Shown here: positions 1-64,000 of the stretch, one piece after another
Numbering within the stretch: position 1 is the stretch's first letter
How the letters are laid out: every line of letters starts with the position of its first letter
DNA from: Tortispora ganteri
Lineage: Eukaryota
Assembly: GCA_003707115.1 (NCBI GenBank)
Contig: PPNB01000006.1
Location: forward strand, 1-64,000
Length of the DNA: 64,000 nt
Direction of reading: 5' to 3'
Position numbers and translations under genes: made by a program
Notes under the pieces: generated by a model
Databases searched by the model: none
The model's input: only the letters and a program-made list of their open reading frames with translations
What the model was told of the DNA's origin: nothing

Positions 1-632
1 ATACCTGTAGGAATATTAAGCTTAGATATTTCTTCGTCAGAAATGCCATCGAGGTGTTTGACCAAAGCACGAAGAGAGTTTCCATGAGCAGCCACCATGA
101 CAGTTTTGCCGGCTTTTAAATCAGGAATAATTTCGGCTTGCCAATAAGGAAGAAGACGATCTATGACAAGTTTTAGAGACTCAGTCTTGGGAAGCTCGGA
201 CTTGGGGATGTCGCTGTAGCGCTCATCGTTAACTTGAGAAAACTCAGAACTGTCATCAATTTCAGGAGGAGGAATATCAAAAGAGCGACGCCAGGTCATG
301 AATTGTTCTTCTCCAAACTCAGCAAGGGTAGCAGCCTTGTCTTTTCCTTGCAGAGCGCCGTAGTGACGCTCGTTAAGGCGCCAACTGCGTTTAACATCGA
401 TCCACGAACGACCCGAAACACCAAGGGCAATATTGGCAGTTTCAATAGCACGGGTTAATCTCGAAGTGTATAAAATAGTAGGAGCTAGTCCACTTTCTTT
501 GAGCAATTCTCCAGCTCGTTTCGCTTCTTGACGTCCAAGGTCAGTAAGACCGACATCAACCCATCCAGTGAAAAGATTCTTCTCATTCCAGTCACTCTGA
601 CCGTGGCGCACCAAAATTAATGTATAAGTCAT
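1..632 (-). CDS. GPM1: Cofactor-dependent phosphoglycerate mutase (3' end runs off the window)
   Basis: Manual translation from ATG at 632: [27 protein letters not shown]...[13 protein letters not shown]...[13 protein letters not shown] phosphohistidine motif; not in ORF track because truncated. Confidence 0.95.
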
Positions 633-885
633 TTTCCTTGAAAAATTAGCAGGATAAGATTCAAATTTTCGTGCAATTGACTGCAAGTTTCTAAAATTAA
701 TGGCAGAATGAAGAATGCAAGAGAAACCGTGAACACGGCATTTATATATAATAAACTAACCCTAACCCATAAATGTGGGGAAAATATTGGAAGATCATTA
801 TCATGTATATATGTTGCTCATCAATAATCTAAGTGGAGTTAAAGGGATTATTATAATATATGTATTCATACATAAAAGAATTTTG

Positions 886-2517
886 TTACCAAGTTTCAGG
901 AAGCTCGCCAAAGCAAACCGAGTCGTAGTCGACCTGCGCAATGGCATATTTGAGAGAATTTAAGAAAGAATCCAAATCACACAGACCGTTGTAGTCTTTA
1001 GTACAGTATTGCAGAGAATCAAGAGGAACCAGCCTGTTATTCAAAAGCATTCGAACGTATTTCACTCCATCTTTAGACAAAACCTCTATAAAAAGGCGAG
1101 CAGCAAATGGAGTGAGCATGGACAGCGAGAATGTGCGTTTACGGTCCAGCATAGTAGAAGGAAGGTCTGGTTTCAGCGGATCAAGACCAAGCGCAGTCAG
1201 GACAGATACTATTATACTGTCATGAGACATATCCATATACAAGCGTTGCTTAGTTGGGAATGTGTCGGGAGATGAAGTTATAGTGGTATTGATTGACGCG
1301 GCAGCTTCGGTGATCTGGCGTCCTTCAAGTCTAGCTTCAAGTTCTATAAGCCAGCCAACGCCTTGAGCAGCACCAGTGTATGATCCAAAGGAGACACTGC
1401 CATAAAATTCAAGATCAGCAGCGTATTCGTATCCTCTCCATTCGTGTATAGTGAATAGGTCACAGAATTTAGAGCTGCCATAGGCAGCAGTTTCATAAGC
1501 GCACAATTGTTGGAAGGAATAGGCGTCTTCAGCGGTGAAATTCGACGCCAGATCTGGAGGTAAAAACTTTTGAAGACGCGTAACTGCCTTTCTCAAATAG
1601 ATGGAGATCCACTGCTGGCGACGTTGGCTGCCCGTGTGGAATGGTGCAGGGGCATGAGAGTTAGAGCAGCTGTAGTAACTTGCCAATGTATTGTTTTTAC
1701 CAGGTGCTTCTTCTAGCAATACTAGCTTGTAGACTTCCGATTCATGCAAATCCGTTTGGCCAGAGTATATACCAAAAAAACCGGCAGCCCAGGCCTTTGC
1801 TGAAGTTTCAATGCGAGATTGCGTAGTTGCCCGCAATACAAGGGGAGGAAGCTTTTCACCTGAGTCATCGACATTTAGTTCAGGAGTATAGAAGAATTCA
1901 CCTTTTTCAACGGCATTGAACAGGCGGATCCCGTGACTAGCCCAGAAGTCAGAGCCTGCTCGAAATTCCTGGCCGACACCACGAGCCACTAGGTAGTCTG
2001 AGCCCAGAGTATACTTCCAGTCCTTTAGCCACGTAAGGTTGACCAGCAGCGACGCCGAAGCGTTGTCCCAAGAGGCAGAACTTATTTTATCACTTAAATC
2101 GGCGAGCTTTTTGCTTACGCCCGATGTCGGGTACCTCTCAGCATGTCTGTGGAGAATATGGACCTGTTCAAGAACGTAATCATCGGTCAACAAGGCGGGA
2201 TCATTAGATACGCCTTTCCAGACAGTTCCGTCTTCAAAATATGGACATAAAGTAGCCCAGCTCCTTTGACGCGCAAGTTCTACGTATGCTTTTCCTCTAA
2301 GAAACCATTGCGGCATAATGACCCCTTTGTTCATGGCCGCAGCATACATTCCTAGCCCCAATGACCCAAAACTGAGTAAGAAACCTAGTGAAGCTAACAG
2401 AAGTCCACATACTGTGATTTTCTGCCATATTCTTCGTTTAGGTACTGCTTCTGACTGAACCTCATAGTCCGATCCATTTTCTAAAGCAGTATAGCCTTTT
2501 CGCACGAAGTTGTCCAT
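886..2517 (-). CDS. Histidine acid phosphatase/phytase (branch 2) with N-terminal membrane anchor
   Basis: RHAERYP and SHDS catalytic motifs; one TM segment (ITVCGLLLASLGFLLSFG); first ATG at 2517 (ORF track starts at a TTG). Confidence 0.9.
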   Translation of the reverse strand: MDNFVRKGYTALENGSDYEVQSEAVPKRRIWQKITVCGLLLASLGFLLSFGSLGLGMYAAAMNKGVIMPQWFLRGKAYVELARQRSWATLCPYFEDGTVWKGVSNDPALLTDDYVLEQVHILHRHAERYPTSGVSKKLADLSDKISSASWDNASASLLVNLTWLKDWKYTLGSDYLVARGVGQEFRAGSDFWASHGIRLFNAVEKGEFFYTPELNVDDSGEKLPPLVLRATTQSRIETSAKAWAAGFFGIYSGQTDLHESEVYKLVLLEEAPGKNNTLASYYSCSNSHAPAPFHTGSQRRQQWISIYLRKAVTRLQKFLPPDLASNFTAEDAYSFQQLCAYETAAYGSSKFCDLFTIHEWRGYEYAADLEFYGSVSFGSYTGAAQGVGWLIELEARLEGRQITEAAASINTTITSSPDTFPTKQRLYMDMSHDSIIVSVLTALGLDPLKPDLPSTMLDRKRTFSLSMLTPFAARLFIEVLSKDGVKYVRMLLNNRLVPLDSLQYCTKDYNGLCDLDSFLNSLKYAIAQVDYDSVCFGELPETW

Positions 2518-2866
2518 GTGTAAGACCTGCAATCGGTATGACGAAAGCTGAGATTAGGGGTTGGGGGACCCCTGTCAGTTTGAGTAGAGAGAACGTGATT
2601 TGAGCCGCATTTCTTAATTGAGTAATCAATTATTTACTACCACCAACAACAAACAACGTGACTAACGTCAAAAGAACGTTAGTAGCTACAAATCCGCCGT
2701 TTGTATTTTATTTTTTTTATTTTATTTATTGAATTATTATAAGCTCTTAATACTGATTTGTATTTGTGAACTCTCAACGGGAAAGTGGCGGTGCAGTAGT
2801 GTAAACTGTCACTTATAGCTTTAGTGAGGAATTGACCATTCACTATTTATTTCATCAAAAGTCAAT

Positions 2867-4534
2867 ATGGATGGCTTTAATAACATATATGAACCTTTAT
2901 GGACATCAGCAAAGTGTCTTAGACATATAAGGAGACTCAATTCGCGGCTTTGTGCTCTCAAGGAGTTAAGAAAGCTTCAAGAGCCATCTACGCTGTATAA
3001 CAACAATGAACTGACTCTGGAAATAATCAAAAAAACTACAACTTCTACGTTAAGCAAACCTACGAAGTCACATTTTAACAGAATTATTCCTTTGATTTCA
3101 AATATATGGGACTCTAACATCTACTACAGCGTCATCAGTTTAATAGAAATTCTGGATCACCTATACTCTTCAGTAGCAGAATCGTGCCTTATTACAGATC
3201 GCTTAAAACTATCGCAGATGTGTGCCTTTAATATCGGTTTCCACACTGGTAGGGACGCAGATATGGAGACTATGGAGACTGTAATGACTGAATGGGATTC
3301 ATTGGATCACCAAAGAATGCTCGTAATGGCCGGGTACGCTTATGGCTCTCTTGATTCACATATCCACATTCTCCAAGATTTAGCCCCTCTTGTAATCAAT
3401 TTACTCTACGATATTGGTCACATTAAAGTATCTAGAGGGCTCTTTAAGTCGTATTTGGTAACAGTACCGGCCTCCATTATCAAGCAAAGCAGTTCTTTAG
3501 GATACCTGGCTAACAAATGCGGGGTGTCCCTCATTTCTCTCCTAGTCAAAATTGAATGCACAGAACTCGGCACAGAAATACGCGATCCGATACAGTTTAT
3601 TCCTAGGCCTTCAAATATCACGAATGAACAGATAGTGCATTTGACAGATTGGATAGAGTATCTTACCGCGAATCGAAGCCGTGAATCACTAAAACCGTTG
3701 ATCCCTGCTATGACTAATTCTATCGTCGCGTTAACGGTACATGACGTGTTCTTGTCTCCGATGACTTTATGTCAAATGTGTAAAAAGGGGCTCACATTCG
3801 TTTATGACTTCTACACAATCTATTGCACGGTCACGGGATCGAGTATCCGAGGAATATATACTGGTTCTGACATGAACTATTCGTATATTCGTAATAAAGC
3901 GCACTATTCAGAGGTCTTAAGAGCACTAGTGTTATACACAGTGAGCTCAGAAACAGCAGCGGCGTTTATTGAGGGGCTGATGACAAATAACCACGATATG
4001 ATTGCCGCCGATATGGTCATGCTGATGTCGCAGGTACACTATACCTCGGAGGAACAGGTAAGTTCCATGTCAAATCCCGAAACTACAGCGTTCGGACGAG
4101 CACTCCAGTCCGTCTCTGACAGCATTAAAAGTATATTGCAAGATGTTGGAAACAATTATACGGCTATGACCGCAATATTCGATCTACTAGATATCTCTGA
4201 AGGCAAAAAGTTCGCGTATACCAGTGGATTCGCCGGTGTATCCGATGATTACGAAGCGAAACAAACAAAGAAAAAGCTAATTGACAGTACTGAATTATGG
4301 CTTAATGCAGAACTTACAGCCTCATTCTATCAGGATATATTGGCCAGCGAAACTAAACAAGCTGCATTGATAGCCGAATCAGATAAGCCCACCAAATCAA
4401 AAAGCCAGAAACCAGCACAACTCAAACGAAAGGCATTGCTATGCGATAACTCTGTTACAAATCAAAATTGTGATAATGGCTTACAGTTCAGCGATTTGTC
4501 GATTCATCCGAGAAAGCTACTCAAGCAAGGCTGA
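2867..4534 (+). CDS. Uncharacterised 555-aa protein
   Basis: Long ATG-initiated ORF filling a gene-sized gap; helical/hydrophobic body and basic C-terminus; no family recognised. Confidence 0.75.
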   Translation: MDGFNNIYEPLWTSAKCLRHIRRLNSRLCALKELRKLQEPSTLYNNNELTLEIIKKTTTSTLSKPTKSHFNRIIPLISNIWDSNIYYSVISLIEILDHLYSSVAESCLITDRLKLSQMCAFNIGFHTGRDADMETMETVMTEWDSLDHQRMLVMAGYAYGSLDSHIHILQDLAPLVINLLYDIGHIKVSRGLFKSYLVTVPASIIKQSSSLGYLANKCGVSLISLLVKIECTELGTEIRDPIQFIPRPSNITNEQIVHLTDWIEYLTANRSRESLKPLIPAMTNSIVALTVHDVFLSPMTLCQMCKKGLTFVYDFYTIYCTVTGSSIRGIYTGSDMNYSYIRNKAHYSEVLRALVLYTVSSETAAAFIEGLMTNNHDMIAADMVMLMSQVHYTSEEQVSSMSNPETTAFGRALQSVSDSIKSILQDVGNNYTAMTAIFDLLDISEGKKFAYTSGFAGVSDDYEAKQTKKKLIDSTELWLNAELTASFYQDILASETKQAALIAESDKPTKSKSQKPAQLKRKALLCDNSVTNQNCDNGLQFSDLSIHPRKLLKQG

Positions 4535-4754
4535 TCCAGTGAGAGATCCACCGGACTAGATATTGTATTGAGATGCACGATCCAAACTTAAGGAGACGGT
4601 TATCTAATGATGGGCAAGTTTAACATGTTGGTGATGGGGTCTTGGGTTTACCCTTAAAGGACTTTTCCGACCGATCAGACGTACATCATTGGACTGACTG
4701 GTCGGCCATTTATCATTGCTGATGCGCTACTATTAAGGTTTTATTTAACTAGAT

Positions 4755-4817
4755 CCGAGGTACGGTAGGTTCTAGCGGGGACAGATTTACCCCACACCTT
4801 TTTAAACACTATATATA
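4755..4817 (+). promoter_or_regulatory. Thiolase promoter: CCGAGG (FarA/Por1-type), GCGGGG and CCCCAC (Mig1/CreA-type), TATA
   Basis: CCGAGG 4755-4760, GCGGGG 4775-4780, CCCCAC 4790-4795, TATATATA 4810-4817; short motifs, so function is inferred. Confidence 0.45.
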
Positions 4818-4929
4818 CCGGATACGGTCAGAAATATTTCCTCGCTAACATATTTCTTTTACCGAGAAAAAAACCTCGTTAACTTTTCGAATCAAAAGAA
4901 GAAAAAAAGAATCAACTCTCTGAACGAAA

Positions 4930-6306
4930 ATGGGTCGCGTATTTGTTGCTGGAGTCGGCATGACTGCCTTTATTAAACCTCGTAACAAAGTTCCTTATGA
5001 GGAGATGGGATTGGAAGCTGCTACTAAAGCGTTGCTTGATGCTGGTATCACTTACGATGAAGTCCAATTTGCTGCTGCTGGATTCTGCTATGGTGATTCT
5101 ACTTCCGGTCAGCGTGTATTGTATCAACTAGGCATGACATCTATTCCTATTGTCAACGTCAACAACAACTGTTCTACTGGATCTACCGCACTTTACCTTG
5201 CACGCCAAATGGTCGAGTCCGGTTCTGTAGATTGTGCCATGGCCATCGGATGGGAAAAAATGGAACCTGGTCGTCTTGGTAAAGACGTCAAGTGGCCCAC
5301 TCACACTCCTCCCTTAGGCAAGGCCCTGGAGATGATGTCAGAGATATGTGGCACTACTTCTGCTCCTATAAATTGCCAGTTGTTTGCTAATGCTGCTGAG
5401 GATTATCGCAAGAAATACGGCGGAAGTACTGATGACTACGCTAAGATCGCTGAGATCAATCATCGCCACTCTGCCAACAATCCTTACTCACAGTTCCGTG
5501 ATGTTTACACCCTTGACCAAATCAAAGCGTCTCCTCACTATCACTGTGGCGTAACGAAGCTCCAATGCTGTCCCACATCTGATGGTGCTGGTGCTGTAAT
5601 TGTTGTCAGCGAGAAGTTCCTTCAAACACACAAGTATCTTGAGAATCAAATTATCGAGATTGCCGCTCAAGCTATGGCCACTGATTCCGTTGAGCTATAT
5701 TCCCGATCTCCATTGCAGATTGCTGGATATGACATGGCCAAGCGTGCTGCGGAGCAAGTTTACAAAAAAAGCGGAATTTCTCCCAAACAAGTTCAAGTTG
5801 TTGAACTACACGACTGCTTCTCTGCCAACGAATATATCTCTCTTGATGCTCTAGGGTTATGTGACCCGGGCAAGGCTAGTGAATTAGTGCGCAATGGTGA
5901 TATCACATACGGTGGGAAGTATGTTGTCAACCCCTCCGGAGGTTTGATCTCCAAGGGACATCCTCTAGGTGCTACTGGCCTGGCGCAATGTTCTGAACTC
6001 GTGTGGCAACTCCGTGGATGGACTGACAAGCGTCGTGTCCCTAATGCTCGATATGCTCTGCAGCACAATGTGGGACTGGGTGGAGCTGTTGTTGTTACTT
6101 TGTACAAGCGTCCCGATAACTCTGTTGCACCTCAGAGTCAGTCTGAACTTCCTAAGGTCGATGGCCGTAGTCGTCTTGGCTATAACCCTGCAGATGAGTG
6201 CCGTTCAGTGACTATGAACGATATCCGCAGAGTGCAAGCACGTGCCTCTACGGACTACATCATCAAAGATACTTCTGTGTTCAAGGCCCAGCAATCGCAC
6301 ATGTGA
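4930..6306 (+). CDS. SCPx-type (SCP2 family) thiolase, probably peroxisomal
   Basis: NVNNNCSTGS, ELHDCFS, NPSGGLISKGHPLGATG motifs; no fused SCP2 domain; ends in SHM (PTS1-like). Confidence 0.92.
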   Translation: MGRVFVAGVGMTAFIKPRNKVPYEEMGLEAATKALLDAGITYDEVQFAAAGFCYGDSTSGQRVLYQLGMTSIPIVNVNNNCSTGSTALYLARQMVESGSVDCAMAIGWEKMEPGRLGKDVKWPTHTPPLGKALEMMSEICGTTSAPINCQLFANAAEDYRKKYGGSTDDYAKIAEINHRHSANNPYSQFRDVYTLDQIKASPHYHCGVTKLQCCPTSDGAGAVIVVSEKFLQTHKYLENQIIEIAAQAMATDSVELYSRSPLQIAGYDMAKRAAEQVYKKSGISPKQVQVVELHDCFSANEYISLDALGLCDPGKASELVRNGDITYGGKYVVNPSGGLISKGHPLGATGLAQCSELVWQLRGWTDKRRVPNARYALQHNVGLGGAVVVTLYKRPDNSVAPQSQSELPKVDGRSRLGYNPADECRSVTMNDIRRVQARASTDYIIKDTSVFKAQQSHM

Positions 6307-6413
6307 TGTGGCAAGGCCAATTTCGGTAATCTGTATAACTTTCAGGAATATAACAAATGTTTGAATACCAGTGAAGTAGTTATAAGTAGAATACAAGAGA
6401 GAGAGAGCCGAAG

Positions 6414-7139
6414 TTATGGAAGTAAGACGTAAACAGAACTGAACAATAACCCAAAAAACAGTCCGGATATTTTTTCCAGCACGGTGTGGTAATATAGAGT
6501 TGTCATTAGAAGCATCCACCAGAAAATAAACAAGACAGTAAAGACAAACTTGAGTAGGATGCTAGATTTGAGCTCTGCAAGTGTCAAAGTAGGCTGAAGT
6601 TCGTGCCACAGAAGCGTTCCTGCTTGTGTTAGGAGAAAGACATGGCCGCTTGGATCATGGCCATTCCTCCATAAGCCCTTCGAGGAGCGACAAGTAGCAG
6701 ACGAGAGAATGAGTTCGCCTGAAATTGGGTGAAACAAGGTCTGATCTGGAGTTATATAGTGAGCGCAGTATCCGCCCGTTCCCAGGAATACACGGTCCAT
6801 TAACGGGGGTCCAAAGAACCATTGTGTGAATAGGTACCACCAACCAGTGGCGAGGGTATACTTGAATATACTAGTATAAGTTTCTCTGGTTGCGATCTTA
6901 CCATTTCGTTGAATTTGACGTAAGACTATCAAAGCAAAAGCTATTGTAGTCCATAACCATCCTATTTTGACTACATAAACGTTGAGTACGTTTTTCTTGT
7001 TTGCGTAGTACGAGTCCTGAACGGCTCCAAGCTCACACAGAATTGTTCCTATTAGGACAGTAACAGTAGCGATTAGTTCGGAAGTAAACTGTCTTGATCC
7101 GATAATAGGTCGCAATCGATTAGTAGTTTTACTGGTCAT
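6414..7139 (-). CDS. SCS3: FIT family ER acyl-CoA diphosphatase (Scs3/Yft2-like)
   Basis: NVYVVKIGWLWTT, FTQWFFGPPLMDR, GHDPSGHVFLL, YYHTVLEK motifs; multi-TM; SCS3 versus YFT2 not resolved. Confidence 0.85.
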   Translation of the reverse strand: MTSKTTNRLRPIIGSRQFTSELIATVTVLIGTILCELGAVQDSYYANKKNVLNVYVVKIGWLWTTIAFALIVLRQIQRNGKIATRETYTSIFKYTLATGWWYLFTQWFFGPPLMDRVFLGTGGYCAHYITPDQTLFHPISGELILSSATCRSSKGLWRNGHDPSGHVFLLTQAGTLLWHELQPTLTLAELKSSILLKFVFTVLFIFWWMLLMTTLYYHTVLEKISGLFFGLLFSSVYVLLP

Positions 7140-7215
7140 GGTGGCAAAGTGATATTAGATCAAGTGAATGCCTTAACAGGAGAGGCGATTTAAGGCGGCA
7201 ATGCAAATAAACAAT

Positions 7216-7255
7216 ATATGGAAGTAAATATGGAAGTAAATATGGCAGTAAATAT
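7216..7255. repeat. 12-bp tandem repeat ATATGG(A/C)AGTAA, about 3.3 copies
   Basis: Units at 7216, 7228, 7240 in the AT-rich gap upstream of the FIT gene. Confidence 0.8.
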
Positions 7256-7422
7256 ATCTGCAAATATATTTATGTAAAAAAATTTATAGTAAAATATTAT
7301 ATATCGAGGATAATCATGCAAAGTGAGATGATTTGAGATCTTGCAGTTATTATCGCTTTCTGGGTGTTTTTAAGGCTGGCTGAGAGAAGTGATAAACCAC
7401 ATTAAGATCTGTGAAGTTAAAG

Positions 7423-9207
7423 TCAAGGGATTTTCACAATTTTGAGATCAATGACAGCTAAATTCCCATTTTTGACGGCTTGGATTGCTTGTGGCAAAAC
7501 TTCCAACAGTTGACTCATTGTTGATGCTTCGGCGACATAAGCGGACCCACCAGACGCGGCTTTTGCGATTCCACCATAATCTATATCTGGGTTTTCAAAA
7601 GATATATGCATTTGTGCACGAGTAGATTTAGATGCAGAGCCATGAGGGTGTACGAGCATTGTGGAATGTTTTGGTGCGTTCCAACCACCATTGTTGAATA
7701 CAATAGTGAGGAATGGAGTGTTGTACCGGGCAGCCATCCAATATGCTGCTGTCGGTACTGAGAACACAAAGCAGCCGTCACCGACAAATGCAACTAAAAA
7801 TCTGTCAGTTTGACCGATACTATTTAGCCCTAGTTTTGCACCGACTGCGCCTCCTACGAGCCAACCGAGTCCTCCACCGCCAGAATTCATAAAGCTGCCC
7901 GGTTCTGTCAATCGCATATGATGCACAACGTTCACAGCGTTAGTCACAGATTCAGAAAGAACCATACTGTCCCTAGGGATTTGCTCGCGAATACATGCAA
8001 TCGCGACGGGTGCAGTCAGTTGTTCATCCATGCTCGAAACTTGCTCTTTTGCAATAAGTTCCGTGACGAATTGCTTATATCTTTGCACGTTAGCCTGAGT
8101 CGATGCACGCTTCATATCATGAGCTTCACAGTACTCCAGCAGTTGGCATACAGCGGCAGTAGCATCTGCACGATACTTGTACTGTGCCCATGTGTAGTGT
8201 AGTGGCATGTTCTCCTTAAGCACGTCGACATCTATATGCACCACGGTGGCAGTATCTGAAGGACGGGACTGAGTAGGTATAAATGGTACATTGCAGTTCA
8301 AAATAAGAATGACGTCTGCCTCGGGAATCAGTGGTGAGGAACCAAGAGCTGAACCACGCCATAAATGGCAGTTGGCGGGGAAATTGAGGTCACTGAGCCC
8401 CGTATCAAGTACTTCGATGTCTAATAGCTTAGCTAGCTTCTCAAGATTTTTCACGGCAGAAATGTCGCGGCCAATTGACCCAGTGATGATTAGTGGCCGA
8501 GTGGCTGTAGATAGAATCTGAACAATATGCTGCACAGCTTTATGCGGTAATACGCCTAGCTCTACGGGCAGCCATTGGTTCTGGTTCAATTTATAAGGGT
8601 CAATTTGCTCTTCGAGAACTTCGCGCGCAGCACACAAGTATACAGGACCTTTTGGTTCTGAATTTGCAAACATTAGTGCACGATTGACCATTTGTTTGAT
8701 ATGTTTAGCTGATCGGATCTCGTAGTCAAATCGCGTATAGTTATTTACGAGGTTGCGCTGGTTGTGTACATCCTGTAAATAGTGGATATATTCAGTACGA
8801 CTTCCTGGAAGCTCACCTTCTTGAGTAAATGGACTGAGACCGGCAAATATCAATACAGGCACGCGTGAACATGATACATTGTGAAGAGCTCCACCAAGAG
8901 CCGCTGTGCCTACATCGACATGCACAATAACGGCTTGTGCTCGACCAGTGATTTGAGACATAGCTTGTGCCGCAGATAATGCTACCATTTCATTAGGGCA
9001 GGTAATAATCTCCAGTGGTACAGGGTCATTCGTAAAAGCTTCAATGATAGATGGATGATCGCTTCCTAGAGATTTTTGGTTAGTATTAGTCCAGGGGCAG
9101 AAAGAGGTGTTGAAGCAGCACTATAACTTACCAAGATTAACAAAACAATGAGTTATTCCAGCCTCATATAGGGCTTGCAGAAAAGCTCGACCGCCAGATA
9201 TAGTCAT
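7423..9207 (-). CDS. Thiamine-diphosphate-dependent enzyme (acetolactate synthase/decarboxylase-like), 2 exons: 9207-9132 and 9065-7423
   Basis: Spliced N-terminus MTISGGRAFLQALYEAGITHCFVNLGSDHPSIIEA...CPNEMVA; ThDP motif GDG...NNGGW; frame continuous across the intron. Confidence 0.88.
9066..9131 (-). other. Spliceosomal intron (66 nt) in ThDP-enzyme gene
   Basis: GTAAGT donor, TACTAAC branch point, TAG acceptor; splicing restores the NLGSDHP motif. Confidence 0.9.
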
Positions 9208-9390
9208 TATAGTGGATAATATAGCCAAATATTTGTTCCCGATGAGGTTACGTGGGGTAAAATTGGTGGAGTAATAATGGCTCCCCCACTAAAAACTCTT
9301 ATAGTTAAAAAATATCATAGGTTCGTATTTTATACATTAATGTTTTTTATTAACTGAAAAATAAATTGAACAAAGGAAACAGAGGGGGTT

Positions 9391-11358
9391 TTAGACGTCG
9401 CGTCGACTGATATCACTGTCTCGGCTGTTTCTTCCAGAGAGAAGAGGGCTGGCTGGCCCGTCGCCAGCGTCATTAATGAGATCGCGCTGCAATTCTTCGT
9501 CACCCAAAATACTCTCTATACCTTCACGTTTAATAACCTCAGCTTCTAATTTGCGGCGTGTTACTTTGATATCTGAAACACCATACCATGTTATGCAGGC
9601 CATTCCTAGGAACGCTGCAACGCAAGAAAATACCATGGCTACATAACCCTTGGCAGTAAACCCTGCAGGCAACTCAGGCACGTCTTGTGGTTCACCAGTT
9701 AAATTGAAATAGTCAACAGTGTTACCTGCAGCATTTCCTTCAGTAGGATAGCCACCGGCCTTGCAGACGTCCAAGTGATTTTGAGTAATGTTTTGTGTTG
9801 CACGGATCTGCTCAGGTGCTTCCACAATAACCATAGAAAGTCCCTGGATAATGTGCCATTCAATATGACAATGAAAGAACCATACTCCAGGATTATTATT
9901 GTGCCATCTCATAACCATATAGCCGTTGGGCCTTACGAATGCAGTGTCACGTCTGACAGGATTAGGTCTTTGCTCACCTGGAGAGTCTGGATTGTATGTA
10001 ATGAATACGTTGTCATCATCAGAACCTTCAGATCGTTCCACAAGTTGGTACTGATGTCCGTGTAAATGGAAAGGATGTTTACCGGGATCCTGGTTGTTCA
10101 AAACAATCTGTGCAGTCTTATTGTATTCAAGCACAAACGAGTGGGTAGTCGATCCATAGATTCTGGAGTCGGTAATGACGTCTTCAGGAGCAGAGAAAAG
10201 CGTATACAAAATAGGAACAACAGGCTCAAGATAACTGATGTTGTTAAAAAAGGCGTAATTAGCTCCGTCGGCGCGGGTCTGCATGGTTACATTGACAGTG
10301 ATAGTCTGATCGACCTCGTCATCAGTAATGAGGTCCTGCACAACAAGTGGGGTGAGATAGAAGTCATCAGTCCAGTTCAAATCGTCAAATGATCCCTCCA
10401 AGAGTGCCGGCTCAGGGCGAATGCTGTTGTCCACAGCATCAGTCTCGTAAACAAACCATCCAGTAGTGTTCCAGTTGAGTGTATCGGGCAGAGTATCAAG
10501 CATGTCAAGATCGATTGAGGCAACAAACGGAAAGACAGCCTGGTTAAGCTGTACAAGTTCTTCCTCAGACTTAGTGGTTATCAAAACAGCGTAACGCTGG
10601 GCAACAGTGATGTAGATCATCTCGGACTCATACGGTTCAACATCCACACCATCTACTTCAATGATAGTCATGTTGTGACCCTCAAACCAAATGTATTGAG
10701 ACACAAAGGCTCCATAGTTGATAATGCGGAATTTATAGGTGGTATTAGGTTTGAGACTGTAGGTGACGTTCTGAGAGTCATTGATCAGACCTGAATCGGG
10801 AATAGGTTCAGCACCAGTGGGGTTAGCGACGGAGAGAAATTTCTCTGTAAGGTCGCTCATTAAGTCGTGGTACCACTCAGAGATAGTGAGAGTGAACGAT
10901 TCCTCATACATATCGGCATATGGGTCTTCAGGGTCGTTGATAATTAGAGCAGCACGAATACCGTTAGGGTATTGGCCTTCAGTATGTGAATGCCACCAGT
11001 AGGTACCAGACTGATCTGGGACAGTGAAGTTGTAGAGCATAGTTTCACCGGGAGCAATAGGACATTGAGTAAGACCAGGAGGACCGTCCATAGTATTGGA
11101 ACCTGTTTGGAACAGACCATGAAAATGGATAGAACTGGTTTCGTTACCGAGACCGTTGGTATAGTAGAGGACTATTCTGTCACCTTTTGTTACCTCAATA
11201 ACAGGTGGAGGCCAGACACCGTTAATACCAATAACAGGTCTATTATACATGCCATCGGGGTTGGCATAGACCCATTCACTAGTCCAGTGATATTCATGAG
11301 TCTCTGCGAGCGCGTAAACCGCAGAAAGAGCGGCGATCACAAGAGATTTAGCTAGCAT
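9391..11358 (-). CDS. FET3: Multicopper ferroxidase
   Basis: Signal peptide; Cu motifs HFHG, WWHSH, HPFHLHGH, HCHIEWH; GAEPIP iron-binding Glu; C-terminal TM; paired with FTR1. Confidence 0.95.
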   Translation of the reverse strand: MLAKSLVIAALSAVYALAETHEYHWTSEWVYANPDGMYNRPVIGINGVWPPPVIEVTKGDRIVLYYTNGLGNETSSIHFHGLFQTGSNTMDGPPGLTQCPIAPGETMLYNFTVPDQSGTYWWHSHTEGQYPNGIRAALIINDPEDPYADMYEESFTLTISEWYHDLMSDLTEKFLSVANPTGAEPIPDSGLINDSQNVTYSLKPNTTYKFRIINYGAFVSQYIWFEGHNMTIIEVDGVDVEPYESEMIYITVAQRYAVLITTKSEEELVQLNQAVFPFVASIDLDMLDTLPDTLNWNTTGWFVYETDAVDNSIRPEPALLEGSFDDLNWTDDFYLTPLVVQDLITDDEVDQTITVNVTMQTRADGANYAFFNNISYLEPVVPILYTLFSAPEDVITDSRIYGSTTHSFVLEYNKTAQIVLNNQDPGKHPFHLHGHQYQLVERSEGSDDDNVFITYNPDSPGEQRPNPVRRDTAFVRPNGYMVMRWHNNNPGVWFFHCHIEWHIIQGLSMVIVEAPEQIRATQNITQNHLDVCKAGGYPTEGNAAGNTVDYFNLTGEPQDVPELPAGFTAKGYVAMVFSCVAAFLGMACITWYGVSDIKVTRRKLEAEVIKREGIESILGDEELQRDLINDAGDGPASPLLSGRNSRDSDISRRDV

Positions 11359-11785
11359 GATTTATAGAAACACGGTAGCAAAAGTCGATCGCAGTAGTCG
11401 GAAAGAGAAAAAAAAGCACACACAAACTAGCTGTAGGAGTCAATTAGAAAGAAATACCGTAAGAGAATCCCAAAAAATTGTACTCTAACAGAGAAAACAG
11501 ATTTGTGTAGTGTAAGCGGGGTTCGTGATATGTGACAACGAAACACAAAGGGCCAGCTGATATGTGAGGACAAGCGACTGCGCAAAGAGGACCGCAGGCA
11601 ATGAGAAAGGAATATAAAGAAGAAAAGAAATAAAAACCAAAAAACTGCGGGTTTTAAAAGAGATATATGAAAAGGCACGGAAGAAACAGGATGAGAAATA
11701 GTGCGTAGTGGTAGAAAGAAAAATATGTCGAAAAAGAGTTAGTTGCAAGGCACTAACAGCCTTGGCCTGAAATAAGATTAGAATG

Positions 11786-11794
11786 TTATCAGAT
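11786..11794 (-). promoter_or_regulatory. ATCTGATAA iron-responsive GATA repressor site (SreA/Sfu1/Fep1 type)
   Basis: TTATCAGAT on + strand matches ATCWGATAA; in FET3-FTR1 intergenic region. Confidence 0.65.
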
Positions 11795-12968
11795 TAGATC
11801 AAGGTTCATCCAATAAAAAGCAACAGCGGAGAACCTTAAGAAATGACTAAATATAATTTCTTCCTTATTTCAGAGAGGAAACGGCAGGTTTAGAACAATA
11901 AGGGTTCTACAGTTTTTGTTTCCCTTGAGAATTAAGCCACATATTGGATAATCATAAGTCTTTTGTCTCAAGTCAATTTTTCCATGCACTTTATTGTGGA
12001 ACCGAGTTTCAAAGGCTGCTCGAACAACCGAAAGAAATCAGTCGATACGCTCAAGGTTTGCGCAGTGACTTGCATTGCCAAGCCAATCTCAGCGTATACT
12101 AAATTAGGTATAAGTGCAATGCGAAATTTCCGGGCAGGCAAAATCTCGCAACCTAAATGCTTAAATACCATTAGGTTATTTTTGGTTAACCTTGCGATGA
12201 AACTTAAGCTTAGCTTATTTCACTATTGAATATCAGGTTATTCGAACCAATATCCCCATGATTCACAAATTTCTCCTCAGTTCTGCACAGATCGCAGTGC
12301 AGTCCTCGCTCGCGTAGTTTCAAAATTTTTCAGCGCAAAAACCGTATGAACCCTGCTTATAATAGATGCAACTTTGGCTTCATGATCGATGTAGGCCGTA
12401 GCTGGCTGGCCGTATATTGTATAACTTAAACATTTGGACTGGTTTAATAACCCCTCCCGGTCCAGAACCACGCTAAGTTTTGTAAAATTTGTAACAGCGG
12501 AATTCGTCCAGTTTAGCCATTTGATACTCTTTTTTGAAGCCATCAACTGTTCAGATTAGAGGAATCGGAATATCTCGCTTAGAAGCGCATCGTTAATTTC
12601 CCCTTCATTGCAGTTTGCTGCAAACTTTGTTTCATGTTCAAGGAATCCCTCTGTTACTACATTAGGCATAGATGACTAGTGCGCCAAGGCTTCGGGCCGT
12701 GCAATCCGGATTGAGAACTCTTTTACAATTGTGACGTTTGCCGGATACTTTGAGCGGTACATCGCATATGTGCAATTACAAAGTCACTTCTCTCGTAAAG
12801 TCTTCTGTGTGCCTTCGTCATGTGCCGAAAGTGCCGAAATCTTCACGCGGCATGAAATAAAAAGATTCACGTTTGGAGTTCGGCAGTTATACTCACTAAC
12901 CTTATTTCAATAGGCCAATCGTTCTTGAGCTCAGGATAAGCTTTCCGTTTGGCCATGGGCCAAACTAA

Positions 12969-12977
12969 ATCAGATAA
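12969..12977 (+). promoter_or_regulatory. ATCAGATAA iron-responsive GATA repressor site
   Basis: Exact ATCWGATAA match about 250 bp upstream of FTR1. Confidence 0.65.
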
Positions 12978-13224
12978 CTTACCTGAATAGCCAACCAATA
13001 CTCCACACAAAACCTTAAATAAAGTTCAGTCGTCTTCTCATTTTAGTTCCATGATAAAAATTCCTGTAGTATAGTTTCCCTCCATAAATCAGCTTTTCGT
13101 TCTAATTTCCCCTTTTCTTTTACTGCAGCAGCAAGGTTCCGGTAAAGATCGCACTTTAATTTCCTGGTGTTATATATCCATCTTCTTTCCTCCTTTTGTC
13201 AGTAACTTCTCTTTCACGCACACA

Positions 13225-14409
13225 ATGGTTGACGTGTTTGCACCAGCCGTCTTCTTCATCGTTTTTCGCGAAACCTTAGAGGCTTCAATCATTATTTCAG
13301 TTTTACTCGCCTTTCTCAAACAAAGTATCGCGTCAAATGATGACAATCCGAAGCTTTACAAGACGCTAGTAAAGCAAGTCTGGGTTGGCGGTTTTGCAGG
13401 CCTTGGTATCTGTCTCATCCTTGGAGGTGCTTTCATCGGTGTCTTTTATGGTCTCGGAAGCGATATATGGGGAAGCACTGAAGATATCTGGGAAGGTGTG
13501 TTCTCAATTATCGCCAGTATCATCATTTCCGTTATGGGTCTCGCTATGCTTCGCATGAACAAGATGAAAGCAAAATGGCGTGTTAAAATCGCTAAGGCTA
13601 TCCTTGCCAAAAATGAAACTAATGAGGCCGATATGAGTACAGTATGGAAACGTGTGAAATATAGAATCATTCCGGGTAAGCAGTTCACTTCACGCTATGC
13701 TTTCTTTATCTTGCCATTCGTGACAACTCTCAGAGAAGGTCTCGAAGCCGTGGTATTCATCGGTGGTGTTGGTCTCGCGCTCCCCGCAACTTCATTTCCT
13801 ATTCCTGTTATTACAGGATTCCTTGCCGGTGCAGCTGTCGGTTACTTAATCTATAAGGGTGGTAACTATATGTCAATTCAGATCTTCCTTATCGTTTCAA
13901 CCTGTTTCTTGTACCTCGTTGGCGGCGGTCTTTTCTCCAAGGCTGTGTGGTACTTCGAGAATTACGCATTCTCTCAGCTCACAGGTGGAGATGCATCCGA
14001 AAACGGTAACGGTCCGGGTTCATACGATATCAGGAAGAGTGTATGGCACGTCAACTGCTGCAACCCCGAGACATCCGGAGGATGGATGATTTTCAACGCC
14101 CTTTTCGGTTGGCAAAATTCTGCCACTGTCGGATCTGTTGTCTCATATTGCGCATACTGGATTGCCGTCATGATAGTAATCTTGATCTCTCTATATGCTG
14201 AGAAGAAGGGTGACCTGCCTTTCTTGCCCATGTTCTTGAGAAAGAAATGGTTCTTAAACGCGAAGGATGAGGATCTGGAGGCAGCAGAAATGATCATTCG
14301 TCAAAAGGCAATCAATGTCACGAATGTTAGTAGGAACAATGACGACATAGAACTAAGTGTCAGTGGAAGTTCCTCAAGTGAAGTCGCAAAGAATGACAGC
14401 ACAAATTAG
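13225..14409 (+). CDS. FTR1: High-affinity iron permease
   Basis: Two RExxE motifs (FRETLE, LREGLE), GDASE loop, WHVNCCNP, multi-TM layout. Confidence 0.96.
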   Translation: MVDVFAPAVFFIVFRETLEASIIISVLLAFLKQSIASNDDNPKLYKTLVKQVWVGGFAGLGICLILGGAFIGVFYGLGSDIWGSTEDIWEGVFSIIASIIISVMGLAMLRMNKMKAKWRVKIAKAILAKNETNEADMSTVWKRVKYRIIPGKQFTSRYAFFILPFVTTLREGLEAVVFIGGVGLALPATSFPIPVITGFLAGAAVGYLIYKGGNYMSIQIFLIVSTCFLYLVGGGLFSKAVWYFENYAFSQLTGGDASENGNGPGSYDIRKSVWHVNCCNPETSGGWMIFNALFGWQNSATVGSVVSYCAYWIAVMIVILISLYAEKKGDLPFLPMFLRKKWFLNAKDEDLEAAEMIIRQKAINVTNVSRNNDDIELSVSGSSSSEVAKNDSTN

Positions 14410-14466
14410 TTTTACCAGAATCCTCCCTTTTATACTCTTTTGTTCTCATGTATAATGAAATAACTT

Positions 14467-15615
14467 TTATATCTTTTGTGCTACCCAGAAGGTTGTAGAA
14501 TATTTTGAATGTAGCAGTGATTCGTTGTTGTGAGAATATGTGGTGCTTGATTCAGCTATTTCCAGAAGGGAAAACCGTTCCTTAGTATATATCATTACCT
14601 CCTCTTTGGTTAATGGTAAATAGAGTCGGTCTGCATGGATATTTTCTGCATCTTTAGCGTCGATGCATACTCCATCAGGATGTTCATGCCACATAAAAGG
14701 ACCGTGATTAATCCAGTACCCGCCTGGCTTGAGAATCTCATAAATCTTATCTATGTAGGTCACTGCGCACGGCGCAGTATCAATGAAAAAACATGTGACT
14801 ATACAATCCCACTCTGATTTAGAGTAAGTCTCCAAAAAATCACCAGAGGTTAGGCTCAGCAAAGGCTCTCCATTATGTACTCCAGGCATTAGATCGTCTT
14901 GAGAGGGAATGATATCAGGGAATGTGACTGGCCGAAGCAAAGTTTCTGCACTTTTTGTATTTCGAAAGCTATGTATGTACGGGTAAATAGTGTGTCTTTT
15001 CGTACATGCGTTGAATATGTACATGGTCCAAGCAATCATGTGGTAGGAAAACTCGTTCCCTTGTACCTGATAGCCGGTACGAGCCAGGTCGTACACTAGT
15101 CTAGCTAGTCCGCACCCAGGTACAAGAATTCTGACAGAGTTGCGGTCATTGTGTTGAAACAATGTCTCGATGGCGTTCACGATAGGAGTGAAAGTGCGTT
15201 TGCGTTCCAATTCTCCTTCTGAAGACCAGTCTCTAGCGAGCAGGGCTAGTGTGGGGACGACCTTGTCGTCGTCTAAGGGACAGACAGGTAGTGACTCGAA
15301 CGACTTTGAATTTATATATTCAGGAGTGTATTGACTAAGACACATCTGCAGTGGCGCTTGAAGGCATTCCAGAAGCACATGATGGTTGAGGTCTATGTGC
15401 TGCTTGATCTGCTCCAGTAGCGATAGATGACGTTCGAACAACGCCGAGTTTAAGATTCCCTTGATAGCCGCAAACCTCTTCCAAGAGGCTAATTGTGCAT
15501 CTAAGCTCGCAGTCCAAGTTTCTCCGTAATCAAAGAAACTGCGAAACGATGTCAATAGGACATCCAAATCATCACCCTGATCGTCTAGTGGGCCACTGTT
15601 TTCACATGTATCCAT
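14467..15615 (-). CDS. Carnosine N-methyltransferase-like SAM methyltransferase (N2227/YNL092W family)
   Basis: RDWSSEG, LVPGCGLARL, GNEFSYHM, GDF, FFIDTA, WINHGP motifs. Confidence 0.88.
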   Translation of the reverse strand: MDTCENSGPLDDQGDDLDVLLTSFRSFFDYGETWTASLDAQLASWKRFAAIKGILNSALFERHLSLLEQIKQHIDLNHHVLLECLQAPLQMCLSQYTPEYINSKSFESLPVCPLDDDKVVPTLALLARDWSSEGELERKRTFTPIVNAIETLFQHNDRNSVRILVPGCGLARLVYDLARTGYQVQGNEFSYHMIAWTMYIFNACTKRHTIYPYIHSFRNTKSAETLLRPVTFPDIIPSQDDLMPGVHNGEPLLSLTSGDFLETYSKSEWDCIVTCFFIDTAPCAVTYIDKIYEILKPGGYWINHGPFMWHEHPDGVCIDAKDAENIHADRLYLPLTKEEVMIYTKERFSLLEIAESSTTYSHNNESLLHSKYSTTFWVAQKI

Positions 15616-15864
15616 TAGTAGCCAGTTAGGAATTCGTCTAGCAACAAATTATTGTTTAATAAAAAGAAGCCAAAAAAAACACAACAGGAATAAAAAGAGA
15701 GAGAAATCAAGTGGTTAAAGATAAACACTGCTGCTTAACGGAATTGCAGTCAGTTTGACGTGCGTATATACTAAGAGTAACTTTTGGTCTTGTTATGGGT
15801 AACTGTATTACCGTTTATAAAGTGATCTTACCGTGACAAGAGCAGTCTGATCAGCGGCTGAATT

Positions 15865-16659
15865 ATGGCCAATTCGAGGTTCGAGTACGTTAAAGCTTAC
15901 GAACGAGATGATTCGCTACTTCCTGGCACGTATATTGTTGTGAGGATTGATGGACGAGGGTTCCACCGGTTATCTAAGCGGTACGAGTTTACGAAACCGA
16001 ACGATTTGCGGGCGCTAGAGCTGATGAACGAATCAGCTGTTAGTGTAATGAAAGAGATCTCTGATATTGTGATTGCATATGGCGACTCTGACGAATATTC
16101 ATTTGTATTTAAACGGAATACACAGTTTTTTGGTCGCCGAGAGTGCAAACTGGTCTCAACTGTATGTAGTATCTTCACAGCTCACTATGTGTACAGCTGG
16201 AGCAAACATTTCAAGTACGCGCTTGAACCTGAGATGTTGCCATCATTTGACTCGCGAGCTGTGCTGTATCCATCTGTGAAGGAGCTACGCGATTACCTGA
16301 GTTGGAGACAGGCGGACTGTCACATCAACAACCTATACAATACGATATTTTGGGCGTTAGTGCTGAAGAAAGGATTGAGCGAGAATGAAGCCAACAAAGC
16401 GCTAGAAGGCACATTTTCAAGTGACAAAAACGAGATACTATTTTCAGAGTTTGGTATAAACTACAATAACGAACCTGAGATCTTTAGAAAAGGTACCGTT
16501 CTCGTGAAGACGCAGAATGTAAAGGATATTGAGAGCACGATGTCTGAGCGACAGAAAGCTAGAACTGCGTACAAGAATGCAAAGATAGAAATAGAAAAAC
16601 TTCACTGCGATATAATCAGAAACGATTTCTGGGAAGAAAGGGCATACCTTTTAATTTAA
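15865..16659 (+). CDS. THG1: tRNA(His) guanylyltransferase
   Basis: MANSRFEYVK, VRIDGRGFH, YGDSDEYSF, WRQADCHINNLYN. Confidence 0.97.
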   Translation: MANSRFEYVKAYERDDSLLPGTYIVVRIDGRGFHRLSKRYEFTKPNDLRALELMNESAVSVMKEISDIVIAYGDSDEYSFVFKRNTQFFGRRECKLVSTVCSIFTAHYVYSWSKHFKYALEPEMLPSFDSRAVLYPSVKELRDYLSWRQADCHINNLYNTIFWALVLKKGLSENEANKALEGTFSSDKNEILFSEFGINYNNEPEIFRKGTVLVKTQNVKDIESTMSERQKARTAYKNAKIEIEKLHCDIIRNDFWEERAYLLI

Positions 16660-16885
16660 TATGGTAGTGTAAGTATACTGCACTGGCCATTATAAACTAA
16701 AAAAAAACTACCTACGACGTTTACGATATTATACTAATTTGACATCTCATGATATTTCAAAATATCTAGACATAGAAATCATTTCCTGCGCAGGAAAGAA
16801 GTAAGACATTAATCTGTAAAACATTACAGACAAAGAAGAACAGGGGAGAGAATGGGTGTGTGGGGGCGTATCAGTGTGTAACTGC

Positions 16886-17350
16886 TTATTTCTTCTTGGT
16901 GACACCAACAGTCTTGCCACGACGACCAGTAGTCTTAGTGTGCTGTCCACGAACACGCAATCCCCAATAGTGTCGGAGACCACGATGAGCACGGATCTTC
17001 TTGAGACGTTCAAGGTCCTCACGAAGTTTGTTGTCGATCTGGTTAGCTAAGACATGGTTGTCCTTACCGTCAACAATATCCTTCTGTCTGTTAAGGAACC
17101 ATGCGGGAATACGGTAGTTGGTAGGGTTCTGTACAATGTTGACAATGCGTTCAAGCTCTTCGACAGTGAGCTCACCAGCACGCTTGTTAAGATCAACGTC
17201 AGCCTTCTTGCAGACTAGGTTGGCATATCGGCGGCCGATACCACGAATGGTGGTAAGAGCGTACATAATCTTGATGTTTCCATCAACGTTAGTGTTCAAC
17301 AAACGCAAAATGTGCTGGAATGTGCCCTTCTCTTGTATTACGAGGGTCAT
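16886..17350 (-). CDS. RPS18: 40S ribosomal protein S18 (uS13), intronless
   Basis: [14 protein letters not shown]...[22 protein letters not shown]. Confidence 0.98.
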
Positions 17351-17441
17351 TTTAGTTGTATGTGTAAGTTCGTTTCGAAGTGGATGGGTGCTTGTTCCTG
17401 CGTGCGTAGCGTGTATTAGGGAGCGGATTCAAACTAATTTG

Positions 17442-17491
17442 TGTGACTGTTGTTTGGTTGCTATAACAATACTTTAAACCCTTATAGGGTT
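17442..17491 (-). promoter_or_regulatory. RPS18 promoter cassette: Homol-D, GTTGCTATAACAATA, inverted ACCCT/AGGGT pair
   Basis: TGTGACTG 17442-17449; GTTGCTATAACAATA 17457-17471; AACCCTTATAGGGTT 17477-17491; same layout upstream of RPS5. Confidence 0.7.
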
Positions 17492-17699
17492 GAATTTTAG
17501 TACGTTTGGAAATTTGCCATTAAGCCGGGTAACTACAACTGCCTGTTCATACCCTCTGCCCTAGTGCCCGTCCAAGCTCCGACTCATCATCCACTCCCCC
17601 CCTTCCCCACAGAAAACCAAGCGTTTCCATATAAAAGAAGCGATATTGTACTGTTTGGTTTAATTGCTACCATAAAAGCACACAATTAACAGTACATTA

Positions 17700-18518
17700 A
17701 TGCCTGCATTACTGAGAACCAAGCATGTGTTTCGTGCCGGGGTACGATCATTGTCTACCATTATCAAGACCGAAGTGCCTACAGCTTCGAACGGCACAAT
17801 TACAGTGCTGAAATTCAACCGGCCTGAAGCGAAGAACGCAATTTCATTGAAATTAAATGACGAACTGAGGGAATGTGTGCTTGATATTGCGACGGGTCGG
17901 ACTATCCCGCAAGCTCTCATTCTTGCGTCAAATGTACCCAAGATCTTCTGCGCTGGTGCTGATCTGAAGGAGCGTCGTTCTTTTACCCCGGCGGACACTG
18001 CAGCATTTTTACAGCAACTGAACTCGACGCTCGACATCCTTGAAGACCTCGAGATACCTACATTGACTGCAATTGACGGTCTCGCGCTTGGCGGTGGTCT
18101 GGAGATCGCGCTGGCGACAGATTTCAGAGTACTCTCGACCACCTCAGCTGTGGGTCTCCCCGAGACTAAACTCGCTATTCTTCCTGGTGCCGGTGGTACG
18201 AAACGTCTGCCGAAGGTTGTTGGCCATACTAGAGCACTAGAGGCTGTTCTCACAGGCAGACGTATTCCTGCAGAGGAAGCACTCCAATGGGGTCTTGCTA
18301 CTGCTGTAGCAGCCGACTCTTTACAAAAAGCGATCGAAATTGCGCAAAATATCTGCGAAGGAGGCCCTATTGGTGTCCGCGCCGCTAAAAAGGCTGTAGT
18401 AGGTGGAACTGGCGCCTGGGCCGAAGCTATGTACCAGCGTGTGCTGCCGACTAAGGACCGCGTTGAGGCTCTTGTTGCGTTCGCAGAGAAGCGCAAACCT
18501 AACTTCAAAGGCGAATAG
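17700..18518 (+). CDS. Mitochondrial crotonase, methylglutaconyl-CoA hydratase (AUH)-like
   Basis: Basic presequence; FCAGADLKER, ALGGGLEIAL, GLPETKLAILPGAGGT, FAEKRKPNFKGE. Confidence 0.85.
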   Translation: MPALLRTKHVFRAGVRSLSTIIKTEVPTASNGTITVLKFNRPEAKNAISLKLNDELRECVLDIATGRTIPQALILASNVPKIFCAGADLKERRSFTPADTAAFLQQLNSTLDILEDLEIPTLTAIDGLALGGGLEIALATDFRVLSTTSAVGLPETKLAILPGAGGTKRLPKVVGHTRALEAVLTGRRIPAEEALQWGLATAVAADSLQKAIEIAQNICEGGPIGVRAAKKAVVGGTGAWAEAMYQRVLPTKDRVEALVAFAEKRKPNFKGE

Positions 18519-18853
18519 CGGCACACTTATAGCACGCGAAAGATTAAAGAAAAGACATATAAAGAGCATTTATGGTCGCACAACATATTGATGCCGATAC
18601 GTCGATCGGCGTAGAACACATGCAGCGGAGTACTTTGACTTCTTTGTGACTGCACGGTCAGAATGCTGATAAAACGGCTGTTTCAGCATAACAAACTGCC
18701 GAAAATGAGGCCGTTGGATTGGTCGGTTATTCGGCTAGTTGATAGTGACACATACAGGATTTATGTTTGAAGCTACACGATTCCGGAAGTAAAAATTACA
18801 GTATGATGACGATCTGTAACTATTGGCCAATCAGAAGCCACCGAAGACTTTAA

Positions 18854-18860
18854 GAGTCAT
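18854..18860 (-). promoter_or_regulatory. Gcn4-type site upstream of LEU4
   Basis: GAGTCAT (= ATGACTC) about 180 bp upstream of an amino-acid biosynthesis gene. Confidence 0.45.
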
Positions 18861-19038
18861 AGAGAAAAAGTGCACCTTAAAAGTTTAAATTCGATCTCGA
18901 GATTTCTTCGACCACCTCATAAATAAATTTCTCATACGCCAAATTTATTGTCTTTTACCAACGTCAATAGTTGGTTTTATATTGTACAACACCTATATTT
19001 TTAGCAGAATTTACGCGAGGTAACTGCTAAGATCCGTC

Positions 19039-20766
19039 ATGCTAAAAGATCCAAGCACTAAGTACAAGAAGTTCGTCGGCCCAAAGCTCGACAACCGGCA
19101 ATGGCCATCGAAGACTCTCGATAAGGCACCGCGATGGCTCGCGACTGACTTACGCGACGGAAATCAGTCTCTGCCTGATCCCATGTCAGTAGAGGAGAAA
19201 AAACAGTTCTTTGAAACACTTATCGACATTGGTTTCAAGGAGATCGAGGTCGCTTTCCCGTCAGCGTCTCAAATCGACTTCGATTTCACACGCTACGCAG
19301 TCGAGACTGCCCCCGAGGATGTATGGATCCAAGTTCTCTCTCCATGCAGAGAAGAACTCATCAAACGTACTATTGAATCTTTGACTGGTGCCAAAAAGGC
19401 AATTGTACACATCTACCTCGCCACTTCCGCCTGCTTCCGTGACATCGTCTTTGGTCTCTCCGAGGAAGAGAGTCTAGCCTTAGCTGTCCGTTGCACTAAG
19501 CTCGTCCGACAACTCACAAAAGATGATCCTAGCCAGCAAAAAACAGAATGGCGATTTGAATTTTCGCCCGAAACGTTTTCAGATACAAACCCTGACTACG
19601 CCGTCAAAGTGTGCCAAGCAGTACACGAAGCCTGGGGACCAACTAAACAAGACCAAATTATCTTTAACCTCCCTGCGACCGTGGAAATGGCTACACCCAA
19701 CATATATGCTGACCAGATCGAATACTTTTGTTCGAAAATGCCTGAACGCGACACCATATGCGTCTCTCTCCATCCGCACAACGATCGTGGTTGTGCAGTC
19801 GCTGCCGCCGAGCTCGCTCAGCTTGCAGGAGCCGACCGTGTCGAAGGATGTATATTCGGAAACGGTGAACGCACAGGAAATGTCGACTTGGTCACTCTGG
19901 CTTTAAATCTCTACACTCAGGGAATCAGCCCGAACTTGGACTTCTCTGATCTCCCCAAGATCGCCGATACTGTCGAAAAATGCAATAAAATCAAGGTCCC
20001 CGAACGTGCTCCATATGGTGGCCAACTTGTCGTCTGTGCGTTCAGTGGATCACACCAGGATGCCATCAAGAAGGGGTTCCAAAGAAGAGAACAAGAAATT
20101 GCGAGACTTGGAATCACCTCAAAAGAAGAAGCCGACAGAAAACTTATCTGGCAAATTCCATACTTGCCCTTGGATCCTCAAGACATAGGACGCACATACG
20201 AAGCCGTCATCAGGGTTAACTCTCAGAGCGGCAAGGGTGGCGCTTCTTGGATCATTCTCCGCAACCTCGAATTAGATTTGCCAAGGTCTCTTCAGGTCGC
20301 ATTCTCAAAAGTTGTGCAAAATGCAGCTGAAACTCTCGGTCGCGAACTCCTTGCGGCTGAAATCACTGATCTGTTCGCTAGAGAGTATTTCGTAAGTGAT
20401 TACCCTGCTCCATACACAGTGCTCGACTACGAGATCCTCAAGGACGAATCCAGAGAAGGCGGCCGTAAGTTCCAGGGCAGGATTCGTTTGGACACCGGAA
20501 AAGAAATCGATCTTAACGGCATTGGAAATGGTCCCATTTCATCGTTTGCTGACGCTTTATCGAAAGTACTCGAACCCAAGATCACAGTCAAGGATTACAA
20601 GGAGCATGCTATTGGCAAAGGATCCGAAGTGCGCGCTGTCACTTATATTGAAGTTGTCAGTGAAGACGGCAAGACCCGATGGGGTGTCGGAGTACACGAA
20701 GATGTTACTCTTGCCTCTTTGTCGGCTCTCCTCAAATCCTTGTGGTACTTCCGCAACCACGATTAA
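19039..20766 (+). CDS. LEU4: 2-isopropylmalate synthase
   Basis: TDLRDGNQSL, HPHNDRG, GNGERTGNVDL, AFSGSHQDAI, C-terminal regulatory domain; in-frame stop at 19021, so no N-terminal presequence. Confidence 0.96.
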   Translation: MLKDPSTKYKKFVGPKLDNRQWPSKTLDKAPRWLATDLRDGNQSLPDPMSVEEKKQFFETLIDIGFKEIEVAFPSASQIDFDFTRYAVETAPEDVWIQVLSPCREELIKRTIESLTGAKKAIVHIYLATSACFRDIVFGLSEEESLALAVRCTKLVRQLTKDDPSQQKTEWRFEFSPETFSDTNPDYAVKVCQAVHEAWGPTKQDQIIFNLPATVEMATPNIYADQIEYFCSKMPERDTICVSLHPHNDRGCAVAAAELAQLAGADRVEGCIFGNGERTGNVDLVTLALNLYTQGISPNLDFSDLPKIADTVEKCNKIKVPERAPYGGQLVVCAFSGSHQDAIKKGFQRREQEIARLGITSKEEADRKLIWQIPYLPLDPQDIGRTYEAVIRVNSQSGKGGASWIILRNLELDLPRSLQVAFSKVVQNAAETLGRELLAAEITDLFAREYFVSDYPAPYTVLDYEILKDESREGGRKFQGRIRLDTGKEIDLNGIGNGPISSFADALSKVLEPKITVKDYKEHAIGKGSEVRAVTYIEVVSEDGKTRWGVGVHEDVTLASLSALLKSLWYFRNHD

Positions 20767-20874
20767 GAAGCTGTGCGTTTTTTGTGGACAAAAAAGAAAC
20801 TAATTATTTTATGTTTTATATAATTTGATTTCAATGTTGTCTTTTTTTTTTCCTTTAGAAGTATGACTTTTTCT

Positions 20875-21633
20875 TTAAAAATATGAGTCGCCCTCTTTTA
20901 CGACGGCCGTATCCAGTAGACTCACGGCACCTTGGCCGTTGGTGAGATCACCAACGAGTGTTTCCAAAGTGCGGTATTTACCAGGTTCTATGAAAGCAAT
21001 GCATTCCCATTCAGTATCCCAATCTTCCGATTCAACAGATTCCAAAAGCGGTATAATTTTCTCTTTGTATTTCTTGGCATCTTTGGATGACTTGATGGAG
21101 ATCCTGACTCGCATACGAGCCCTCGATATCGGAATTATCTGCGACTGCACTAGAGTCTTTATTGCGTCCAGAGCTTGGGCTTTAGCAGCTTTGTTCGGGC
21201 TAGTGTTAAAGCCAATCTCGCTAAGAGTCTTCTCAATAATGCTCGCAGGGTAAGGTCTTAAATTTGTGGGATTTACACATCGAGATGCAATAATTTGAAC
21301 AATTTCAGCATGCACCTGACTCAGCTGTTGCTGGCGCTCCTTTCCACCCACCTGCAACTCACCTTTCATCAGTATCTCACGAATTATCTTATCTATATCC
21401 GTAGTATTGAAAGCTTTCATGAGATCCTCATTTGGCGCCACCTGTCCTTTACTGACATTGTAGAAAACAGTCGAAATCTGTACTACCTCGTCAATATTGG
21501 TCTCTATACCCTTGCGCCAATCTTGCACTTTGTTCTGGTAACATGCCACCTCAAATCGTTTCTTTCCCTTCTTCATACGTACAATTGACACATTGGTCAA
21601 TTTGATCTGCGTATTTGGCTGTTGGATAGGCAT
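20875..21633 (-). CDS. SDO1: SBDS ribosome maturation factor
   Basis: IKLTNVSIVRMKKGKKRFEVACY, NVSKGQVA, AKAQAL. Confidence 0.96.
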   Translation of the reverse strand: MPIQQPNTQIKLTNVSIVRMKKGKKRFEVACYQNKVQDWRKGIETNIDEVVQISTVFYNVSKGQVAPNEDLMKAFNTTDIDKIIREILMKGELQVGGKERQQQLSQVHAEIVQIIASRCVNPTNLRPYPASIIEKTLSEIGFNTSPNKAAKAQALDAIKTLVQSQIIPISRARMRVRISIKSSKDAKKYKEKIIPLLESVESEDWDTEWECIAFIEPGKYRTLETLVGDLTNGQGAVSLLDTAVVKEGDSYF

Positions 21634-21936
21634 TTTTTTTTTTTCTATCGATTAGTTGTTCGTGGTGGTATGTTAAAATACCAAATAAAGTAAATTTGCT
21701 TCTGCATGAAAAATAAGGTTTGGGATTTACCTATTTGAGTTAACTATATCGATCTGATCAGGGTCTATAATTGGTCAAAATCTTGCATTCTATTTGTTGT
21801 CTGAATACCCTTTTGTTTAACGACCCTTAAGACCACGTTTTCGGCCCTTGACTTCTTTAACTAACCTGCATTTCCCTTCTCCTATTGAATATTCTCTTTC
21901 AGTTTACTTATTTTTGCATCTTAACACTTTACCACT

Positions 21937-23885
21937 ATGGCTTGGAATTTAGGTATACGTCAGTTGTCTGACGAAGTAGACGTTTCAGGTACGTACAGCT
22001 CAACCTATTTTGAACGCGGTCTAACGCGTCATTCTTTCTAGATTATCATAGACCCGTCTTGTTATTATATCTTTACATATACTAACTATCTTAATTAGGC
22101 ACGATTGTGATGCTCACTGACAACAACGATCAGCTAGGCTCTACGGGTGAGCAAACTCCTGCTCCTTCTGACAACCTCAAGCGCTCGAAAACCGGTATCA
22201 TTTTGCATCCTCAGCCACGTGATAATCCTAATGACCCTCTCAATTGGCCCAGATGGCAAAGAGAACTTGCGTTAATAGTCATCGGTTTCCACTGTTTTGT
22301 CGGCGGTGGACAAACGCCTATACTTGCCTCAGGGTTCACGCAGCTCTCCGAAGAATTCGATGTCCCTAAAAGCACACTCGCTTACCTCGTCGGTGCTTTC
22401 ATGCTTGCTCTAGGTCTTTCCTGTCTTATTGCATCACCTGTAGCTATTCTTTGGGGTAAGCGAATGGTATATTTAGTGGGCATTCTGTTCTTTCTCGCTG
22501 GCGCTCTTTGGGGAGGCGCATCGCATTCATTCGGCTCATTACTCGGCGCTCGTATAATCATGGCTATCGGTGTGTCTCCATGCGAGTCTCTTCCTTCTTC
22601 TTCTATTGCCGAGATTTACTTTCATCACGAACGCGCCTATCGTTTAGGCATATACACACTTCTTCTTTTAGGAGGAAAGAACTTAGTCCCCTTGGTCTCT
22701 GGCTTCATTATCAACGATCTTGGATGGAACTGGGTCTTTTGGATCTTAGCAATAATTGTCGGTCTTAACTTTTGTCTTACGTTTTTCTGTGTTCCTGAAA
22801 CCTTCTGGTTGAGAGACCCTGTCCCGAACAAGCGATCGCAGCGCGAGACACATCTCGCACATCTTGCCTCTCGTGCACGAAGATTGAGTCGCATGTCTAA
22901 TGCTTCCCCTAATGCTGAAGTTTCTTTTTCCGTGAGCGAGCCTAGAGTCATACCATATGTTGAGTCTTCTCCAATTGACTCAGAGCTCACATCTTTTGAT
23001 TTGCGTGTCAGCACTGAAGAAGCGCCCGGCCAGCTAGATGTTGAGAAAAACGCACATGGTAGCGTACCTGATGAACCGGAAGATCCTGCTATCTCTGCTG
23101 GAAAACGCGTTGTTCGAACTGCATCTACCTCGTCTGCTAATATACCGAAGAAACCGTATCTGAAAAGATTAGCAGTATATAGTGGAAGACACTCCGGCGA
23201 GTCGTTTTTACGTCTTTTCATCCGTCCTGTTCTACTGTACAGCTATCCTGCTATTTTATACTCTACTCTTTGCTACTCGTTAGCAGTTGTTTGGCTGATT
23301 GTGATGTCAGAGTTACTGTCACAAGTATTCAGTGCTCCTCCGTACAACTTCAGTTCAGATATTGTGGGATTGCTGTATGTGTCCCCTTTTATTGGAGGTG
23401 TACTTGGAACTGCTGTGATTGGTAAGGTATCGGACATGGTTGTAAGAAAAATGACACAAAAGAATGGAGGTGTTTACGAGCCAGAGTTCAGACTAGTAAT
23501 GATAGTGTTTGTATTCCTGTCTATCACAATTGGGTTGATGGGATTTGGTTGGTCTAGTGAAGTCGAAGATTCGTGGATTGTTCCCACGGTATTTTTTGGT
23601 ATTATATCGTTTGGATGTTCGCTTGCATCAACTACTGCAGTTACTTACGCTGTTGATTCTTACAGAGTTTTTGCATCAGAGTCGCTGGTTTCATTAAATC
23701 TGTTCAAGAACATTCTTGGATTTTGCTTTTCCCTGTTTACTAATGACTTTGCGGCACGTGCAGGGTACAAGACTACATTTATAGTGTTTGGATCTATTCA
23801 GATATTCATCAGTATACTTGCTATTCCACTCTACATGTACGGCAAGCATTTCCGCCATTGGACTGATCAGCGACAGCGCGTTTAA
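21937..23885 (+). CDS. MFS transporter (HOL1/DHA1-like), 2 exons: 21937-21988 and 22099-23885
   Basis: Spliced N-terminus MAWNLGIRQLSDEVDVSGTIVML; PQPRDNPNDPLNW, HERAYRLG, NGGVYEPEFRL; multi-TM. Confidence 0.9.
21989..22098 (+). other. Spliceosomal intron (110 nt) in MFS gene
   Basis: GTACGT donor, TACTAAC at 22080-22086, TAG acceptor; joins in frame with the 22107 ORF. Confidence 0.85.
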
Positions 23886-24114
23886 GGTGTACGCGGTGTG
23901 TGCGCGCTAAGAAACGCATAAAGGTACTGTTTTAGGACAGTTCTAACAATTCTTTTTTTTTTTTTTGCGCAATTGCATTTATTCTCTTTGCATTTCATTC
24001 ATTTGTATGTTACATACGTTCTATTTATTTATTGTTTTGAAGAATATGTGATATTCACACCAATAAAGGCGCGCTCCCAAGGACATGAGAAACTTACCTT
24101 TAACCTGCATCTAA

Positions 24115-25896
<1,782 letters not shown>

Positions 25897-25975
25897 AAAC
25901 TCTAATTTCTGGTGTTGCCCTCCCATTCTCGAACAGGTTTTTTTTTTTTACTTTTTATAGAGCAGGTTCATTGTT

Positions 25976-28028
25976 ATGGCCAAGAAATGGAAACATAAGA
26001 AATCGGTATGTATATGGCAATTTGCGATAGAAAAGAGAGAGATGGAAAGTGCTAACCGTACTTTAGGGTGGTCGAGATCAAAGAGATCGAAGAGATCGCG
26101 GATCTAGCAACTGGACCGAAATAGAACGTAAAAATGAGAAGTTTGAGTCGTATTACAAAGAGCTAGGAATTATTCCAGAATCTGAATGGGATCAGTTTAT
26201 TGCTTCATGTCGAGAAATTTTGCCAATGACGTTCAGAGTAACGGGCTCGCAGCCATTCACCGAGGAGGTACGTAATCTGATCAAGAACAAATATGAGCCC
26301 AAACTGCAGAATATCGTATGGGAAGGTCAAGAAGTGCAACCGCCAATGGTACTTCCTTGGTATCCTGGAAATTTGGCGCTGCAGATGAATGTGGGGAAGC
26401 ATGTGATACGCAAAAACAAGCCGTTTGCTGATTTTCAGAAATTTCTAGTCGCAGAGACAAACGTGGGCCATATTTGCAGACAGGAAGCAGTCTCTATGAT
26501 TCCTCCAATTGTGCTTGATGTTAAACCACACCATACGGTTATTGATTTGTGTGCAGCGCCTGGCTCGAAGACTGCACAACTGCTGGAGTTCTTACATGAC
26601 ACCAAAGACGGGTCTATGCCTACAGGGTTGGTTATTGCTAATGATTCTGACGCTGTGCGTTCGCATATGTTGGTACATCAAGTTAAGAGGCTTGCATCAC
26701 CGAATCTGATAGTTTCTAGTCATGATGCACAACTATTCCCGAAGATCAAGACTGAATCGGGCGCGTTTTTGCAATTCGATCGTGTACTAGCCGACGTTCC
26801 GTGCTCAGGTGACGCCACAATGCGCAAAAATATAAACGTATGGCGTGATTGGAACACAGGTAATGGTATTGGACTTCATCAGACACAGTTAAATATTCTG
26901 ATGCGTGGAGTCAAGATGCTGAAACCTGGTGGACGGATCGTCTACTCCACATGTTCACTGAACCCCATCGAGAACGAGGCTGTTGTAGCTGAAGCTTTGC
27001 GTTTATCTAAAGGCAAGCTCAAACTTGTCGACTCCAGTTCAATGCTTCCTGGGTTGAAGTTCCGACCGGGTCTCTCGACCTGGAAAGTGATGAACAAGTC
27101 TTTCCAGTGGATCACCGAGCCCGAAGAGAAACATCCGAAGAGCCTATTTCCTCCTGTTTCTGAAGAAATAGAATCACTGAACCTCAATTTATGTATGCGC
27201 GTGTACCCACATCTCCAGGACACTGGCGGATTTTTCATTGCTGTTCTTGAGTTAGAAGACGACGGACGTCCATCCAATAAGAAGCAGCGTGTGAATGACG
27301 ATGAAGACACCGAAGCAGAACCAGCACCAAAACTTGAAGCAAGCAAGAAGAAATTGCCGCGAGATGCAAATGAAGAGCCTTTTAGGTTTGTGAAGCAGGA
27401 TCATGAAGTACTGGATTCCTGTTATTCATTCTACGATATCAAGCCGGAGTTTACGCGTAAAGCACTATTTGTCCGAAACGCCACTGGTGAACCGGCAAGA
27501 ATCATCTACTACCTGTACCCAGAACTGCGTCAGTACATTGAATTAAATGAAGGTCGACTTAAACTCGTTCACGCAGGTATCAAAATGTTTGCAATTCAAA
27601 AGAACCCTGGCGAATGTCAATGGCGTGTCCAATATGAAGGACTTCGAGTGCTTTTCCCCTACTTGTCGTCCAATCGCGTGGTCAGTTCTGGTCTAGAGAA
27701 CTTGAAATTTCTTTGCGAGAATGCTTTCCCGAAACTTGATGATATCCAAGATGCCGAGTTTAAAGAAAACGTATCTAAACTGAGCATCGGTTGCGCTTTT
27801 TTGGTCGTAAACAACGCTGAAACCAAAGAGAACATGCTTTTCCCACTATGGAGAGGACAGAACTCCATTAATCTGATGCTCCCGCGTGAAGATACAATGG
27901 AGCTATTACTGCGTGTATTTGGAATTCATATCATCATCAATAAAGGTGATGGAAAGACTTACGCTCCTAAAGACTCAAAACCGGCAGAAACTGATGATAA
28001 ACTGGCCGTATACGACAATGCAGATTAA
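25976..28028 (+). CDS. NCL1: tRNA m5C methyltransferase (Trm4/NSUN2), 2 exons: 25976-26005 and 26067-28028
   Basis: Spliced N-terminus MAKKWKHKKS-GGRDQR...NEKFESYY; RQEAVSMIPP, DLCAAPGSKT, DVPCSGD, YSTCSLNP. Confidence 0.94.
26006..26066 (+). other. Spliceosomal intron (61 nt) in NCL1
   Basis: GTATGT donor, TGCTAAC 26050-26056, TAG acceptor; exon 2 in frame with the 26220 ORF. Confidence 0.88.
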
Positions 28029-28260
28029 TTTCTTACGAATAATTCGTCTTCTTGCTTTATGTGTAATCATAGTATATATTGACAAATAGTTGATTTAAAA
28101 TAAATCCAATATTTGGTTTTGAACTCTCTAGCCGTTAATCAGCATGTACATTGCCCATGCTAGTAGTTAATGTATCATTATGGTTCATTTCAAAGTTTCA
28201 TGTCTATTATGTTAATCGAACAAACAAGAAACCAGTCTTGGAAAAACCCGTCTTCAGGTT

Positions 28261-30357
28261 CTATTTCTCTTCTTCTTTTTTGTCGTCTTTCTCTTCTTCT
28301 TTTAAGACTTCTTTTTCGGCTTCTCCTTCGTCTTCGGTGTCCGTATCGATCACCTCCCAGTTATACGGAGCAAACTTATCTTCTCCGTCTTCTTCAGCAT
28401 CACTAGAGTCTGATTCATCATCTTTATCCTCTTCGTCACTGTCTGTCACTTCTTGCACTTTCGGAATCTCGTCAGGCTTTTCTATGCAGAGGTTCGTCGT
28501 CACAGCGGCATAGCTCACAGCACTTCGAGTATATGGATTCGTAACAACCTTTCTAAATTGAGAACCAGCGTATACACTGCTAGACTCCTCCTCTGTGTTG
28601 AAGGTTGTGACACGACGATGGATAATTCCAGAACCAAAGTGGCATGTAGGTACCAATTCAACATCAAACCTGAACTCGCCAAGTTTGTCTGGAACAGGAG
28701 CTGGAGTCATAGATTTAAAAGTGCTAACCTTAACACGAACAGGTTTAGTCGAGGATGGATCGACAGAACTGAAATCATTGCTTGCGTAGTGTGTGACTTG
28801 GTGCAAATCGTCAACTAACAGCCCTTCGCGCAAATTGAAAGAGACGCAATACCAAGAAGGATCATAAACCGTAGGCAAAAATGGAGTTCGTCCTAGATTT
28901 AATTTGGTTCCTTCCAAATTTGTTTTGGCAGGATCACGCAGTATTTCAGCATCCTCAATGTATTCAAGATCATTGACATCTATTTCTAGAGGAACATAAG
29001 CATGTGATGCTGGAGTAACGACAAATTTCACAACAATATGTGCAATTGAATTAGGTGTCACTTTTGTTTCACCTGGTACTTTGAAATAGGAGTCGATGAT
29101 GTTGAGAATTGGTATGTCAGCAGCATATTTCACAGCCTTCTTTGCTTTATCGTCGTCGTCAATGGCAAGATATGCCTTCTGCTTTTCAAGGGTCATTCCT
29201 GGCTTAAATAGATCAAGAATACTCCTCTTACTGGGAGCAGGGAGAGCAGGATCTGTTTCCGAGGATTTTTCCAGAGCCTCTGACGTGACGTAGGGAAGCT
29301 GAAGTAATTCACTATCGCCAGGATACACTGCCTGACTAAAATGACGCATGACATTGATCACTGCAATAGTAGATTTGTAATTACGGAAAGAAGAAACAAG
29401 GGTTAGTAGCGCTTTCAAAATTATGGGAATGCGAGCAGCAATAGTAAGCATATTAAGATGTTCAATTTCATCTAGCTCGACGCGGTTCAAATAAGCATCA
29501 ATAAGAGCTCGAACGTATTCGGGAGACGAAGTAGGAAGCAGTATTTTAAACTCTTCAGCTTCCGAAATCATATCTAAGACGTCCTCTTCAGTGATTACGT
29601 CAAAATGTCTGTTAGCGATTCTCCTGATCAGCTTATCTGCAGTAGTCATGTGAATGCCTGATTGAGTATAGCTCTTAGATTTTGACCACCAGCTGCTTAC
29701 CATTGATGGGAGAAGTAAACCAACAATAAGAATGTAGAGGAACACGACGTACGGTGAGCCGGTCTCTATGAGAAAAGCGGGCAATGCAATGCCGTGTTTA
29801 GTTTCCTGCATGCCTTCCGGGTGGCCATATAGACGGAGGTTTTCTTTTACGGCTTCGTCTGTAAGGGCCTTATATGCTTGAGTTAATTCCAAGAATCTGG
29901 CTTCATCGGCTTCGCGTTCTTCTTCCGGGAGCCGGCCGAGTTTATCGGGGTGGTAGCGCAGGGAAAGTTGGCGGTATGCAGTTCGCACTTGACTGTCTGA
30001 AGCAGAAGAGGACAGGCCTAGCATTTCATAGGGGTCATAAACAGACACTGTAGCATATGGAGAAGACCAGATAGTAGAAAAGATCGCAATGAACAAAATC
30101 CAACCTGTGACTAAGATTGATATAGTTACAGGCGACCAACGTGATTTTGTCTCAATTTCGCGTTTTGTCGACTTGACCAATTCTTCCTTCGGAGGTGAAA
30201 ATAAACCATCAAGTTCAGATGGGATAAAGTTTCTTCGCTTTTTTAGCGTTTTGTACAATGAGAGAGAACTGGGGATAAGTATAGCGCCTAGCACGGTCAA
30301 GGCGAAGTAGGGCCACGTTTCACCCTGCTCATCGTAACTGTAGCTACGATCGCTCAT
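28261..30357 (-). CDS. SEC63: Translocon J-domain subunit
   Basis: YSYDEQGETWPYF N-terminus, 3 TMs, J-domain HPD, YGHPEG..GIALP, acidic tail with IDTDTE. Confidence 0.95.
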   Translation of the reverse strand: MSDRSYSYDEQGETWPYFALTVLGAILIPSSLSLYKTLKKRRNFIPSELDGLFSPPKEELVKSTKREIETKSRWSPVTISILVTGWILFIAIFSTIWSSPYATVSVYDPYEMLGLSSSASDSQVRTAYRQLSLRYHPDKLGRLPEEEREADEARFLELTQAYKALTDEAVKENLRLYGHPEGMQETKHGIALPAFLIETGSPYVVFLYILIVGLLLPSMVSSWWSKSKSYTQSGIHMTTADKLIRRIANRHFDVITEEDVLDMISEAEEFKILLPTSSPEYVRALIDAYLNRVELDEIEHLNMLTIAARIPIILKALLTLVSSFRNYKSTIAVINVMRHFSQAVYPGDSELLQLPYVTSEALEKSSETDPALPAPSKRSILDLFKPGMTLEKQKAYLAIDDDDKAKKAVKYAADIPILNIIDSYFKVPGETKVTPNSIAHIVVKFVVTPASHAYVPLEIDVNDLEYIEDAEILRDPAKTNLEGTKLNLGRTPFLPTVYDPSWYCVSFNLREGLLVDDLHQVTHYASNDFSSVDPSSTKPVRVKVSTFKSMTPAPVPDKLGEFRFDVELVPTCHFGSGIIHRRVTTFNTEEESSSVYAGSQFRKVVTNPYTRSAVSYAAVTTNLCIEKPDEIPKVQEVTDSDEEDKDDESDSSDAEEDGEDKFAPYNWEVIDTDTEDEGEAEKEVLKEEEKDDKKEEEK

Positions 30358-30640
30358 TTTACACTTTTATAACCGCAAACGTGACAAAAACTGTATCAAA
30401 AAGAATGCTCAATAAGATATTAGCGCGCCAGCTGGCTTTGTCGGTAGGTGTATGCAAAGTGTTCGAAGTGTATGTGTGAGACACGCAGAGAACACACCCT
30501 CTAAATTGTTGTGGTCAAATATCAAAAATCTTGTACTTTTCAATGAGGGTTAGGGTATCATAATTGACTATATACTCAGTTATTTTCGAATCAGGACTAC
30601 TTTATTTTCTTTTTGTTGGCAGTGCCACCTGGGTTCAAGT

Positions 30641-31405
30641 ATGTCTGTATGGAGTAATATTGCTGTTTACAGTCCATTATTGCTGATTGCATTTGCTTAT
30701 CTGCGCTGGACACGGCCTGGAGCTGCTGACGGGGTTGCTGAGGCCGATCACGATAGCGAGATCGACGAGCGTTTAGCAGAGGCACACGACAATGTGCCTG
30801 CCGACAACGATACTAGAGATGTCAATGACGTACCTGCTCATGCGAGAGCCAATGACCTTGAAGCTGAAATAGATAATGTGGCAAACGATGATATTGAAAC
30901 GGTGGGTCCATCTATTGTTCGCACAAAGAAGATCGGAAAAAAGAAAGCCAAATCGATCGCTCGTAAGGATCAAGTGAAGCAATACAACGAATATATGCGA
31001 ACAATGAGTATTATGGAGCGTGAACGGCAAGAGGCAGACGAAGAGCAGTTTCGCGAAGTACGCGAGTATGCAACGCAGCGGCGCCGTGAGATTGAGGAAG
31101 ATCTAGAGAAGCGACGGAATCAGGCTAGACAAAGGGCTAAGGAAATAGAAGAAGCGGCTAGAGCAGCCTATGAGGGAGCTTTAAAGCGATTACGGAACAT
31201 CAGGCCTGGTGAACGGGTAAAGGTCGACACTGAGGCACTAGAAAAAGCTGCGTATGCCTTAACGGATGGATCGTCATTTCTCACTAGCCATAAGTACTTT
31301 ATAAGGCTAACAGAGGACCAAATTTATAAAATACGATCACGCATATCCGAAAAAGGGTACATGAGCAACGAGGATATATTAAGCGAGGTGAACTCGCTTT
31401 TTTAG
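30641..31405 (+). CDS. Membrane-anchored coiled-coil protein, DDRGK1/UFBP1-like
   Basis: N-terminal TM, acidic linker, KKIGKKKAKSIARKD, long E/R helix, C-terminal FIRLTEDQI..I...I.EKGYMS..DI..EVNSLF resembling the DDRGK winged-helix end. Confidence 0.6.
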   Translation: MSVWSNIAVYSPLLLIAFAYLRWTRPGAADGVAEADHDSEIDERLAEAHDNVPADNDTRDVNDVPAHARANDLEAEIDNVANDDIETVGPSIVRTKKIGKKKAKSIARKDQVKQYNEYMRTMSIMERERQEADEEQFREVREYATQRRREIEEDLEKRRNQARQRAKEIEEAARAAYEGALKRLRNIRPGERVKVDTEALEKAAYALTDGSSFLTSHKYFIRLTEDQIYKIRSRISEKGYMSNEDILSEVNSLF

Positions 31406-31559
31406 GAATGCTATGATAACCACGAATAACAGGAAAAACAAAAAGGATTGTTGATAATGTTAATAGATTAAAAATAGCGTACAAATAGATATACAGTGCC
31501 CAATATATCTACAACTACAGAAAAGTTATGAGAACATTCAATACATCGATCATGTCTAA

Positions 31560-32213
31560 TTAACGGTTAGACTTGGCAACACGCTCAAGTTCGTCTTTCT
31601 TCTTGATAGCATAAGAGTTGGGAGAACCCTTGGCGGCATTAATGAGTTCCTCAGCAAGACATTCGGAGATGGTCTTAACGTTACGGAAAGAGGCCTCACG
31701 GGCTCCAATAGTAAGGAGAGAAATGGCCTGGTTAACACGACGGAGAGGAGAGACATCAACGGCCTGTCGTCGAACAGTTCCAGCAGAACCAATACGAGTA
31801 CTGTCTTCACGGGGACCACAGTTGGCAATAGCATCAACGACGACTTGGATGGGGTTTTGGTCAGTGAGAAGGTAGATAATCTCCATAGCGTGCTTGACGA
31901 TGCGAACAGCTTTGAGTTTCTTACCGTTGTTGCGTCCGTTCATCATCAAGGCATTGGTAAGACGTTCAACAATAGGACATTGAGCCTTACGGAATCGCTT
32001 GACTGCGTAACGGCCGGCGCTGTGCGGGAGATAAACAGGCTGTCTGATTTGGATATAGTCGGTCAATGAGATATCCTTAACTTCAACACCATCAAATGTC
32101 CATTTATTAAAAAGTTTTACGCTATCAGCCTCAGCAACAACATCCTCAGGAAGAGGGGTAGCTAAAACATAAGGAGCAGCCTCAGTGTATTGTGCTTCTT
32201 CAACTTCAGCCAT
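31560..32213 (-). CDS. RPS5: 40S ribosomal protein S5 (uS7), intronless
   Basis: [37 protein letters not shown]. Confidence 0.98.
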
Positions 32214-32261
32214 ATTGAGTAAGATGATTCGAACAGTTGTGCGTCGGCCTTGGGTCTTTGG

Positions 32262-32345
32262 TGTGACTACGTTACTAATTCTAAGACGTGACTGGTGTTT
32301 TTGTAGGGTTAACTGTTGCTATAGCAATATACAAAGGGTAAGGGT
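32262..32345 (-). promoter_or_regulatory. RPS5/DBP6 promoter cassette: Homol-D-like x2, GTTGCTATAGCAATA, Homol-E-like AGGGTAAGGGT
   Basis: TGTGACTA 32262-32269, CGTGACTG 32287-32294, GTTGCTATAGCAATA 32315-32329, AGGGTAAGGGT 32335-32345. Confidence 0.7.
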
Positions 32346-32474
32346 AAACCAATCGTGCGGCTGATATTCCCAACTTCTCACTATTTTGAACCTTCGCAGT
32401 TGTGAAGATTTAGTAGTATATTGAAGGTTTCTTTGTAGCCCTTTTTTTTTTACTGTCAGTGAGGCTTCTACTAT

Positions 32475-34019
32475 ATGGAATCTAGGTCTGAAAGAAGTCT
32501 AATTGCATCCGAGAAATTTAAAACCTTCTCGGAGCGACTACCAGAGCTGCTATATCCTAAGATCGATGTATCCGAGCTTAATGCAGTCAACTCAGATCAA
32601 GAAGATGAGCAAACGCAACCGAGACCTTTAGAACCTATACCGCAGCCAGAACGAAAGAAACGAAAAACAGCTTATCAGAGCCGTCCGAATTGGATAGTAG
32701 AACCCGAACATGTCGATCCTGATGCGAGCCTGCCATTTTCAGACAAGGTGTTTGAACTGAATAGTAACATTCTGAATAATCTGCGCGATGCAGGTATTGA
32801 AAATTCATTCGCTGTCCAGACTAGTGCGATACCGTATATAAACAAATGCATGCGACAAAGAGGCTCTGCAACGTCTCACAGCCTTTTGGTGAATTCGTTC
32901 ACTGGATCAGGAAAAACATTAGCATATGCTCTACCAGTGCTGAACACTCTATGGGGCCGCCCGTCTGGAAAACTGCGAGCATTGATCGTTCTGCCTACCA
33001 AACCACTAGCGCAGCAGGTTGCCTCTATATTTTTTGATATTTCCCGCGGATCTGGTCTTAAAATAGCTCTACTTAAGGCCGGCAGGGCGTTTACTGAAGA
33101 GCAAGAAAAGACACTCAAATCTCCACCTGATATAGTGATCTCCACTCCAGGACGATTAGTAGACCATATCCGCCGAACTGAAGGGTTCACTTTAAAGCAT
33201 TTACAGTTTTTAATTATTGACGAGGCAGATAGGCTGCTAAACCAATCTTTTCAAGATTGGGTCAATGTTGTTGTTACATCTTGTTCTGAACTTCGCCGCA
33301 AATACCAACCAGATATGTACAATATGCACTACCTACCTCCCTTTATGACGCTCGTTTTCTCCGCTACTCTTACCAGAGATCCGAGGAAACTTGGTTCGTT
33401 GAACATAAAAAATCCGAAGATTTTGCTAATAGGGTCCACAGATGCCGAGTATGCATTGCCTACAGGTCTAGAAGAGTTTAGCTACAACGTGAAAACGCTT
33501 AAAGACAAGCCGCTACTATTGGTATATTTGCTTGAAACTCGCAAACAAGCCGGTAGGGTGCTTGTATTTGTATCTTCAAACGAATCCGCGCTCAGGCTAC
33601 ACAGGCTGGTGCAGCTGTCATCGCCCTCGTTGGCAGTGGGTTTCTGCATGGGCGACAGTCTTCCGGCAGAGAAGAAACGAGTTATTAATGAATTTTCAAA
33701 AGGAACTATAGATATTCTCATAGCTACAGATATGGTGGCGCGTGGAATGGACATAGATGGAGTATCGCTCGTGATCAACTATGACCTACCGCTGTCTGCG
33801 CGGGAATACGTTCATAGAGTAGGCAGAACTGCACGTGCCGGAAAAACTGGCACGGCTGTGGCTTTTGTGGTTGGCCGTGGCGAATGGAAACATTTCCATA
33901 TAATAACTGAGCCTTCAGCTCGGAAACAAAAGATTACAGAAGAAGAGATAGAAGAGTTTCCGGACGATTTGCGCTTACGATATGAAAAGGCATTAGAAGA
34001 GTTTCAAAGACAATTATGA
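32475..34019 (+). CDS. DBP6: DEAD-box RNA helicase Dbp6/DDX51
   Basis: TGSGKTLAY, LPTKPLAQQV, DEADRLLNQSFQDW, FSATLT, YVHRVGRTARAG. Confidence 0.88.
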   Translation: MESRSERSLIASEKFKTFSERLPELLYPKIDVSELNAVNSDQEDEQTQPRPLEPIPQPERKKRKTAYQSRPNWIVEPEHVDPDASLPFSDKVFELNSNILNNLRDAGIENSFAVQTSAIPYINKCMRQRGSATSHSLLVNSFTGSGKTLAYALPVLNTLWGRPSGKLRALIVLPTKPLAQQVASIFFDISRGSGLKIALLKAGRAFTEEQEKTLKSPPDIVISTPGRLVDHIRRTEGFTLKHLQFLIIDEADRLLNQSFQDWVNVVVTSCSELRRKYQPDMYNMHYLPPFMTLVFSATLTRDPRKLGSLNIKNPKILLIGSTDAEYALPTGLEEFSYNVKTLKDKPLLLVYLLETRKQAGRVLVFVSSNESALRLHRLVQLSSPSLAVGFCMGDSLPAEKKRVINEFSKGTIDILIATDMVARGMDIDGVSLVINYDLPLSAREYVHRVGRTARAGKTGTAVAFVVGRGEWKHFHIITEPSARKQKITEEEIEEFPDDLRLRYEKALEEFQRQL

Positions 34020-35024
34020 GGTTATTCTAGTATTATCTGCACGAGCGAGCTTTATCTTCCACTCTGGATCGCGCAGGTTAGAATCCTCTGTGAGTTTTGT
34101 TTCGATGAAATTTGTGAGGTCGACAGCCCGCTTGTAGCTCTGTTCCACACAGTCCATTATAGTTTGAGTGCTGAGTTGAAAGCCGCCCGATTTGTACATT
34201 TGACAAATTTCTTTACTTTTATTTATGGTAATAATCAGAAAGAATGACCGAAATGATTCTTCTTCCATTGTAGCGTCGCACAAGCAAATATGACTAGCCG
34301 TAGTCGAATCGGATTCGTTCTCATTCAGTTGTTCATCGTTGTTATCTTCGTAGTCGTTCATTTCCTCGTAGTCATCATTGTTAGCCTTCGAAGTGGTTGG
34401 TGTAGTACTACTAGAAGGAGGTTTTATGCCGTGGTAGAAAGAAAATGTGACTGAAATAGGTGTATGGAGGATATTCAGCGGGATGGGGTTTCTTTCTTTA
34501 ATAGGGATAAGACGGACATCATTTGTTGTATGATCTATAGCTGTATCAGGATGTCGATAATGACGCAATGCAGTTATAACAGCTGCACATATAGCATCTA
34601 TGAGATTTCCGTCGAATTCAAGAACATGGACATCAGCGCGGACTCTCCAACAAACTTTGCCGGCAATTACGCAAAGAGACTCGAGATCGAGAGCAGCAGA
34701 TCGTCTTATAGCCTTCTCAATTATTCTATCTAAGAAGCTATCATTTTGATTAAACCAAGGAGCAGCCATAGGATTTAATTCAGTAGTAACCATGAACATT
34801 CCTTCAGATGTACGATCTTCAAAAGGTTGAGTCAATTCTGCACTTACAGATACAAGTACTTTTGTATGTCCTTGAATATACTTAACGACACCATAATCAC
34901 CAGGAAATTCTATTTGAACTGGTCTAAACTCAGTTAAATTTCGTGAATCAATACGAAATCCTTCATTAAGAATTTCTTTTACAAATTTTCTTGAATTATT
35001 TATAGGAAATGGCGCCCTGAGCAT
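34014..35024 (-). CDS. RRP45: Exosome core RNase PH-like subunit
   Basis: RIDSR..EFR, ALDLESLCVIAGKVCW, FDGNLIDA, HYRHPD, HTPISVTFSF; polar/acidic insertion. Confidence 0.92.
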   Translation of the reverse strand: MLRAPFPINNSRKFVKEILNEGFRIDSRNLTEFRPVQIEFPGDYGVVKYIQGHTKVLVSVSAELTQPFEDRTSEGMFMVTTELNPMAAPWFNQNDSFLDRIIEKAIRRSAALDLESLCVIAGKVCWRVRADVHVLEFDGNLIDAICAAVITALRHYRHPDTAIDHTTNDVRLIPIKERNPIPLNILHTPISVTFSFYHGIKPPSSSTTPTTSKANNDDYEEMNDYEDNNDEQLNENESDSTTASHICLCDATMEEESFRSFFLIITINKSKEICQMYKSGGFQLSTQTIMDCVEQSYKRAVDLTNFIETKLTEDSNLRDPEWKIKLARADNTRITS

Positions 35025-35133
35025 CTTTGTTGTCTCTTTTTAGCCTTTTATCTCGTTTTCTATGTAAATTTGATAATTATCTAATTTCCCAATAAATACT
35101 CTACTTTTGATTTTACTTTTGAACTACATCATA

Positions 35134-35685
35134 ATGACTACTGCTCATAGACCAACATTTGATTCTGCTAAAGGTAGAAGTGATCAACCAAAGAATTCTA
35201 TATCACATTCACGTGCTCAACCGAGTCATCTTACATTAAAATATCGTGATCATATTGAAACACCAGATATAGAGAAACTATTGACATCTGATGAACAAAA
35301 TAAAGATAAGTCAGATATTAATACCGTTTCTAATAATAATGAATCTGTTATAACGACTGATATTAATTCTGCTTCCAACTCTGATATCAACTCTGATATC
35401 AACTCTGATGACAATTCTGATGACAATTCTGACTCCGACGAAGAGCAGCTCTTACTACAAGAACTCGCCAAAATCAAAGCTGAACGCGCTGAAAAAGCTA
35501 AACAAAATAGAATAAAACAAGGAAACCCGCTGCTAAATACTACTACTACTACAAAGAAAAGATCATGGACTGATGACTCAATCTTCTCCGGAAAAGCTAA
35601 AGAACAAAAAAAATCAAAAGACTTCGTTAATGATATGGTGCATTCTGATACACACAAGAAATTCTTAAACGATCACATAAAATGA
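35134..35685 (+). CDS. CWC15: Spliceosome NTC-associated protein
   Basis: MTTAHRPTF, HLTLKYR, LLQELAKIKAER, GNPLL, KRSWTDD, FVNDMVHSDTHKKFL; ATG at 35134. Confidence 0.93.
   Translation: MTTAHRPTFDSAKGRSDQPKNSISHSRAQPSHLTLKYRDHIETPDIEKLLTSDEQNKDKSDINTVSNNNESVITTDINSASNSDINSDINSDDNSDDNSDSDEEQLLLQELAKIKAERAEKAKQNRIKQGNPLLNTTTTTKKRSWTDDSIFSGKAKEQKKSKDFVNDMVHSDTHKKFLNDHIK
35377..35436 (+). repeat. 12-bp coding minisatellite, 5 copies (NSDI/NSDD) in CWC15
   Basis: AACTCTGATATC x2, AACTCTGATGAC, AATTCTGATGAC, AATTCTGACTCC. Confidence 0.85.
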
Positions 35686-35707
35686 TCTAATATATTGTCT
35701 TCCCAAA

Positions 35708-38626
35708 CTACTTGATCTTTGTCGACCGCTTAGTGAGCTCTAAGAACTTCTTCTTAGACAACATTCCATAGTACTTCCCTGACTGCGTCACTACTATGCA
35801 TCGAAGACCAAGCTTTGCAAACAAAGTATGCGCCATTACTAGAGGCGACTCGACATCTAGAGTTAGAGGCGTCCGGTCCACGAAAACTCGCAAATCAACT
35901 ATACTACTACCTTCGTCGTCACTGTTGCTCACCCATACCGGTGGAACACTGATCCCTTCCTCTGTTCCTCCATTCTCTTCATTTCCCTGGATCGACCCAG
36001 CGTTTATCACCCCATGAATATGCAATCCTCGTACTCCCTCGTCATCCACTCTTGAATTGCTGTCCATGGACCCTAGTAAACACATATCCTCTTCCTCAAG
36101 TGGTCTTCCCAATTCGGCCTCCATAGCGTCCAGTGCAAACGCCAATTCAGGCCCAGGAAGTATGCCTTGCACCACTCGGTCTACGCTAATAACCGGTATA
36201 CCCGAGTCACTTTCTCCGCTCTTTTGTAGCTTTTTCAAATATATGCTTAGTTGCAATGCACTCACCTTCCCTGAACTCGAAATGTCAATAACCGGATAGT
36301 TCATTGTCGCTCCATTTTTCACAGATCGCACACCATGGTCATCAAGAGCTTCAGCCAGCGTAGACACATACACTGGACTCTCACGAGGATCTAGAAAAGG
36401 ATATTTCTTGGCCGCAATTTGTAAATCATATACTGAATTGGGTTCAATGGCATTCGCTGTCAACACAGATGTTAATACTGCGATACTGAATGGTACAACA
36501 TATTCAAGGGACCCAGTCAACTCAAATAAGATAACTGTCAACGTGACTGTCATGCGTGTTACGCCTCCCATGAATGCACCTCCTGCAATCATAGCATACA
36601 CCCCTGGATTCACACACATCAGAGGACCGCCAGAGCATGACGAAAAGAGAAAGCCAAAAGAAGGCGCCGCATGATGAAGATATTGCAATCCAAGACCAAC
36701 AATACGGCCAAACATAGCTCCTATAACCATACTGGGAATATATATTCCAGAGGGCACCTTAGAGCCGAACGTGACTGTAGTCAGGACAGTTTTAATAAGA
36801 AATGCCACTAAAAGTGATTTCATGGCAGTCGGTATTTCGTCCAAACTCGGACACAAAACATCTTCTTTTTGGGCAGACGTGTGGAAAACTGATGTGCATG
36901 GTTGCATGAGATCGTTCAGTATTTCCGTTACTGCTTGCTTAGTGAAAGGGTTCCAGAAACACACTGCTGAAGTTAACAAAGACAGGATTGCAACTTCAAA
37001 TGCAGGGTGTTTTGAAAGATGCTTTTTTCTAATTTTGCTTTCCCATTTGCTATTCAATTTGCAGAACAAAGCACCGAATATTCCACCAGCTAGACCCAAA
37101 AATACAAAGAAAAGAAGCTCAACACCTCTCCAAGGCTGCTCATACCGCACCTCAAACATGACTATTTTGCCCGTTCGATAGGGATTTAGTAATTTCAAGA
37201 ACAGACCAGAAAACATGGCACAAAAAAATGTCCTGAATAGTGTTTTGTGCGGGAAGTAGTATGAGACTTCTTCAAGAGAGAAAAGTACGCCTCCTAGCGG
37301 CGAGCCAAATGCTAATGCCACACCTGCACTGGTAGCGGCAGAGATGATTTCTCTTCTTTTGCCGTCGTTCATGTCATACTTTGAGAATAATCTGGTACAT
37401 ATGTTACCAACGCAGGCAGCTATGTGTACAAATGGGCCTTCTTTGCCCACACACAGGCCAGACGCCACGGAAAACATCAGTCCTACAGACTTGGTAACTA
37501 ACGTATAGGTACCAAGGTATTTTCGGATAACGAAGCCCGATAAAATGGTTTTAACTTCTGCAACACCGCTTCCAGCTGCACCGTACAGTGGAGCTGGTTT
37601 CTTTGCTTTTTCCTGGGTTTCAGTGTAGAGCAATGGCTGCTGCTGATCTCCTGGGGCCGGAGAAGGTTCTTGGATGCTGCCGGGCATTTGGTGAGAATCA
37701 TTTGTGTTAGACGTAAGGGTAATAAAGGCGGCCATAAGAGCAAAGAGTAAAGATAGGAGTGTATAGACGGCAAAGTCAAGGACTGGTCCCTCGGCTTTAG
37801 TTGTAGATAGGAGTTCGGACCAGGAGAGCCACGTAGTGCATTTTTTGTGGCTAGGTCCGGCTATATTGCAACAAGATTCGAAGTCTGAAAAAATCGAATG
37901 TTCTTCAGATATGCAGAGTCCAGTTTTCCAGCCGTTGAGAGTTGGTTCCGAGATATCAATTATGTAGGCTATTGAGGCAAATAGGATTCCGATGATAACG
38001 ATAACTATCCAGCCCTGAGAGGCATCCCAGGCACGGTACATACGGCCTCTTATTCCTGGAATAGTAGAGAGGAAGTACCGGCGATAGGAGTCTTTAATTG
38101 CGTCATGAAGCCAGTCGATTGTTGTGAAGTTATCGTACCAGCCAGCCTCGTGTTGAAGGCCGGTGAAGAGGTCGTCGTTCGTGATGGACTGACCGTGGTT
38201 AGATGCAGTAGTGGAGTCAATATGTCTAATAGAACCATAGCGGCCGTAAACAGGCGGACCGATGGTATGGAGAGCATCGTTGCTGGAAGATCGCAAGAAC
38301 ATGGAGGCTGAACGTTTCGGAGTAATCATAGGGGAGTGCAAATCGAAGCGAAGATCAGCAGATATCTTTGAAGTGCCATCGCGTGCTGGTGCGAATGGTA
38401 TTGCGGATATGCCTGGGAGTCTGAGATTGAGATGATTACGGCTCTTTGGGGACTGCATACTACTTCGGAGGTCGCCGATAGTGACTCTATGAGTCGGGGA
38501 ATGGGCGACAGGTCTTCCGATGGTGCTTTCAGAGCCACTATCGGAATCGTAGGGAGCGCAACTTGACGAATCAAGCGGATCTGGCGGATCCGAGTCGCAG
38601 TACTTGCCGGTGGAACCTGAAGGCAT
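35708..38626 (-). CDS. ClC chloride channel/exchanger with CBS domains
   Basis: FTTIDW, GSGVAEVK, GKEGP, LFSLEEVSYY, PSGIYIP, TRMTVTL; first ATG at 38626. Confidence 0.95.
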   Translation of the reverse strand: MPSGSTGKYCDSDPPDPLDSSSCAPYDSDSGSESTIGRPVAHSPTHRVTIGDLRSSMQSPKSRNHLNLRLPGISAIPFAPARDGTSKISADLRFDLHSPMITPKRSASMFLRSSSNDALHTIGPPVYGRYGSIRHIDSTTASNHGQSITNDDLFTGLQHEAGWYDNFTTIDWLHDAIKDSYRRYFLSTIPGIRGRMYRAWDASQGWIVIVIIGILFASIAYIIDISEPTLNGWKTGLCISEEHSIFSDFESCCNIAGPSHKKCTTWLSWSELLSTTKAEGPVLDFAVYTLLSLLFALMAAFITLTSNTNDSHQMPGSIQEPSPAPGDQQQPLLYTETQEKAKKPAPLYGAAGSGVAEVKTILSGFVIRKYLGTYTLVTKSVGLMFSVASGLCVGKEGPFVHIAACVGNICTRLFSKYDMNDGKRREIISAATSAGVALAFGSPLGGVLFSLEEVSYYFPHKTLFRTFFCAMFSGLFLKLLNPYRTGKIVMFEVRYEQPWRGVELLFFVFLGLAGGIFGALFCKLNSKWESKIRKKHLSKHPAFEVAILSLLTSAVCFWNPFTKQAVTEILNDLMQPCTSVFHTSAQKEDVLCPSLDEIPTAMKSLLVAFLIKTVLTTVTFGSKVPSGIYIPSMVIGAMFGRIVGLGLQYLHHAAPSFGFLFSSCSGGPLMCVNPGVYAMIAGGAFMGGVTRMTVTLTVILFELTGSLEYVVPFSIAVLTSVLTANAIEPNSVYDLQIAAKKYPFLDPRESPVYVSTLAEALDDHGVRSVKNGATMNYPVIDISSSGKVSALQLSIYLKKLQKSGESDSGIPVISVDRVVQGILPGPELAFALDAMEAELGRPLEEEDMCLLGSMDSNSRVDDEGVRGLHIHGVINAGSIQGNEENGGTEEGISVPPVWVSNSDDEGSSIVDLRVFVDRTPLTLDVESPLVMAHTLFAKLGLRCIVVTQSGKYYGMLSKKKFLELTKRSTKIK

Positions 38627-39395
38627 TGATGTAGATGAGTAGGATAGCACACGGGAGCCTAGTCAAGATATCACGAGTTCAGGGAGTAGCAGGATTGGTG
38701 CGCAATACGCGGTCGTAGTGTTTGATAGTAGTTAGGAAAAGCAACTGTAAAGGTCCAAAAAAAATAACGCGTCTGCGAATGTATTAGATCACTCAGTGAG
38801 AGTAGAAGAGTAGAAAGATGTGTGTACCTTGGAAAAAAGGTGCTTGTTTCAGAGAGAGTAGTGTGCACGCGTGTAAGTTTTGGGAAATTTAGAGATAAAG
38901 TTTTTGCGTGGTGCAGGAATTTAAGAACATTAAGTAACCGGTACCAGGGGTAGAACGCGTTGAGTGCTAACTTTAGTTGCACTTTTGAGAGTTGAAAACC
39001 AAAAGCAGCTGTATAGAAAATGTGTACGGGTGCTGTGGTCGCCAAATAAACATGGATTACTCGATTGCGACTGACATGCAGTCGACTACGATACAAGAAT
39101 ATAAGGTTTAAGGAACAAACCTTATGCATGAAATGACGGGTTGTGGGAGGTGTAGTACAAACGCTCATTCGGTATTAGGTATTTTAACTAACTCGCGACA
39201 TTTCTTTTCTCTTTTTGTGTCTCTTTTTATGTCTCTTTTTTTCTTTTTCTTTTTTGTTTGTTAGTTTTGGTGAAGATGACTATGGTTTTTGATAAACGCG
39301 TTTTGGCCTTCTGGTGGTCGCATCTGTTGGTCTAAGCTACGTATAGAGTGGTAGTCATGCGATGATAATGGCTATGCGGACGGCTATAAAGGGCA

Positions 39396-39971
39396 TTATA
39401 TTTTAGAAAGAGTGAGAAGAGCCTCGCCCGTGGACGGTAATGTGGTCTTAATTAGCTGAGACATCTGCTTGAAGTTCGGATGGTTCGCATCTTTAAGAAG
39501 CTCGAACATGATGGAGTCGGATGTGGATACAATAGCACCCGCAGAGGTCATACGGCGGAGGGCGATCGGTATTTCGCCCTTGTTGCCACTGCTGACAGCG
39601 TCAGCGCAAACATACACCTTGATCTTCGATCTGCACAGATCGAGTACCGTCTGGAGGACACAGACGTGAGATTCAACGCCGGCTATAATAACGGTATCGT
39701 CGGCCTGGACGATCTCCTTCACCTCCGGAATCATCATTGAGAAGAGTGTTTTGTCGCTGTTGATATCGGCCCGCTTGAATGCGGGTTTTTCCAAAATCTC
39801 CGGTACAGTTTCACCTAGTGCGCGCTTTTTCTGCGTTGTGACAATTACTGACCAGCCAAAGATTTCGGCGGCGTCAAGTAGCTTGCACGTTTGTGTTATT
39901 ACCGTCTCGCATGAATATATTGACTGGCGCAGCGCCTGCTGGATGTCGCACACAAATAATCTGATTGCCAT
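39396..39971 (-). CDS. Isochorismatase-family hydrolase (ISOC-like)
   Basis: FVCDIQ, LGETVPE, KTLFSM, GVESHVCVLQT, DANHPNFK; ATG at 39971; ends in SKI. Confidence 0.9.
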   Translation of the reverse strand: MAIRLFVCDIQQALRQSIYSCETVITQTCKLLDAAEIFGWSVIVTTQKKRALGETVPEILEKPAFKRADINSDKTLFSMMIPEVKEIVQADDTVIIAGVESHVCVLQTVLDLCRSKIKVYVCADAVSSGNKGEIPIALRRMTSAGAIVSTSDSIMFELLKDANHPNFKQMSQLIKTTLPSTGEALLTLSKI

Positions 39972-40229
39972 CGTTTTATTGATCAAGTTTTTTTTCTTAT
40001 TTTTCTTTTTGTTATTGGTATTTACCAGATTAAACTATCGTTAATAAACGTGTTATCGAAGGAGAATGACAGATCGGAAGGCAGAAACCGCAATTCGCAC
40101 GCCATTCCCGCGGAAATGCACCGCCGCTTTTATAACCCCACCCCCCCCTCCCCACATTGGGAGGACCTTGGATTCCCCTAGCAACCAATATAGGATGCCA
40201 AGTTGTTACTTGTACCCCGGATGGCTTTA

Positions 40230-40250
40230 TCACGTGCTTTTATTGACTCA
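40230..40250 (+). promoter_or_regulatory. TCACGTG (bHLH E-box) and TGACTCA (AP-1 type) immediately upstream of arsC
   Basis: TCACGTG 40230-40236; TGACTCA 40244-40250. Confidence 0.45.
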
Positions 40251-40271
40251 CGCTATTGCTAATAATTCTTT

Positions 40272-40625
40272 ATGGCTGCCTATACGCTCATTCACAACCC
40301 GAAATGCAGTACTTCGCGAACAGTACTCGCCATACTCAAGGAGAACGGCCATGAAGTTAATGTCATAGAGTACCTCAAAGATCCTCCAACTGAGACTACA
40401 TACCGCGACTGGATAACGCATCTCGGCGGGTCCCCTCGAGATATAATCCGCTCAAAGGAACCTTTGTACAAATCTCTGAACCTGGACGATGAAAATACTA
40501 CTGACGACCAATTGATCAATGCATTAGTTGCTAATCCGATCCTGTTCAATCGACCACTCGTTATATCACCCTCCGGCGTAGTAAAAGTATGTCGTCCCGC
40601 TGACACAGTACGCAATCTGCTATGA
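40272..40625 (+). CDS. arsC: Glutaredoxin-dependent arsenate reductase, bacterial ArsC family
   Basis: HNPKCSTSR with C12, plus R16, R60, R94 (NRP) and R108 (CRP) matching E. coli R773 ArsC catalytic residues; YLKDPP; 117 aa, intronless. Confidence 0.92.
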   Translation: MAAYTLIHNPKCSTSRTVLAILKENGHEVNVIEYLKDPPTETTYRDWITHLGGSPRDIIRSKEPLYKSLNLDDENTTDDQLINALVANPILFNRPLVISPSGVVKVCRPADTVRNLL

Positions 40626-40820
40626 CCGCCTACTCTACGCCTCAATTTTCTTATCCAATTATACAGTATATTGACCAATTTGGTTCTATATATTGCACCC
40701 TCAATTTCGTAGCTTCTTTCTGTTATTGTTGCTGTTGTTGTCTTGCGCGGCCCCTCTTGCCACCACCCTTTTCCTCGGTTCAAACTTACCTGCCACCACC
40801 ACCAATCACCAATCACCAGC

Positions 40821-42428
40821 ATGGACCAATCTAGCCGCAACCGCATACAGCTGCTACTCAAGAACCTTGCAGAGGGCTCATCTGCACCGAATAAATTGTT
40901 AAGTGATTTTGCACATGTTCTTCCCACCGTCAAGAACGCCGAAAACGTCGCCTTGCTGTCGTCTACTCTCGCTACTTCACCAATATGGCATACATCGCCG
41001 ATCCAATCGGCATACACCTCCCTTATAACCATTGCCGCGCTACAGATGTCGCTTGAAAGAAAACGCAAAATTACTGAGCCAACAATTACTTTAACTGTAT
41101 TCATATCGTCCATCCTCAATGCATGTCTCGCCGCCGCTCCGACAGCGCCTTCTACAGGCAGCATCATTGCAGGCTTACTCGCCGGCTCTGCCTCATCCTC
41201 ACTACACCCTTACCAGACTGAAGTCCCATCACGAATTCAGTATAAACTGCTCAAATCGTACTGCTCTGTCGCATCTTCCGCTCTATTGTCCCCGGTGCTA
41301 GTTTTTGCTCACGCCCGCGTTTGCACGCTCAACCCTGATGCACCCGGCCACGGCATTCCAACTAAATTGTCGCAGCGGATGCTCCCGTCCATGCTCAATA
41401 CGCTTCTTTTTAGCTCTATGGGCGTGCTGGCTGATAAGTCAGCAGTACCCAAAGCTGTCACTGACCAGACACCTTCGCTCACAGTGGCCACTGCCTCGTG
41501 CATTGTGGACTTGGGCGCAGTCGAGCAGACCGTCCTGGCTCTCACTCAGTTTTTGAACACACAGAGCAATAGAAATCAGTCAGAAACCAAGACTCTTGTT
41601 TATTCAATCCTCACTCTACTTGAGTATGCTGCCAAGCAGCTGCTCACGTTTCCGCGGCGACCTCAGAAACTACCACTCATGATTCTCGATACCCTGCGAA
41701 ATAGCTCAGATTTGCTCATAGAAAGAGGCATAGTCTCTGTGGGTAACTTGCCTGCATATGATTTTGCATTTTTGACAGCATTGAAACTGCTGGACAGTAA
41801 CTCAATTGCTACGCTGCTACACAGTATCCTCTCTACTTCAATAGAACGAACGCCCCAGACGTTGTTTGATCTTAACTGCGCTGAACAGGTTGTGTCGAAT
41901 AATCTTACCAACAAAATGCTTGTACAGATCTTTGAGCACTGTAAGCAATACGCGCGAGACTTGCCTATTACCGATACCAATAGGTACTGGGCAGAAGCGG
42001 CACACTCAGTCATACTCGCATTGCTAATGCAGATGTCTGTCTTAAGTCCGTCAGAGGTGTTTTCAGCAACTCTGTACGACTATTTGACCATGTTGTTCGA
42101 CTGTTTCCCAAAAAATGGGCTTTCTGACCACCAGTATTCGCTGGCATGCGGCATGGTCATGCAAGCTGCGGGGTCGCACGATGTCGTGAAAGGTGGCGCA
42201 CTGGCTGTAGATATGTACAATCGCATGTATGCGAGATTGGATAGTGTACCGGAAACTCGAAACGCATTTGAGAAAATTTTACAGTACGCTCCACCAAACG
42301 TTGTCGTTGGTGGCTTACAGCGACTCTACGCGCGACCCGAACAGGCCATGCCGATCATTCAGGGGTTCGACCTCGAACGGAAGGAAAAAGCATTGAACTG
42401 GGCATTCTCACGGCGAATGAACTTGTAA
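40821..42428 (+). CDS. PEX8: Peroxin 8
   Basis: NAENVALLSSTLATSPIW, TLFDLN..E, EAAHSVIL, Y..MLFDCFP..LS.HQ blocks resemble fungal Pex8; ATG at 40821; ends RRMNL. Confidence 0.72.
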   Translation: MDQSSRNRIQLLLKNLAEGSSAPNKLLSDFAHVLPTVKNAENVALLSSTLATSPIWHTSPIQSAYTSLITIAALQMSLERKRKITEPTITLTVFISSILNACLAAAPTAPSTGSIIAGLLAGSASSSLHPYQTEVPSRIQYKLLKSYCSVASSALLSPVLVFAHARVCTLNPDAPGHGIPTKLSQRMLPSMLNTLLFSSMGVLADKSAVPKAVTDQTPSLTVATASCIVDLGAVEQTVLALTQFLNTQSNRNQSETKTLVYSILTLLEYAAKQLLTFPRRPQKLPLMILDTLRNSSDLLIERGIVSVGNLPAYDFAFLTALKLLDSNSIATLLHSILSTSIERTPQTLFDLNCAEQVVSNNLTNKMLVQIFEHCKQYARDLPITDTNRYWAEAAHSVILALLMQMSVLSPSEVFSATLYDYLTMLFDCFPKNGLSDHQYSLACGMVMQAAGSHDVVKGGALAVDMYNRMYARLDSVPETRNAFEKILQYAPPNVVVGGLQRLYARPEQAMPIIQGFDLERKEKALNWAFSRRMNL

Positions 42429-42698
42429 AATGGAATGGTATTTTATTTATTAGAATAACGGGGGGTTTTTCCTCCACTGTTAAAAATACTGGCCGCTTAT
42501 TCGCTGGACCGTGACACTGTTACCCTACAACCGGGTTTGCGCGACGCTGACCCCTCCCCATACAACCAAGGGCCGTGCATACTATGCTCTCCGCCTTGCC
42601 CACAGCCGATCCGTCAAGTATATAAGCCGTTCAAAATTTTCCCCTTTACACCACTTTTTCGCAAACTAATAACTCAAAAAGCTACGCTTATTGCAAAA

Positions 42699-43847
42699 AT
42701 GTCGACTCATAAAGTCTCTGTGATTGGATCCGGCAATTGGGGAAGTGTAACTGCGAAAATCGCCGCGCAAAATGCCATAGAGCACCCAAATCTTTTTAAT
42801 CAGCATGTACGCATGTGGGTCCACGAAGAACAAGTCAATGGCAAAAATCTAAGTGAAATAATAAATACAGAACATGAAAATGTCAAGTATTTACCTGGAA
42901 TCAAACTCCCTAAGAACCTAGTTGCTGTCACTGACATAGTGGAAGCGGCTAAAGGCTCCGATTTACTCGTTTTCAATGTTCCTCACCAGTTCTTGGTCCG
43001 TTTGTGCAAACAATTGGCCGAACATATCGACGAGTTAAAAAGGGCTGCCGCCCCGCATCCGCTACGCGCCATATCCTGCATTAAGGGCCTCGACATCAAG
43101 CCTGAAGACCGCCAGGTCGATATCCCCTGCAGACTCGTCTCGCAACACCTGTCAATTCCCTGCGGGGTACTCTCTGGCGCCAACCTGGCGCCTGAGATTG
43201 CAAAGGAAAAATTCTCTGAAACTACTATTGCATACGACGAAATGAATGACAAGTTTAACGTCGAGGAAAAAATACAGAACGATGTTGCTTTACGCTTATG
43301 GAAGATACTCTTTCACCGTCCGTACTTCCATGTGCAAACTATCTACGACACAGTCGGTGCCTCTTTGGCTGGTGCGCTCAAGAACGTCGTAGCACTAACT
43401 TCAGGCTACGTAGACGGTATGAACTGGGGTGATAATGCCAAAGCAGCTATCATGCGCAGGGGTCTGCTGGAAATGGTCCACTTTGCAAACGTCTATTTCC
43501 CGGACGAAACGTCCCCCGAGACGTTCATGAAGGAATCCTGCGGAGTAGCCGACCTCATCACCTCCTGCGCAGGAGGCAGAAACCACCGTGTCGGAAAGGA
43601 GTTCATCATCCGCAAGTTTATTAACAATGACTCCTCTGCAACCATCCAGCAAGTAGAAGCTGATCTCCTTAACGGACAGAGCGCACAGGGTGTGCTGACC
43701 GCACGTGAAGTGTATGAATTAGTAGCACTCGAGAGACGTTTAGCAGATTTCCCTCTTTTCATTGCAACTTACGAGATTGCGTTCTTGAACAGAGACGTGA
43801 AGACGCTTCCTCTGCTGCTTGATAGCAGTCCTCGCGGTTCTCTTTAA
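42699..43847 (+). CDS. GPD1: NAD-dependent glycerol-3-phosphate dehydrogenase
   Basis: VIGSGNWG, HENVKYLPG, LSGANLA, GALKNVVA, ESCGVADLITSC.GGRN, LLNGQSAQG; ATG at 42699. Confidence 0.95.
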   Translation: MSTHKVSVIGSGNWGSVTAKIAAQNAIEHPNLFNQHVRMWVHEEQVNGKNLSEIINTEHENVKYLPGIKLPKNLVAVTDIVEAAKGSDLLVFNVPHQFLVRLCKQLAEHIDELKRAAAPHPLRAISCIKGLDIKPEDRQVDIPCRLVSQHLSIPCGVLSGANLAPEIAKEKFSETTIAYDEMNDKFNVEEKIQNDVALRLWKILFHRPYFHVQTIYDTVGASLAGALKNVVALTSGYVDGMNWGDNAKAAIMRRGLLEMVHFANVYFPDETSPETFMKESCGVADLITSCAGGRNHRVGKEFIIRKFINNDSSATIQQVEADLLNGQSAQGVLTAREVYELVALERRLADFPLFIATYEIAFLNRDVKTLPLLLDSSPRGSL

Positions 43848-43869
43848 CTTTTGAATGTGATCAGTCTCA

Positions 43870-44172
43870 TCATGGCTTAGCAATTTCGTGTTCTTGAGAT
43901 AACCGATCGACTATGTGCTGTTTTATCTGATCAAGAGTCATTTTCGCTTTAGTTAACTCTCTGAATGTTTTCCTTTCATTTGTCTTTCGTTCTGATTTCG
44001 ACACATGCACGTTCTTGCTCTTGTTTTGCGTAGCGTCTGTCGTAATGGTGGTGATTTCGTCTAGGGCTGATTTCAGCTCGTCTAATGGTATTTTGTCCCG
44101 ATTTTTTCTCTTGCGCCTCCGTAGGCTACTTTTCGATATTCCCGCATCTTTTACGTGCTTGTCTCGGATCAT
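43870..44172 (-). CDS. SLX9: Small basic ribosome-biogenesis protein, Slx9-like
   Basis: GISKSSLRRRKRK..D.I.LDELKSAL and a C-terminal IKQHI helix; short (100 aa). Confidence 0.6.
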   Translation of the reverse strand: MIRDKHVKDAGISKSSLRRRKRKNRDKIPLDELKSALDEITTITTDATQNKSKNVHVSKSERKTNERKTFRELTKAKMTLDQIKQHIVDRLSQEHEIAKP

Positions 44173-44429
44173 TTCTCAATGCGATTGATCTTTTATCGTG
44201 ACAGAACGAGAAAAGCTTGCTAAACTAATTGAATGAAGGATTGCCTCCTTACCCTACTAACCCTTGCCCGAAAGCGAATTTAGAGTTCTGCATCGCCTGC
44301 CAACCACCCAACATACCTTCACACACTGTTGTAAACCACATTCGTCTCCCACCTAGAAAAGAGAAGAACGTCTTTTGACCCCATACCGCTTTGTTCTTTC
44401 TCCAGACAAACCACGATTAGCTGATCACT

Positions 44430-44966
44430 ATGATAACTAGAATTGGCTGCACCAGAATATTTGGTCTCCGCTACGCAAGCACGGCTACTTCACCAGCTGC
44501 TATGACCTGGGACAGATTTCTTGCTGTGCGATCCATGCGCCGTCGAATAAATCTAGGAAGTTCAGCGACAATGGCTGTCGTCGGATCAAGCGTCGCTTGG
44601 TCGTATGCACAGGACATAGAACTTGACCCGACAAAAACGTTTATGGGCGTCGATATGCTCTATGTCATGTTAGGCGGTATCATGGCCTCTGGCGCTGCTG
44701 CTTTCGTCATTCTCGGGCCTTTGGTCGGGCAAGCTATATTCCGCTGCACCTACTTGCTGCGCTCACAGACGCGTGCCGAGTTTCTAGCCAAAGAAAACAC
44801 ATTTTTACAGCATATAAAGAAGAACCGCGTCGATCCGAGATTCCAGTCTATGTCTAACCCTGTCCCTGATTACTACGGCGAGAAGATTCGATCGGTCGCT
44901 GATTACCGTCGCTGGCTCAAGGATTGCAAGGCTTACAAGCGCAAAGCCAGCACCTTCGTCATTTAA
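44430..44966 (+). CDS. PAM17: Mitochondrial import motor subunit
   Basis: Presequence, TWDRFL..R, 2 TMs, NRVDP..QS.SNPVPDYYGEKI.S..DYRRWL. Confidence 0.93.
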   Translation: MITRIGCTRIFGLRYASTATSPAAMTWDRFLAVRSMRRRINLGSSATMAVVGSSVAWSYAQDIELDPTKTFMGVDMLYVMLGGIMASGAAAFVILGPLVGQAIFRCTYLLRSQTRAEFLAKENTFLQHIKKNRVDPRFQSMSNPVPDYYGEKIRSVADYRRWLKDCKAYKRKASTFVI

Positions 44967-45025
44967 TGAACTATTCAATGTCTATATCATATATCTTGCA
45001 AAGTAGATAAACCTCTCTTGTAACT

Positions 45026-46180
45026 TTATACTTCTTTTTCTGTAGCAAAAGGGTACGTAATGTATCCCTCTGGCGATGTCACAGTGTAGAACGTTGAACG
45101 GTCGTACATCTGAAGCGGTATACCTTCACGAAGCCTTCGTGGAAGATCAGGGTTCGATATAAACCATCTGCCAAACGCCAACGCGTCTACAGTGTCGTTG
45201 ACTGCATGTTGGTAGTTCGTACCGTTCCAGCTGCCAGCTGATATCAGAGGGATACCGTTCAGCGCTTTCTTCAAAGGCAATAGCGAGGACATCTCTTCAA
45301 CTGTTTTGCCCTTTTTAGCAGCGATTTCAGCAATTATACTGAGTTTTTCCGCAGAACGGTCCTTAGGACCGTTGGACTCGTTCCTCGGCTCGATGACATG
45401 CACGTACGCCAGTTTCCGTTTAGCCAATTCAGCTGCCAGATACGAAAAATGTTCAACGGGATCTGAATCAAGCGTTCCCTGAAACAGTCCCCAAGGACTC
45501 ATTCTATATGCCGTCCTATTGGGTCCCATTATCTCCGTTACTGCATCAACAATCTCGAGCGGGAACCTTATTCGGTTAGCAATATCCGGCCCACCGTAGT
45601 CATCAGTTCGCGTATTGATATTATCGGTGACGAACTGGTCTATCAAGTAGCCATTTGCGCCATGGATCTCAAGTCCGTCAAAACCGGCTTCAATTGCGTG
45701 CTTAGCGGCGACTCTGTACTGTTCTATCACGTCTAACATGTCGTTGCGAGTCATAGCGACCGGCTGATGATATGTGTACCCGGGTCTCTCTGCCTCGTAT
45801 TTCGCATCGGTAGCGCCGAGCGGGACCAGATGGTCTAGCTCCTTGTTCCCCTGCCAGACACGTCCCATGTGAAAGACCTGCAAAAAGATGAAGCCTCCCT
45901 TGTCGTGCACGGCGTCAACGACTTTCTTCCACCCAGCGACAGCCTCAGGGGTGTCGATTCGGGGGCTGCCTGGCAGACCACCACCGATAGGGGCGGCCCA
46001 TGTGGCCTCAGAAACCAATAGCCCACCTGGGCTAGCTCGCTGCGCATAGTAAGTAGCCATAAGTTGTCCCGGTATATGGTTTTCGGCTCTGAACCTCGTC
46101 AACGGCGCTAGTACTACGCGATGCTGCAGTTCGCAATTGCCTATTGTCAGCGGTGTAAACAGTTTGTCGATTTCAGCCAT
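45026..46180 (-). CDS. Old yellow enzyme (NAD(P)H:flavin oxidoreductase)
   Basis: LAPLTRFRA, YYAQRA, EIHGANGYLIDQF, FGRWFISNPDL, RSTFY; ATG at 46180. Confidence 0.94.
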   Translation of the reverse strand: MAEIDKLFTPLTIGNCELQHRVVLAPLTRFRAENHIPGQLMATYYAQRASPGGLLVSEATWAAPIGGGLPGSPRIDTPEAVAGWKKVVDAVHDKGGFIFLQVFHMGRVWQGNKELDHLVPLGATDAKYEAERPGYTYHQPVAMTRNDMLDVIEQYRVAAKHAIEAGFDGLEIHGANGYLIDQFVTDNINTRTDDYGGPDIANRIRFPLEIVDAVTEIMGPNRTAYRMSPWGLFQGTLDSDPVEHFSYLAAELAKRKLAYVHVIEPRNESNGPKDRSAEKLSIIAEIAAKKGKTVEEMSSLLPLKKALNGIPLISAGSWNGTNYQHAVNDTVDALAFGRWFISNPDLPRRLREGIPLQMYDRSTFYTVTSPEGYITYPFATEKEV

Positions 46181-47342
46181 CTGTAGTTCCTGCACAGCAA
46201 TGTGTTACAAGTTCTAAATGCGTTTATTCCTGTTATTCAGGCAAAAAACGAACGTTAGAAGTGTTTGTAAGTCGGTAAGTTTGTGGTTGTCTGATCGACA
46301 GCGGGGGAGGTGCATCTCTTATTAATATACGTTCGTCAACGGGACGACAAACTTTAATCTTAATAAGGTAGCTCATATGGCAGTCTACTATGGCCCAGAG
46401 AGCCACCAATTCGAGTGGCAGCGAAGAATGCAGTATGATGCTTTAGCAACATGAATACAGACACCGACACTGGCAATTGATTCAGCAAACTCAGAGAGGG
46501 TTGCCACGAACCCGCAATCCCAAGATAAGCTACATGAAAGTTATCATCTAACCGATATCGCGCCATCTACCAGGGAGTCTGTATCCAAAACAAATCATGC
46601 ACCTGTCTTGGTCTATACAAAATCGTTCGCATCATACCCATATTTATATATTGAATCAATATAGATAAGCTGTCACGTCAATGCCTATATTGTCTTGTAT
46701 TGGCACTACCGGGAGTACGGGCTAGTCAACTGACCAAACATCCCCTTGCGCCACCCACGTCTCTAGAGGTCTCCAAAGCAATGCAGGTATTCCTATCAAA
46801 CCTTTTGTCTAATTCTCAGATCATATTACTAATGTATATGCAAGACAATAACATTTGCTTTTGTTAATAATCTGTCTGACTGGATATACAGCGTTTTTAT
46901 CTGCTGTTAAACTGGAAACTCTCATTTTAATCTCACTCCATTATCATTTGCCTTGACAACAGGCTTCTACCTCTTCTATTCCTTCTGCCCTCCCCCCTGT
47001 CCCTGCTCCAAGTGATAAGTGCACCGCTCTTTCCGCTTTTAAGTTCTCGGAAAAAATACAGCTAGTTGAAAATAATTTTTTTTGATTGTCACGATTTGAT
47101 TATCTTTGTACAAGAATTGCATAGCTTTGTTTATCTCACTTTTCGGCTGTTTCTTCTCCCGGACAACGTCCTTTCTTGTCTTATTGATCCGTGTACGCTC
47201 GTCGCCTTTTCGCCATTGTGGCCCTCATATCTAGCATTCTCTGCACTTCGCCTGTATTTCTTTTTTTCCCCGCCTGATTTCACATCATATCATATTTTTT
47301 TTCCCCACCGTGCCATTCATTTGAACCCCTGATCGCCCCACA

Positions 47343-49220
47343 ATGTCTGGGCTCGAAAAAATCAACGCTACTCTGTACTGGCTCTCTAACCTCTCTGAGC
47401 GCGTCCCTGGCGCTGCCATGGTTGGCCGCTACATCCAGAGATCTCACCAGAACGACCCCGTTAGAACAGCTTTGGAAATCGGTCTGGCTCTCTTTGCCAT
47501 ACGATATTTTTTGGCATCGCGTAAAGCCGTCTCTAAACGCACCTATGTCCCCTTCACTGAGAAAGAGGTAGACGAACTTGTCGACGACTGGTACCCTGAA
47601 CCGCTTGTACCAGAGTCTCTGGAATTGGTCCAATGCATGCAGTTGTCTCGCAATCCGATCCTTGTCGGCGCAAACGGTCCCAAGACGTATATCACTTCTC
47701 CTCCCCCGTTATATCCTGTTACTGCCAACGACGCTAGCCCACGCAGCCCGAGCAGTCCAGGTACAGATTCCGCTTCTTTGGTGACCTCCTCTTCTGACTT
47801 TAGCAGTGATGGCGAACTTATAGCCCCGCATAATGCTATCCCGTCACATTACTCCCTATCAAAAGCCTTTGAGCCAATCGACTACTCTGCCCTTTCCACC
47901 AAAGAGGTTGTTAACTTTGCACTCCCCTCATTATATAGCTTTGATCAGCGCCCTGAGGTCAAGGCTAATGCTGTCCGCATTACCCGCGAATACGGCGTGG
48001 GTGTATGTGGCCCTACTGGTTTTTACGGATACTTAGATGTTCAAATCAGCCTCGAGAAAAAAATGGCGGCTTTTCTTGGTACAGAAGATGTTGTTATTTA
48101 CACTCAAGCACTTGCTACTGCCACTTCTGTTTTACCTGCATTTTGTAAGCGCGGTGACATTGTTGTCGCAGACCAGAACGTCAATTTTGCAATACAAAAG
48201 GGAATCCAAATATCTCGCTGTACCGCGCACTATTTTGCTCACAACGACCTTCGAGACCTCGAAAATATACTTGAAAAGGTGTACACCTCTTCCCTAAAGC
48301 GCAAACCCTTGACTCGTCATTTTTTGGTCATAGAAGGCATATATGACGCTACTGGACAGATTCCTAACGTTCCCGAGATTTTAAAGCTCGCAAAGAAATA
48401 CAAGTTCCGCATCATACTGGACCAGACTTGGTCTCTGGGTGTACTGGGAGACAAAGGAAAAGGTATATTATCACATTATAATATTGAACCTACTGAGATT
48501 GATATCACCATCGGATCACTTGCACACTCATTAGGATCAGGTGGCGGCTTTTGTGCTGGGTCAAATGACGTTGTTGCTCACCAGCGTATTAACTCTCCGG
48601 CCGTTGTTTTCTCAGCAGCGCTTCCAGCGGTGTTAGCGAACTCTGCTGAAAAATCAATCGATCTTCTAGAAAGTGAAGGCGATAAGTTACTCACGGACCT
48701 TCAGAAGAATATCCAAGCTGTAAGAGCAGTGTTAAGCAAAGTTTCCAACTTGATTAAAGTTTTGTCTGACCCTGAATCTCCACTTATCATAGTACATGTT
48801 AAGCCTGAAGTTCTGATGTCAGTGCTAAAGCGTCGTGGACCTTTGGTACCCGAGATCTCATATGATGAAACCTTTGAGGTCAGTGGCCAGGGACAACTGA
48901 AGAGACGAATATCTGCTGGAAAGGTTTCTTTGCCGTTTTCTTTGAGCGGTAAATCAACAACTCATCGTCGACGCCGAGCGTTGTCAAACTCGAAAGTTAC
49001 CTATGACGCCGAACGTGTTATCCTGCAAGAGATCATTGACCTATGTCTTCAAGACGGTGTACTGTTATCTCGACAGATAGCTATTGAATCGCTTGAACGC
49101 AGACCTATAAAGCCTGCCTTGAAGATAATAGTTCCGCAAGGGTTAACTGTGAAGGAGTGTGAGAAATCGGCCAGTGTTGTTAAATCAGCGCTGCAAAAAG
49201 TTCTGGGCAAGAAGCACTAA
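47343..49220 (+). CDS. LCB1: Serine palmitoyltransferase subunit LCB1
   Basis: RSHQNDPVRT, DELVDDWYPEPLV, YGVGVCGPTGFYG, AFCKRGD, HQRINS..VFSAALP; no PLP lysine. Confidence 0.93.
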   Translation: MSGLEKINATLYWLSNLSERVPGAAMVGRYIQRSHQNDPVRTALEIGLALFAIRYFLASRKAVSKRTYVPFTEKEVDELVDDWYPEPLVPESLELVQCMQLSRNPILVGANGPKTYITSPPPLYPVTANDASPRSPSSPGTDSASLVTSSSDFSSDGELIAPHNAIPSHYSLSKAFEPIDYSALSTKEVVNFALPSLYSFDQRPEVKANAVRITREYGVGVCGPTGFYGYLDVQISLEKKMAAFLGTEDVVIYTQALATATSVLPAFCKRGDIVVADQNVNFAIQKGIQISRCTAHYFAHNDLRDLENILEKVYTSSLKRKPLTRHFLVIEGIYDATGQIPNVPEILKLAKKYKFRIILDQTWSLGVLGDKGKGILSHYNIEPTEIDITIGSLAHSLGSGGGFCAGSNDVVAHQRINSPAVVFSAALPAVLANSAEKSIDLLESEGDKLLTDLQKNIQAVRAVLSKVSNLIKVLSDPESPLIIVHVKPEVLMSVLKRRGPLVPEISYDETFEVSGQGQLKRRISAGKVSLPFSLSGKSTTHRRRRALSNSKVTYDAERVILQEIIDLCLQDGVLLSRQIAIESLERRPIKPALKIIVPQGLTVKECEKSASVVKSALQKVLGKKH

Positions 49221-49557
49221 CTAGACCCAAAGTTGTTTTTTGACTAGTCCATAAATGGACAATTGAATCAGCTTTCTATCTTTACATAGTAATAGTAATA
49301 CTTCTATTTATTATTGAGTCATTTGGTGAACCCATTTGATGGTGCTCTGGTCAATAGTGAATAGGGGGCCCAAACCTCTGCTATATGTGGCGAACGTGCG
49401 CCCAGGCAACCAACTAAAAGTGTGCACCAGTTTTCCTTTTCTAAAAGTAAACAAAGACAGTTTACTCAGCGCTTTTTTAGACGCTGATTTGCTGATTTGT
49501 AAATTACAATAGTCTTTTTTTTCTTTATTTTTTTTTTATTTTTTTTTCTTTTGTGAA

Positions 49558-51099
49558 ATGTCGCAATGGTCGCAGTTTACACAATTTTCGCAGGGCGAGC
49601 CTTTGCCAAAGTTCGAGTTCCAGCTGGGGCCCGTGATCGGTAGAGGCGCTTTCGCATCGGTCAGACTAGCACAGGATCCAACAGATGGTCGCGCATTTGC
49701 GGTTAAACTGATTAATTATCGAAATGCTAAATCGCAAGGTATTGATGCGAAAAAGATCAATAACGAGGTGTTGTTGCATAAGTATTGTTCTGAGACTAAG
49801 CATAACAACATTATAGCTTTTTATGGCGCCGGTGAGAATCATTTATGGAAATGGATGGCCATCGAATACGCTGGTGGTGGCGATCTATTTGACAAGATAC
49901 AACCAGATGTTGGCGTGGACGAGAACGTATCGCAATTATATTTCCATCAGCTTGTTAGCGCGATAGGGTTTCTTCACACTAAAGGCGTAGCGCACCGAGA
50001 TGTGAAACCTGAAAACATATTCTTAGACGCCAACGGAAATCTTAAACTAGGCGATTTTGGCTTGGCTTATTTATTTAAATACAAAGACCGCACAAAGAAA
50101 GCTAAAGACCCGGTTGGATCACCGCCTTACGTTGCTCCTGAAGTAATCAAAGGCCCATATGATCCAACTAGATCAGACATCTGGTCTTGCGGTATAGTAC
50201 TTATTGTGTTGCTCACAGGATGTACTCCTTGGGATGAGCCTGTCAGCAATGATCCTGATTTCCAGAGATTCCTATCATTCAGCGGCCGTCCAGACGGCTA
50301 CAACCCATGGTCACGTATGCCGTTTGAGGCATTCTCGTTGCTCTACGGTCTGATTAAATTGAACCCAAGTGAACGCTTAACAATTGAAGAAATATTTCAA
50401 CATCCATGGTTGCGTCGACCAAACTCACTACTCAACCCAGACGGCACCTGTGCTGACCCTGTACAGTTGGCTATGAAGATGGTACAAGGGCTGAGCCTTG
50501 ACCTGAACTCGGAGCCGACATCGAATGCAACGAGTAGATTTTCAACATCTGAGTTTCACTCATCTCAACCTGTTTTTGCGCCTGAGTTTGAAGATGAAGA
50601 ACTGCCAAACATACAAGATCCAGTATTATTCTTATCACAACCTGAAATATACAACAAGTCTCCTGCGAACATTATACCCGACGACGCCACAGATGCCGAG
50701 TTCCTTGCTTCACTGCCGAGCAATATTCAGTTTACGCATTCTATACCCCAGACTATGTCGCAGGCCGCCCGGACGTTTCAAGACATATGCCCGTCTCTCA
50801 CTTTTACGCGGTTTTACACAGGAGCGCCCATGGACCAACTCGTGCCGAGGCTGCGATCAATACTTCATAGACTCAATATTGTTTTACCGTTAGATGACGG
50901 GAAACGCAATTTTGTTTGCCTAAAGATTCGCACTACAGATCGACGGCGGTGCGGTTTGGCGGGAGACATCAGGTGCACCGCCATTCAAAACTCGAATCTG
51001 ACAGAAGTACATTTTGTCAAATACAAAGGTGACCCTGTTGAATGGCGTGCATTTTTCAGGACTATAGTTCTGTCTTGTAAAGACCTTGTTGCTACCTGA
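49558..51099 (+). CDS. CHK1: Checkpoint kinase 1
   Basis: GGDLFDKIQPDVGV, HRDVKPEN, GSPPYVAPE, TPWDEP, SQ sites, C-terminal TRF...KGDPVEWRAFF domain. Confidence 0.93.
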   Translation: MSQWSQFTQFSQGEPLPKFEFQLGPVIGRGAFASVRLAQDPTDGRAFAVKLINYRNAKSQGIDAKKINNEVLLHKYCSETKHNNIIAFYGAGENHLWKWMAIEYAGGGDLFDKIQPDVGVDENVSQLYFHQLVSAIGFLHTKGVAHRDVKPENIFLDANGNLKLGDFGLAYLFKYKDRTKKAKDPVGSPPYVAPEVIKGPYDPTRSDIWSCGIVLIVLLTGCTPWDEPVSNDPDFQRFLSFSGRPDGYNPWSRMPFEAFSLLYGLIKLNPSERLTIEEIFQHPWLRRPNSLLNPDGTCADPVQLAMKMVQGLSLDLNSEPTSNATSRFSTSEFHSSQPVFAPEFEDEELPNIQDPVLFLSQPEIYNKSPANIIPDDATDAEFLASLPSNIQFTHSIPQTMSQAARTFQDICPSLTFTRFYTGAPMDQLVPRLRSILHRLNIVLPLDDGKRNFVCLKIRTTDRRRCGLAGDIRCTAIQNSNLTEVHFVKYKGDPVEWRAFFRTIVLSCKDLVAT

Positions 51100-51175
51100 A
51101 TGGATACCGCATTTGTCTTTATTTTAGAAAATCATCCCTGTCACATACTTCCCTATTGCACTTAAAGTCTGACTT

Positions 51176-51191
51176 ACGCGCCACCACGCGT
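51176..51191 (+). promoter_or_regulatory. Tandem MCB-like elements upstream of RAD50
   Basis: ACGCG 51176-51180 and ACGCGT 51186-51191. Confidence 0.55.
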
Positions 51192-51206
51192 TATACACAC
51201 CATAAA

Positions 51207-54200
51207 ATGTAAGTATATAACAAAAAGGCGTATAGGTAAACAAATAAAAGAATTAAAACTAACGTATAGGTCTGTTATTGACCAACTAGGTATACTTGGT
51301 GTGCGGTCATTTGACTGTAGAAGTGCGCAGGTGATTCAACTACAAACGCCATTAACGTTGATCACCGGTCAAAACGGATCAGGTAAAACTACGATAGTAG
51401 AATGTTTAAGGTATGTCACTACGGGGATTTTGCCACCAAATTCTAAAGGTGGTTACTTCATTCTTGACCCAAAAATAGCCCATGAACCAGTTGTTAAAGC
51501 ACAAGTACGATTGAGCGGAACGTCAATTAAAGGTGATGAGTTCACGGCGACTCGTGTTATGTCACTTTCATCCACTGGTACTTCTACAACTTTTAAAACA
51601 TTAGATTGCGAACTGAGAATGACTACTTCTCATGGAACAGATACAAAGCCTTATAGGGCAGAAGCGCTCAGCGCCGCATTGACTAATATTCTTGGTGTTC
51701 CAACCGCAATCCTGAAATATGTCGTTTTCTGTCACCAGGAAGAATCGCTATGGCCACTTAGCGAGCCTAAGACTTTAAAGGGTATATTTGATGAAATATT
51801 TGACAGCGAAAAATACTCAAAGGCAATTGTGGCGTTTAAGAAATACTGTAAGGAAAAGCTCAATGAAATTAATGTCCTCGAAGCGCATCTCGAAGGTCTC
51901 AAGAGCGACAAGGAACAGGCAACTATTTTGCGTAACCAAATAGCAGAGAAATCCGCAGTTATTGAACAGAAAAAGAAGGAGTCTAGTGAAGTTGAGAAAA
52001 GTATGAGGCAGACAACGAGTGATATGAAAAAGCTCGAGCAGTTAATAGCACAATACGGTGATTACAATGCTAAAATTGATAGACTAACACAGTCTATTAC
52101 TGATCTTCAAAATAATATTAAAATTAGTGAAGAATCTGATACCGAGCTAAAGAATTATGCTAAAAATTCTGATGAGAAAAGCCAGAAGATTACAAAGGAA
52201 CTTCAAAAAGCAAAAACTGACCGTCAAAATGAACGTCAAGAAATAGACAATCTCCAAAAGTTGATTCGCAAATGTATCTCACAAAAAACTAGACTCTTGT
52301 CTACTAAAGAATCTATCACAAAATCAATTGCACAAATGATAGACGAAATCTCAAGCTTTTTATTAGTTTCAGATCTCGAACTATCTTTCAAATCTCATGA
52401 TATAGAATCTTTAAAAACATTGGATCAAATAAAAGCTATTTGGAATGAAATGAAAGCGAAAATAGATGAAAAAGAATCAGAAATCACTAAGAAGCGTGAT
52501 TCACTCGTTTCTGTGCGCGATACACTTAGAAATGAAATCGCCGGTGCAGATTCGCAAATGAACCATCTAGAAAAGAAATATCAAGAATTACGAAAACTAA
52601 AGGCCTCTCAAAATAGCACCTGCAAAGAAACGGAGGCTAAAGTAGCAAAATTGAGCACTACTTTAGACACTGATCTGGTTATGAAAAATGAACAAATTGA
52701 GCTTTTGAGAGATCAACTAGTTGAAATGAATAAGGTGTTTAATGATAACAAAAATCTGTCTAATATCAGTCAAGAGGAATTTAACAGCAAAATTGACGCA
52801 TTAGATCAGGAAATTACAGATACTCTATCCTCATTATCTACGCAAATGCTGTCCTGTGCTCCAGAATTACAGCAGAAAAATGTTCTGACAGCATTAATTC
52901 TCGAAAAGCAGATGACCATAGAAACACTTGCTGTAAATCTGCGCTCAAAGTTGGCATCCATTCAAAGTGATCTGAAGACTGATATAAGTTGTCCATCGAA
53001 ACTTCTGATGTGCGCCAAAGAATTCGTATCTGCTCGGAAAGCTTCTGAATTTGAGGTCTATGCTCAAATGTCCGAATTATATGCGGAACAATGCTTAAAT
53101 GAACAGGAGTATACAGAGCGTTCCAATACTTTGTCTGAGCTAACTGCACTAAGATTGAATATACAAGGTCAGATAAATGAGTTTCTGTCAATGTTACAAT
53201 TCAAAGATGCTGAAGATTTCATACATGACCTAGAAAATTCAGCCTCTGTTGCAGATAATGATAAATTTATCATTGATTTTAAGAATTCCTTCAATGATAA
53301 TTTTTACAAATATAGATCTGGTACTTTTTGCGCTTTTTGCAAAAAGGATTCGGCCTGTAAATCGAGATCAAAGGGCTGCTTGAAGCCAAAAGACTTGAAG
53401 GCAAGTGATTCGGTCAAAATGGCTCTGACAAATTCCTCGTATGGCAGCATGTTGAAAGTTCTTAATGAACAAATTACAAAAGTCAAACTTGCTATTGATG
53501 ATCTAAAAGCCAAAATTGCTCTTCAGCAAGGCACACTAGCGCAACTAATGTCTCAGCTAAAGGGTTTTGAAAAGCAAAGCATTTTAAGTAGAGAGATGGA
53601 ACCGCTTATATATGAGTTGCAGTTTCAGCTAAACGAACTTGATCTACTTCGCTTGCGGCTCGATAGTCAAAGCAACTCAAGTGATGCTGGTAGTAATGAG
53701 GATAACATAATTGGGCTTGTGCCGAGAATATCTGAATTGATTTCTTCTAAAAAAGCTCTGGTTGATCGACGATACAACGAACAACAGTTTTTAGATAATA
53801 AACGTGGAAAGATAGTCGAGATACAGGACGAGATCGATCAAATGAAAATAGATATTAGCTCTATCCGCAATGAGATTACCTTAAGGAACTCTCTTCGCGA
53901 ATCGCTAAATCAAAGTCTGACTATGGTGGATCAAACTGAGAAGGAACTGAAGGAATGTGAAATACAGATTCGAGATATCTCTAAGAGTCTGACTAGTCGT
54001 AAAGCTGACATAAAGGCAGCTAATGAAGCATTGGAGGCATTTGAATCTAAGGATATTGTTCATTTCGAAAAACTAAAAACTCAAACGGCTAATATTGGCT
54101 ACGAACTGACAAGGGCTTTAAAAGAAGAAGCTTCAGAAAACGGTGGTCATATAGATGAAGAGCTCGAGAAGATTGTTGAACTCATAAAGTCGTATGAAGA

Positions 54201-55185
54201 CCAGACAATCGAGAAGCAACATCTTATAGATGAAAAGCTTGATGTCCAGATTAAAGACCTGGAATTTCAGGCTCAAAATTTATCTGGTTACGCGCAACAG
54301 GCTAAGAGTAATTTGGAATTACGACATTTGAATCGCGAGCGTGAACGGTTACAGACTAAGTTTGATGAATTTAAGAAAAGTAGCGAATTGACTATTGCAG
54401 ATCATGAGAAACGGTTATCTAAGCTAACATCTGATCAGTCTGAACTTAATAGATTGCATGGAAGCATTCAAGGTGAGATAGTTCAAATGAGGAGTAGTTT
54501 GAAAAACCTTGAGGAAACACTCAATAGTCCAAAATATAAGAACGTGGATCGTCACTACAAAGAAAAACTGGCTAGAATTGAAGCGACGAAAAAGGCCCGA
54601 GATGAGCTACAGCTATATATAAAAAACCTGGACAATGGGATTATGCAGTACCATAGTTCGAAGATGGAGCAGGTGAACGAAATAGTTGACAATCTTTGGA
54701 AACAAACTTATACCGGGTCTGATATTGATACAATTGGTATCAAAAGTGAAGTAGAGAAGAGTACTGCAAAAGCTACGAGTGAAATAGCATCGAAGGATTT
54801 CAAGTATCGGGTGTATATGAAAAAGCAAGATGTTGAGCTAGATATGAGAGGACGATGTTCTGCTGGTCACAAGGTTCTTGCATGCATTATAATTCGGTTA
54901 GCACTAGCGGAATGTTTTGGTGCTAACTGCGGGATTATTGCTCTTGATGAACCTACCACTAACCTGGACAAAGATAATACGGAAAGACTTGCGGAATCAT
55001 TATCTGCATTAATTCACTATAGACGTCAGCAGGCTAATTTTCAGTTGATAATTATTACGCATGATCCAACATTTTTAAAGAACATGAATGCTGAACAATA
55101 CACGGATTTGTATTACGAAGTCAGTCGCGGTCAAAACCAGCTAAGTCGTATCACGAAGGTGCCAATATCTCAATTGGCGAGCTGA
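51207..55185 (+). CDS. RAD50: DNA repair ATPase Rad50, 2 exons: 51207-51208 (AT) and 51270-55185
   Basis: Spliced MSVIDQLGILGVRSF; Walker A GQNGSGKT, FCHQEES, central CAFC hook, MRGRCSAGHK, LDEPTTNLD, IITHD. Confidence 0.95.
51209..51269 (+). other. Spliceosomal intron (61 nt) splitting the RAD50 start codon (AT^G)
   Basis: GTAAGT donor, AACTAAC 51257-51263, TAG acceptor; splicing yields the canonical Rad50 N-terminus. Confidence 0.88.
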
Positions 55186-55741
55186 ATCGTCTAGGATAAA
55201 TGGATGGCATAAAATGCGCTGTGTGGCTATTCTCAAATAAGCTGTCCCATTCATTATCTACTGGAAATTTCAATGTGATATAACGGAGTTTTGATGGAAC
55301 CAAAGAGAACAACTCAAAATCAAAGACCATGAACAAATTCATCAACTATTTCAGTGATTCTTTTTCTAATCTCATCGAATAGTATGATTCTTCATATAGT
55401 GTCTGCACTTCCATTTTGCACAGAAACATCTAGATCAATTTTTCTTAAATGAAAACAACATAAACTAACCTGCCACATTATCAGTCTTTTGTCTTACATT
55501 CCAATTTCTCATCACAATTTACGTACAGACGCGATCAGTAGCCGAAAACGACTATTAAATTATCTTGTATACTACTTCTATCTTGTGCACGTGACTTGAG
55601 ACACAGGCCTGTGACAAAAACCACTTAGCTCGTTTATTACCCTAAACCCTGATGATATGAGGGCAAAGTGATTGTGATATTCCACGACCATCTAACTTAC
55701 CTTTCACACTTCTATATTTGCCATCGACTTCTTTCTGCAGC

Positions 55742-58700
55742 ATGGAGAATCAACCAGGAGACATTGATGAGTCTCTATACTCGCGTCAGTTGTATGTGCT
55801 CGGGAAGGAGGCAATGCAGCAGATGAAATCTTCGAATGTACTGATTATAGGCCTTGGAGGGTTAGGTGTAGAAATCGCAAAGAACGTCGCTTTGGCAGGC
55901 GTCAAGAGCTTGACTCTTTACGACCCTACACCTGCTACCATGATCGACCTGTCGGCACAGTACTATTTGACTTTGACAGATATCGGTAAGCCCAGAGCCG
56001 AGGCATGCGTCTCCAAGGTTGCCGAATTGAATGAATACGTCCCTGTATCGGTTCTGGACACACTCGATCAGTCCACTGTCTCCGCTTTCAAGGTAGTTGT
56101 TTGCACTAACCAATCCCTTGAACTCCAATTAAAAGTCAATGAATGGACCCGCGCTTCAGGAGCCGCGTTCATCAGCTCGTCCGTGAGAGGCTTGTTTGGT
56201 ATGCACTTCAATGATTTCGGAAAGCAGTTTACTGTGCTCGACCCTACCGGTGAGGAACCCATATCCGGGATTCTCTCAGATATCTCGTCTGATGGTGTCG
56301 TCACTGCCCACGATGAAACACGCCATGGCCTTGAAGATGGCGACTATGTTCGTTTTACTGAAGTTCTAGGAATGCCCGGCTTGAACGAAGCTGATCCGCT
56401 GCCCGTCAAGGTACTTGGACCGTACACTTTCTCAGTAGGTGATGTATCTAAATACGGTACATACGAAAGAGGTGGAGTATTCCATCAAGTTAAACAGCCC
56501 AAAGTTTTGGAATTCAAACCTCTTGTCGAATCAATCAATGATCCTGACTACCTTGTAACCGATTTTGCTAAGTTTGACCGTCCTGCACAACTTCATATCG
56601 GGTTCATCGCTTTGGATAAGTTCATTCAGCAGAACTCGGCTCTACCTCGTCCTAGAAATAAAGAGGATGCTGAGAAATTACTAGATATTGCCAAAAATGT
56701 CGTGACTGAATATCCATCTATAATTTCTGATGCCATTATCGATGAGAAACTCATCTCTGAGTTAGCTTTAGAGGCTCGTGGAAATTTGGCCCCTATGACT
56801 GCTATGCTTGGTGGCTTTGCTGCCCAAGAAGTCCTAAAGGCTTGCACTGGAAAGTTTTCGCCTGCCAAACAGTGGATGTATTTTGATTCCTTGGAATCAT
56901 TGCCGCCTAATCTATCCGAAGATGACTGCAAGGAAGTAGGTTCCAGATATGATGGCAACATAGTTGTTTTGGGCAAGAAAATTCAGGATCAAATTTCAAA
57001 CCTGAACGCGTTCCTTGTTGGTTCAGGTGCAATTGGTTGTGAAATGTTAAAGATCTGGGCTTTACTCGGTGTCGGTACTGGACCTGACGGCAAAATTATA
57101 GTCACAGACATGGATTCTATCGAGCGTAGTAACCTGAACAGACAGTTTTTATTCCGCGCTCCTGATGTTGGAAAATTGAAAAGCGAAGCTGCTGCTAAAG
57201 CTGTCACTAATATCAATCCTGATCTTGGTGGTAAAATTGTCGCCATGCAAGAAAAAGTCGGAGCTGATACAGAAACCATCTTTAATGATGATTTCTGGCA
57301 GCCTATTCATATAGTTGCCAATGCTCTGGATAATGTTGATGCTCGCACATACGTGGATCGACGATGTGTGTTTTTCCGTAAACCACTCCTAGAAAGCGGT
57401 ACGCTGGGCACTAAGGGTAATGTTCAGGTGGTCATCCCTGATCTTACCGAAAGTTACTCCTCATCTCGCGATCCCCCAGAAAAATCAATTCCTCTTTGCA
57501 CATTGAAGAGTTTCCCCAATCAAATCGAGCACACCATTGCCTGGGCCAAAAGCATGTTTGAAGAATACTTCACTAGTCAGGAGGAGATGGTTAACATGTA
57601 TTTATCCAACCCCAATTTTATTGAAAACACTCTGAGCACTACTTCTGATCAGATTGGTACTTTGACTACACTCTACAACTACCTTGTCGCTGCCAAAGCC
57701 ACAACATTTGAAGATTGTATTGCGTGGGCACGCTTAGAGTTTGAGACTAAGTTTCATAACGACATTGTTCAACTCTTGTACAACTTTCCAAAAGATTCAG
57801 TTACCTCAGCTGGTATCCCATTTTGGTCAGGTCCTAAGAGAGCACCTACACCCCTGACGTTTGATATCAACAATCCTACTCATTTTGGTTTTGTTCAAGC
57901 GGCTGCTAATTTGCGTGCTTACAATTTTGGTATTCCTGTGGACAATAATCCTGAAACATATCAGAAAGTGATCGATAGCTTGATTATACCCGACTTTGTT
58001 CCGAAGTCTGGAATTGTTATTAAAGAGAAAGACACTGACCCTGATCCCGCAGGTACTACAGTAACCAGTGATACTGACCAAATTCAGGAACTTATCTCAA
58101 AGATTCCGCCTGCTTCAGAATTTGGTAGTTTTAGACTGAACCCGGTGGAATTTGAGAAGGATGACGACAGTAACTTCCATATTGATTTTATCACTGCGGC
58201 GTCCAATCTTCGTGCCAGTAATTACAACATTGAACCCGCTGATCGATCGAAAACAAAATTTATTGCCGGAAAGATTATTCCAGCCATTGCCACCACAACT
58301 GCGTTGGTTACCGGTTTAGTTAACTTGGAATTACTGAAGCTTGTTGAAGGCAAGGAAAAAGATATTGAGGCGTTCAAAAACGGATTTATTAATCTGGCCT
58401 TGCCCTTTTTTGGATTCTCTGAACCAATTGCTTCCGGCAAAATCAAATATAATGATAAGCAGATTGATCAAATCTGGGGACGTTTTGACATTTACAATGA
58501 TTTGACTTTGCAAGAGTTTATCGATCACTTCGAGAAAGAGGAAGGGCTTAGTATTACTATGGTTTCTTACAATGTGAGTTTGTTGTATGCCAGTTTCTTC
58601 CCGCCAAAGAAGCTAAAAGAAAAATACGGCATGAAGATGACCGAGTTGGTCTCTACTGTATCTAAGAAGGAGATACCTGCCGGAACTAAGACTTTGTTGT

Positions 58701-58771
58701 TTGAGATCTGTGCTGATGACAAAGAAGGAAATGATGTGGAAATTTTGCCTTTCATTTGCTTGCATTTGTAA
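55742..58771 (+). CDS. UBA1: Ubiquitin-activating enzyme E1
   Basis: [32 protein letters not shown], active-site [20 protein letters not shown] at 55742. Confidence 0.97.
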
Positions 58772-59056
58772 TACGGAATTTCTTTGTATATTCTAATTAA
58801 GTGATATATTATCCCTTGTGGTGTAGTTCAGGAACGCCAACATACATATAGAGAAGAAGATGATACTGCAACATTTTGTACAAATAAAAAGCAATTTTAA
58901 AAACATTTCAGTTGCCTATAATCCAGATTGAATAAATACGAGTAAACTACTTATTGAAGAACAAGTTATTAACACTTTTATTTAAGCGACATATTCAGAG
59001 CACCAGGAAAACTAACAAAAAAAACACAAAACAAGCACGGAAAACTATTGTTTTAT

Positions 59057-60748
59057 TTAATGACTAGCGTCCTTGGCGTATTTCCAAGCACGCGCTGCAC
59101 TGTGAGCTCGAGACTTCTTGCCCCACCAGATCATAGGGAACATGGGAACCCAGAAGATGAAGCCTAAGAGTCCTACAACGATAAAGCAGTTTTGAAGGCC
59201 AGAATGGTTAACCCATGGAGTGATAGCGTAGGCAAAAGCAAAACCCATAAGGTTACGGACCAAAATGACAGATACCATAACATCACCTCCAAATTCTTTG
59301 TAGCAATCAAGGGCGTAAGTGTAGGGGAGAGAGGCGGCAAGTGTGTTTCCGCAGGCGGCAATACCAAATCCAAGAACTGGCACAATCCAATGATTACCTT
59401 TAGCAGCACCTATACCATACATCCATAGACCAACGGGAGTGGTTATAAGAGCAATGATACCTGTCCATAGACGCATTTCGGGCTCACGGACACCACCGTT
59501 TCTTCGAGCGAGTTTCAGAGCCAATTTATCAGTGAAATCGCCACCCAAGTAGACAGCAATACAAACACCAATGACAGGGGAGATATATATAAGACCTAAT
59601 CCAGTAGAGTCAAAGTTGTACGGGGGTACAGAAAAGATGGAGGCAACAGTACCAGTCAAAACCATGAACCAGGAGAGAGAGGAGGCGACAGTAATTCCAG
59701 CCCAGAGGACAGGAGGGAAATAGTAAAGGATCAAGATAGGGCGGTACATACTCTTGATCATAGTATTTGGTTTTCCAGGGAGCTTTGTGTATAGAACGGG
59801 ACGCATTTCCCAGAAAGACTTTATTCTGTATTCTTCAACTTGAGTCTCAAAATCGTCAGACATGGAAGTTGTAGTTACGGCTCCAGATTTTTCGACAACA
59901 TCACCGTTGGCGGAAGCAATAGAAGTAATAGGAACAACGAGTGCGTCGTCGACATTCATGTGATTGTGAGTCTTGGCTTCATCAATAGCGATCTGGTCCT
60001 TAATAGCGTTAGGGCGGTAATACATTGTTTCTTCCATAAAGAAATAGGAACCAACGGCACCAACTCCGAGGAAGATAGCAAAAAAGTAGTTGATCCACTT
60101 CCAGCCCATTGAACCATTAACGAAGGAAGATGCGAGGGGACCTAGGTAGGTGCCTCCCATGAGCATCCAGACGTAGACACCCATATAAAAGCCACGTTCG
60201 TGTGCGAAGAAGAGATCGCCGACTATGACTTCCTGTAGAGATTCGACAGGGGCAAGGAAGAGGCCGGTCAAGACACGATTTCCATAGAGTTCCTGTTCAT
60301 CAGTGATGAAGTTGAACCAAATGCAGAAAGCAACACCTCCAATGAGGGTGAACCAGGTGAACATCATGCGGCGGCCGTAGTTGAGAGCAAGAGGCTGCAT
60401 AATGAGATTTCCGACACCGAAAAGTAAGAAAAGATAACCGGAACCATTGACGAGAACTTCGAGAGTAACGTTCATACCTTCGGCGATATCAAGATAAGCT
60501 GGACTGAGAGCTGCGGCCAGCACAGCTACGAAGAAGGTGTACCAACTTGGCCAGATGAATGTCATCCATTTACGCTTGTTGGACCAATTGAGCGGATCAT
60601 TTGGATCCTTTGTGGGTTGAGGCACAAGGACAATATCCTTCTGGGAACCATGGGCGACATTGTCCAAATTATGCTCAAGATCGAGAAGATAAACGGTGCC
60701 AGGGATAGGGAGACCATTGTGTGTGAGAACTGGATCTTTCTCAGACAT
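59057..60748 (-). CDS. MFS transporter (HOL1-like)
   Basis: IPGTVYL, VLVPQPTKDPNDPLNW, DLFFAHERG, RRNGGVREPEMRL; ATG at 60748, TATAAATA about 40 bp upstream. Confidence 0.92.
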   Translation of the reverse strand: MSEKDPVLTHNGLPIPGTVYLLDLEHNLDNVAHGSQKDIVLVPQPTKDPNDPLNWSNKRKWMTFIWPSWYTFFVAVLAAALSPAYLDIAEGMNVTLEVLVNGSGYLFLLFGVGNLIMQPLALNYGRRMMFTWFTLIGGVAFCIWFNFITDEQELYGNRVLTGLFLAPVESLQEVIVGDLFFAHERGFYMGVYVWMLMGGTYLGPLASSFVNGSMGWKWINYFFAIFLGVGAVGSYFFMEETMYYRPNAIKDQIAIDEAKTHNHMNVDDALVVPITSIASANGDVVEKSGAVTTTSMSDDFETQVEEYRIKSFWEMRPVLYTKLPGKPNTMIKSMYRPILILYYFPPVLWAGITVASSLSWFMVLTGTVASIFSVPPYNFDSTGLGLIYISPVIGVCIAVYLGGDFTDKLALKLARRNGGVREPEMRLWTGIIALITTPVGLWMYGIGAAKGNHWIVPVLGFGIAACGNTLAASLPYTYALDCYKEFGGDVMVSVILVRNLMGFAFAYAITPWVNHSGLQNCFIVVGLLGFIFWVPMFPMIWWGKKSRAHSAARAWKYAKDASH

Positions 60749-61603
60749 TTTTATTGAAGGCGAATGATAATGGCGAAGAAGCGGAGTATTTATAAACAAT
60801 ATTGATCGGATTTATACGATAACATTACCGCGGTGAAGTTTTACTGATAAGCATCAACTAATAACAGTCTAATCTTTTACCTCTGCCTGGCAATTAGTGG
60901 TATTTTCCCTTTGGCTGGCATGTTCTTGGCTATAACTACCTTTATTGTAATCCGGAAAATAAAATAGGCTTAACCAAATTAAGTTTTAAGGTTTAAAGCA
61001 TGTTATTCTGGTGATACCGCGCCACAGCAGCTCAGCATTCGATTGCGCGATAGCCGATGAGAAACCACTTCTCTTGTAAGTGGAATTGTCACGCAGTTTA
61101 GTTCTAATTAATCTATCTGAAGATGGACTCTTCAGAAATTGCTGCAATAATGAAGAAAATCGTAACAAACGGTAGAGGAGCCTGATGAGGGTGCAGGTAT
61201 CACTGTTGAGTTATTTTCAGCAACTCACTGGGCCGTTGATCAGAAACACTGGGACACATTAAAGTGCTATTTCTCAAAGTCTAATTCGTATAGCTAAGCT
61301 GTGCATGCCACCTTTAACAGTTACACAGTCCACAGCGCTTAATATACTTATTTTATCTCTCTATTCAACTTTCTAACCGTCTGAGTTGTTTTTGATTTAT
61401 TTTTACGACCGTGTCAATGACCATCTGTTGCTATCCCGTCAGGTGGGCTTGATCTCTTATCATTAACTTGTCACATGGAAACTTAAACCTTCAATCCATT
61501 AAAGTTCCCGTGCTTTATCTTTTCGAACTCATCATTTACCATTTAGGAAGATTAACCGCCTGCCATGTATTATACTATTAGCACTGAATGTATGCTGAAT
61601 CTT

Positions 61604-61734
61604 CGTTCCTAGCATACCTAACTATCTAAAATATTTATTCCCTATCGACTGAGAATGATTTTCTTGCGTTCCTAGCATTACTAACTATCTAAATTTTTTA
61701 CACCCTATCGACTGAGAATGACTTTATTGCGTTC
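61604..61734. repeat. 63-bp tandem duplication (2 copies plus a 5-bp stub)
   Basis: Units at 61604 and 61667 differ at 8 of 63 positions by manual alignment. Confidence 0.9.
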
Positions 61735-63121
61735 TTATATTTACATTGCAGAATTACGCAGCATGGATATTACTGTGTAACACTTGGTGGGCTCTATTAC
61801 CAGTTCAGTGAACTGTCTTTTCTCGCTCAGATCTCTAATGAATTCCCAACTGTCATACAGAAAAGGTTTACCGGAAATCAAACGCCTAAACAAGATTTCC
61901 TATCTCTTCTCCACTAGGTGTCGTTGGCTGGGCGCTACTTTATCTGCGTTAAGTTAAGGTACACCTTCATTCTCACGTGGTGCTCTGATTCTCTCTTCCT
62001 ATACCTCATAGATCTACTTCGTGATCAATTGATACTCTTCGCTCTTGCTCATGGCATAGCTGCACGATTGGCCCTCTTTGGAGAAGAAATTGCAGAATTA
62101 TTGTCACTTGTTATTTTTTGCCTATGTCTCAGATGCTTTCCCCGCTTATAATTGGTCGCGCTCCGTGGCCGGCGGTCTTCTCCCCTAAAATGGTCATGAA
62201 GAAACCTTAATATTCAACTGCTTTTTTAACTCTCCTGCAACTACGATCAGCAGCGACTTGATTAAGACCGCGCTTTAATGGGTACTCCTTATAACGTTTA
62301 CGCATGTGTCTTTTCTTGATCGCCGATAACAGTTTTTGTTTTCCTATTGCTCATTTAGCATAACCGAATTATCTGTAGTGTCGCTAAAAGCGCCTAGCCT
62401 AATCTGTGGCTGTTTACAGTTATTCCGAAGTACAAGGCCTAACCTCTTATTTTCCGCCTGCTCGTCTAATCTATTATTCCGCTAGACTCAGCTCATTGTA
62501 CTTTGCAGATTTTTCCTTTCTGGGCGGAACCGATGGCAAGCCAATTGCCCTTACTGTCAAGTCTTGTGCGTCAGCCCCGCAGTGTACGCCAATCAGGACC
62601 TCTATGATAGAGTATACCGCCTAAATGCACTATTTCCCCTCTTCTTTCCATGTCGGCGTCTTTTCTAAATTGCTCCGCACTTTCCATCTGCGAAGATTGC
62701 TGCGTTATTTGCAACATTCCTTTTAGAACAGTGAAATCTGGGCTCTCCTTTGCACAAAGTTAATTAGGTTCGTAACTGAGTCGATATTAGCTAATTCTGC
62801 ACGATCGCAGCGGTTATGTGTCTATCGGTACTACCAACTTTATACTCAGTGATTTTTCATCTTTTGTCTCTTCAGAAATATTACTCCTTTTTGGTTCAAT
62901 ATTTTCAAGCGAGATAATGATTTTGGCCAGTTCGTTGTTCAACTTGCAATCGCATCTTCCTGTTCGTCCATGTAACAACCTCTAATTAGTGATATGGTCT
63001 TAGAATGGGACTTTCCTAAAAGGGATGCATTGGGAAAACTGTCGGATCTAGCACCTAAAAAAAATTACCTGCTCTTCAACTACAAGCAAAAGGATCGAAA
63101 TTGCGTCCATTTTGATATATA

Positions 63122-64000
63122 ATGAGCGATTCCGAAACAGATATTACTAATTCTTTGGTTATAGGTGGTGAAAAGCGCAATGCAAAGGTAAATTCATTAT
63201 ATTCAAACTCCAAGCGTCAAAGTGCGAATGTGAACGCTCTGAATCATTCACACTTCAGCGACACTGAAAGCGAACACGATGACCTGCTACCACAAGATTT
63301 ACTGCCATCTAATGTCGACCATGGAAACAACAAAGGTGCTAATAAAGGAACGTTTTTAGGTCTGGGTCTCTCTAATCCTGTCGCTGCGGCTGTGAAACGC
63401 AAAGGTTATAAGCAGCCTACTCCTATCCAACGACGCACTATTCCAGTTATCCTCGAAGGCAAAGATGTTGTAGGTATGGCTCGCACAGGAAGCGGAAAAA
63501 CCGCGGCTTTTATGCTACCAATAATAGACATGCTCAAAAGCCATTCCGCGCAAGTGGGTGCTAGAGCGCTCATACTTACTCCTAGTCGAGAATTGGCTCT
63601 TCAAACAATACGAGTATTTAAGGACTTTTCTTCCGGAACAGATTTGCGCTGTGCTCTTTTAGTAGGTGGAGATAGTCTAGAGGACCAATTTGGTTTCATG
63701 ATGTCTAACCCGGATATTATAATCGCAACTCCTGGCCGTTTCTTGCATCTAAAAGTGGAAATGAACCTCAACCTCAAAACTATTCAATACGTTGTTTTCG
63801 ATGAAGCCGACCGTCTTTTTGAAATGGGATTCTCCTTACAACTTACTAATATTTTGAGCTATCTACCGGAATTCAGACAAAGTCTGCTATTTAGTGCTAC
63901 ATTGCCTAAATCGCTAGTTGAGTTTGCCAAAGCAGGACTGCACGATCCTGTACTTGTTCGCTTAGATGCTGAACAGAAGATCCCTGAGAACCTTGAAATG
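63122..64000 (+). CDS. DBP10: DEAD-box RNA helicase Dbp10/DDX54 (3' end runs off the window)
   Basis: Manual translation: [12 protein letters not shown]...[33 protein letters not shown]...PSRELALQT...[11 protein letters not shown]...LFSATLP. Confidence 0.93.

Follow-up and report, generated by a model that had tools for sequence, protein, structure and literature searches.

The closest described systems are built around human and animal DDRGK1 (UFBP1; structures 8ohd, 8oj0, 8qfc, 8c0d and 8b9x), a subunit of the UFM1 ribosome E3 ligase. In PMC10937380, the N-terminal helix of DDRGK1 contacts 28S H24 and H47 near eL31, where SEC61, SRP and SR bind, and PMC12047416 describes SEC61 density at the tunnel exit as being replaced by this helix; stable placement of the human helix there is reported to follow UFM1 conjugation and to require the UFM1-interacting motif (UFIM). 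At the C-terminal end, DDRGK1 pWH' and UFL1 pWH together form a composite winged helix, with a role in UFL1 binding for I283 and residues 268-298 of DDRGK1 (PMC9627666), and Arg265 in the DDRGK loop is described as contacting UFC1 and CDK5RAP3 in the human protein. That DDRGK1 and UFL1 can persist where UFM1 is absent, in fungi as well, has been published before: according to Picchianti 2023 (PMC10183829), UFM1 was lost in fungi and DDRGK1 and UFL1 were kept in some of them, and the same paper raises the release of ER-bound 60S subunits from the translocon in fungi as an open question. The fungi counted there as keeping DDRGK1 or UFL1 may include the ascomycete family described below; none of the fungal names that we looked for occurs in its supplementary spreadsheet. 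The literature found on DDRGK in Ascomycota holds only a statement of pathway loss in fungi.

For Tortispora ganteri, we analyzed a stretch of 64,000 nucleotides, referred to as the window, in which one open reading frame (Table 1) has a product that is 79-80% identical to the T. caseinolytica hypothetical protein CANCADRAFT_30516 and very probably homologous to DDRGK1, as judged from the profile comparisons given below. Its divergent neighbor has an acidic tail, a length and an architecture that are all consistent with SEC63, and matches the Pfam Sec63 Brl domain just below the cut-off (5e-5, 23.1 bits versus 25). An earlier reading made from the sequence alone had placed the two start codons 283 bp apart across a spacer containing AGGGTTAGGGT, and had suggested that the gene is co-expressed with the translocon. 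Both the distance and the sequence element were found as described, whereas the pairing with SEC63 is absent from relatives: SEC63 adjoins the family gene at 0 of 38 related metagenome loci, a set retrieved using a 12-sequence family alignment, with 3 kb or more of sequence upstream of the match in 17 of them and several near-duplicates among them. We therefore discarded the idea that co-regulation with SEC63 is conserved, and what speaks for co-expression is the adjacency in this one window. On the other side, the RPS5/uS7 gene lies tail-to-tail with the open reading frame, with 154 bp separating the stop codons, and RPS5 likewise adjoins the family gene in 10 of the 38 loci. A telomere-like motif, GGGTTAGGG, was also counted across the window at one mismatch or fewer; its 9 sites (5.6 expected; at least 9 in 10 of 100 shuffles) represent no enrichment, and it was rejected as a significant signal.

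Table 1. Coordinates of the features discussed, as positions in the window; residue numbers are those of the 254-aa product
Feature	Position	Strand	Basis or remark
SEC63-like gene	28261-30357	-	698 aa; Pfam DnaJ 9e-15, 55 bits
Divergent spacer, SEC63-like to DDRGK1-like start codons	30358-30640		283 bp
AGGGTTAGGGT in divergent spacer	30546-30556		sequence
DDRGK1/UFBP1-like open reading frame	30641-31405	+	254 aa plus stop; open reading frame list
N-terminal hydrophobic anchor, residues 3-24	30647-30712	+	predicted single membrane span
Acidic, disordered linker, residues 27-93	30719-30919	+	poorly conserved
Basic motif RTKKIGKKKAKSIARKDQVKQYNE, residues 94-117	30920-30991	+	opens long helix
Long E/R-rich helix, residues 100-185	30938-31195	+	AlphaFold2, pLDDT 92-98
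Shortened winged-helix domain, residues 176-222	31166-31306	+	probable counterpart of DDRGK1 WH1'
Two C-terminal helices, residues 223-254	31307-31402	+	probable counterpart of pWH'
RPS5/uS7 gene	31560-32213	-	Pfam Ribosomal_S7 4e-43

The homology becomes visible mainly through profile comparison. When aligned with eight Pfam-positive DDRGK proteins using hhalign, the family profile matched at 99.3% with an E-value of 2.1e-20 over 174 columns, versus 0.0022 for the reversed control, so that the profile check proposed by the sequence-only reading came out clearly in favor of DDRGK1. The basic motif by itself gave 97.7% and 1.7e-12 (reversed control 0.013) and the C-terminal domain by itself 5e-8 to 2e-7 (reversed control 0.04-0.14), both with seven of the nine DDRGK sequences, as two lacked the scripted motif pattern. 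Reversed-profile controls leave the similarity standing, both over the full length and in two regions taken separately, which puts it beyond chance. Against all PDB sequences, the top match of the family profile was human DDRGK1 (8c0d_B, E 0.003; 8b9x_A, 0.007), in the C-terminal domain and outside the charged helix. The Pfam DDRGK family, PF09756, falls short of its gathering score (10.9 bits versus 27.8; E 0.36) with a partial match of residues 220-253 to profile positions 153-186 of 188, and is slightly outscored by two unrelated DUF families on the E/R helix. None of the 24 members of the family alignment reaches the PF09756 cut-off, yet 11 match it at E<=1, more than for any other Pfam family (the next has two). 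Searching the whole library with phmmer yielded 42 matches at E<=1e-3; among the 41 scanned by Pfam, four were above the DDRGK gathering score (P0028, P0032, P0040, P0041) and two were sub-threshold, with the single-sequence matches to Pfam-positive DDRGK proteins lying mostly in the charged helix (residues 12-199, 91-188, 70-170 and 10-176). By ESM Atlas features, every top cluster for the T. caseinolytica ortholog was DDRGK (score 0.86, 177 of 256 shared).

The sequence-only reading had listed a membrane anchor, a basic motif with a metazoan counterpart, a long E/R helix, a replaced DDRGK motif and a C-terminus resembling that of human DDRGK1, and each of these was recovered upon inspection. 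Only residues 3-21 form a hydrophobic segment (Kyte-Doolittle 19-residue mean 1.61; next best 0.3), which AlphaFold2 models as a helix spanning 4-24, with Arg22 and Arg25 on the C-terminal side of the predicted span. It is conserved across the family, including 24 of 26 residues shared with the T. caseinolytica protein (92%), and the single N-terminal membrane anchor expected of DDRGK1/UFBP1 is thus predicted here. A subgroup of the family (P0002-P0004, P0006, P0008, P0010, P0011, P0014, P0016 and P0018) carries an extra N-terminal motif. The linker that follows has 20 acidic residues (D+E) versus 3 basic ones (K+R) and pLDDT below 50 at 27-65 and 82-92, and shares 36 of its 67 residues with T. 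caseinolytica (54%). By comparison, the motif plus helix is 93% identical to that species. KKIGKKKAKSIARKD occupies residues 96-110 of the product, and the motif as a whole (94-117, of which 96-117 aligned) corresponds to human 116-136, where the part of the human helix resolved on the 60S begins; the metazoan counterpart named in the sequence-only reading is genuine and lies at human residues 116-128. G99, K101, K102 and E117 are invariant, and S105 and Y115 nearly so, among the 24 family members. From there the modeled helix runs for 86 residues, with 17 K+R and 17 D+E in residues 126-185. On alignment and model, the helix opened by this motif would be the counterpart of the DDRGK1 ribosome-docking sequence and exit-binding helix.

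Toward the C-terminus, the window protein is missing the elements with which human DDRGK1 serves UFM1 chemistry. Where the human protein has the UFIM between helix and WH1' (residues 196-205), the AlphaFold2 helix continues unbroken to residue 185 and the alignment has a gap, as in all 14 other aligned ascomycete-type sequences; Drosophila (P0047) and human both have the segment. Past the long helix, the model contains a strand-helix-strand-strand arrangement in which WH1' has about 20 alignment columns fewer than in the Pezizomycotina, Mucorales and Drosophila proteins, one helix region being deleted. LTSHKY (214-219) takes the position of the DDRGK loop, leaving T215-S-H-K-Y219 with a His at the Arg265 position, and with the loop replaced, Arg265 and Lys267 have no counterpart. 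By contrast with this shortened and altered WH1', the two C-terminal helices (225-238 and 243-253) align with the human C-terminus as the sequence-only reading described: I235 corresponds to human I283 and G239, invariant among the 24 family members, to human G287. Judging from alignment and model, they probably form a partial winged helix equivalent to pWH' with its UFL1-contact isoleucine. The C-terminal domain is 83% identical to that of T. caseinolytica, and the protein's last 87 residues scored 0.00 as a homodimer in a test run without controls.

We favor, with somewhat better than even confidence, the reading that this gene specifies a diverged DDRGK1/UFBP1 ortholog of ascomycetes, anchored at the ER and acting at the 60S subunit independently of UFM1. 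The kept helix and UFL1-binding end, together with the lost UFM1 elements, fit a function at the tunnel exit of the 60S subunit that does not depend on UFM1; such a role at the 60S subunit or the translocon, taken by itself, is a tentative proposal to which we give slightly less than even weight. In this mechanism, the N-terminal span would hold the protein in the ER membrane with its bulk in the cytosol, and the basic motif and long helix would be the equivalent of the human exit-binding helix. On the strength of that correspondence, we propose that the protein competes with the translocon and may help to detach 60S subunits or to hold them at the ER. The C-terminal partial winged helix would recruit a partner that completes the fold, either a UFL1-like protein or something else. 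As the parts that read and write UFM1 are deleted, the protein would work without UFM1; since tunnel-exit placement of the human helix needs the UFIM, it may not dock in the same way. The homology, the domain anatomy, the elements kept or lost and the distribution of the family come directly from the analysis, whereas ER location, ribosome association, independence from UFM1 and a partner for the half-domain are what we infer from that homology. The sequence-only reading had anticipated a retained adaptor acting at ER-bound ribosomes without UFM1, of which the true kinship with DDRGK1, the missing UFM1 elements and the preserved helix and UFL1-binding end stand, and with which the suggested action is compatible.

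The alternative that survives best is that a divergent UFL1, and perhaps also UFM1, UBA5 and UFC1, persist, and that the protein is the membrane adaptor of a ligase that still works at least in part. The best-conserved C-terminal part is the UFL1-binding partial winged helix, I283 and G287 equivalents included, and half-domains of this kind usually require the complementary half (PMC9627666); however, the same protein has lost the UFM1-interacting motif and has a different sequence in place of the DDRGK loop that carries Arg265. UFL1 and DDRGK1 are co-retained in some fungi (Picchianti et al.), although papers report that fungi lack UFM1, and it is on these reports of fungal UFM1 loss that the absence of UFM1, UBA5, UFC1, UFL1 and CDK5RAP3 from the genome rests. 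UFM-pathway families were not found in the window, where the scan covered 37 of the 38 open reading frames of 120 aa or more, or in 62 scanned neighboring open reading frames of related loci, each of them a very small sample; given that a DDRGK1 relative is invisible to Pfam, a UFL1 relative could be as well. We consider a working ligase possible but doubtful.

Structural comparison bears on a second alternative. In Foldseek, the four best PDB matches of the whole model and the two best of the C-terminal model were DDRGK1 chains, although no structural match of either model reached E<=0.001. With VIA, residues 98-254 of the model aligned to 8ohd_C 117-302 (Z 5.5), a chain resolved from residue 117, which aligned to model residue 98, and residues 169-254 to 8c0d_B 205-302 (Z 4.8, rmsd 3.5, 83 residues). 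A structure search independent of Foldseek placed generic winged helices at Z 5.1, 4.9 and 4.6 versus 4.6 for 8c0d_E at rank 4, and residues 176-225 align to generic winged-helix chains with rmsd 1.8-2.9 and Z 4-5. Because generic winged-helix proteins tie with DDRGK1, structure alone is not decisive. The protein might be a DDRGK1-derived ER membrane protein with a nonribosomal role, acting for example as an adaptor in ER-phagy or tethering, or binding nucleic acid through its winged helix, and its basic helix would then bind membranes or RNA generally. Many DNA- and RNA-binding winged helices match the winged-helix part as well as DDRGK1 does (Z 4-5), and the loss of the UFIM, part of WH1' and the DDRGK loop marks the protein as remodeled; yet conservation across ascomycetes, Mucorales and animals is strongest in the basic motif that opens the ribosome-docking helix, and the order of parts and the helix length are kept, and we think this role improbable. 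An unrelated membrane-anchored charged coiled coil matching through its E/R/K-rich composition would account for the marginal Pfam match and for single-sequence DDRGK matches lying mostly within the charged helix, but is largely refuted by composition-keeping reversed controls (E 0.002-0.14, where the forward comparisons give 2e-20 over the full length, 2e-12 with the motif by itself and 5e-8 with the C-terminal domain minus the helix) and by the placement of the PDB profile match in the C-terminal domain rather than the helix, and appears extremely improbable.

The window protein belongs to an unannotated ascomycete family whose named members come from Tortispora, Blastobotrys, Sugiyamaella and four Dothideomycetes. 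A wider interpretation, speculative and in our estimate rather unlikely, is that a natural separation-of-function DDRGK1 persists in ascomycetes, early-branching budding yeasts among them, as a membrane-anchored exit-binding helix plus a half-domain for docking a partner, with every UFM1-specific element removed. An ancestral activity in competing with Sec61 for the tunnel exit and in recycling ER-bound 60S subunits would then predate UFM1 and be independent of it, and UFM1 would be a later regulatory layer. On that interpretation, the family would have escaped notice since Pfam misses it and no member from Saccharomyces, Candida or Schizosaccharomyces occurs among the named matches. Researchers in UFMylation regard fungi as lacking the system, and a conserved ascomycete relative would let one ask directly what DDRGK1 does in the absence of UFM1, in culturable hosts of the family (Blastobotrys, Sugiyamaella and Dothideomycetes). 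A family missed by current domain libraries is added here, and if the genome should hold UFM1 or UFL1, the finding would be a plain gain in annotation.

Among known systems, CCDC47, an ER membrane protein docking on the ribosome near the tunnel exit, is similar by analogy only: its docking mode is described as resembling that of the DDRGK1 helix (PMC10937380). Within fungi, the Pezizomycotina branch (for example Paraphoma P0055, Bimuria P0052, Lophium P0058 and Trichodelitschia P0068, and loci L001-L038) shares the basic motif (NR.VGAKKAKSLARKDQRRAY) and the C-terminal helices and likewise has no Pfam call, but its proteins, at about 330-460 aa, exceed the window protein in length; their WH1' is of full length, and their N-terminal region is both longer and more hydrophobic. 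Its C-terminal domain matches the DDRGK set weakly (probability 5-43%, E 2.5e-4 to 7e-3), and the branch is linked to DDRGK1 through the yeast branch, with C-terminal profiles matching at E 1e-8 to 3e-8, and through the basic motif. The early-diverging fungal DDRGK proteins of Calcarisporiella, Phascolomyces, Lichtheimia and Fennellomyces (P0041, P0043-P0045) are close to the window protein in size (255-289 aa), have a very similar basic motif and C-terminal helices and also lack a literal DDRGK sequence; unlike it, they score above the Pfam gathering cut-off (36-86 bits), and their WH1' is of full length. Compared with human DDRGK1, the window protein, from an organism whose group is reported to lack UFM1, has a gap in place of the UFIM, a WH1' some 20 residues shorter and a replaced DDRGK loop, and stays below the Pfam cut-off. 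It resembles human DDRGK1 in the basic motif and in the C-terminal 35 residues, where NSL at the end and the counterparts of I283 and G287 recur, and shares with the human and animal proteins, in the same order, an anchor, an acidic linker, a basic motif with a long helix, a winged helix and a partial winged helix.

The 254-aa protein encoded between the SEC63-like gene and RPS5 is a divergent ortholog of DDRGK1, a homology for which sequence profiles give good support and with which structure is compatible. Against Pfam, the window protein matched DDRGK at E 0.36 (10.9 bits against a cut-off of 27.8) over its last 34 residues only, and two unrelated DUFs scored slightly higher on its charged helix. 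When phmmer was run exhaustively over 1.84 billion representatives, 42 matches came back at E<=1e-3; when 41 of these were scanned against Pfam, 4 were above the DDRGK gathering score and 2 were sub-threshold, with no DDRGK match at E<=0.01 in the other 35. A family alignment was built from 24 of the closer matches, none of which reached the Pfam DDRGK cut-off; DDRGK was nonetheless the commonest Pfam family among them (11 of 24 at E<=1, any other in at most 2 of 24). Searched against all PDB sequences, the family profile gave human DDRGK1 (8c0d_B) as its top match (E 0.003), which covered the last 60 residues. Profile-profile comparison of the family against a set of eight Pfam-positive DDRGK proteins (one from Calcarisporiella, three from Mucorales, one from Drosophila and three unnamed) yielded a probability of 99.3% and E 2.1e-20 over 174 columns, versus E 0.0022 for the reversed target profile with its composition preserved, bearing out the sequence-only reading of this ORF as a DDRGK1 relative.

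Because the long helix is compositionally biased, the comparison was rerun on the two flanking regions alone, using 7 of 9 DDRGK sequences (the other two had no match to the motif pattern). The basic motif by itself matched the DDRGK set with a probability of 97.7% and E 1.7e-12 (reversed control, 0.013). For the C-terminal domain, the yeast-type branch gave 93.5-94.8% and E 5e-8 to 2e-7 (reversed, 0.04-0.14), whereas the longer proteins of the Pezizomycotina branch were far weaker, at 5-43% and E 2.5e-4 to 7e-3 (reversed, 0.02-0.05); the two branches matched each other in this domain at E 1e-8 to 3e-8. For the Tortispora caseinolytica ortholog, ESM Atlas features led to DDRGK clusters with a score of 0.86, which the tool rates as a lead only.

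Comparison of predicted structures agrees with DDRGK1 homology, if weakly. In Foldseek, DDRGK1 chains filled the top four rows for the whole model and the top two for the C-terminal model, none of the matches reaching E<=0.001. VIA aligned model residues 98-254 with 8ohd_C 117-302 (Z 5.5) and 169-254 with 8c0d_B 205-302 (Z 4.8, rmsd 3.5, 83 residues). A Foldseek-independent search placed generic winged helices level with DDRGK1 (Z 4.6-5.1); DDRGK1 itself ranked fourth, with an alignment that took in the bulk of the domain (residues 10-87 of the 87 in the model).

The window protein has a sole hydrophobic segment at residues 3-21 (Kyte-Doolittle 1.61; runner-up 0.3), modeled by AlphaFold2 as a helix at 4-24. 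Residues 27-93 are acidic (20 D+E versus 3 K+R), poorly conserved and modeled with low confidence, and are followed by a strongly basic stretch at 94-125 (11 K+R versus 2 D+E) that opens a continuous predicted helix at 100-185 (pLDDT 92-98). The remainder, residues 186-254, is modeled as a strand, a helix, two strands and two helices. The closest relative is a hypothetical protein of 255 aa from T. caseinolytica (Saccharomycotina, Trigonopsidales) with 79-80% identity along its whole length, and a search of 5.8 billion proteins found no other close one. Judged by this one protein, a Tortispora-like yeast is the probable source of the window. Identity between the two is 92% in the anchor, 93% in the basic motif and helix, 83% in the C-terminal domain and 54% in the linker, the pattern expected for a functional protein with a spacer.

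Elements of human DDRGK1 were mapped by aligning the Drosophila protein to the human chain for numbering and then to the fungal proteins (see table). The N-terminal helix of human DDRGK1 is described as a ribosome-docking sequence that touches 28S helices 24 and 47 near eL31, in a region also bound by SEC61, SRP and the SRP receptor (PMC10937380), and the cycle ends with a state in which this exit-binding helix of DDRGK1 stands at the tunnel exit in place of SEC61 density (PMC12047416). In 8ohd, chain C is first resolved at residue 117, whose VIA partner is model residue 98. The human UFM1-interacting motif (UFIM) binds UFM1 and is required in vitro for SEC61 release, and the DDRGK loop makes contact with UFC1 or CDK5RAP3 through Arg265, according to PMC10937380. 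At the C terminus, PMC9627666 reports that the partial winged helix (pWH') forms with that of UFL1 a composite domain centred on I283, and that a two-hybrid screen mapped the UFL1-interacting region to residues 268-298. The terminal NSL is common to human DDRGK1 and the window protein, and the first winged helix (WH1') of the yeast-type branch falls about 20 columns short of the full length seen in Pezizomycotina, Mucorales and Drosophila. By its demonstrated homology and anatomy, the window protein retains the membrane anchor along with the counterparts of the helix that docks on the ribosome and of the half-domain that binds a partner, and the elements specific to UFM1 are gone.

Features of the window (nucleotide positions) and elements of the window protein (residues) with their human DDRGK1 counterparts
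Feature	Position	Strand	Human residues	Detail
GGGTTAGGG	760-768	-		intergenic
ORF	2867-4531	+		no Pfam family at E<=1e-3
Multicopper oxidase	9391-11358	-		divergent from FTR1
FTR1 iron permease	13225-14409	+		divergent from oxidase
SEC63-like gene	28261-30357	-		upstream of DDRGK1-like ORF; DnaJ 55 bits; Sec63 Brl 23.1 bits, slightly below cut-off
AGGGTTAGGGT	30546-30556			SEC63/DDRGK1-like spacer
GGGTTAGGG	30547-30555	+		intergenic
DDRGK1-like ORF	30641-31405	+		254 aa
RPS5/uS7	31560-32213	-		downstream of DDRGK1-like ORF, tail-to-tail, 154 bp distant
ORF	38674-39168	-		no Pfam family at E<=1e-3
ORF	40295-41167	-		no Pfam family, scan at E<=1e-5 only
ORF	40821-42425	+		no Pfam family at E<=1e-3
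Ubiquitin E1	55742-58768			the E1 of the window; ubiquitin type
Basic motif	residues 96-117		116-136	
UFIM	gap		196-205	gap also in all 14 other ascomycete-type sequences aligned
DDRGK loop	T215-Y219		263-267	His at Arg265 position
pWH' contact residues	I235, G239		I283, G287	G239 invariant in family

A profile search that returns names found 27 proteins at E<=1e-3, none with a precomputed Pfam domain. Seven carried organism names, from the budding yeasts T. caseinolytica, Blastobotrys adeninivorans and Sugiyamaella lignohabitans and the Dothideomycetes Bimuria, Paraphoma, Lophium and Trichodelitschia (lineages checked for Tortispora, Blastobotrys, Paraphoma and Trichodelitschia), and all seven are annotated as hypothetical or uncharacterised. 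Saccharomyces, Candida and Schizosaccharomyces were not among these seven, a weak indication given that most matches are unnamed and the searches non-exhaustive for names. A scan of JGI metagenome contigs added 38 loci, all coding near-full-length Pezizomycotina-type members. Within the family, a subgroup of 289-412 aa (P0002-P0004, P0006, P0008, P0010, P0011, P0014 and P0016) has an additional conserved N-terminal segment between anchor and basic motif, with a consensus like F.D..TGEY.V.E....PR.I...E...LTG; P0018, which has that segment in part only, joins it via a shortened WH1', common to the three subgroup members aligned (P0003, P0008 and P0018) and the yeast type.

With 38 ORFs of 120 aa or more and a G+C content of about 43%, the 64-kb window has the look of a compact segment from a budding-yeast chromosome. 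Its multicopper oxidase and FTR1 permease are a classic FET3/FTR1-type high-affinity iron uptake pair. Four sizeable ORFs are without a Pfam family; two of them overlap on opposite strands, and therefore at most one of these is likely to be a gene. All sequence features previously read for the DDRGK1-like ORF were found, and its head-to-head arrangement with SEC63, with 283 bp between start codons, is real. As for conservation of that pairing in relatives, there was no sign: tblastn with the window SEC63 detected it in 0 of 38 related loci, several of them near-duplicates and 17 extending 3 kb or more upstream of the match. RPS5 adjoins the family gene in 10 of the 38 (L002, L007, L021, L022, L026, L028, L033, L034, L035 and L038), those closest to Dothideomycete proteins, and in most of the ten it is convergent, as in the window, 0.8-1.0 kb past the match. 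Since this adjacency recurs in Dothideomycete-like fungi as well as in a budding yeast, it may reflect ancient synteny, for which we claim no functional link; neighbours in other lineages are RPE65-like, DENND11, NOC3 or HMG-box genes. The telomere-repeat-like GGGTTAGGG has two exact copies in the window, one inside the SEC63/DDRGK1-like spacer, and is not enriched in the window when one mismatch is allowed (9 versus 5.6 expected); it might be a Tbf1-type promoter element.

Most likely, we infer, the window protein would be anchored in the ER and compete with the translocon for docking at the tunnel-exit site of the 60S subunit, acting without UFM1, its C-terminal half-domain presumably completed by a partner. 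Stable seating of the human helix comes after UFM1 conjugation and depends on the UFIM, and therefore the window protein would require another stabiliser. A Pfam scan of 37 of the 38 window ORFs, a small sample of the genome, contained no UFM-pathway family. Likewise, no UFM-pathway, DnaJ or Sec63 domain occurred in the similarly small sample of 62 neighbour ORFs scanned, drawn from 137 of at least 170 aa at 17 related loci by leaving out ORFs overlapping the family gene, antisense ORFs inside longer ones, RPS5 ORFs and L027 (duplicate of L019).

Fungi are described as lacking UFM1 in PMC4092871, PMC10183829 and PMC8057497; PMC10183829 also describes pathway components kept in certain fungi, and UFL1 and DDRGK1 as often co-retained once UFM1 is lost. 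The kind of protein is already known, as is the idea that DDRGK1 and UFL1 can survive the loss of UFM1, in fungi as well. Within the searches made, what appears new is an ascomycete family invisible to Pfam that extends into budding yeasts, its specific set of kept and deleted elements, and the further shortening of the yeast form.

Follow-up and report, generated by a model that had tools for sequence, protein, structure and literature searches.

A bacterial-type ArsC arsenate reductase gene, very probably acquired horizontally, among yeast genes of Tortispora ganteri

The stretch of Tortispora ganteri DNA analysed here (64,000 nucleotides, called the window below) carries on its forward strand, at positions 40272–40625, an open reading frame of 117 codons that runs from ATG to TGA without interruption, that has no upstream in-frame ATG, and that is predicted to encode an arsenate reductase of the glutaredoxin-coupled class (arsC). 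The features of the locus, in the order of their coordinates, are as follows:

39396..39971, minus strand: isochorismatase-family gene of fungal type, 191 aa (PF00857, 3.3e-25), upstream of arsC and divergent from it
39972..40271, no strand assigned: upstream intergenic region, 300 bp, common to arsC and the divergent isochorismatase-like gene, presumed to be a bidirectional promoter
39987–40010: T-rich tract in the upstream intergenic region, of the T-tract repeat family
About 40140–40153: poly-C tract in the upstream intergenic region, read from the sequence
40185–40189: CCAAT in the upstream intergenic region, read from the sequence
40230..40236, plus strand: TCACGTG, at −42 to −36 from the A of the ATG
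40244..40250, plus strand: TGACTCA, at −28 to −22 from the A of the ATG
40272..40625, plus strand: arsC coding sequence, 117 aa, predicted glutaredoxin-coupled arsenate reductase class, with no intron and no N-terminal extension
40626..40820, plus strand: 3′ intergenic region, 195 bp, read from the sequence
40687–40692: TATATA, 62 bases past the stop codon, read from the sequence
40821..42428, plus strand: PEX8-like gene, 535 aa, downstream of arsC, with no Pfam family and the PEX8 name a language-model lead only

An antisense ORF of 291 aa (40292–41167) and overlapping ORFs of 100 and 70 aa were also considered as genes at this locus; they match no Pfam family and were taken as chance ORFs. 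The TATATA in the 3′ intergenic region resembles a yeast polyadenylation efficiency element. Upstream, the sequence does hold two eukaryotic-style sites no more than 45 bp from the ATG, as the original prediction said, namely TCACGTG, which we take to be an E-box of the Cbf1/Pho4 type, and TGACTCA, which we take to be a site of the Gcn4/AP-1 type. Their positions stand, but their use as regulatory evidence does not: the window holds TCACGTG 6 times where shuffled sequence would give 6.38 by chance, and TGACTCA 8 times where it would give 11.02, and upstream activating sites of S. cerevisiae usually lie farther from the ATG than the 22–42 bases seen here. Since both heptamers are at chance frequency and unusually near the ATG, they give no evidence of regulation; they may be functional in a compact genome, or may lie within the leader.

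Both neighbours of arsC look like native genes. The isochorismatase-like protein has its top match in T. caseinolytica (94%), and its next named matches are fungi at 39–49%, the nearest named relatives being basidiomycete and Xylariales proteins and not yeast ones. The ESM Atlas clusters nearest to the 535-aa downstream protein are assigned to PEX8 families and contain eukaryotes only (100% Eukaryota; score 0.96, 215 of 256 features). Of the two names given to the flanking genes when the sequence was first read, the isochorismatase one is thus secured by its Pfam family, and the PEX8 one is a language-model lead that agrees with it, in a protein with no Pfam family. In all, 33 long window ORFs other than arsC were scanned, and all of them resemble yeast genes; 29 of the 33 have Pfam families expected on a yeast chromosome, with four lacking any family. 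Among these families are those of multicopper oxidase, FTR1 permease, Thg1, ribosomal proteins S13/S18 and S7/S5, isopropylmalate synthase, SBDS, poly(A) polymerase, an NSUN2-type methyltransferase, DEAD-box helicase, an exosome RNase PH subunit, Cwc15, a CLC channel, glycerol-3-phosphate dehydrogenase, Pam17, a reductase of the old-yellow-enzyme type, a protein kinase and ubiquitin E1.

The window gives no sign that arsC arrived in company. Pfam scans of 35 window ORFs detected no ACR3, ArsB, ArsR or rhodanese family, in agreement with the earlier statement that no ACR3 exporter is linked to the gene. A tblastn search of the window with the operon neighbours of two bacterial relatives (ArsR, ArsB, FMN reductase and MFS proteins) matched only arsC itself at E < 0.1, so relics of co-transferred ars genes were not found in the window. 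Apart from the T-rich tracts there are no flanking direct or inverted repeats at arsC, and there are no tRNA genes in the 64-kb window. Because two native-type neighbours bound arsC, the foreign segment is at most 849 bases long and comprises one gene.

Nor does arsC stand out from its surroundings in composition. Its GC content is 0.469 and its GC3 0.466, compared with 0.453 (sd 0.037) and 0.442 (sd 0.067), respectively, for 33 other ORFs of the window; scored for synonymous codons against the other genes, it ranks higher than 10 of the 33; and the sliding GC profile is flat, with no compositional island at arsC. This native-like base composition and codon use fits the original description of the gene as domesticated.

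The physical linkage of arsC to these neighbours was checked in Logan contigs of two public DNA runs from the same organism and from two studies (X1 and X2), which contain the stretch and both of which may be sources of the assembly itself. In X1 a single contig of 9,990 bases spans positions 38000–43000, including both arsC junctions, and in X2 one contig links arsC to the downstream gene, so that the junctions, for which spanning reads had been proposed as a check, are crossed by contigs, both of them in the first run and the downstream one in the second. Even if both runs fed the assembly, their contigs have five single-base differences from the window in common, none of which is within arsC. 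In runs X3 and X5, which the same studies made from other organisms, arsC was not covered at a likeness of 80%, which is no proof of its absence from them. The closest relative of the protein, CANCADRAFT_928 of T. caseinolytica NRRL Y-17796 (94% identity), is encoded on a contig of 3,117,240 bases, and the contig that carries the isochorismatase ortholog has the same length. CANCADRAFT_928 is already public, as a hypothetical protein in NCBI and under an arsenate-reductase name in UniRef.

These observations bear on the most prosaic explanation, that a bacterial contaminant or a chimeric assembly has placed arsC among yeast genes. The one feature that might be read that way is in X2, where the contig that carries arsC ends in the upstream intergenic region and a second contig takes over; however, the two overlap at 40136–40159, in the poly-C tract, and the single X1 contig crosses the region whole. 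The X2 link to the downstream gene, the presence of an ortholog in a second species on a 3.1-Mb scaffold, the native-like composition of arsC and the lack of any other bacterial gene or relic in the window all speak against it as well. The argument made at the outset from the eukaryotic flanks is therefore strengthened, and we regard contamination or chimerism as very unlikely, with a chance close to nil.

Profile scores place the protein in the ArsC family. It matches PF03960 (Pfam ArsC) at 68 bits against a cutoff of 24, and TIGR00014, the NCBI equivalog model for glutaredoxin-type arsenate reductase, at 115.9 bits against a curated cutoff of 106.05. A Pfam scan at E ≤ 0.01 returned ArsC and a sub-threshold Glutaredoxin match and nothing else. 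Several other identities were tried and rejected: the Spx/MgsR or YffB-type non-reductase model TIGR01617 scores 48.6 bits, below its cutoff of 75.05; the Spx model PRK01655 scores 26 against 123, and the loop reads C-S-T-S without a second cysteine, so that the Spx CxxC motif is absent; the nitrogenase-associated subfamily scores 29.7 against a cutoff of 109; and neither the domain of the thioredoxin-coupled low-molecular-weight tyrosine phosphatase class (LMW-PTP) nor that of the Acr2/Cdc25 rhodanese class appeared in the Pfam scan at the threshold given above.

The residues on which the identification first depended (H8, C12, S15, R16, R60, R94 and R108 in an intronless 117-aa ORF) were all counted again on the translation. 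By phmmer, residues 2–116 of Tortispora ArsC align with residues 2–115 of R773 ArsC (1i9d/1jzw), without a gap as far as residue 103 and with one extra residue at 104, so that C12, R60 and R94 fall on C12, R60 and R94 of the E. coli enzyme and R108 falls on its R107; the description of the two proteins as nearly in register thus holds, with the catalytic residues retained. The N-terminal HNPxCxTSR loop is present as H8-N-P-K-C12-S-T-S15-R16, and the oxyanion-binding arginine triad, R60/R94/R108, matches R60, R94 and R107 of 1i9d. In an alignment of 68 sequences (A1: Tortispora ArsC, the T. caseinolytica protein and 66 other bacterial-type homologs), R16, R60, R94 and R108 never vary, and H8, N9, P10, C12 and S15 each reach at least 90% conservation.

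An AlphaFold2 model built from the same alignment has a mean pLDDT of 90.9, and Foldseek superimposes it on 1i9d with a TM-score of 0.91 (rmsd 1.3 Å over 114 columns) and on 3rdw from Yersinia with a TM-score of 0.92. The best matches among solved structures are 2mu0, a putative arsenate reductase of Brucella (7e-29), 3rdw, and 1i9d/1jzw (R773, 3e-23). With E. coli R773 ArsC the yeast protein has in common the ArsC alpha/beta fold, Cys12, the arginine triad and TIGR00014 membership, at about 38% identity. The two differ in length, 117 aa against 141, as the R773 C-terminal tail of about 25 residues is missing in Tortispora, and in setting, as R773 arsC is part of a plasmid arsRDABC operon whereas Tortispora arsC is a stand-alone nuclear yeast gene. 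Judged by sequence and modelled fold, the Tortispora protein is a bona fide glutaredoxin-class ArsC, with all of the sequence and fold attributes of the R773 class.

If it works as R773 ArsC does, the R60/R94/R108 triad would hold arsenate and activate the Cys12 thiolate, giving a thiol-arsenate adduct; glutathione would form a mixed disulfide with this adduct, which a host dithiol glutaredoxin would then reduce, releasing arsenite; and disposal of the arsenite, by export or sequestration, would be left to host systems whose genes lie elsewhere in the genome. The yeast cytosol supplies glutathione and glutaredoxin, the same pair that the native Acr2 uses, and the availability of both reductants there would explain how arsC could work without its operon. 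Acr2 of S. cerevisiae is an arsenate reductase of the Cdc25/rhodanese fold with glutathione and glutaredoxin as its reductants. Tortispora ArsC would be expected to carry out the same reaction with the same reductants, but it is unrelated to Acr2 in fold and motif and contains no rhodanese family.

The two Tortispora proteins also allow the constraint on the gene to be assessed. ArsC is 94% identical between T. ganteri and T. caseinolytica, the same figure as for the native isochorismatase neighbour. The seven differences (positions 13, 37, 49, 50, 57, 83 and 115) fall in columns that are variable in bacteria, with a mean entropy of 2.43 bits against 1.66 (one-sided Mann–Whitney p = 0.024). 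Bacteria conserve 29 columns at 80% or more; Tortispora ArsC keeps 25 of these, and the other four are hydrophobic swaps common to both yeasts. The pattern of substitution fits an old capture that would have been under purifying selection.

Outside the genus the relatives are distant, and those with names are bacteria. A word-indexed search through 5.8 billion protein clusters brought up 59 proteins, all of them at 41–54% identity apart from the T. caseinolytica one. Named bacterial matches among them are from Rhizobium sp., Aquabacterium sp., Rubrivivax sp. and Acetobacter estunensis, and T. caseinolytica is the sole source of a eukaryote-labelled protein among the 59, with unannotated yeast genomes lying outside these collections. 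When 1.84 billion representatives were searched exhaustively with HMMER, there were 3,667 matches at E ≤ 0.001, 860 at E ≤ 1e-10 and none at E ≤ 1e-30, and none exceeds 49% identity among the 150 matches listed of the 3,667. In the ESM Atlas the nearest clusters contain bacteria only (100%), for the most part Pseudomonadota. A search of genome contigs yielded four loci, two of which are full-length relatives, the search of named genomes for a donor being thin; these best loci are in a Gammaproteobacteria MAG and in a Janthinobacterium lividum MAG, at 50% identity each. Every match outside Tortispora that bears an organism name is bacterial and at most 54% identical; the description of the relatives as all bacterial is based on these named matches, on impressions of contigs and composition, and on the Atlas taxa.

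The surroundings of the two full-length bacterial relatives differ. The Janthinobacterium gene lies within an arsR-arsC-arsB-FMN reductase-MFS operon, which indicates that the family is a true ars gene, and the Gammaproteobacteria MAG gene (L001) lies beside an FMN reductase gene and a DUF2069 gene, outside any ars operon, so that some bacterial members of the clade may have housekeeping roles. This raises the alternative that Tortispora arsC serves a thiol-redox role other than arsenate detoxification, on some other substrate, or is a silent relic. The lack of a linked ars partner gene in the window would suit such a role as well as the L001 context does. Yet the protein scores above the TIGR00014 equivalog cutoff and below those of the Spx/MgsR and nitrogenase-associated models, it retains the full catalytic set, and its substitution pattern shows constraint; we judge another role or a relic to be improbable, and take the gene to be a functional-looking arsC.

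A quick maximum-likelihood tree of 131 rows joins the yeast pair with an SH-aLRT support of 98 and a stem 0.85 long, and leaves it in an unresolved polytomy. A more careful tree of 70 rows (LG+C20+F+G4, ultrafast bootstrap/SH-aLRT, 118 columns, unrooted) supports the pair at 100/96 on a stem of 0.55, with 0.068 changes per column between the two yeast proteins. In it the pair attaches only to P0030 and the long-branched P0191, a grouping with 95/75 support and unstarred, and six named proteobacterial rows are scattered across the remainder of the tree. Organism names are attached to just these six of the 68 non-yeast rows, the others being metagenome or assembly proteins, and the sampling does not include the ArsC sequences of Kuraishia, Yarrowia and Penicillium. 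The homology search and maximum-likelihood phylogeny suggested in the original prediction thus place the yeast pair, itself supported at 100/96, among bacterial sequences, but do not name a donor clade, the sister grouping reaching just 95/75. As the alignment has only 118 columns, the donor is resolved no further than "among Pseudomonadota-like ArsC diversity".

The bacterial identity of the named relatives and the native linkage of the gene together support the central claim of a bacterial-type ArsC embedded among yeast genes through probable horizontal transfer, and we conclude that Tortispora arsC is very probably a horizontal acquisition. Our reading in full, to which we give a probability of roughly 0.8, is that a functional-looking arsC passed from a bacterium to the nucleus of the Tortispora lineage as a single gene before the split of T. 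ganteri from T. caseinolytica, was ameliorated, and has been kept under constraint. The donor would have been a bacterium, probably one of the Pseudomonadota; the gene would have arrived alone, on at most about 850 bp, between the isochorismatase-like and PEX8-like genes; its capture would be older than the split of the two species; and after capture it would have taken on the base composition and codon use of its host under purifying selection. We infer the direction and timing of the transfer in this account, as well as expression and activity of the gene.

A bacterial origin need not mean a direct one, and arsC could have reached Tortispora through another fungus or other eukaryote, itself the earlier recipient of the gene from a bacterium. 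Complete amelioration and a long stem with no bacterial sister found would both suit an intermediate host of this kind, and the isochorismatase neighbour, nearest to basidiomycete and Xylariales proteins, indicates that the region may have a history of exchange among fungi. Against this, the 59 word-search matches contain no eukaryote-labelled protein besides the T. caseinolytica one and the Atlas neighbours are 100% Bacteria, and passage through another eukaryote seems to us unlikely when set beside direct transfer from a bacterium.

Comparable genes have been described in other fungi. Morales et al. (2013, PMC3879985) report in Kuraishia capsulata a bacterial-derived arsenate reductase of 118 aa, KUCAT00002225001, which is subtelomeric. 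In Table S9 of that paper it has 904 prokaryotic matches, the best being Magnetospirillum magneticum AMB-1 at 69%, and a single eukaryotic match, YALI0D17380g of Y. lipolytica, at 2e-11; this last entry bears out the statement, made when the sequence was first read, that bacterial ArsC had been reported in Yarrowia. As described there (PMC3879985), the Kuraishia and Yarrowia genes are like the Tortispora one in being small, in having homologs by the hundreds in bacteria but hardly any in eukaryotes, and in being confined to a single yeast lineage. The Kuraishia gene differs in being subtelomeric and 69% identical to a Magnetospirillum protein by that account, whereas Tortispora arsC lies in a conserved-looking gene block, is at most 54% identical to anything outside its genus, and is ameliorated. 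Separate captures are the simplest reading because of this difference in identity, 69% to a bacterium for Kuraishia versus at most 54% for Tortispora; from the published description, rather than from a tree, Tortispora arsC looks older than the Kuraishia copy and is probably a separate capture.

The same comparison bears on the possibility that arsC has been in fungi or eukaryotes since ancient times, was passed on vertically and disappeared from nearly every other lineage. Vertical descent would accommodate the reports of ArsC-type genes in a few other fungi, the native-like composition and codon use of the Tortispora gene, and its long stem with no close bacterial donor (best match 54%). It would, however, require very many losses across fungi, in a family that is otherwise a standard bacterial operon gene and in which the sole close eukaryote-labelled match is the ortholog from the same genus; and the Kuraishia protein, at 69% to Magnetospirillum and with its eukaryotic match at just 2e-11 in the table of Morales et al., fits separate captures. 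We therefore give vertical descent only a small chance of being correct, and retain horizontal acquisition from a bacterium as the explanation of choice.

Other fungal cases are less close. For transfer of arsC into fungi, the genome paper of Penicillium digitatum (PMC3532085) refers to Marcet-Houben and Gabaldon (2010), and it mentions an arsenate-resistance cluster in P. chrysogenum; what these cases, as presented in that paper, have in common with Tortispora is transfer of an arsenate reductase from a prokaryote to a fungus, and they differ in that the Tortispora window has no linked arsenic gene. In Batrachochytrium dendrobatidis a bacterial-derived arsenate reductase is reported that is annotated with tyrosine-phosphatase activity (PMC5005798). 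As annotated there, that enzyme is of the thioredoxin-coupled LMW-PTP class and not of the ArsC/PF03960 class, so that the likeness lies in the transfer from bacterium to fungus. We did not find Tortispora arsC named in the open-access literature, although the large 2018 survey of horizontal gene transfer in yeasts may list it; in the paper on cactus yeasts (PMC11449361) the string "arsen" is absent from the main text. Transfers of bacterial arsC into fungi are thus already in print for Kuraishia, Yarrowia and Penicillium, and Tortispora is a further example of an expected type of event.

Taken together, these comparisons suggest a broader hypothesis, which we put forward tentatively and hold to be possible but doubtful as a whole: that Tortispora arsC is the third independent capture of a glutaredoxin-type arsC by budding yeasts, after those in Kuraishia and Yarrowia; that it is far older than the Kuraishia copy and sits in a core gene block; that it has perhaps displaced the native Acr2; and that the E-box and AP-1-like sites just upstream perhaps bring it under host control by sulfur/glutathione or phosphate starvation. 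If a third capture has indeed occurred, arsC would be a recurrently "plug-and-play" bacterial gene for yeasts, in which glutathione and glutaredoxin are already present.

Stable single-gene transfers from bacteria to mid-chromosomal positions in yeasts are uncommon, and each helps to show which bacterial functions work unadapted in a eukaryotic host. ArsC is a good case, as it is small, needs just glutathione and glutaredoxin, and has apparently entered several lineages of fungi. The Tortispora gene, which is old-looking, fully ameliorated and present in at least two species, could help to date and compare such captures and to test whether a bacterial ArsC can take the place of the native Acr2.

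The isochorismatase-family gene beside arsC, the bacterial-type arsenate reductase ORF, has a narrow set of yeast relatives, and two further ORFs lie close to this gene pair:

39396-39971, minus strand: isochorismatase-family gene, neighbour of arsC
38671-39168, minus strand: ORF of 165 codons, a candidate gene, flanked by the CLC channel and isochorismatase-family genes
40292-41167, minus strand: antisense ORF of 291 codons, overlapping both arsC and the first part of the PEX8-like gene

Among the 78 hits to the isochorismatase-family protein the sole yeast match was T. caseinolytica (94%), and no other member of the Saccharomycotina was present; the named relatives that follow are Agaricomycetes, Serendipita, a Cryptococcus and a Xylariales species (39-49%), and bacteria rank below these fungal relatives. 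Judged from these matches, the gene looks patchily distributed across yeasts, and loss or fungus-to-fungus transfer looks to be the cause of its patchiness. The Pfam scan returned no family for the 165-codon ORF, which is followed by T-rich 24-nt repeats at 39205-39262. The antisense ORF is also without a Pfam family; it is treated as a chance ORF.

Two ORFs elsewhere in the window deviate in composition far more than arsC does:

35134-35685, plus strand: Cwc15-like ORF (GC 0.339, GC3 0.239)
51559-55185, plus strand: SMC/RAD50-like ORF of 1,208 aa (GC 0.372, GC3 0.339)

The Pfam scan of the window ORFs also identified two divergent genes with 1.9 kb between them, the usual high-affinity iron-uptake pair of fungi:

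9391-11358, minus strand: multicopper oxidase gene
13225-14409, plus strand: FTR1 iron permease gene

Two public DNA runs of the same organism, X1 and X2, show the same five single-base differences from the window within 5 kb (38410, 38768, 40840, 42026 and 42042), and X1 alone has one more at 42128. The window assembly thus matches neither run letter for letter, and its source may be another isolate or another consensus. The X2 contigs break and overlap at 40136-40159, in a poly-C tract upstream of arsC, which is probably a homopolymer effect on assembly.

At 2998-4309 of L001, a Gammaproteobacteria MAG locus, the genes that come after the 50%-identical ArsC are not ars genes: they encode an FMN reductase and a DUF2069 membrane protein. 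A housekeeping role is possible for part of this ArsC clade.
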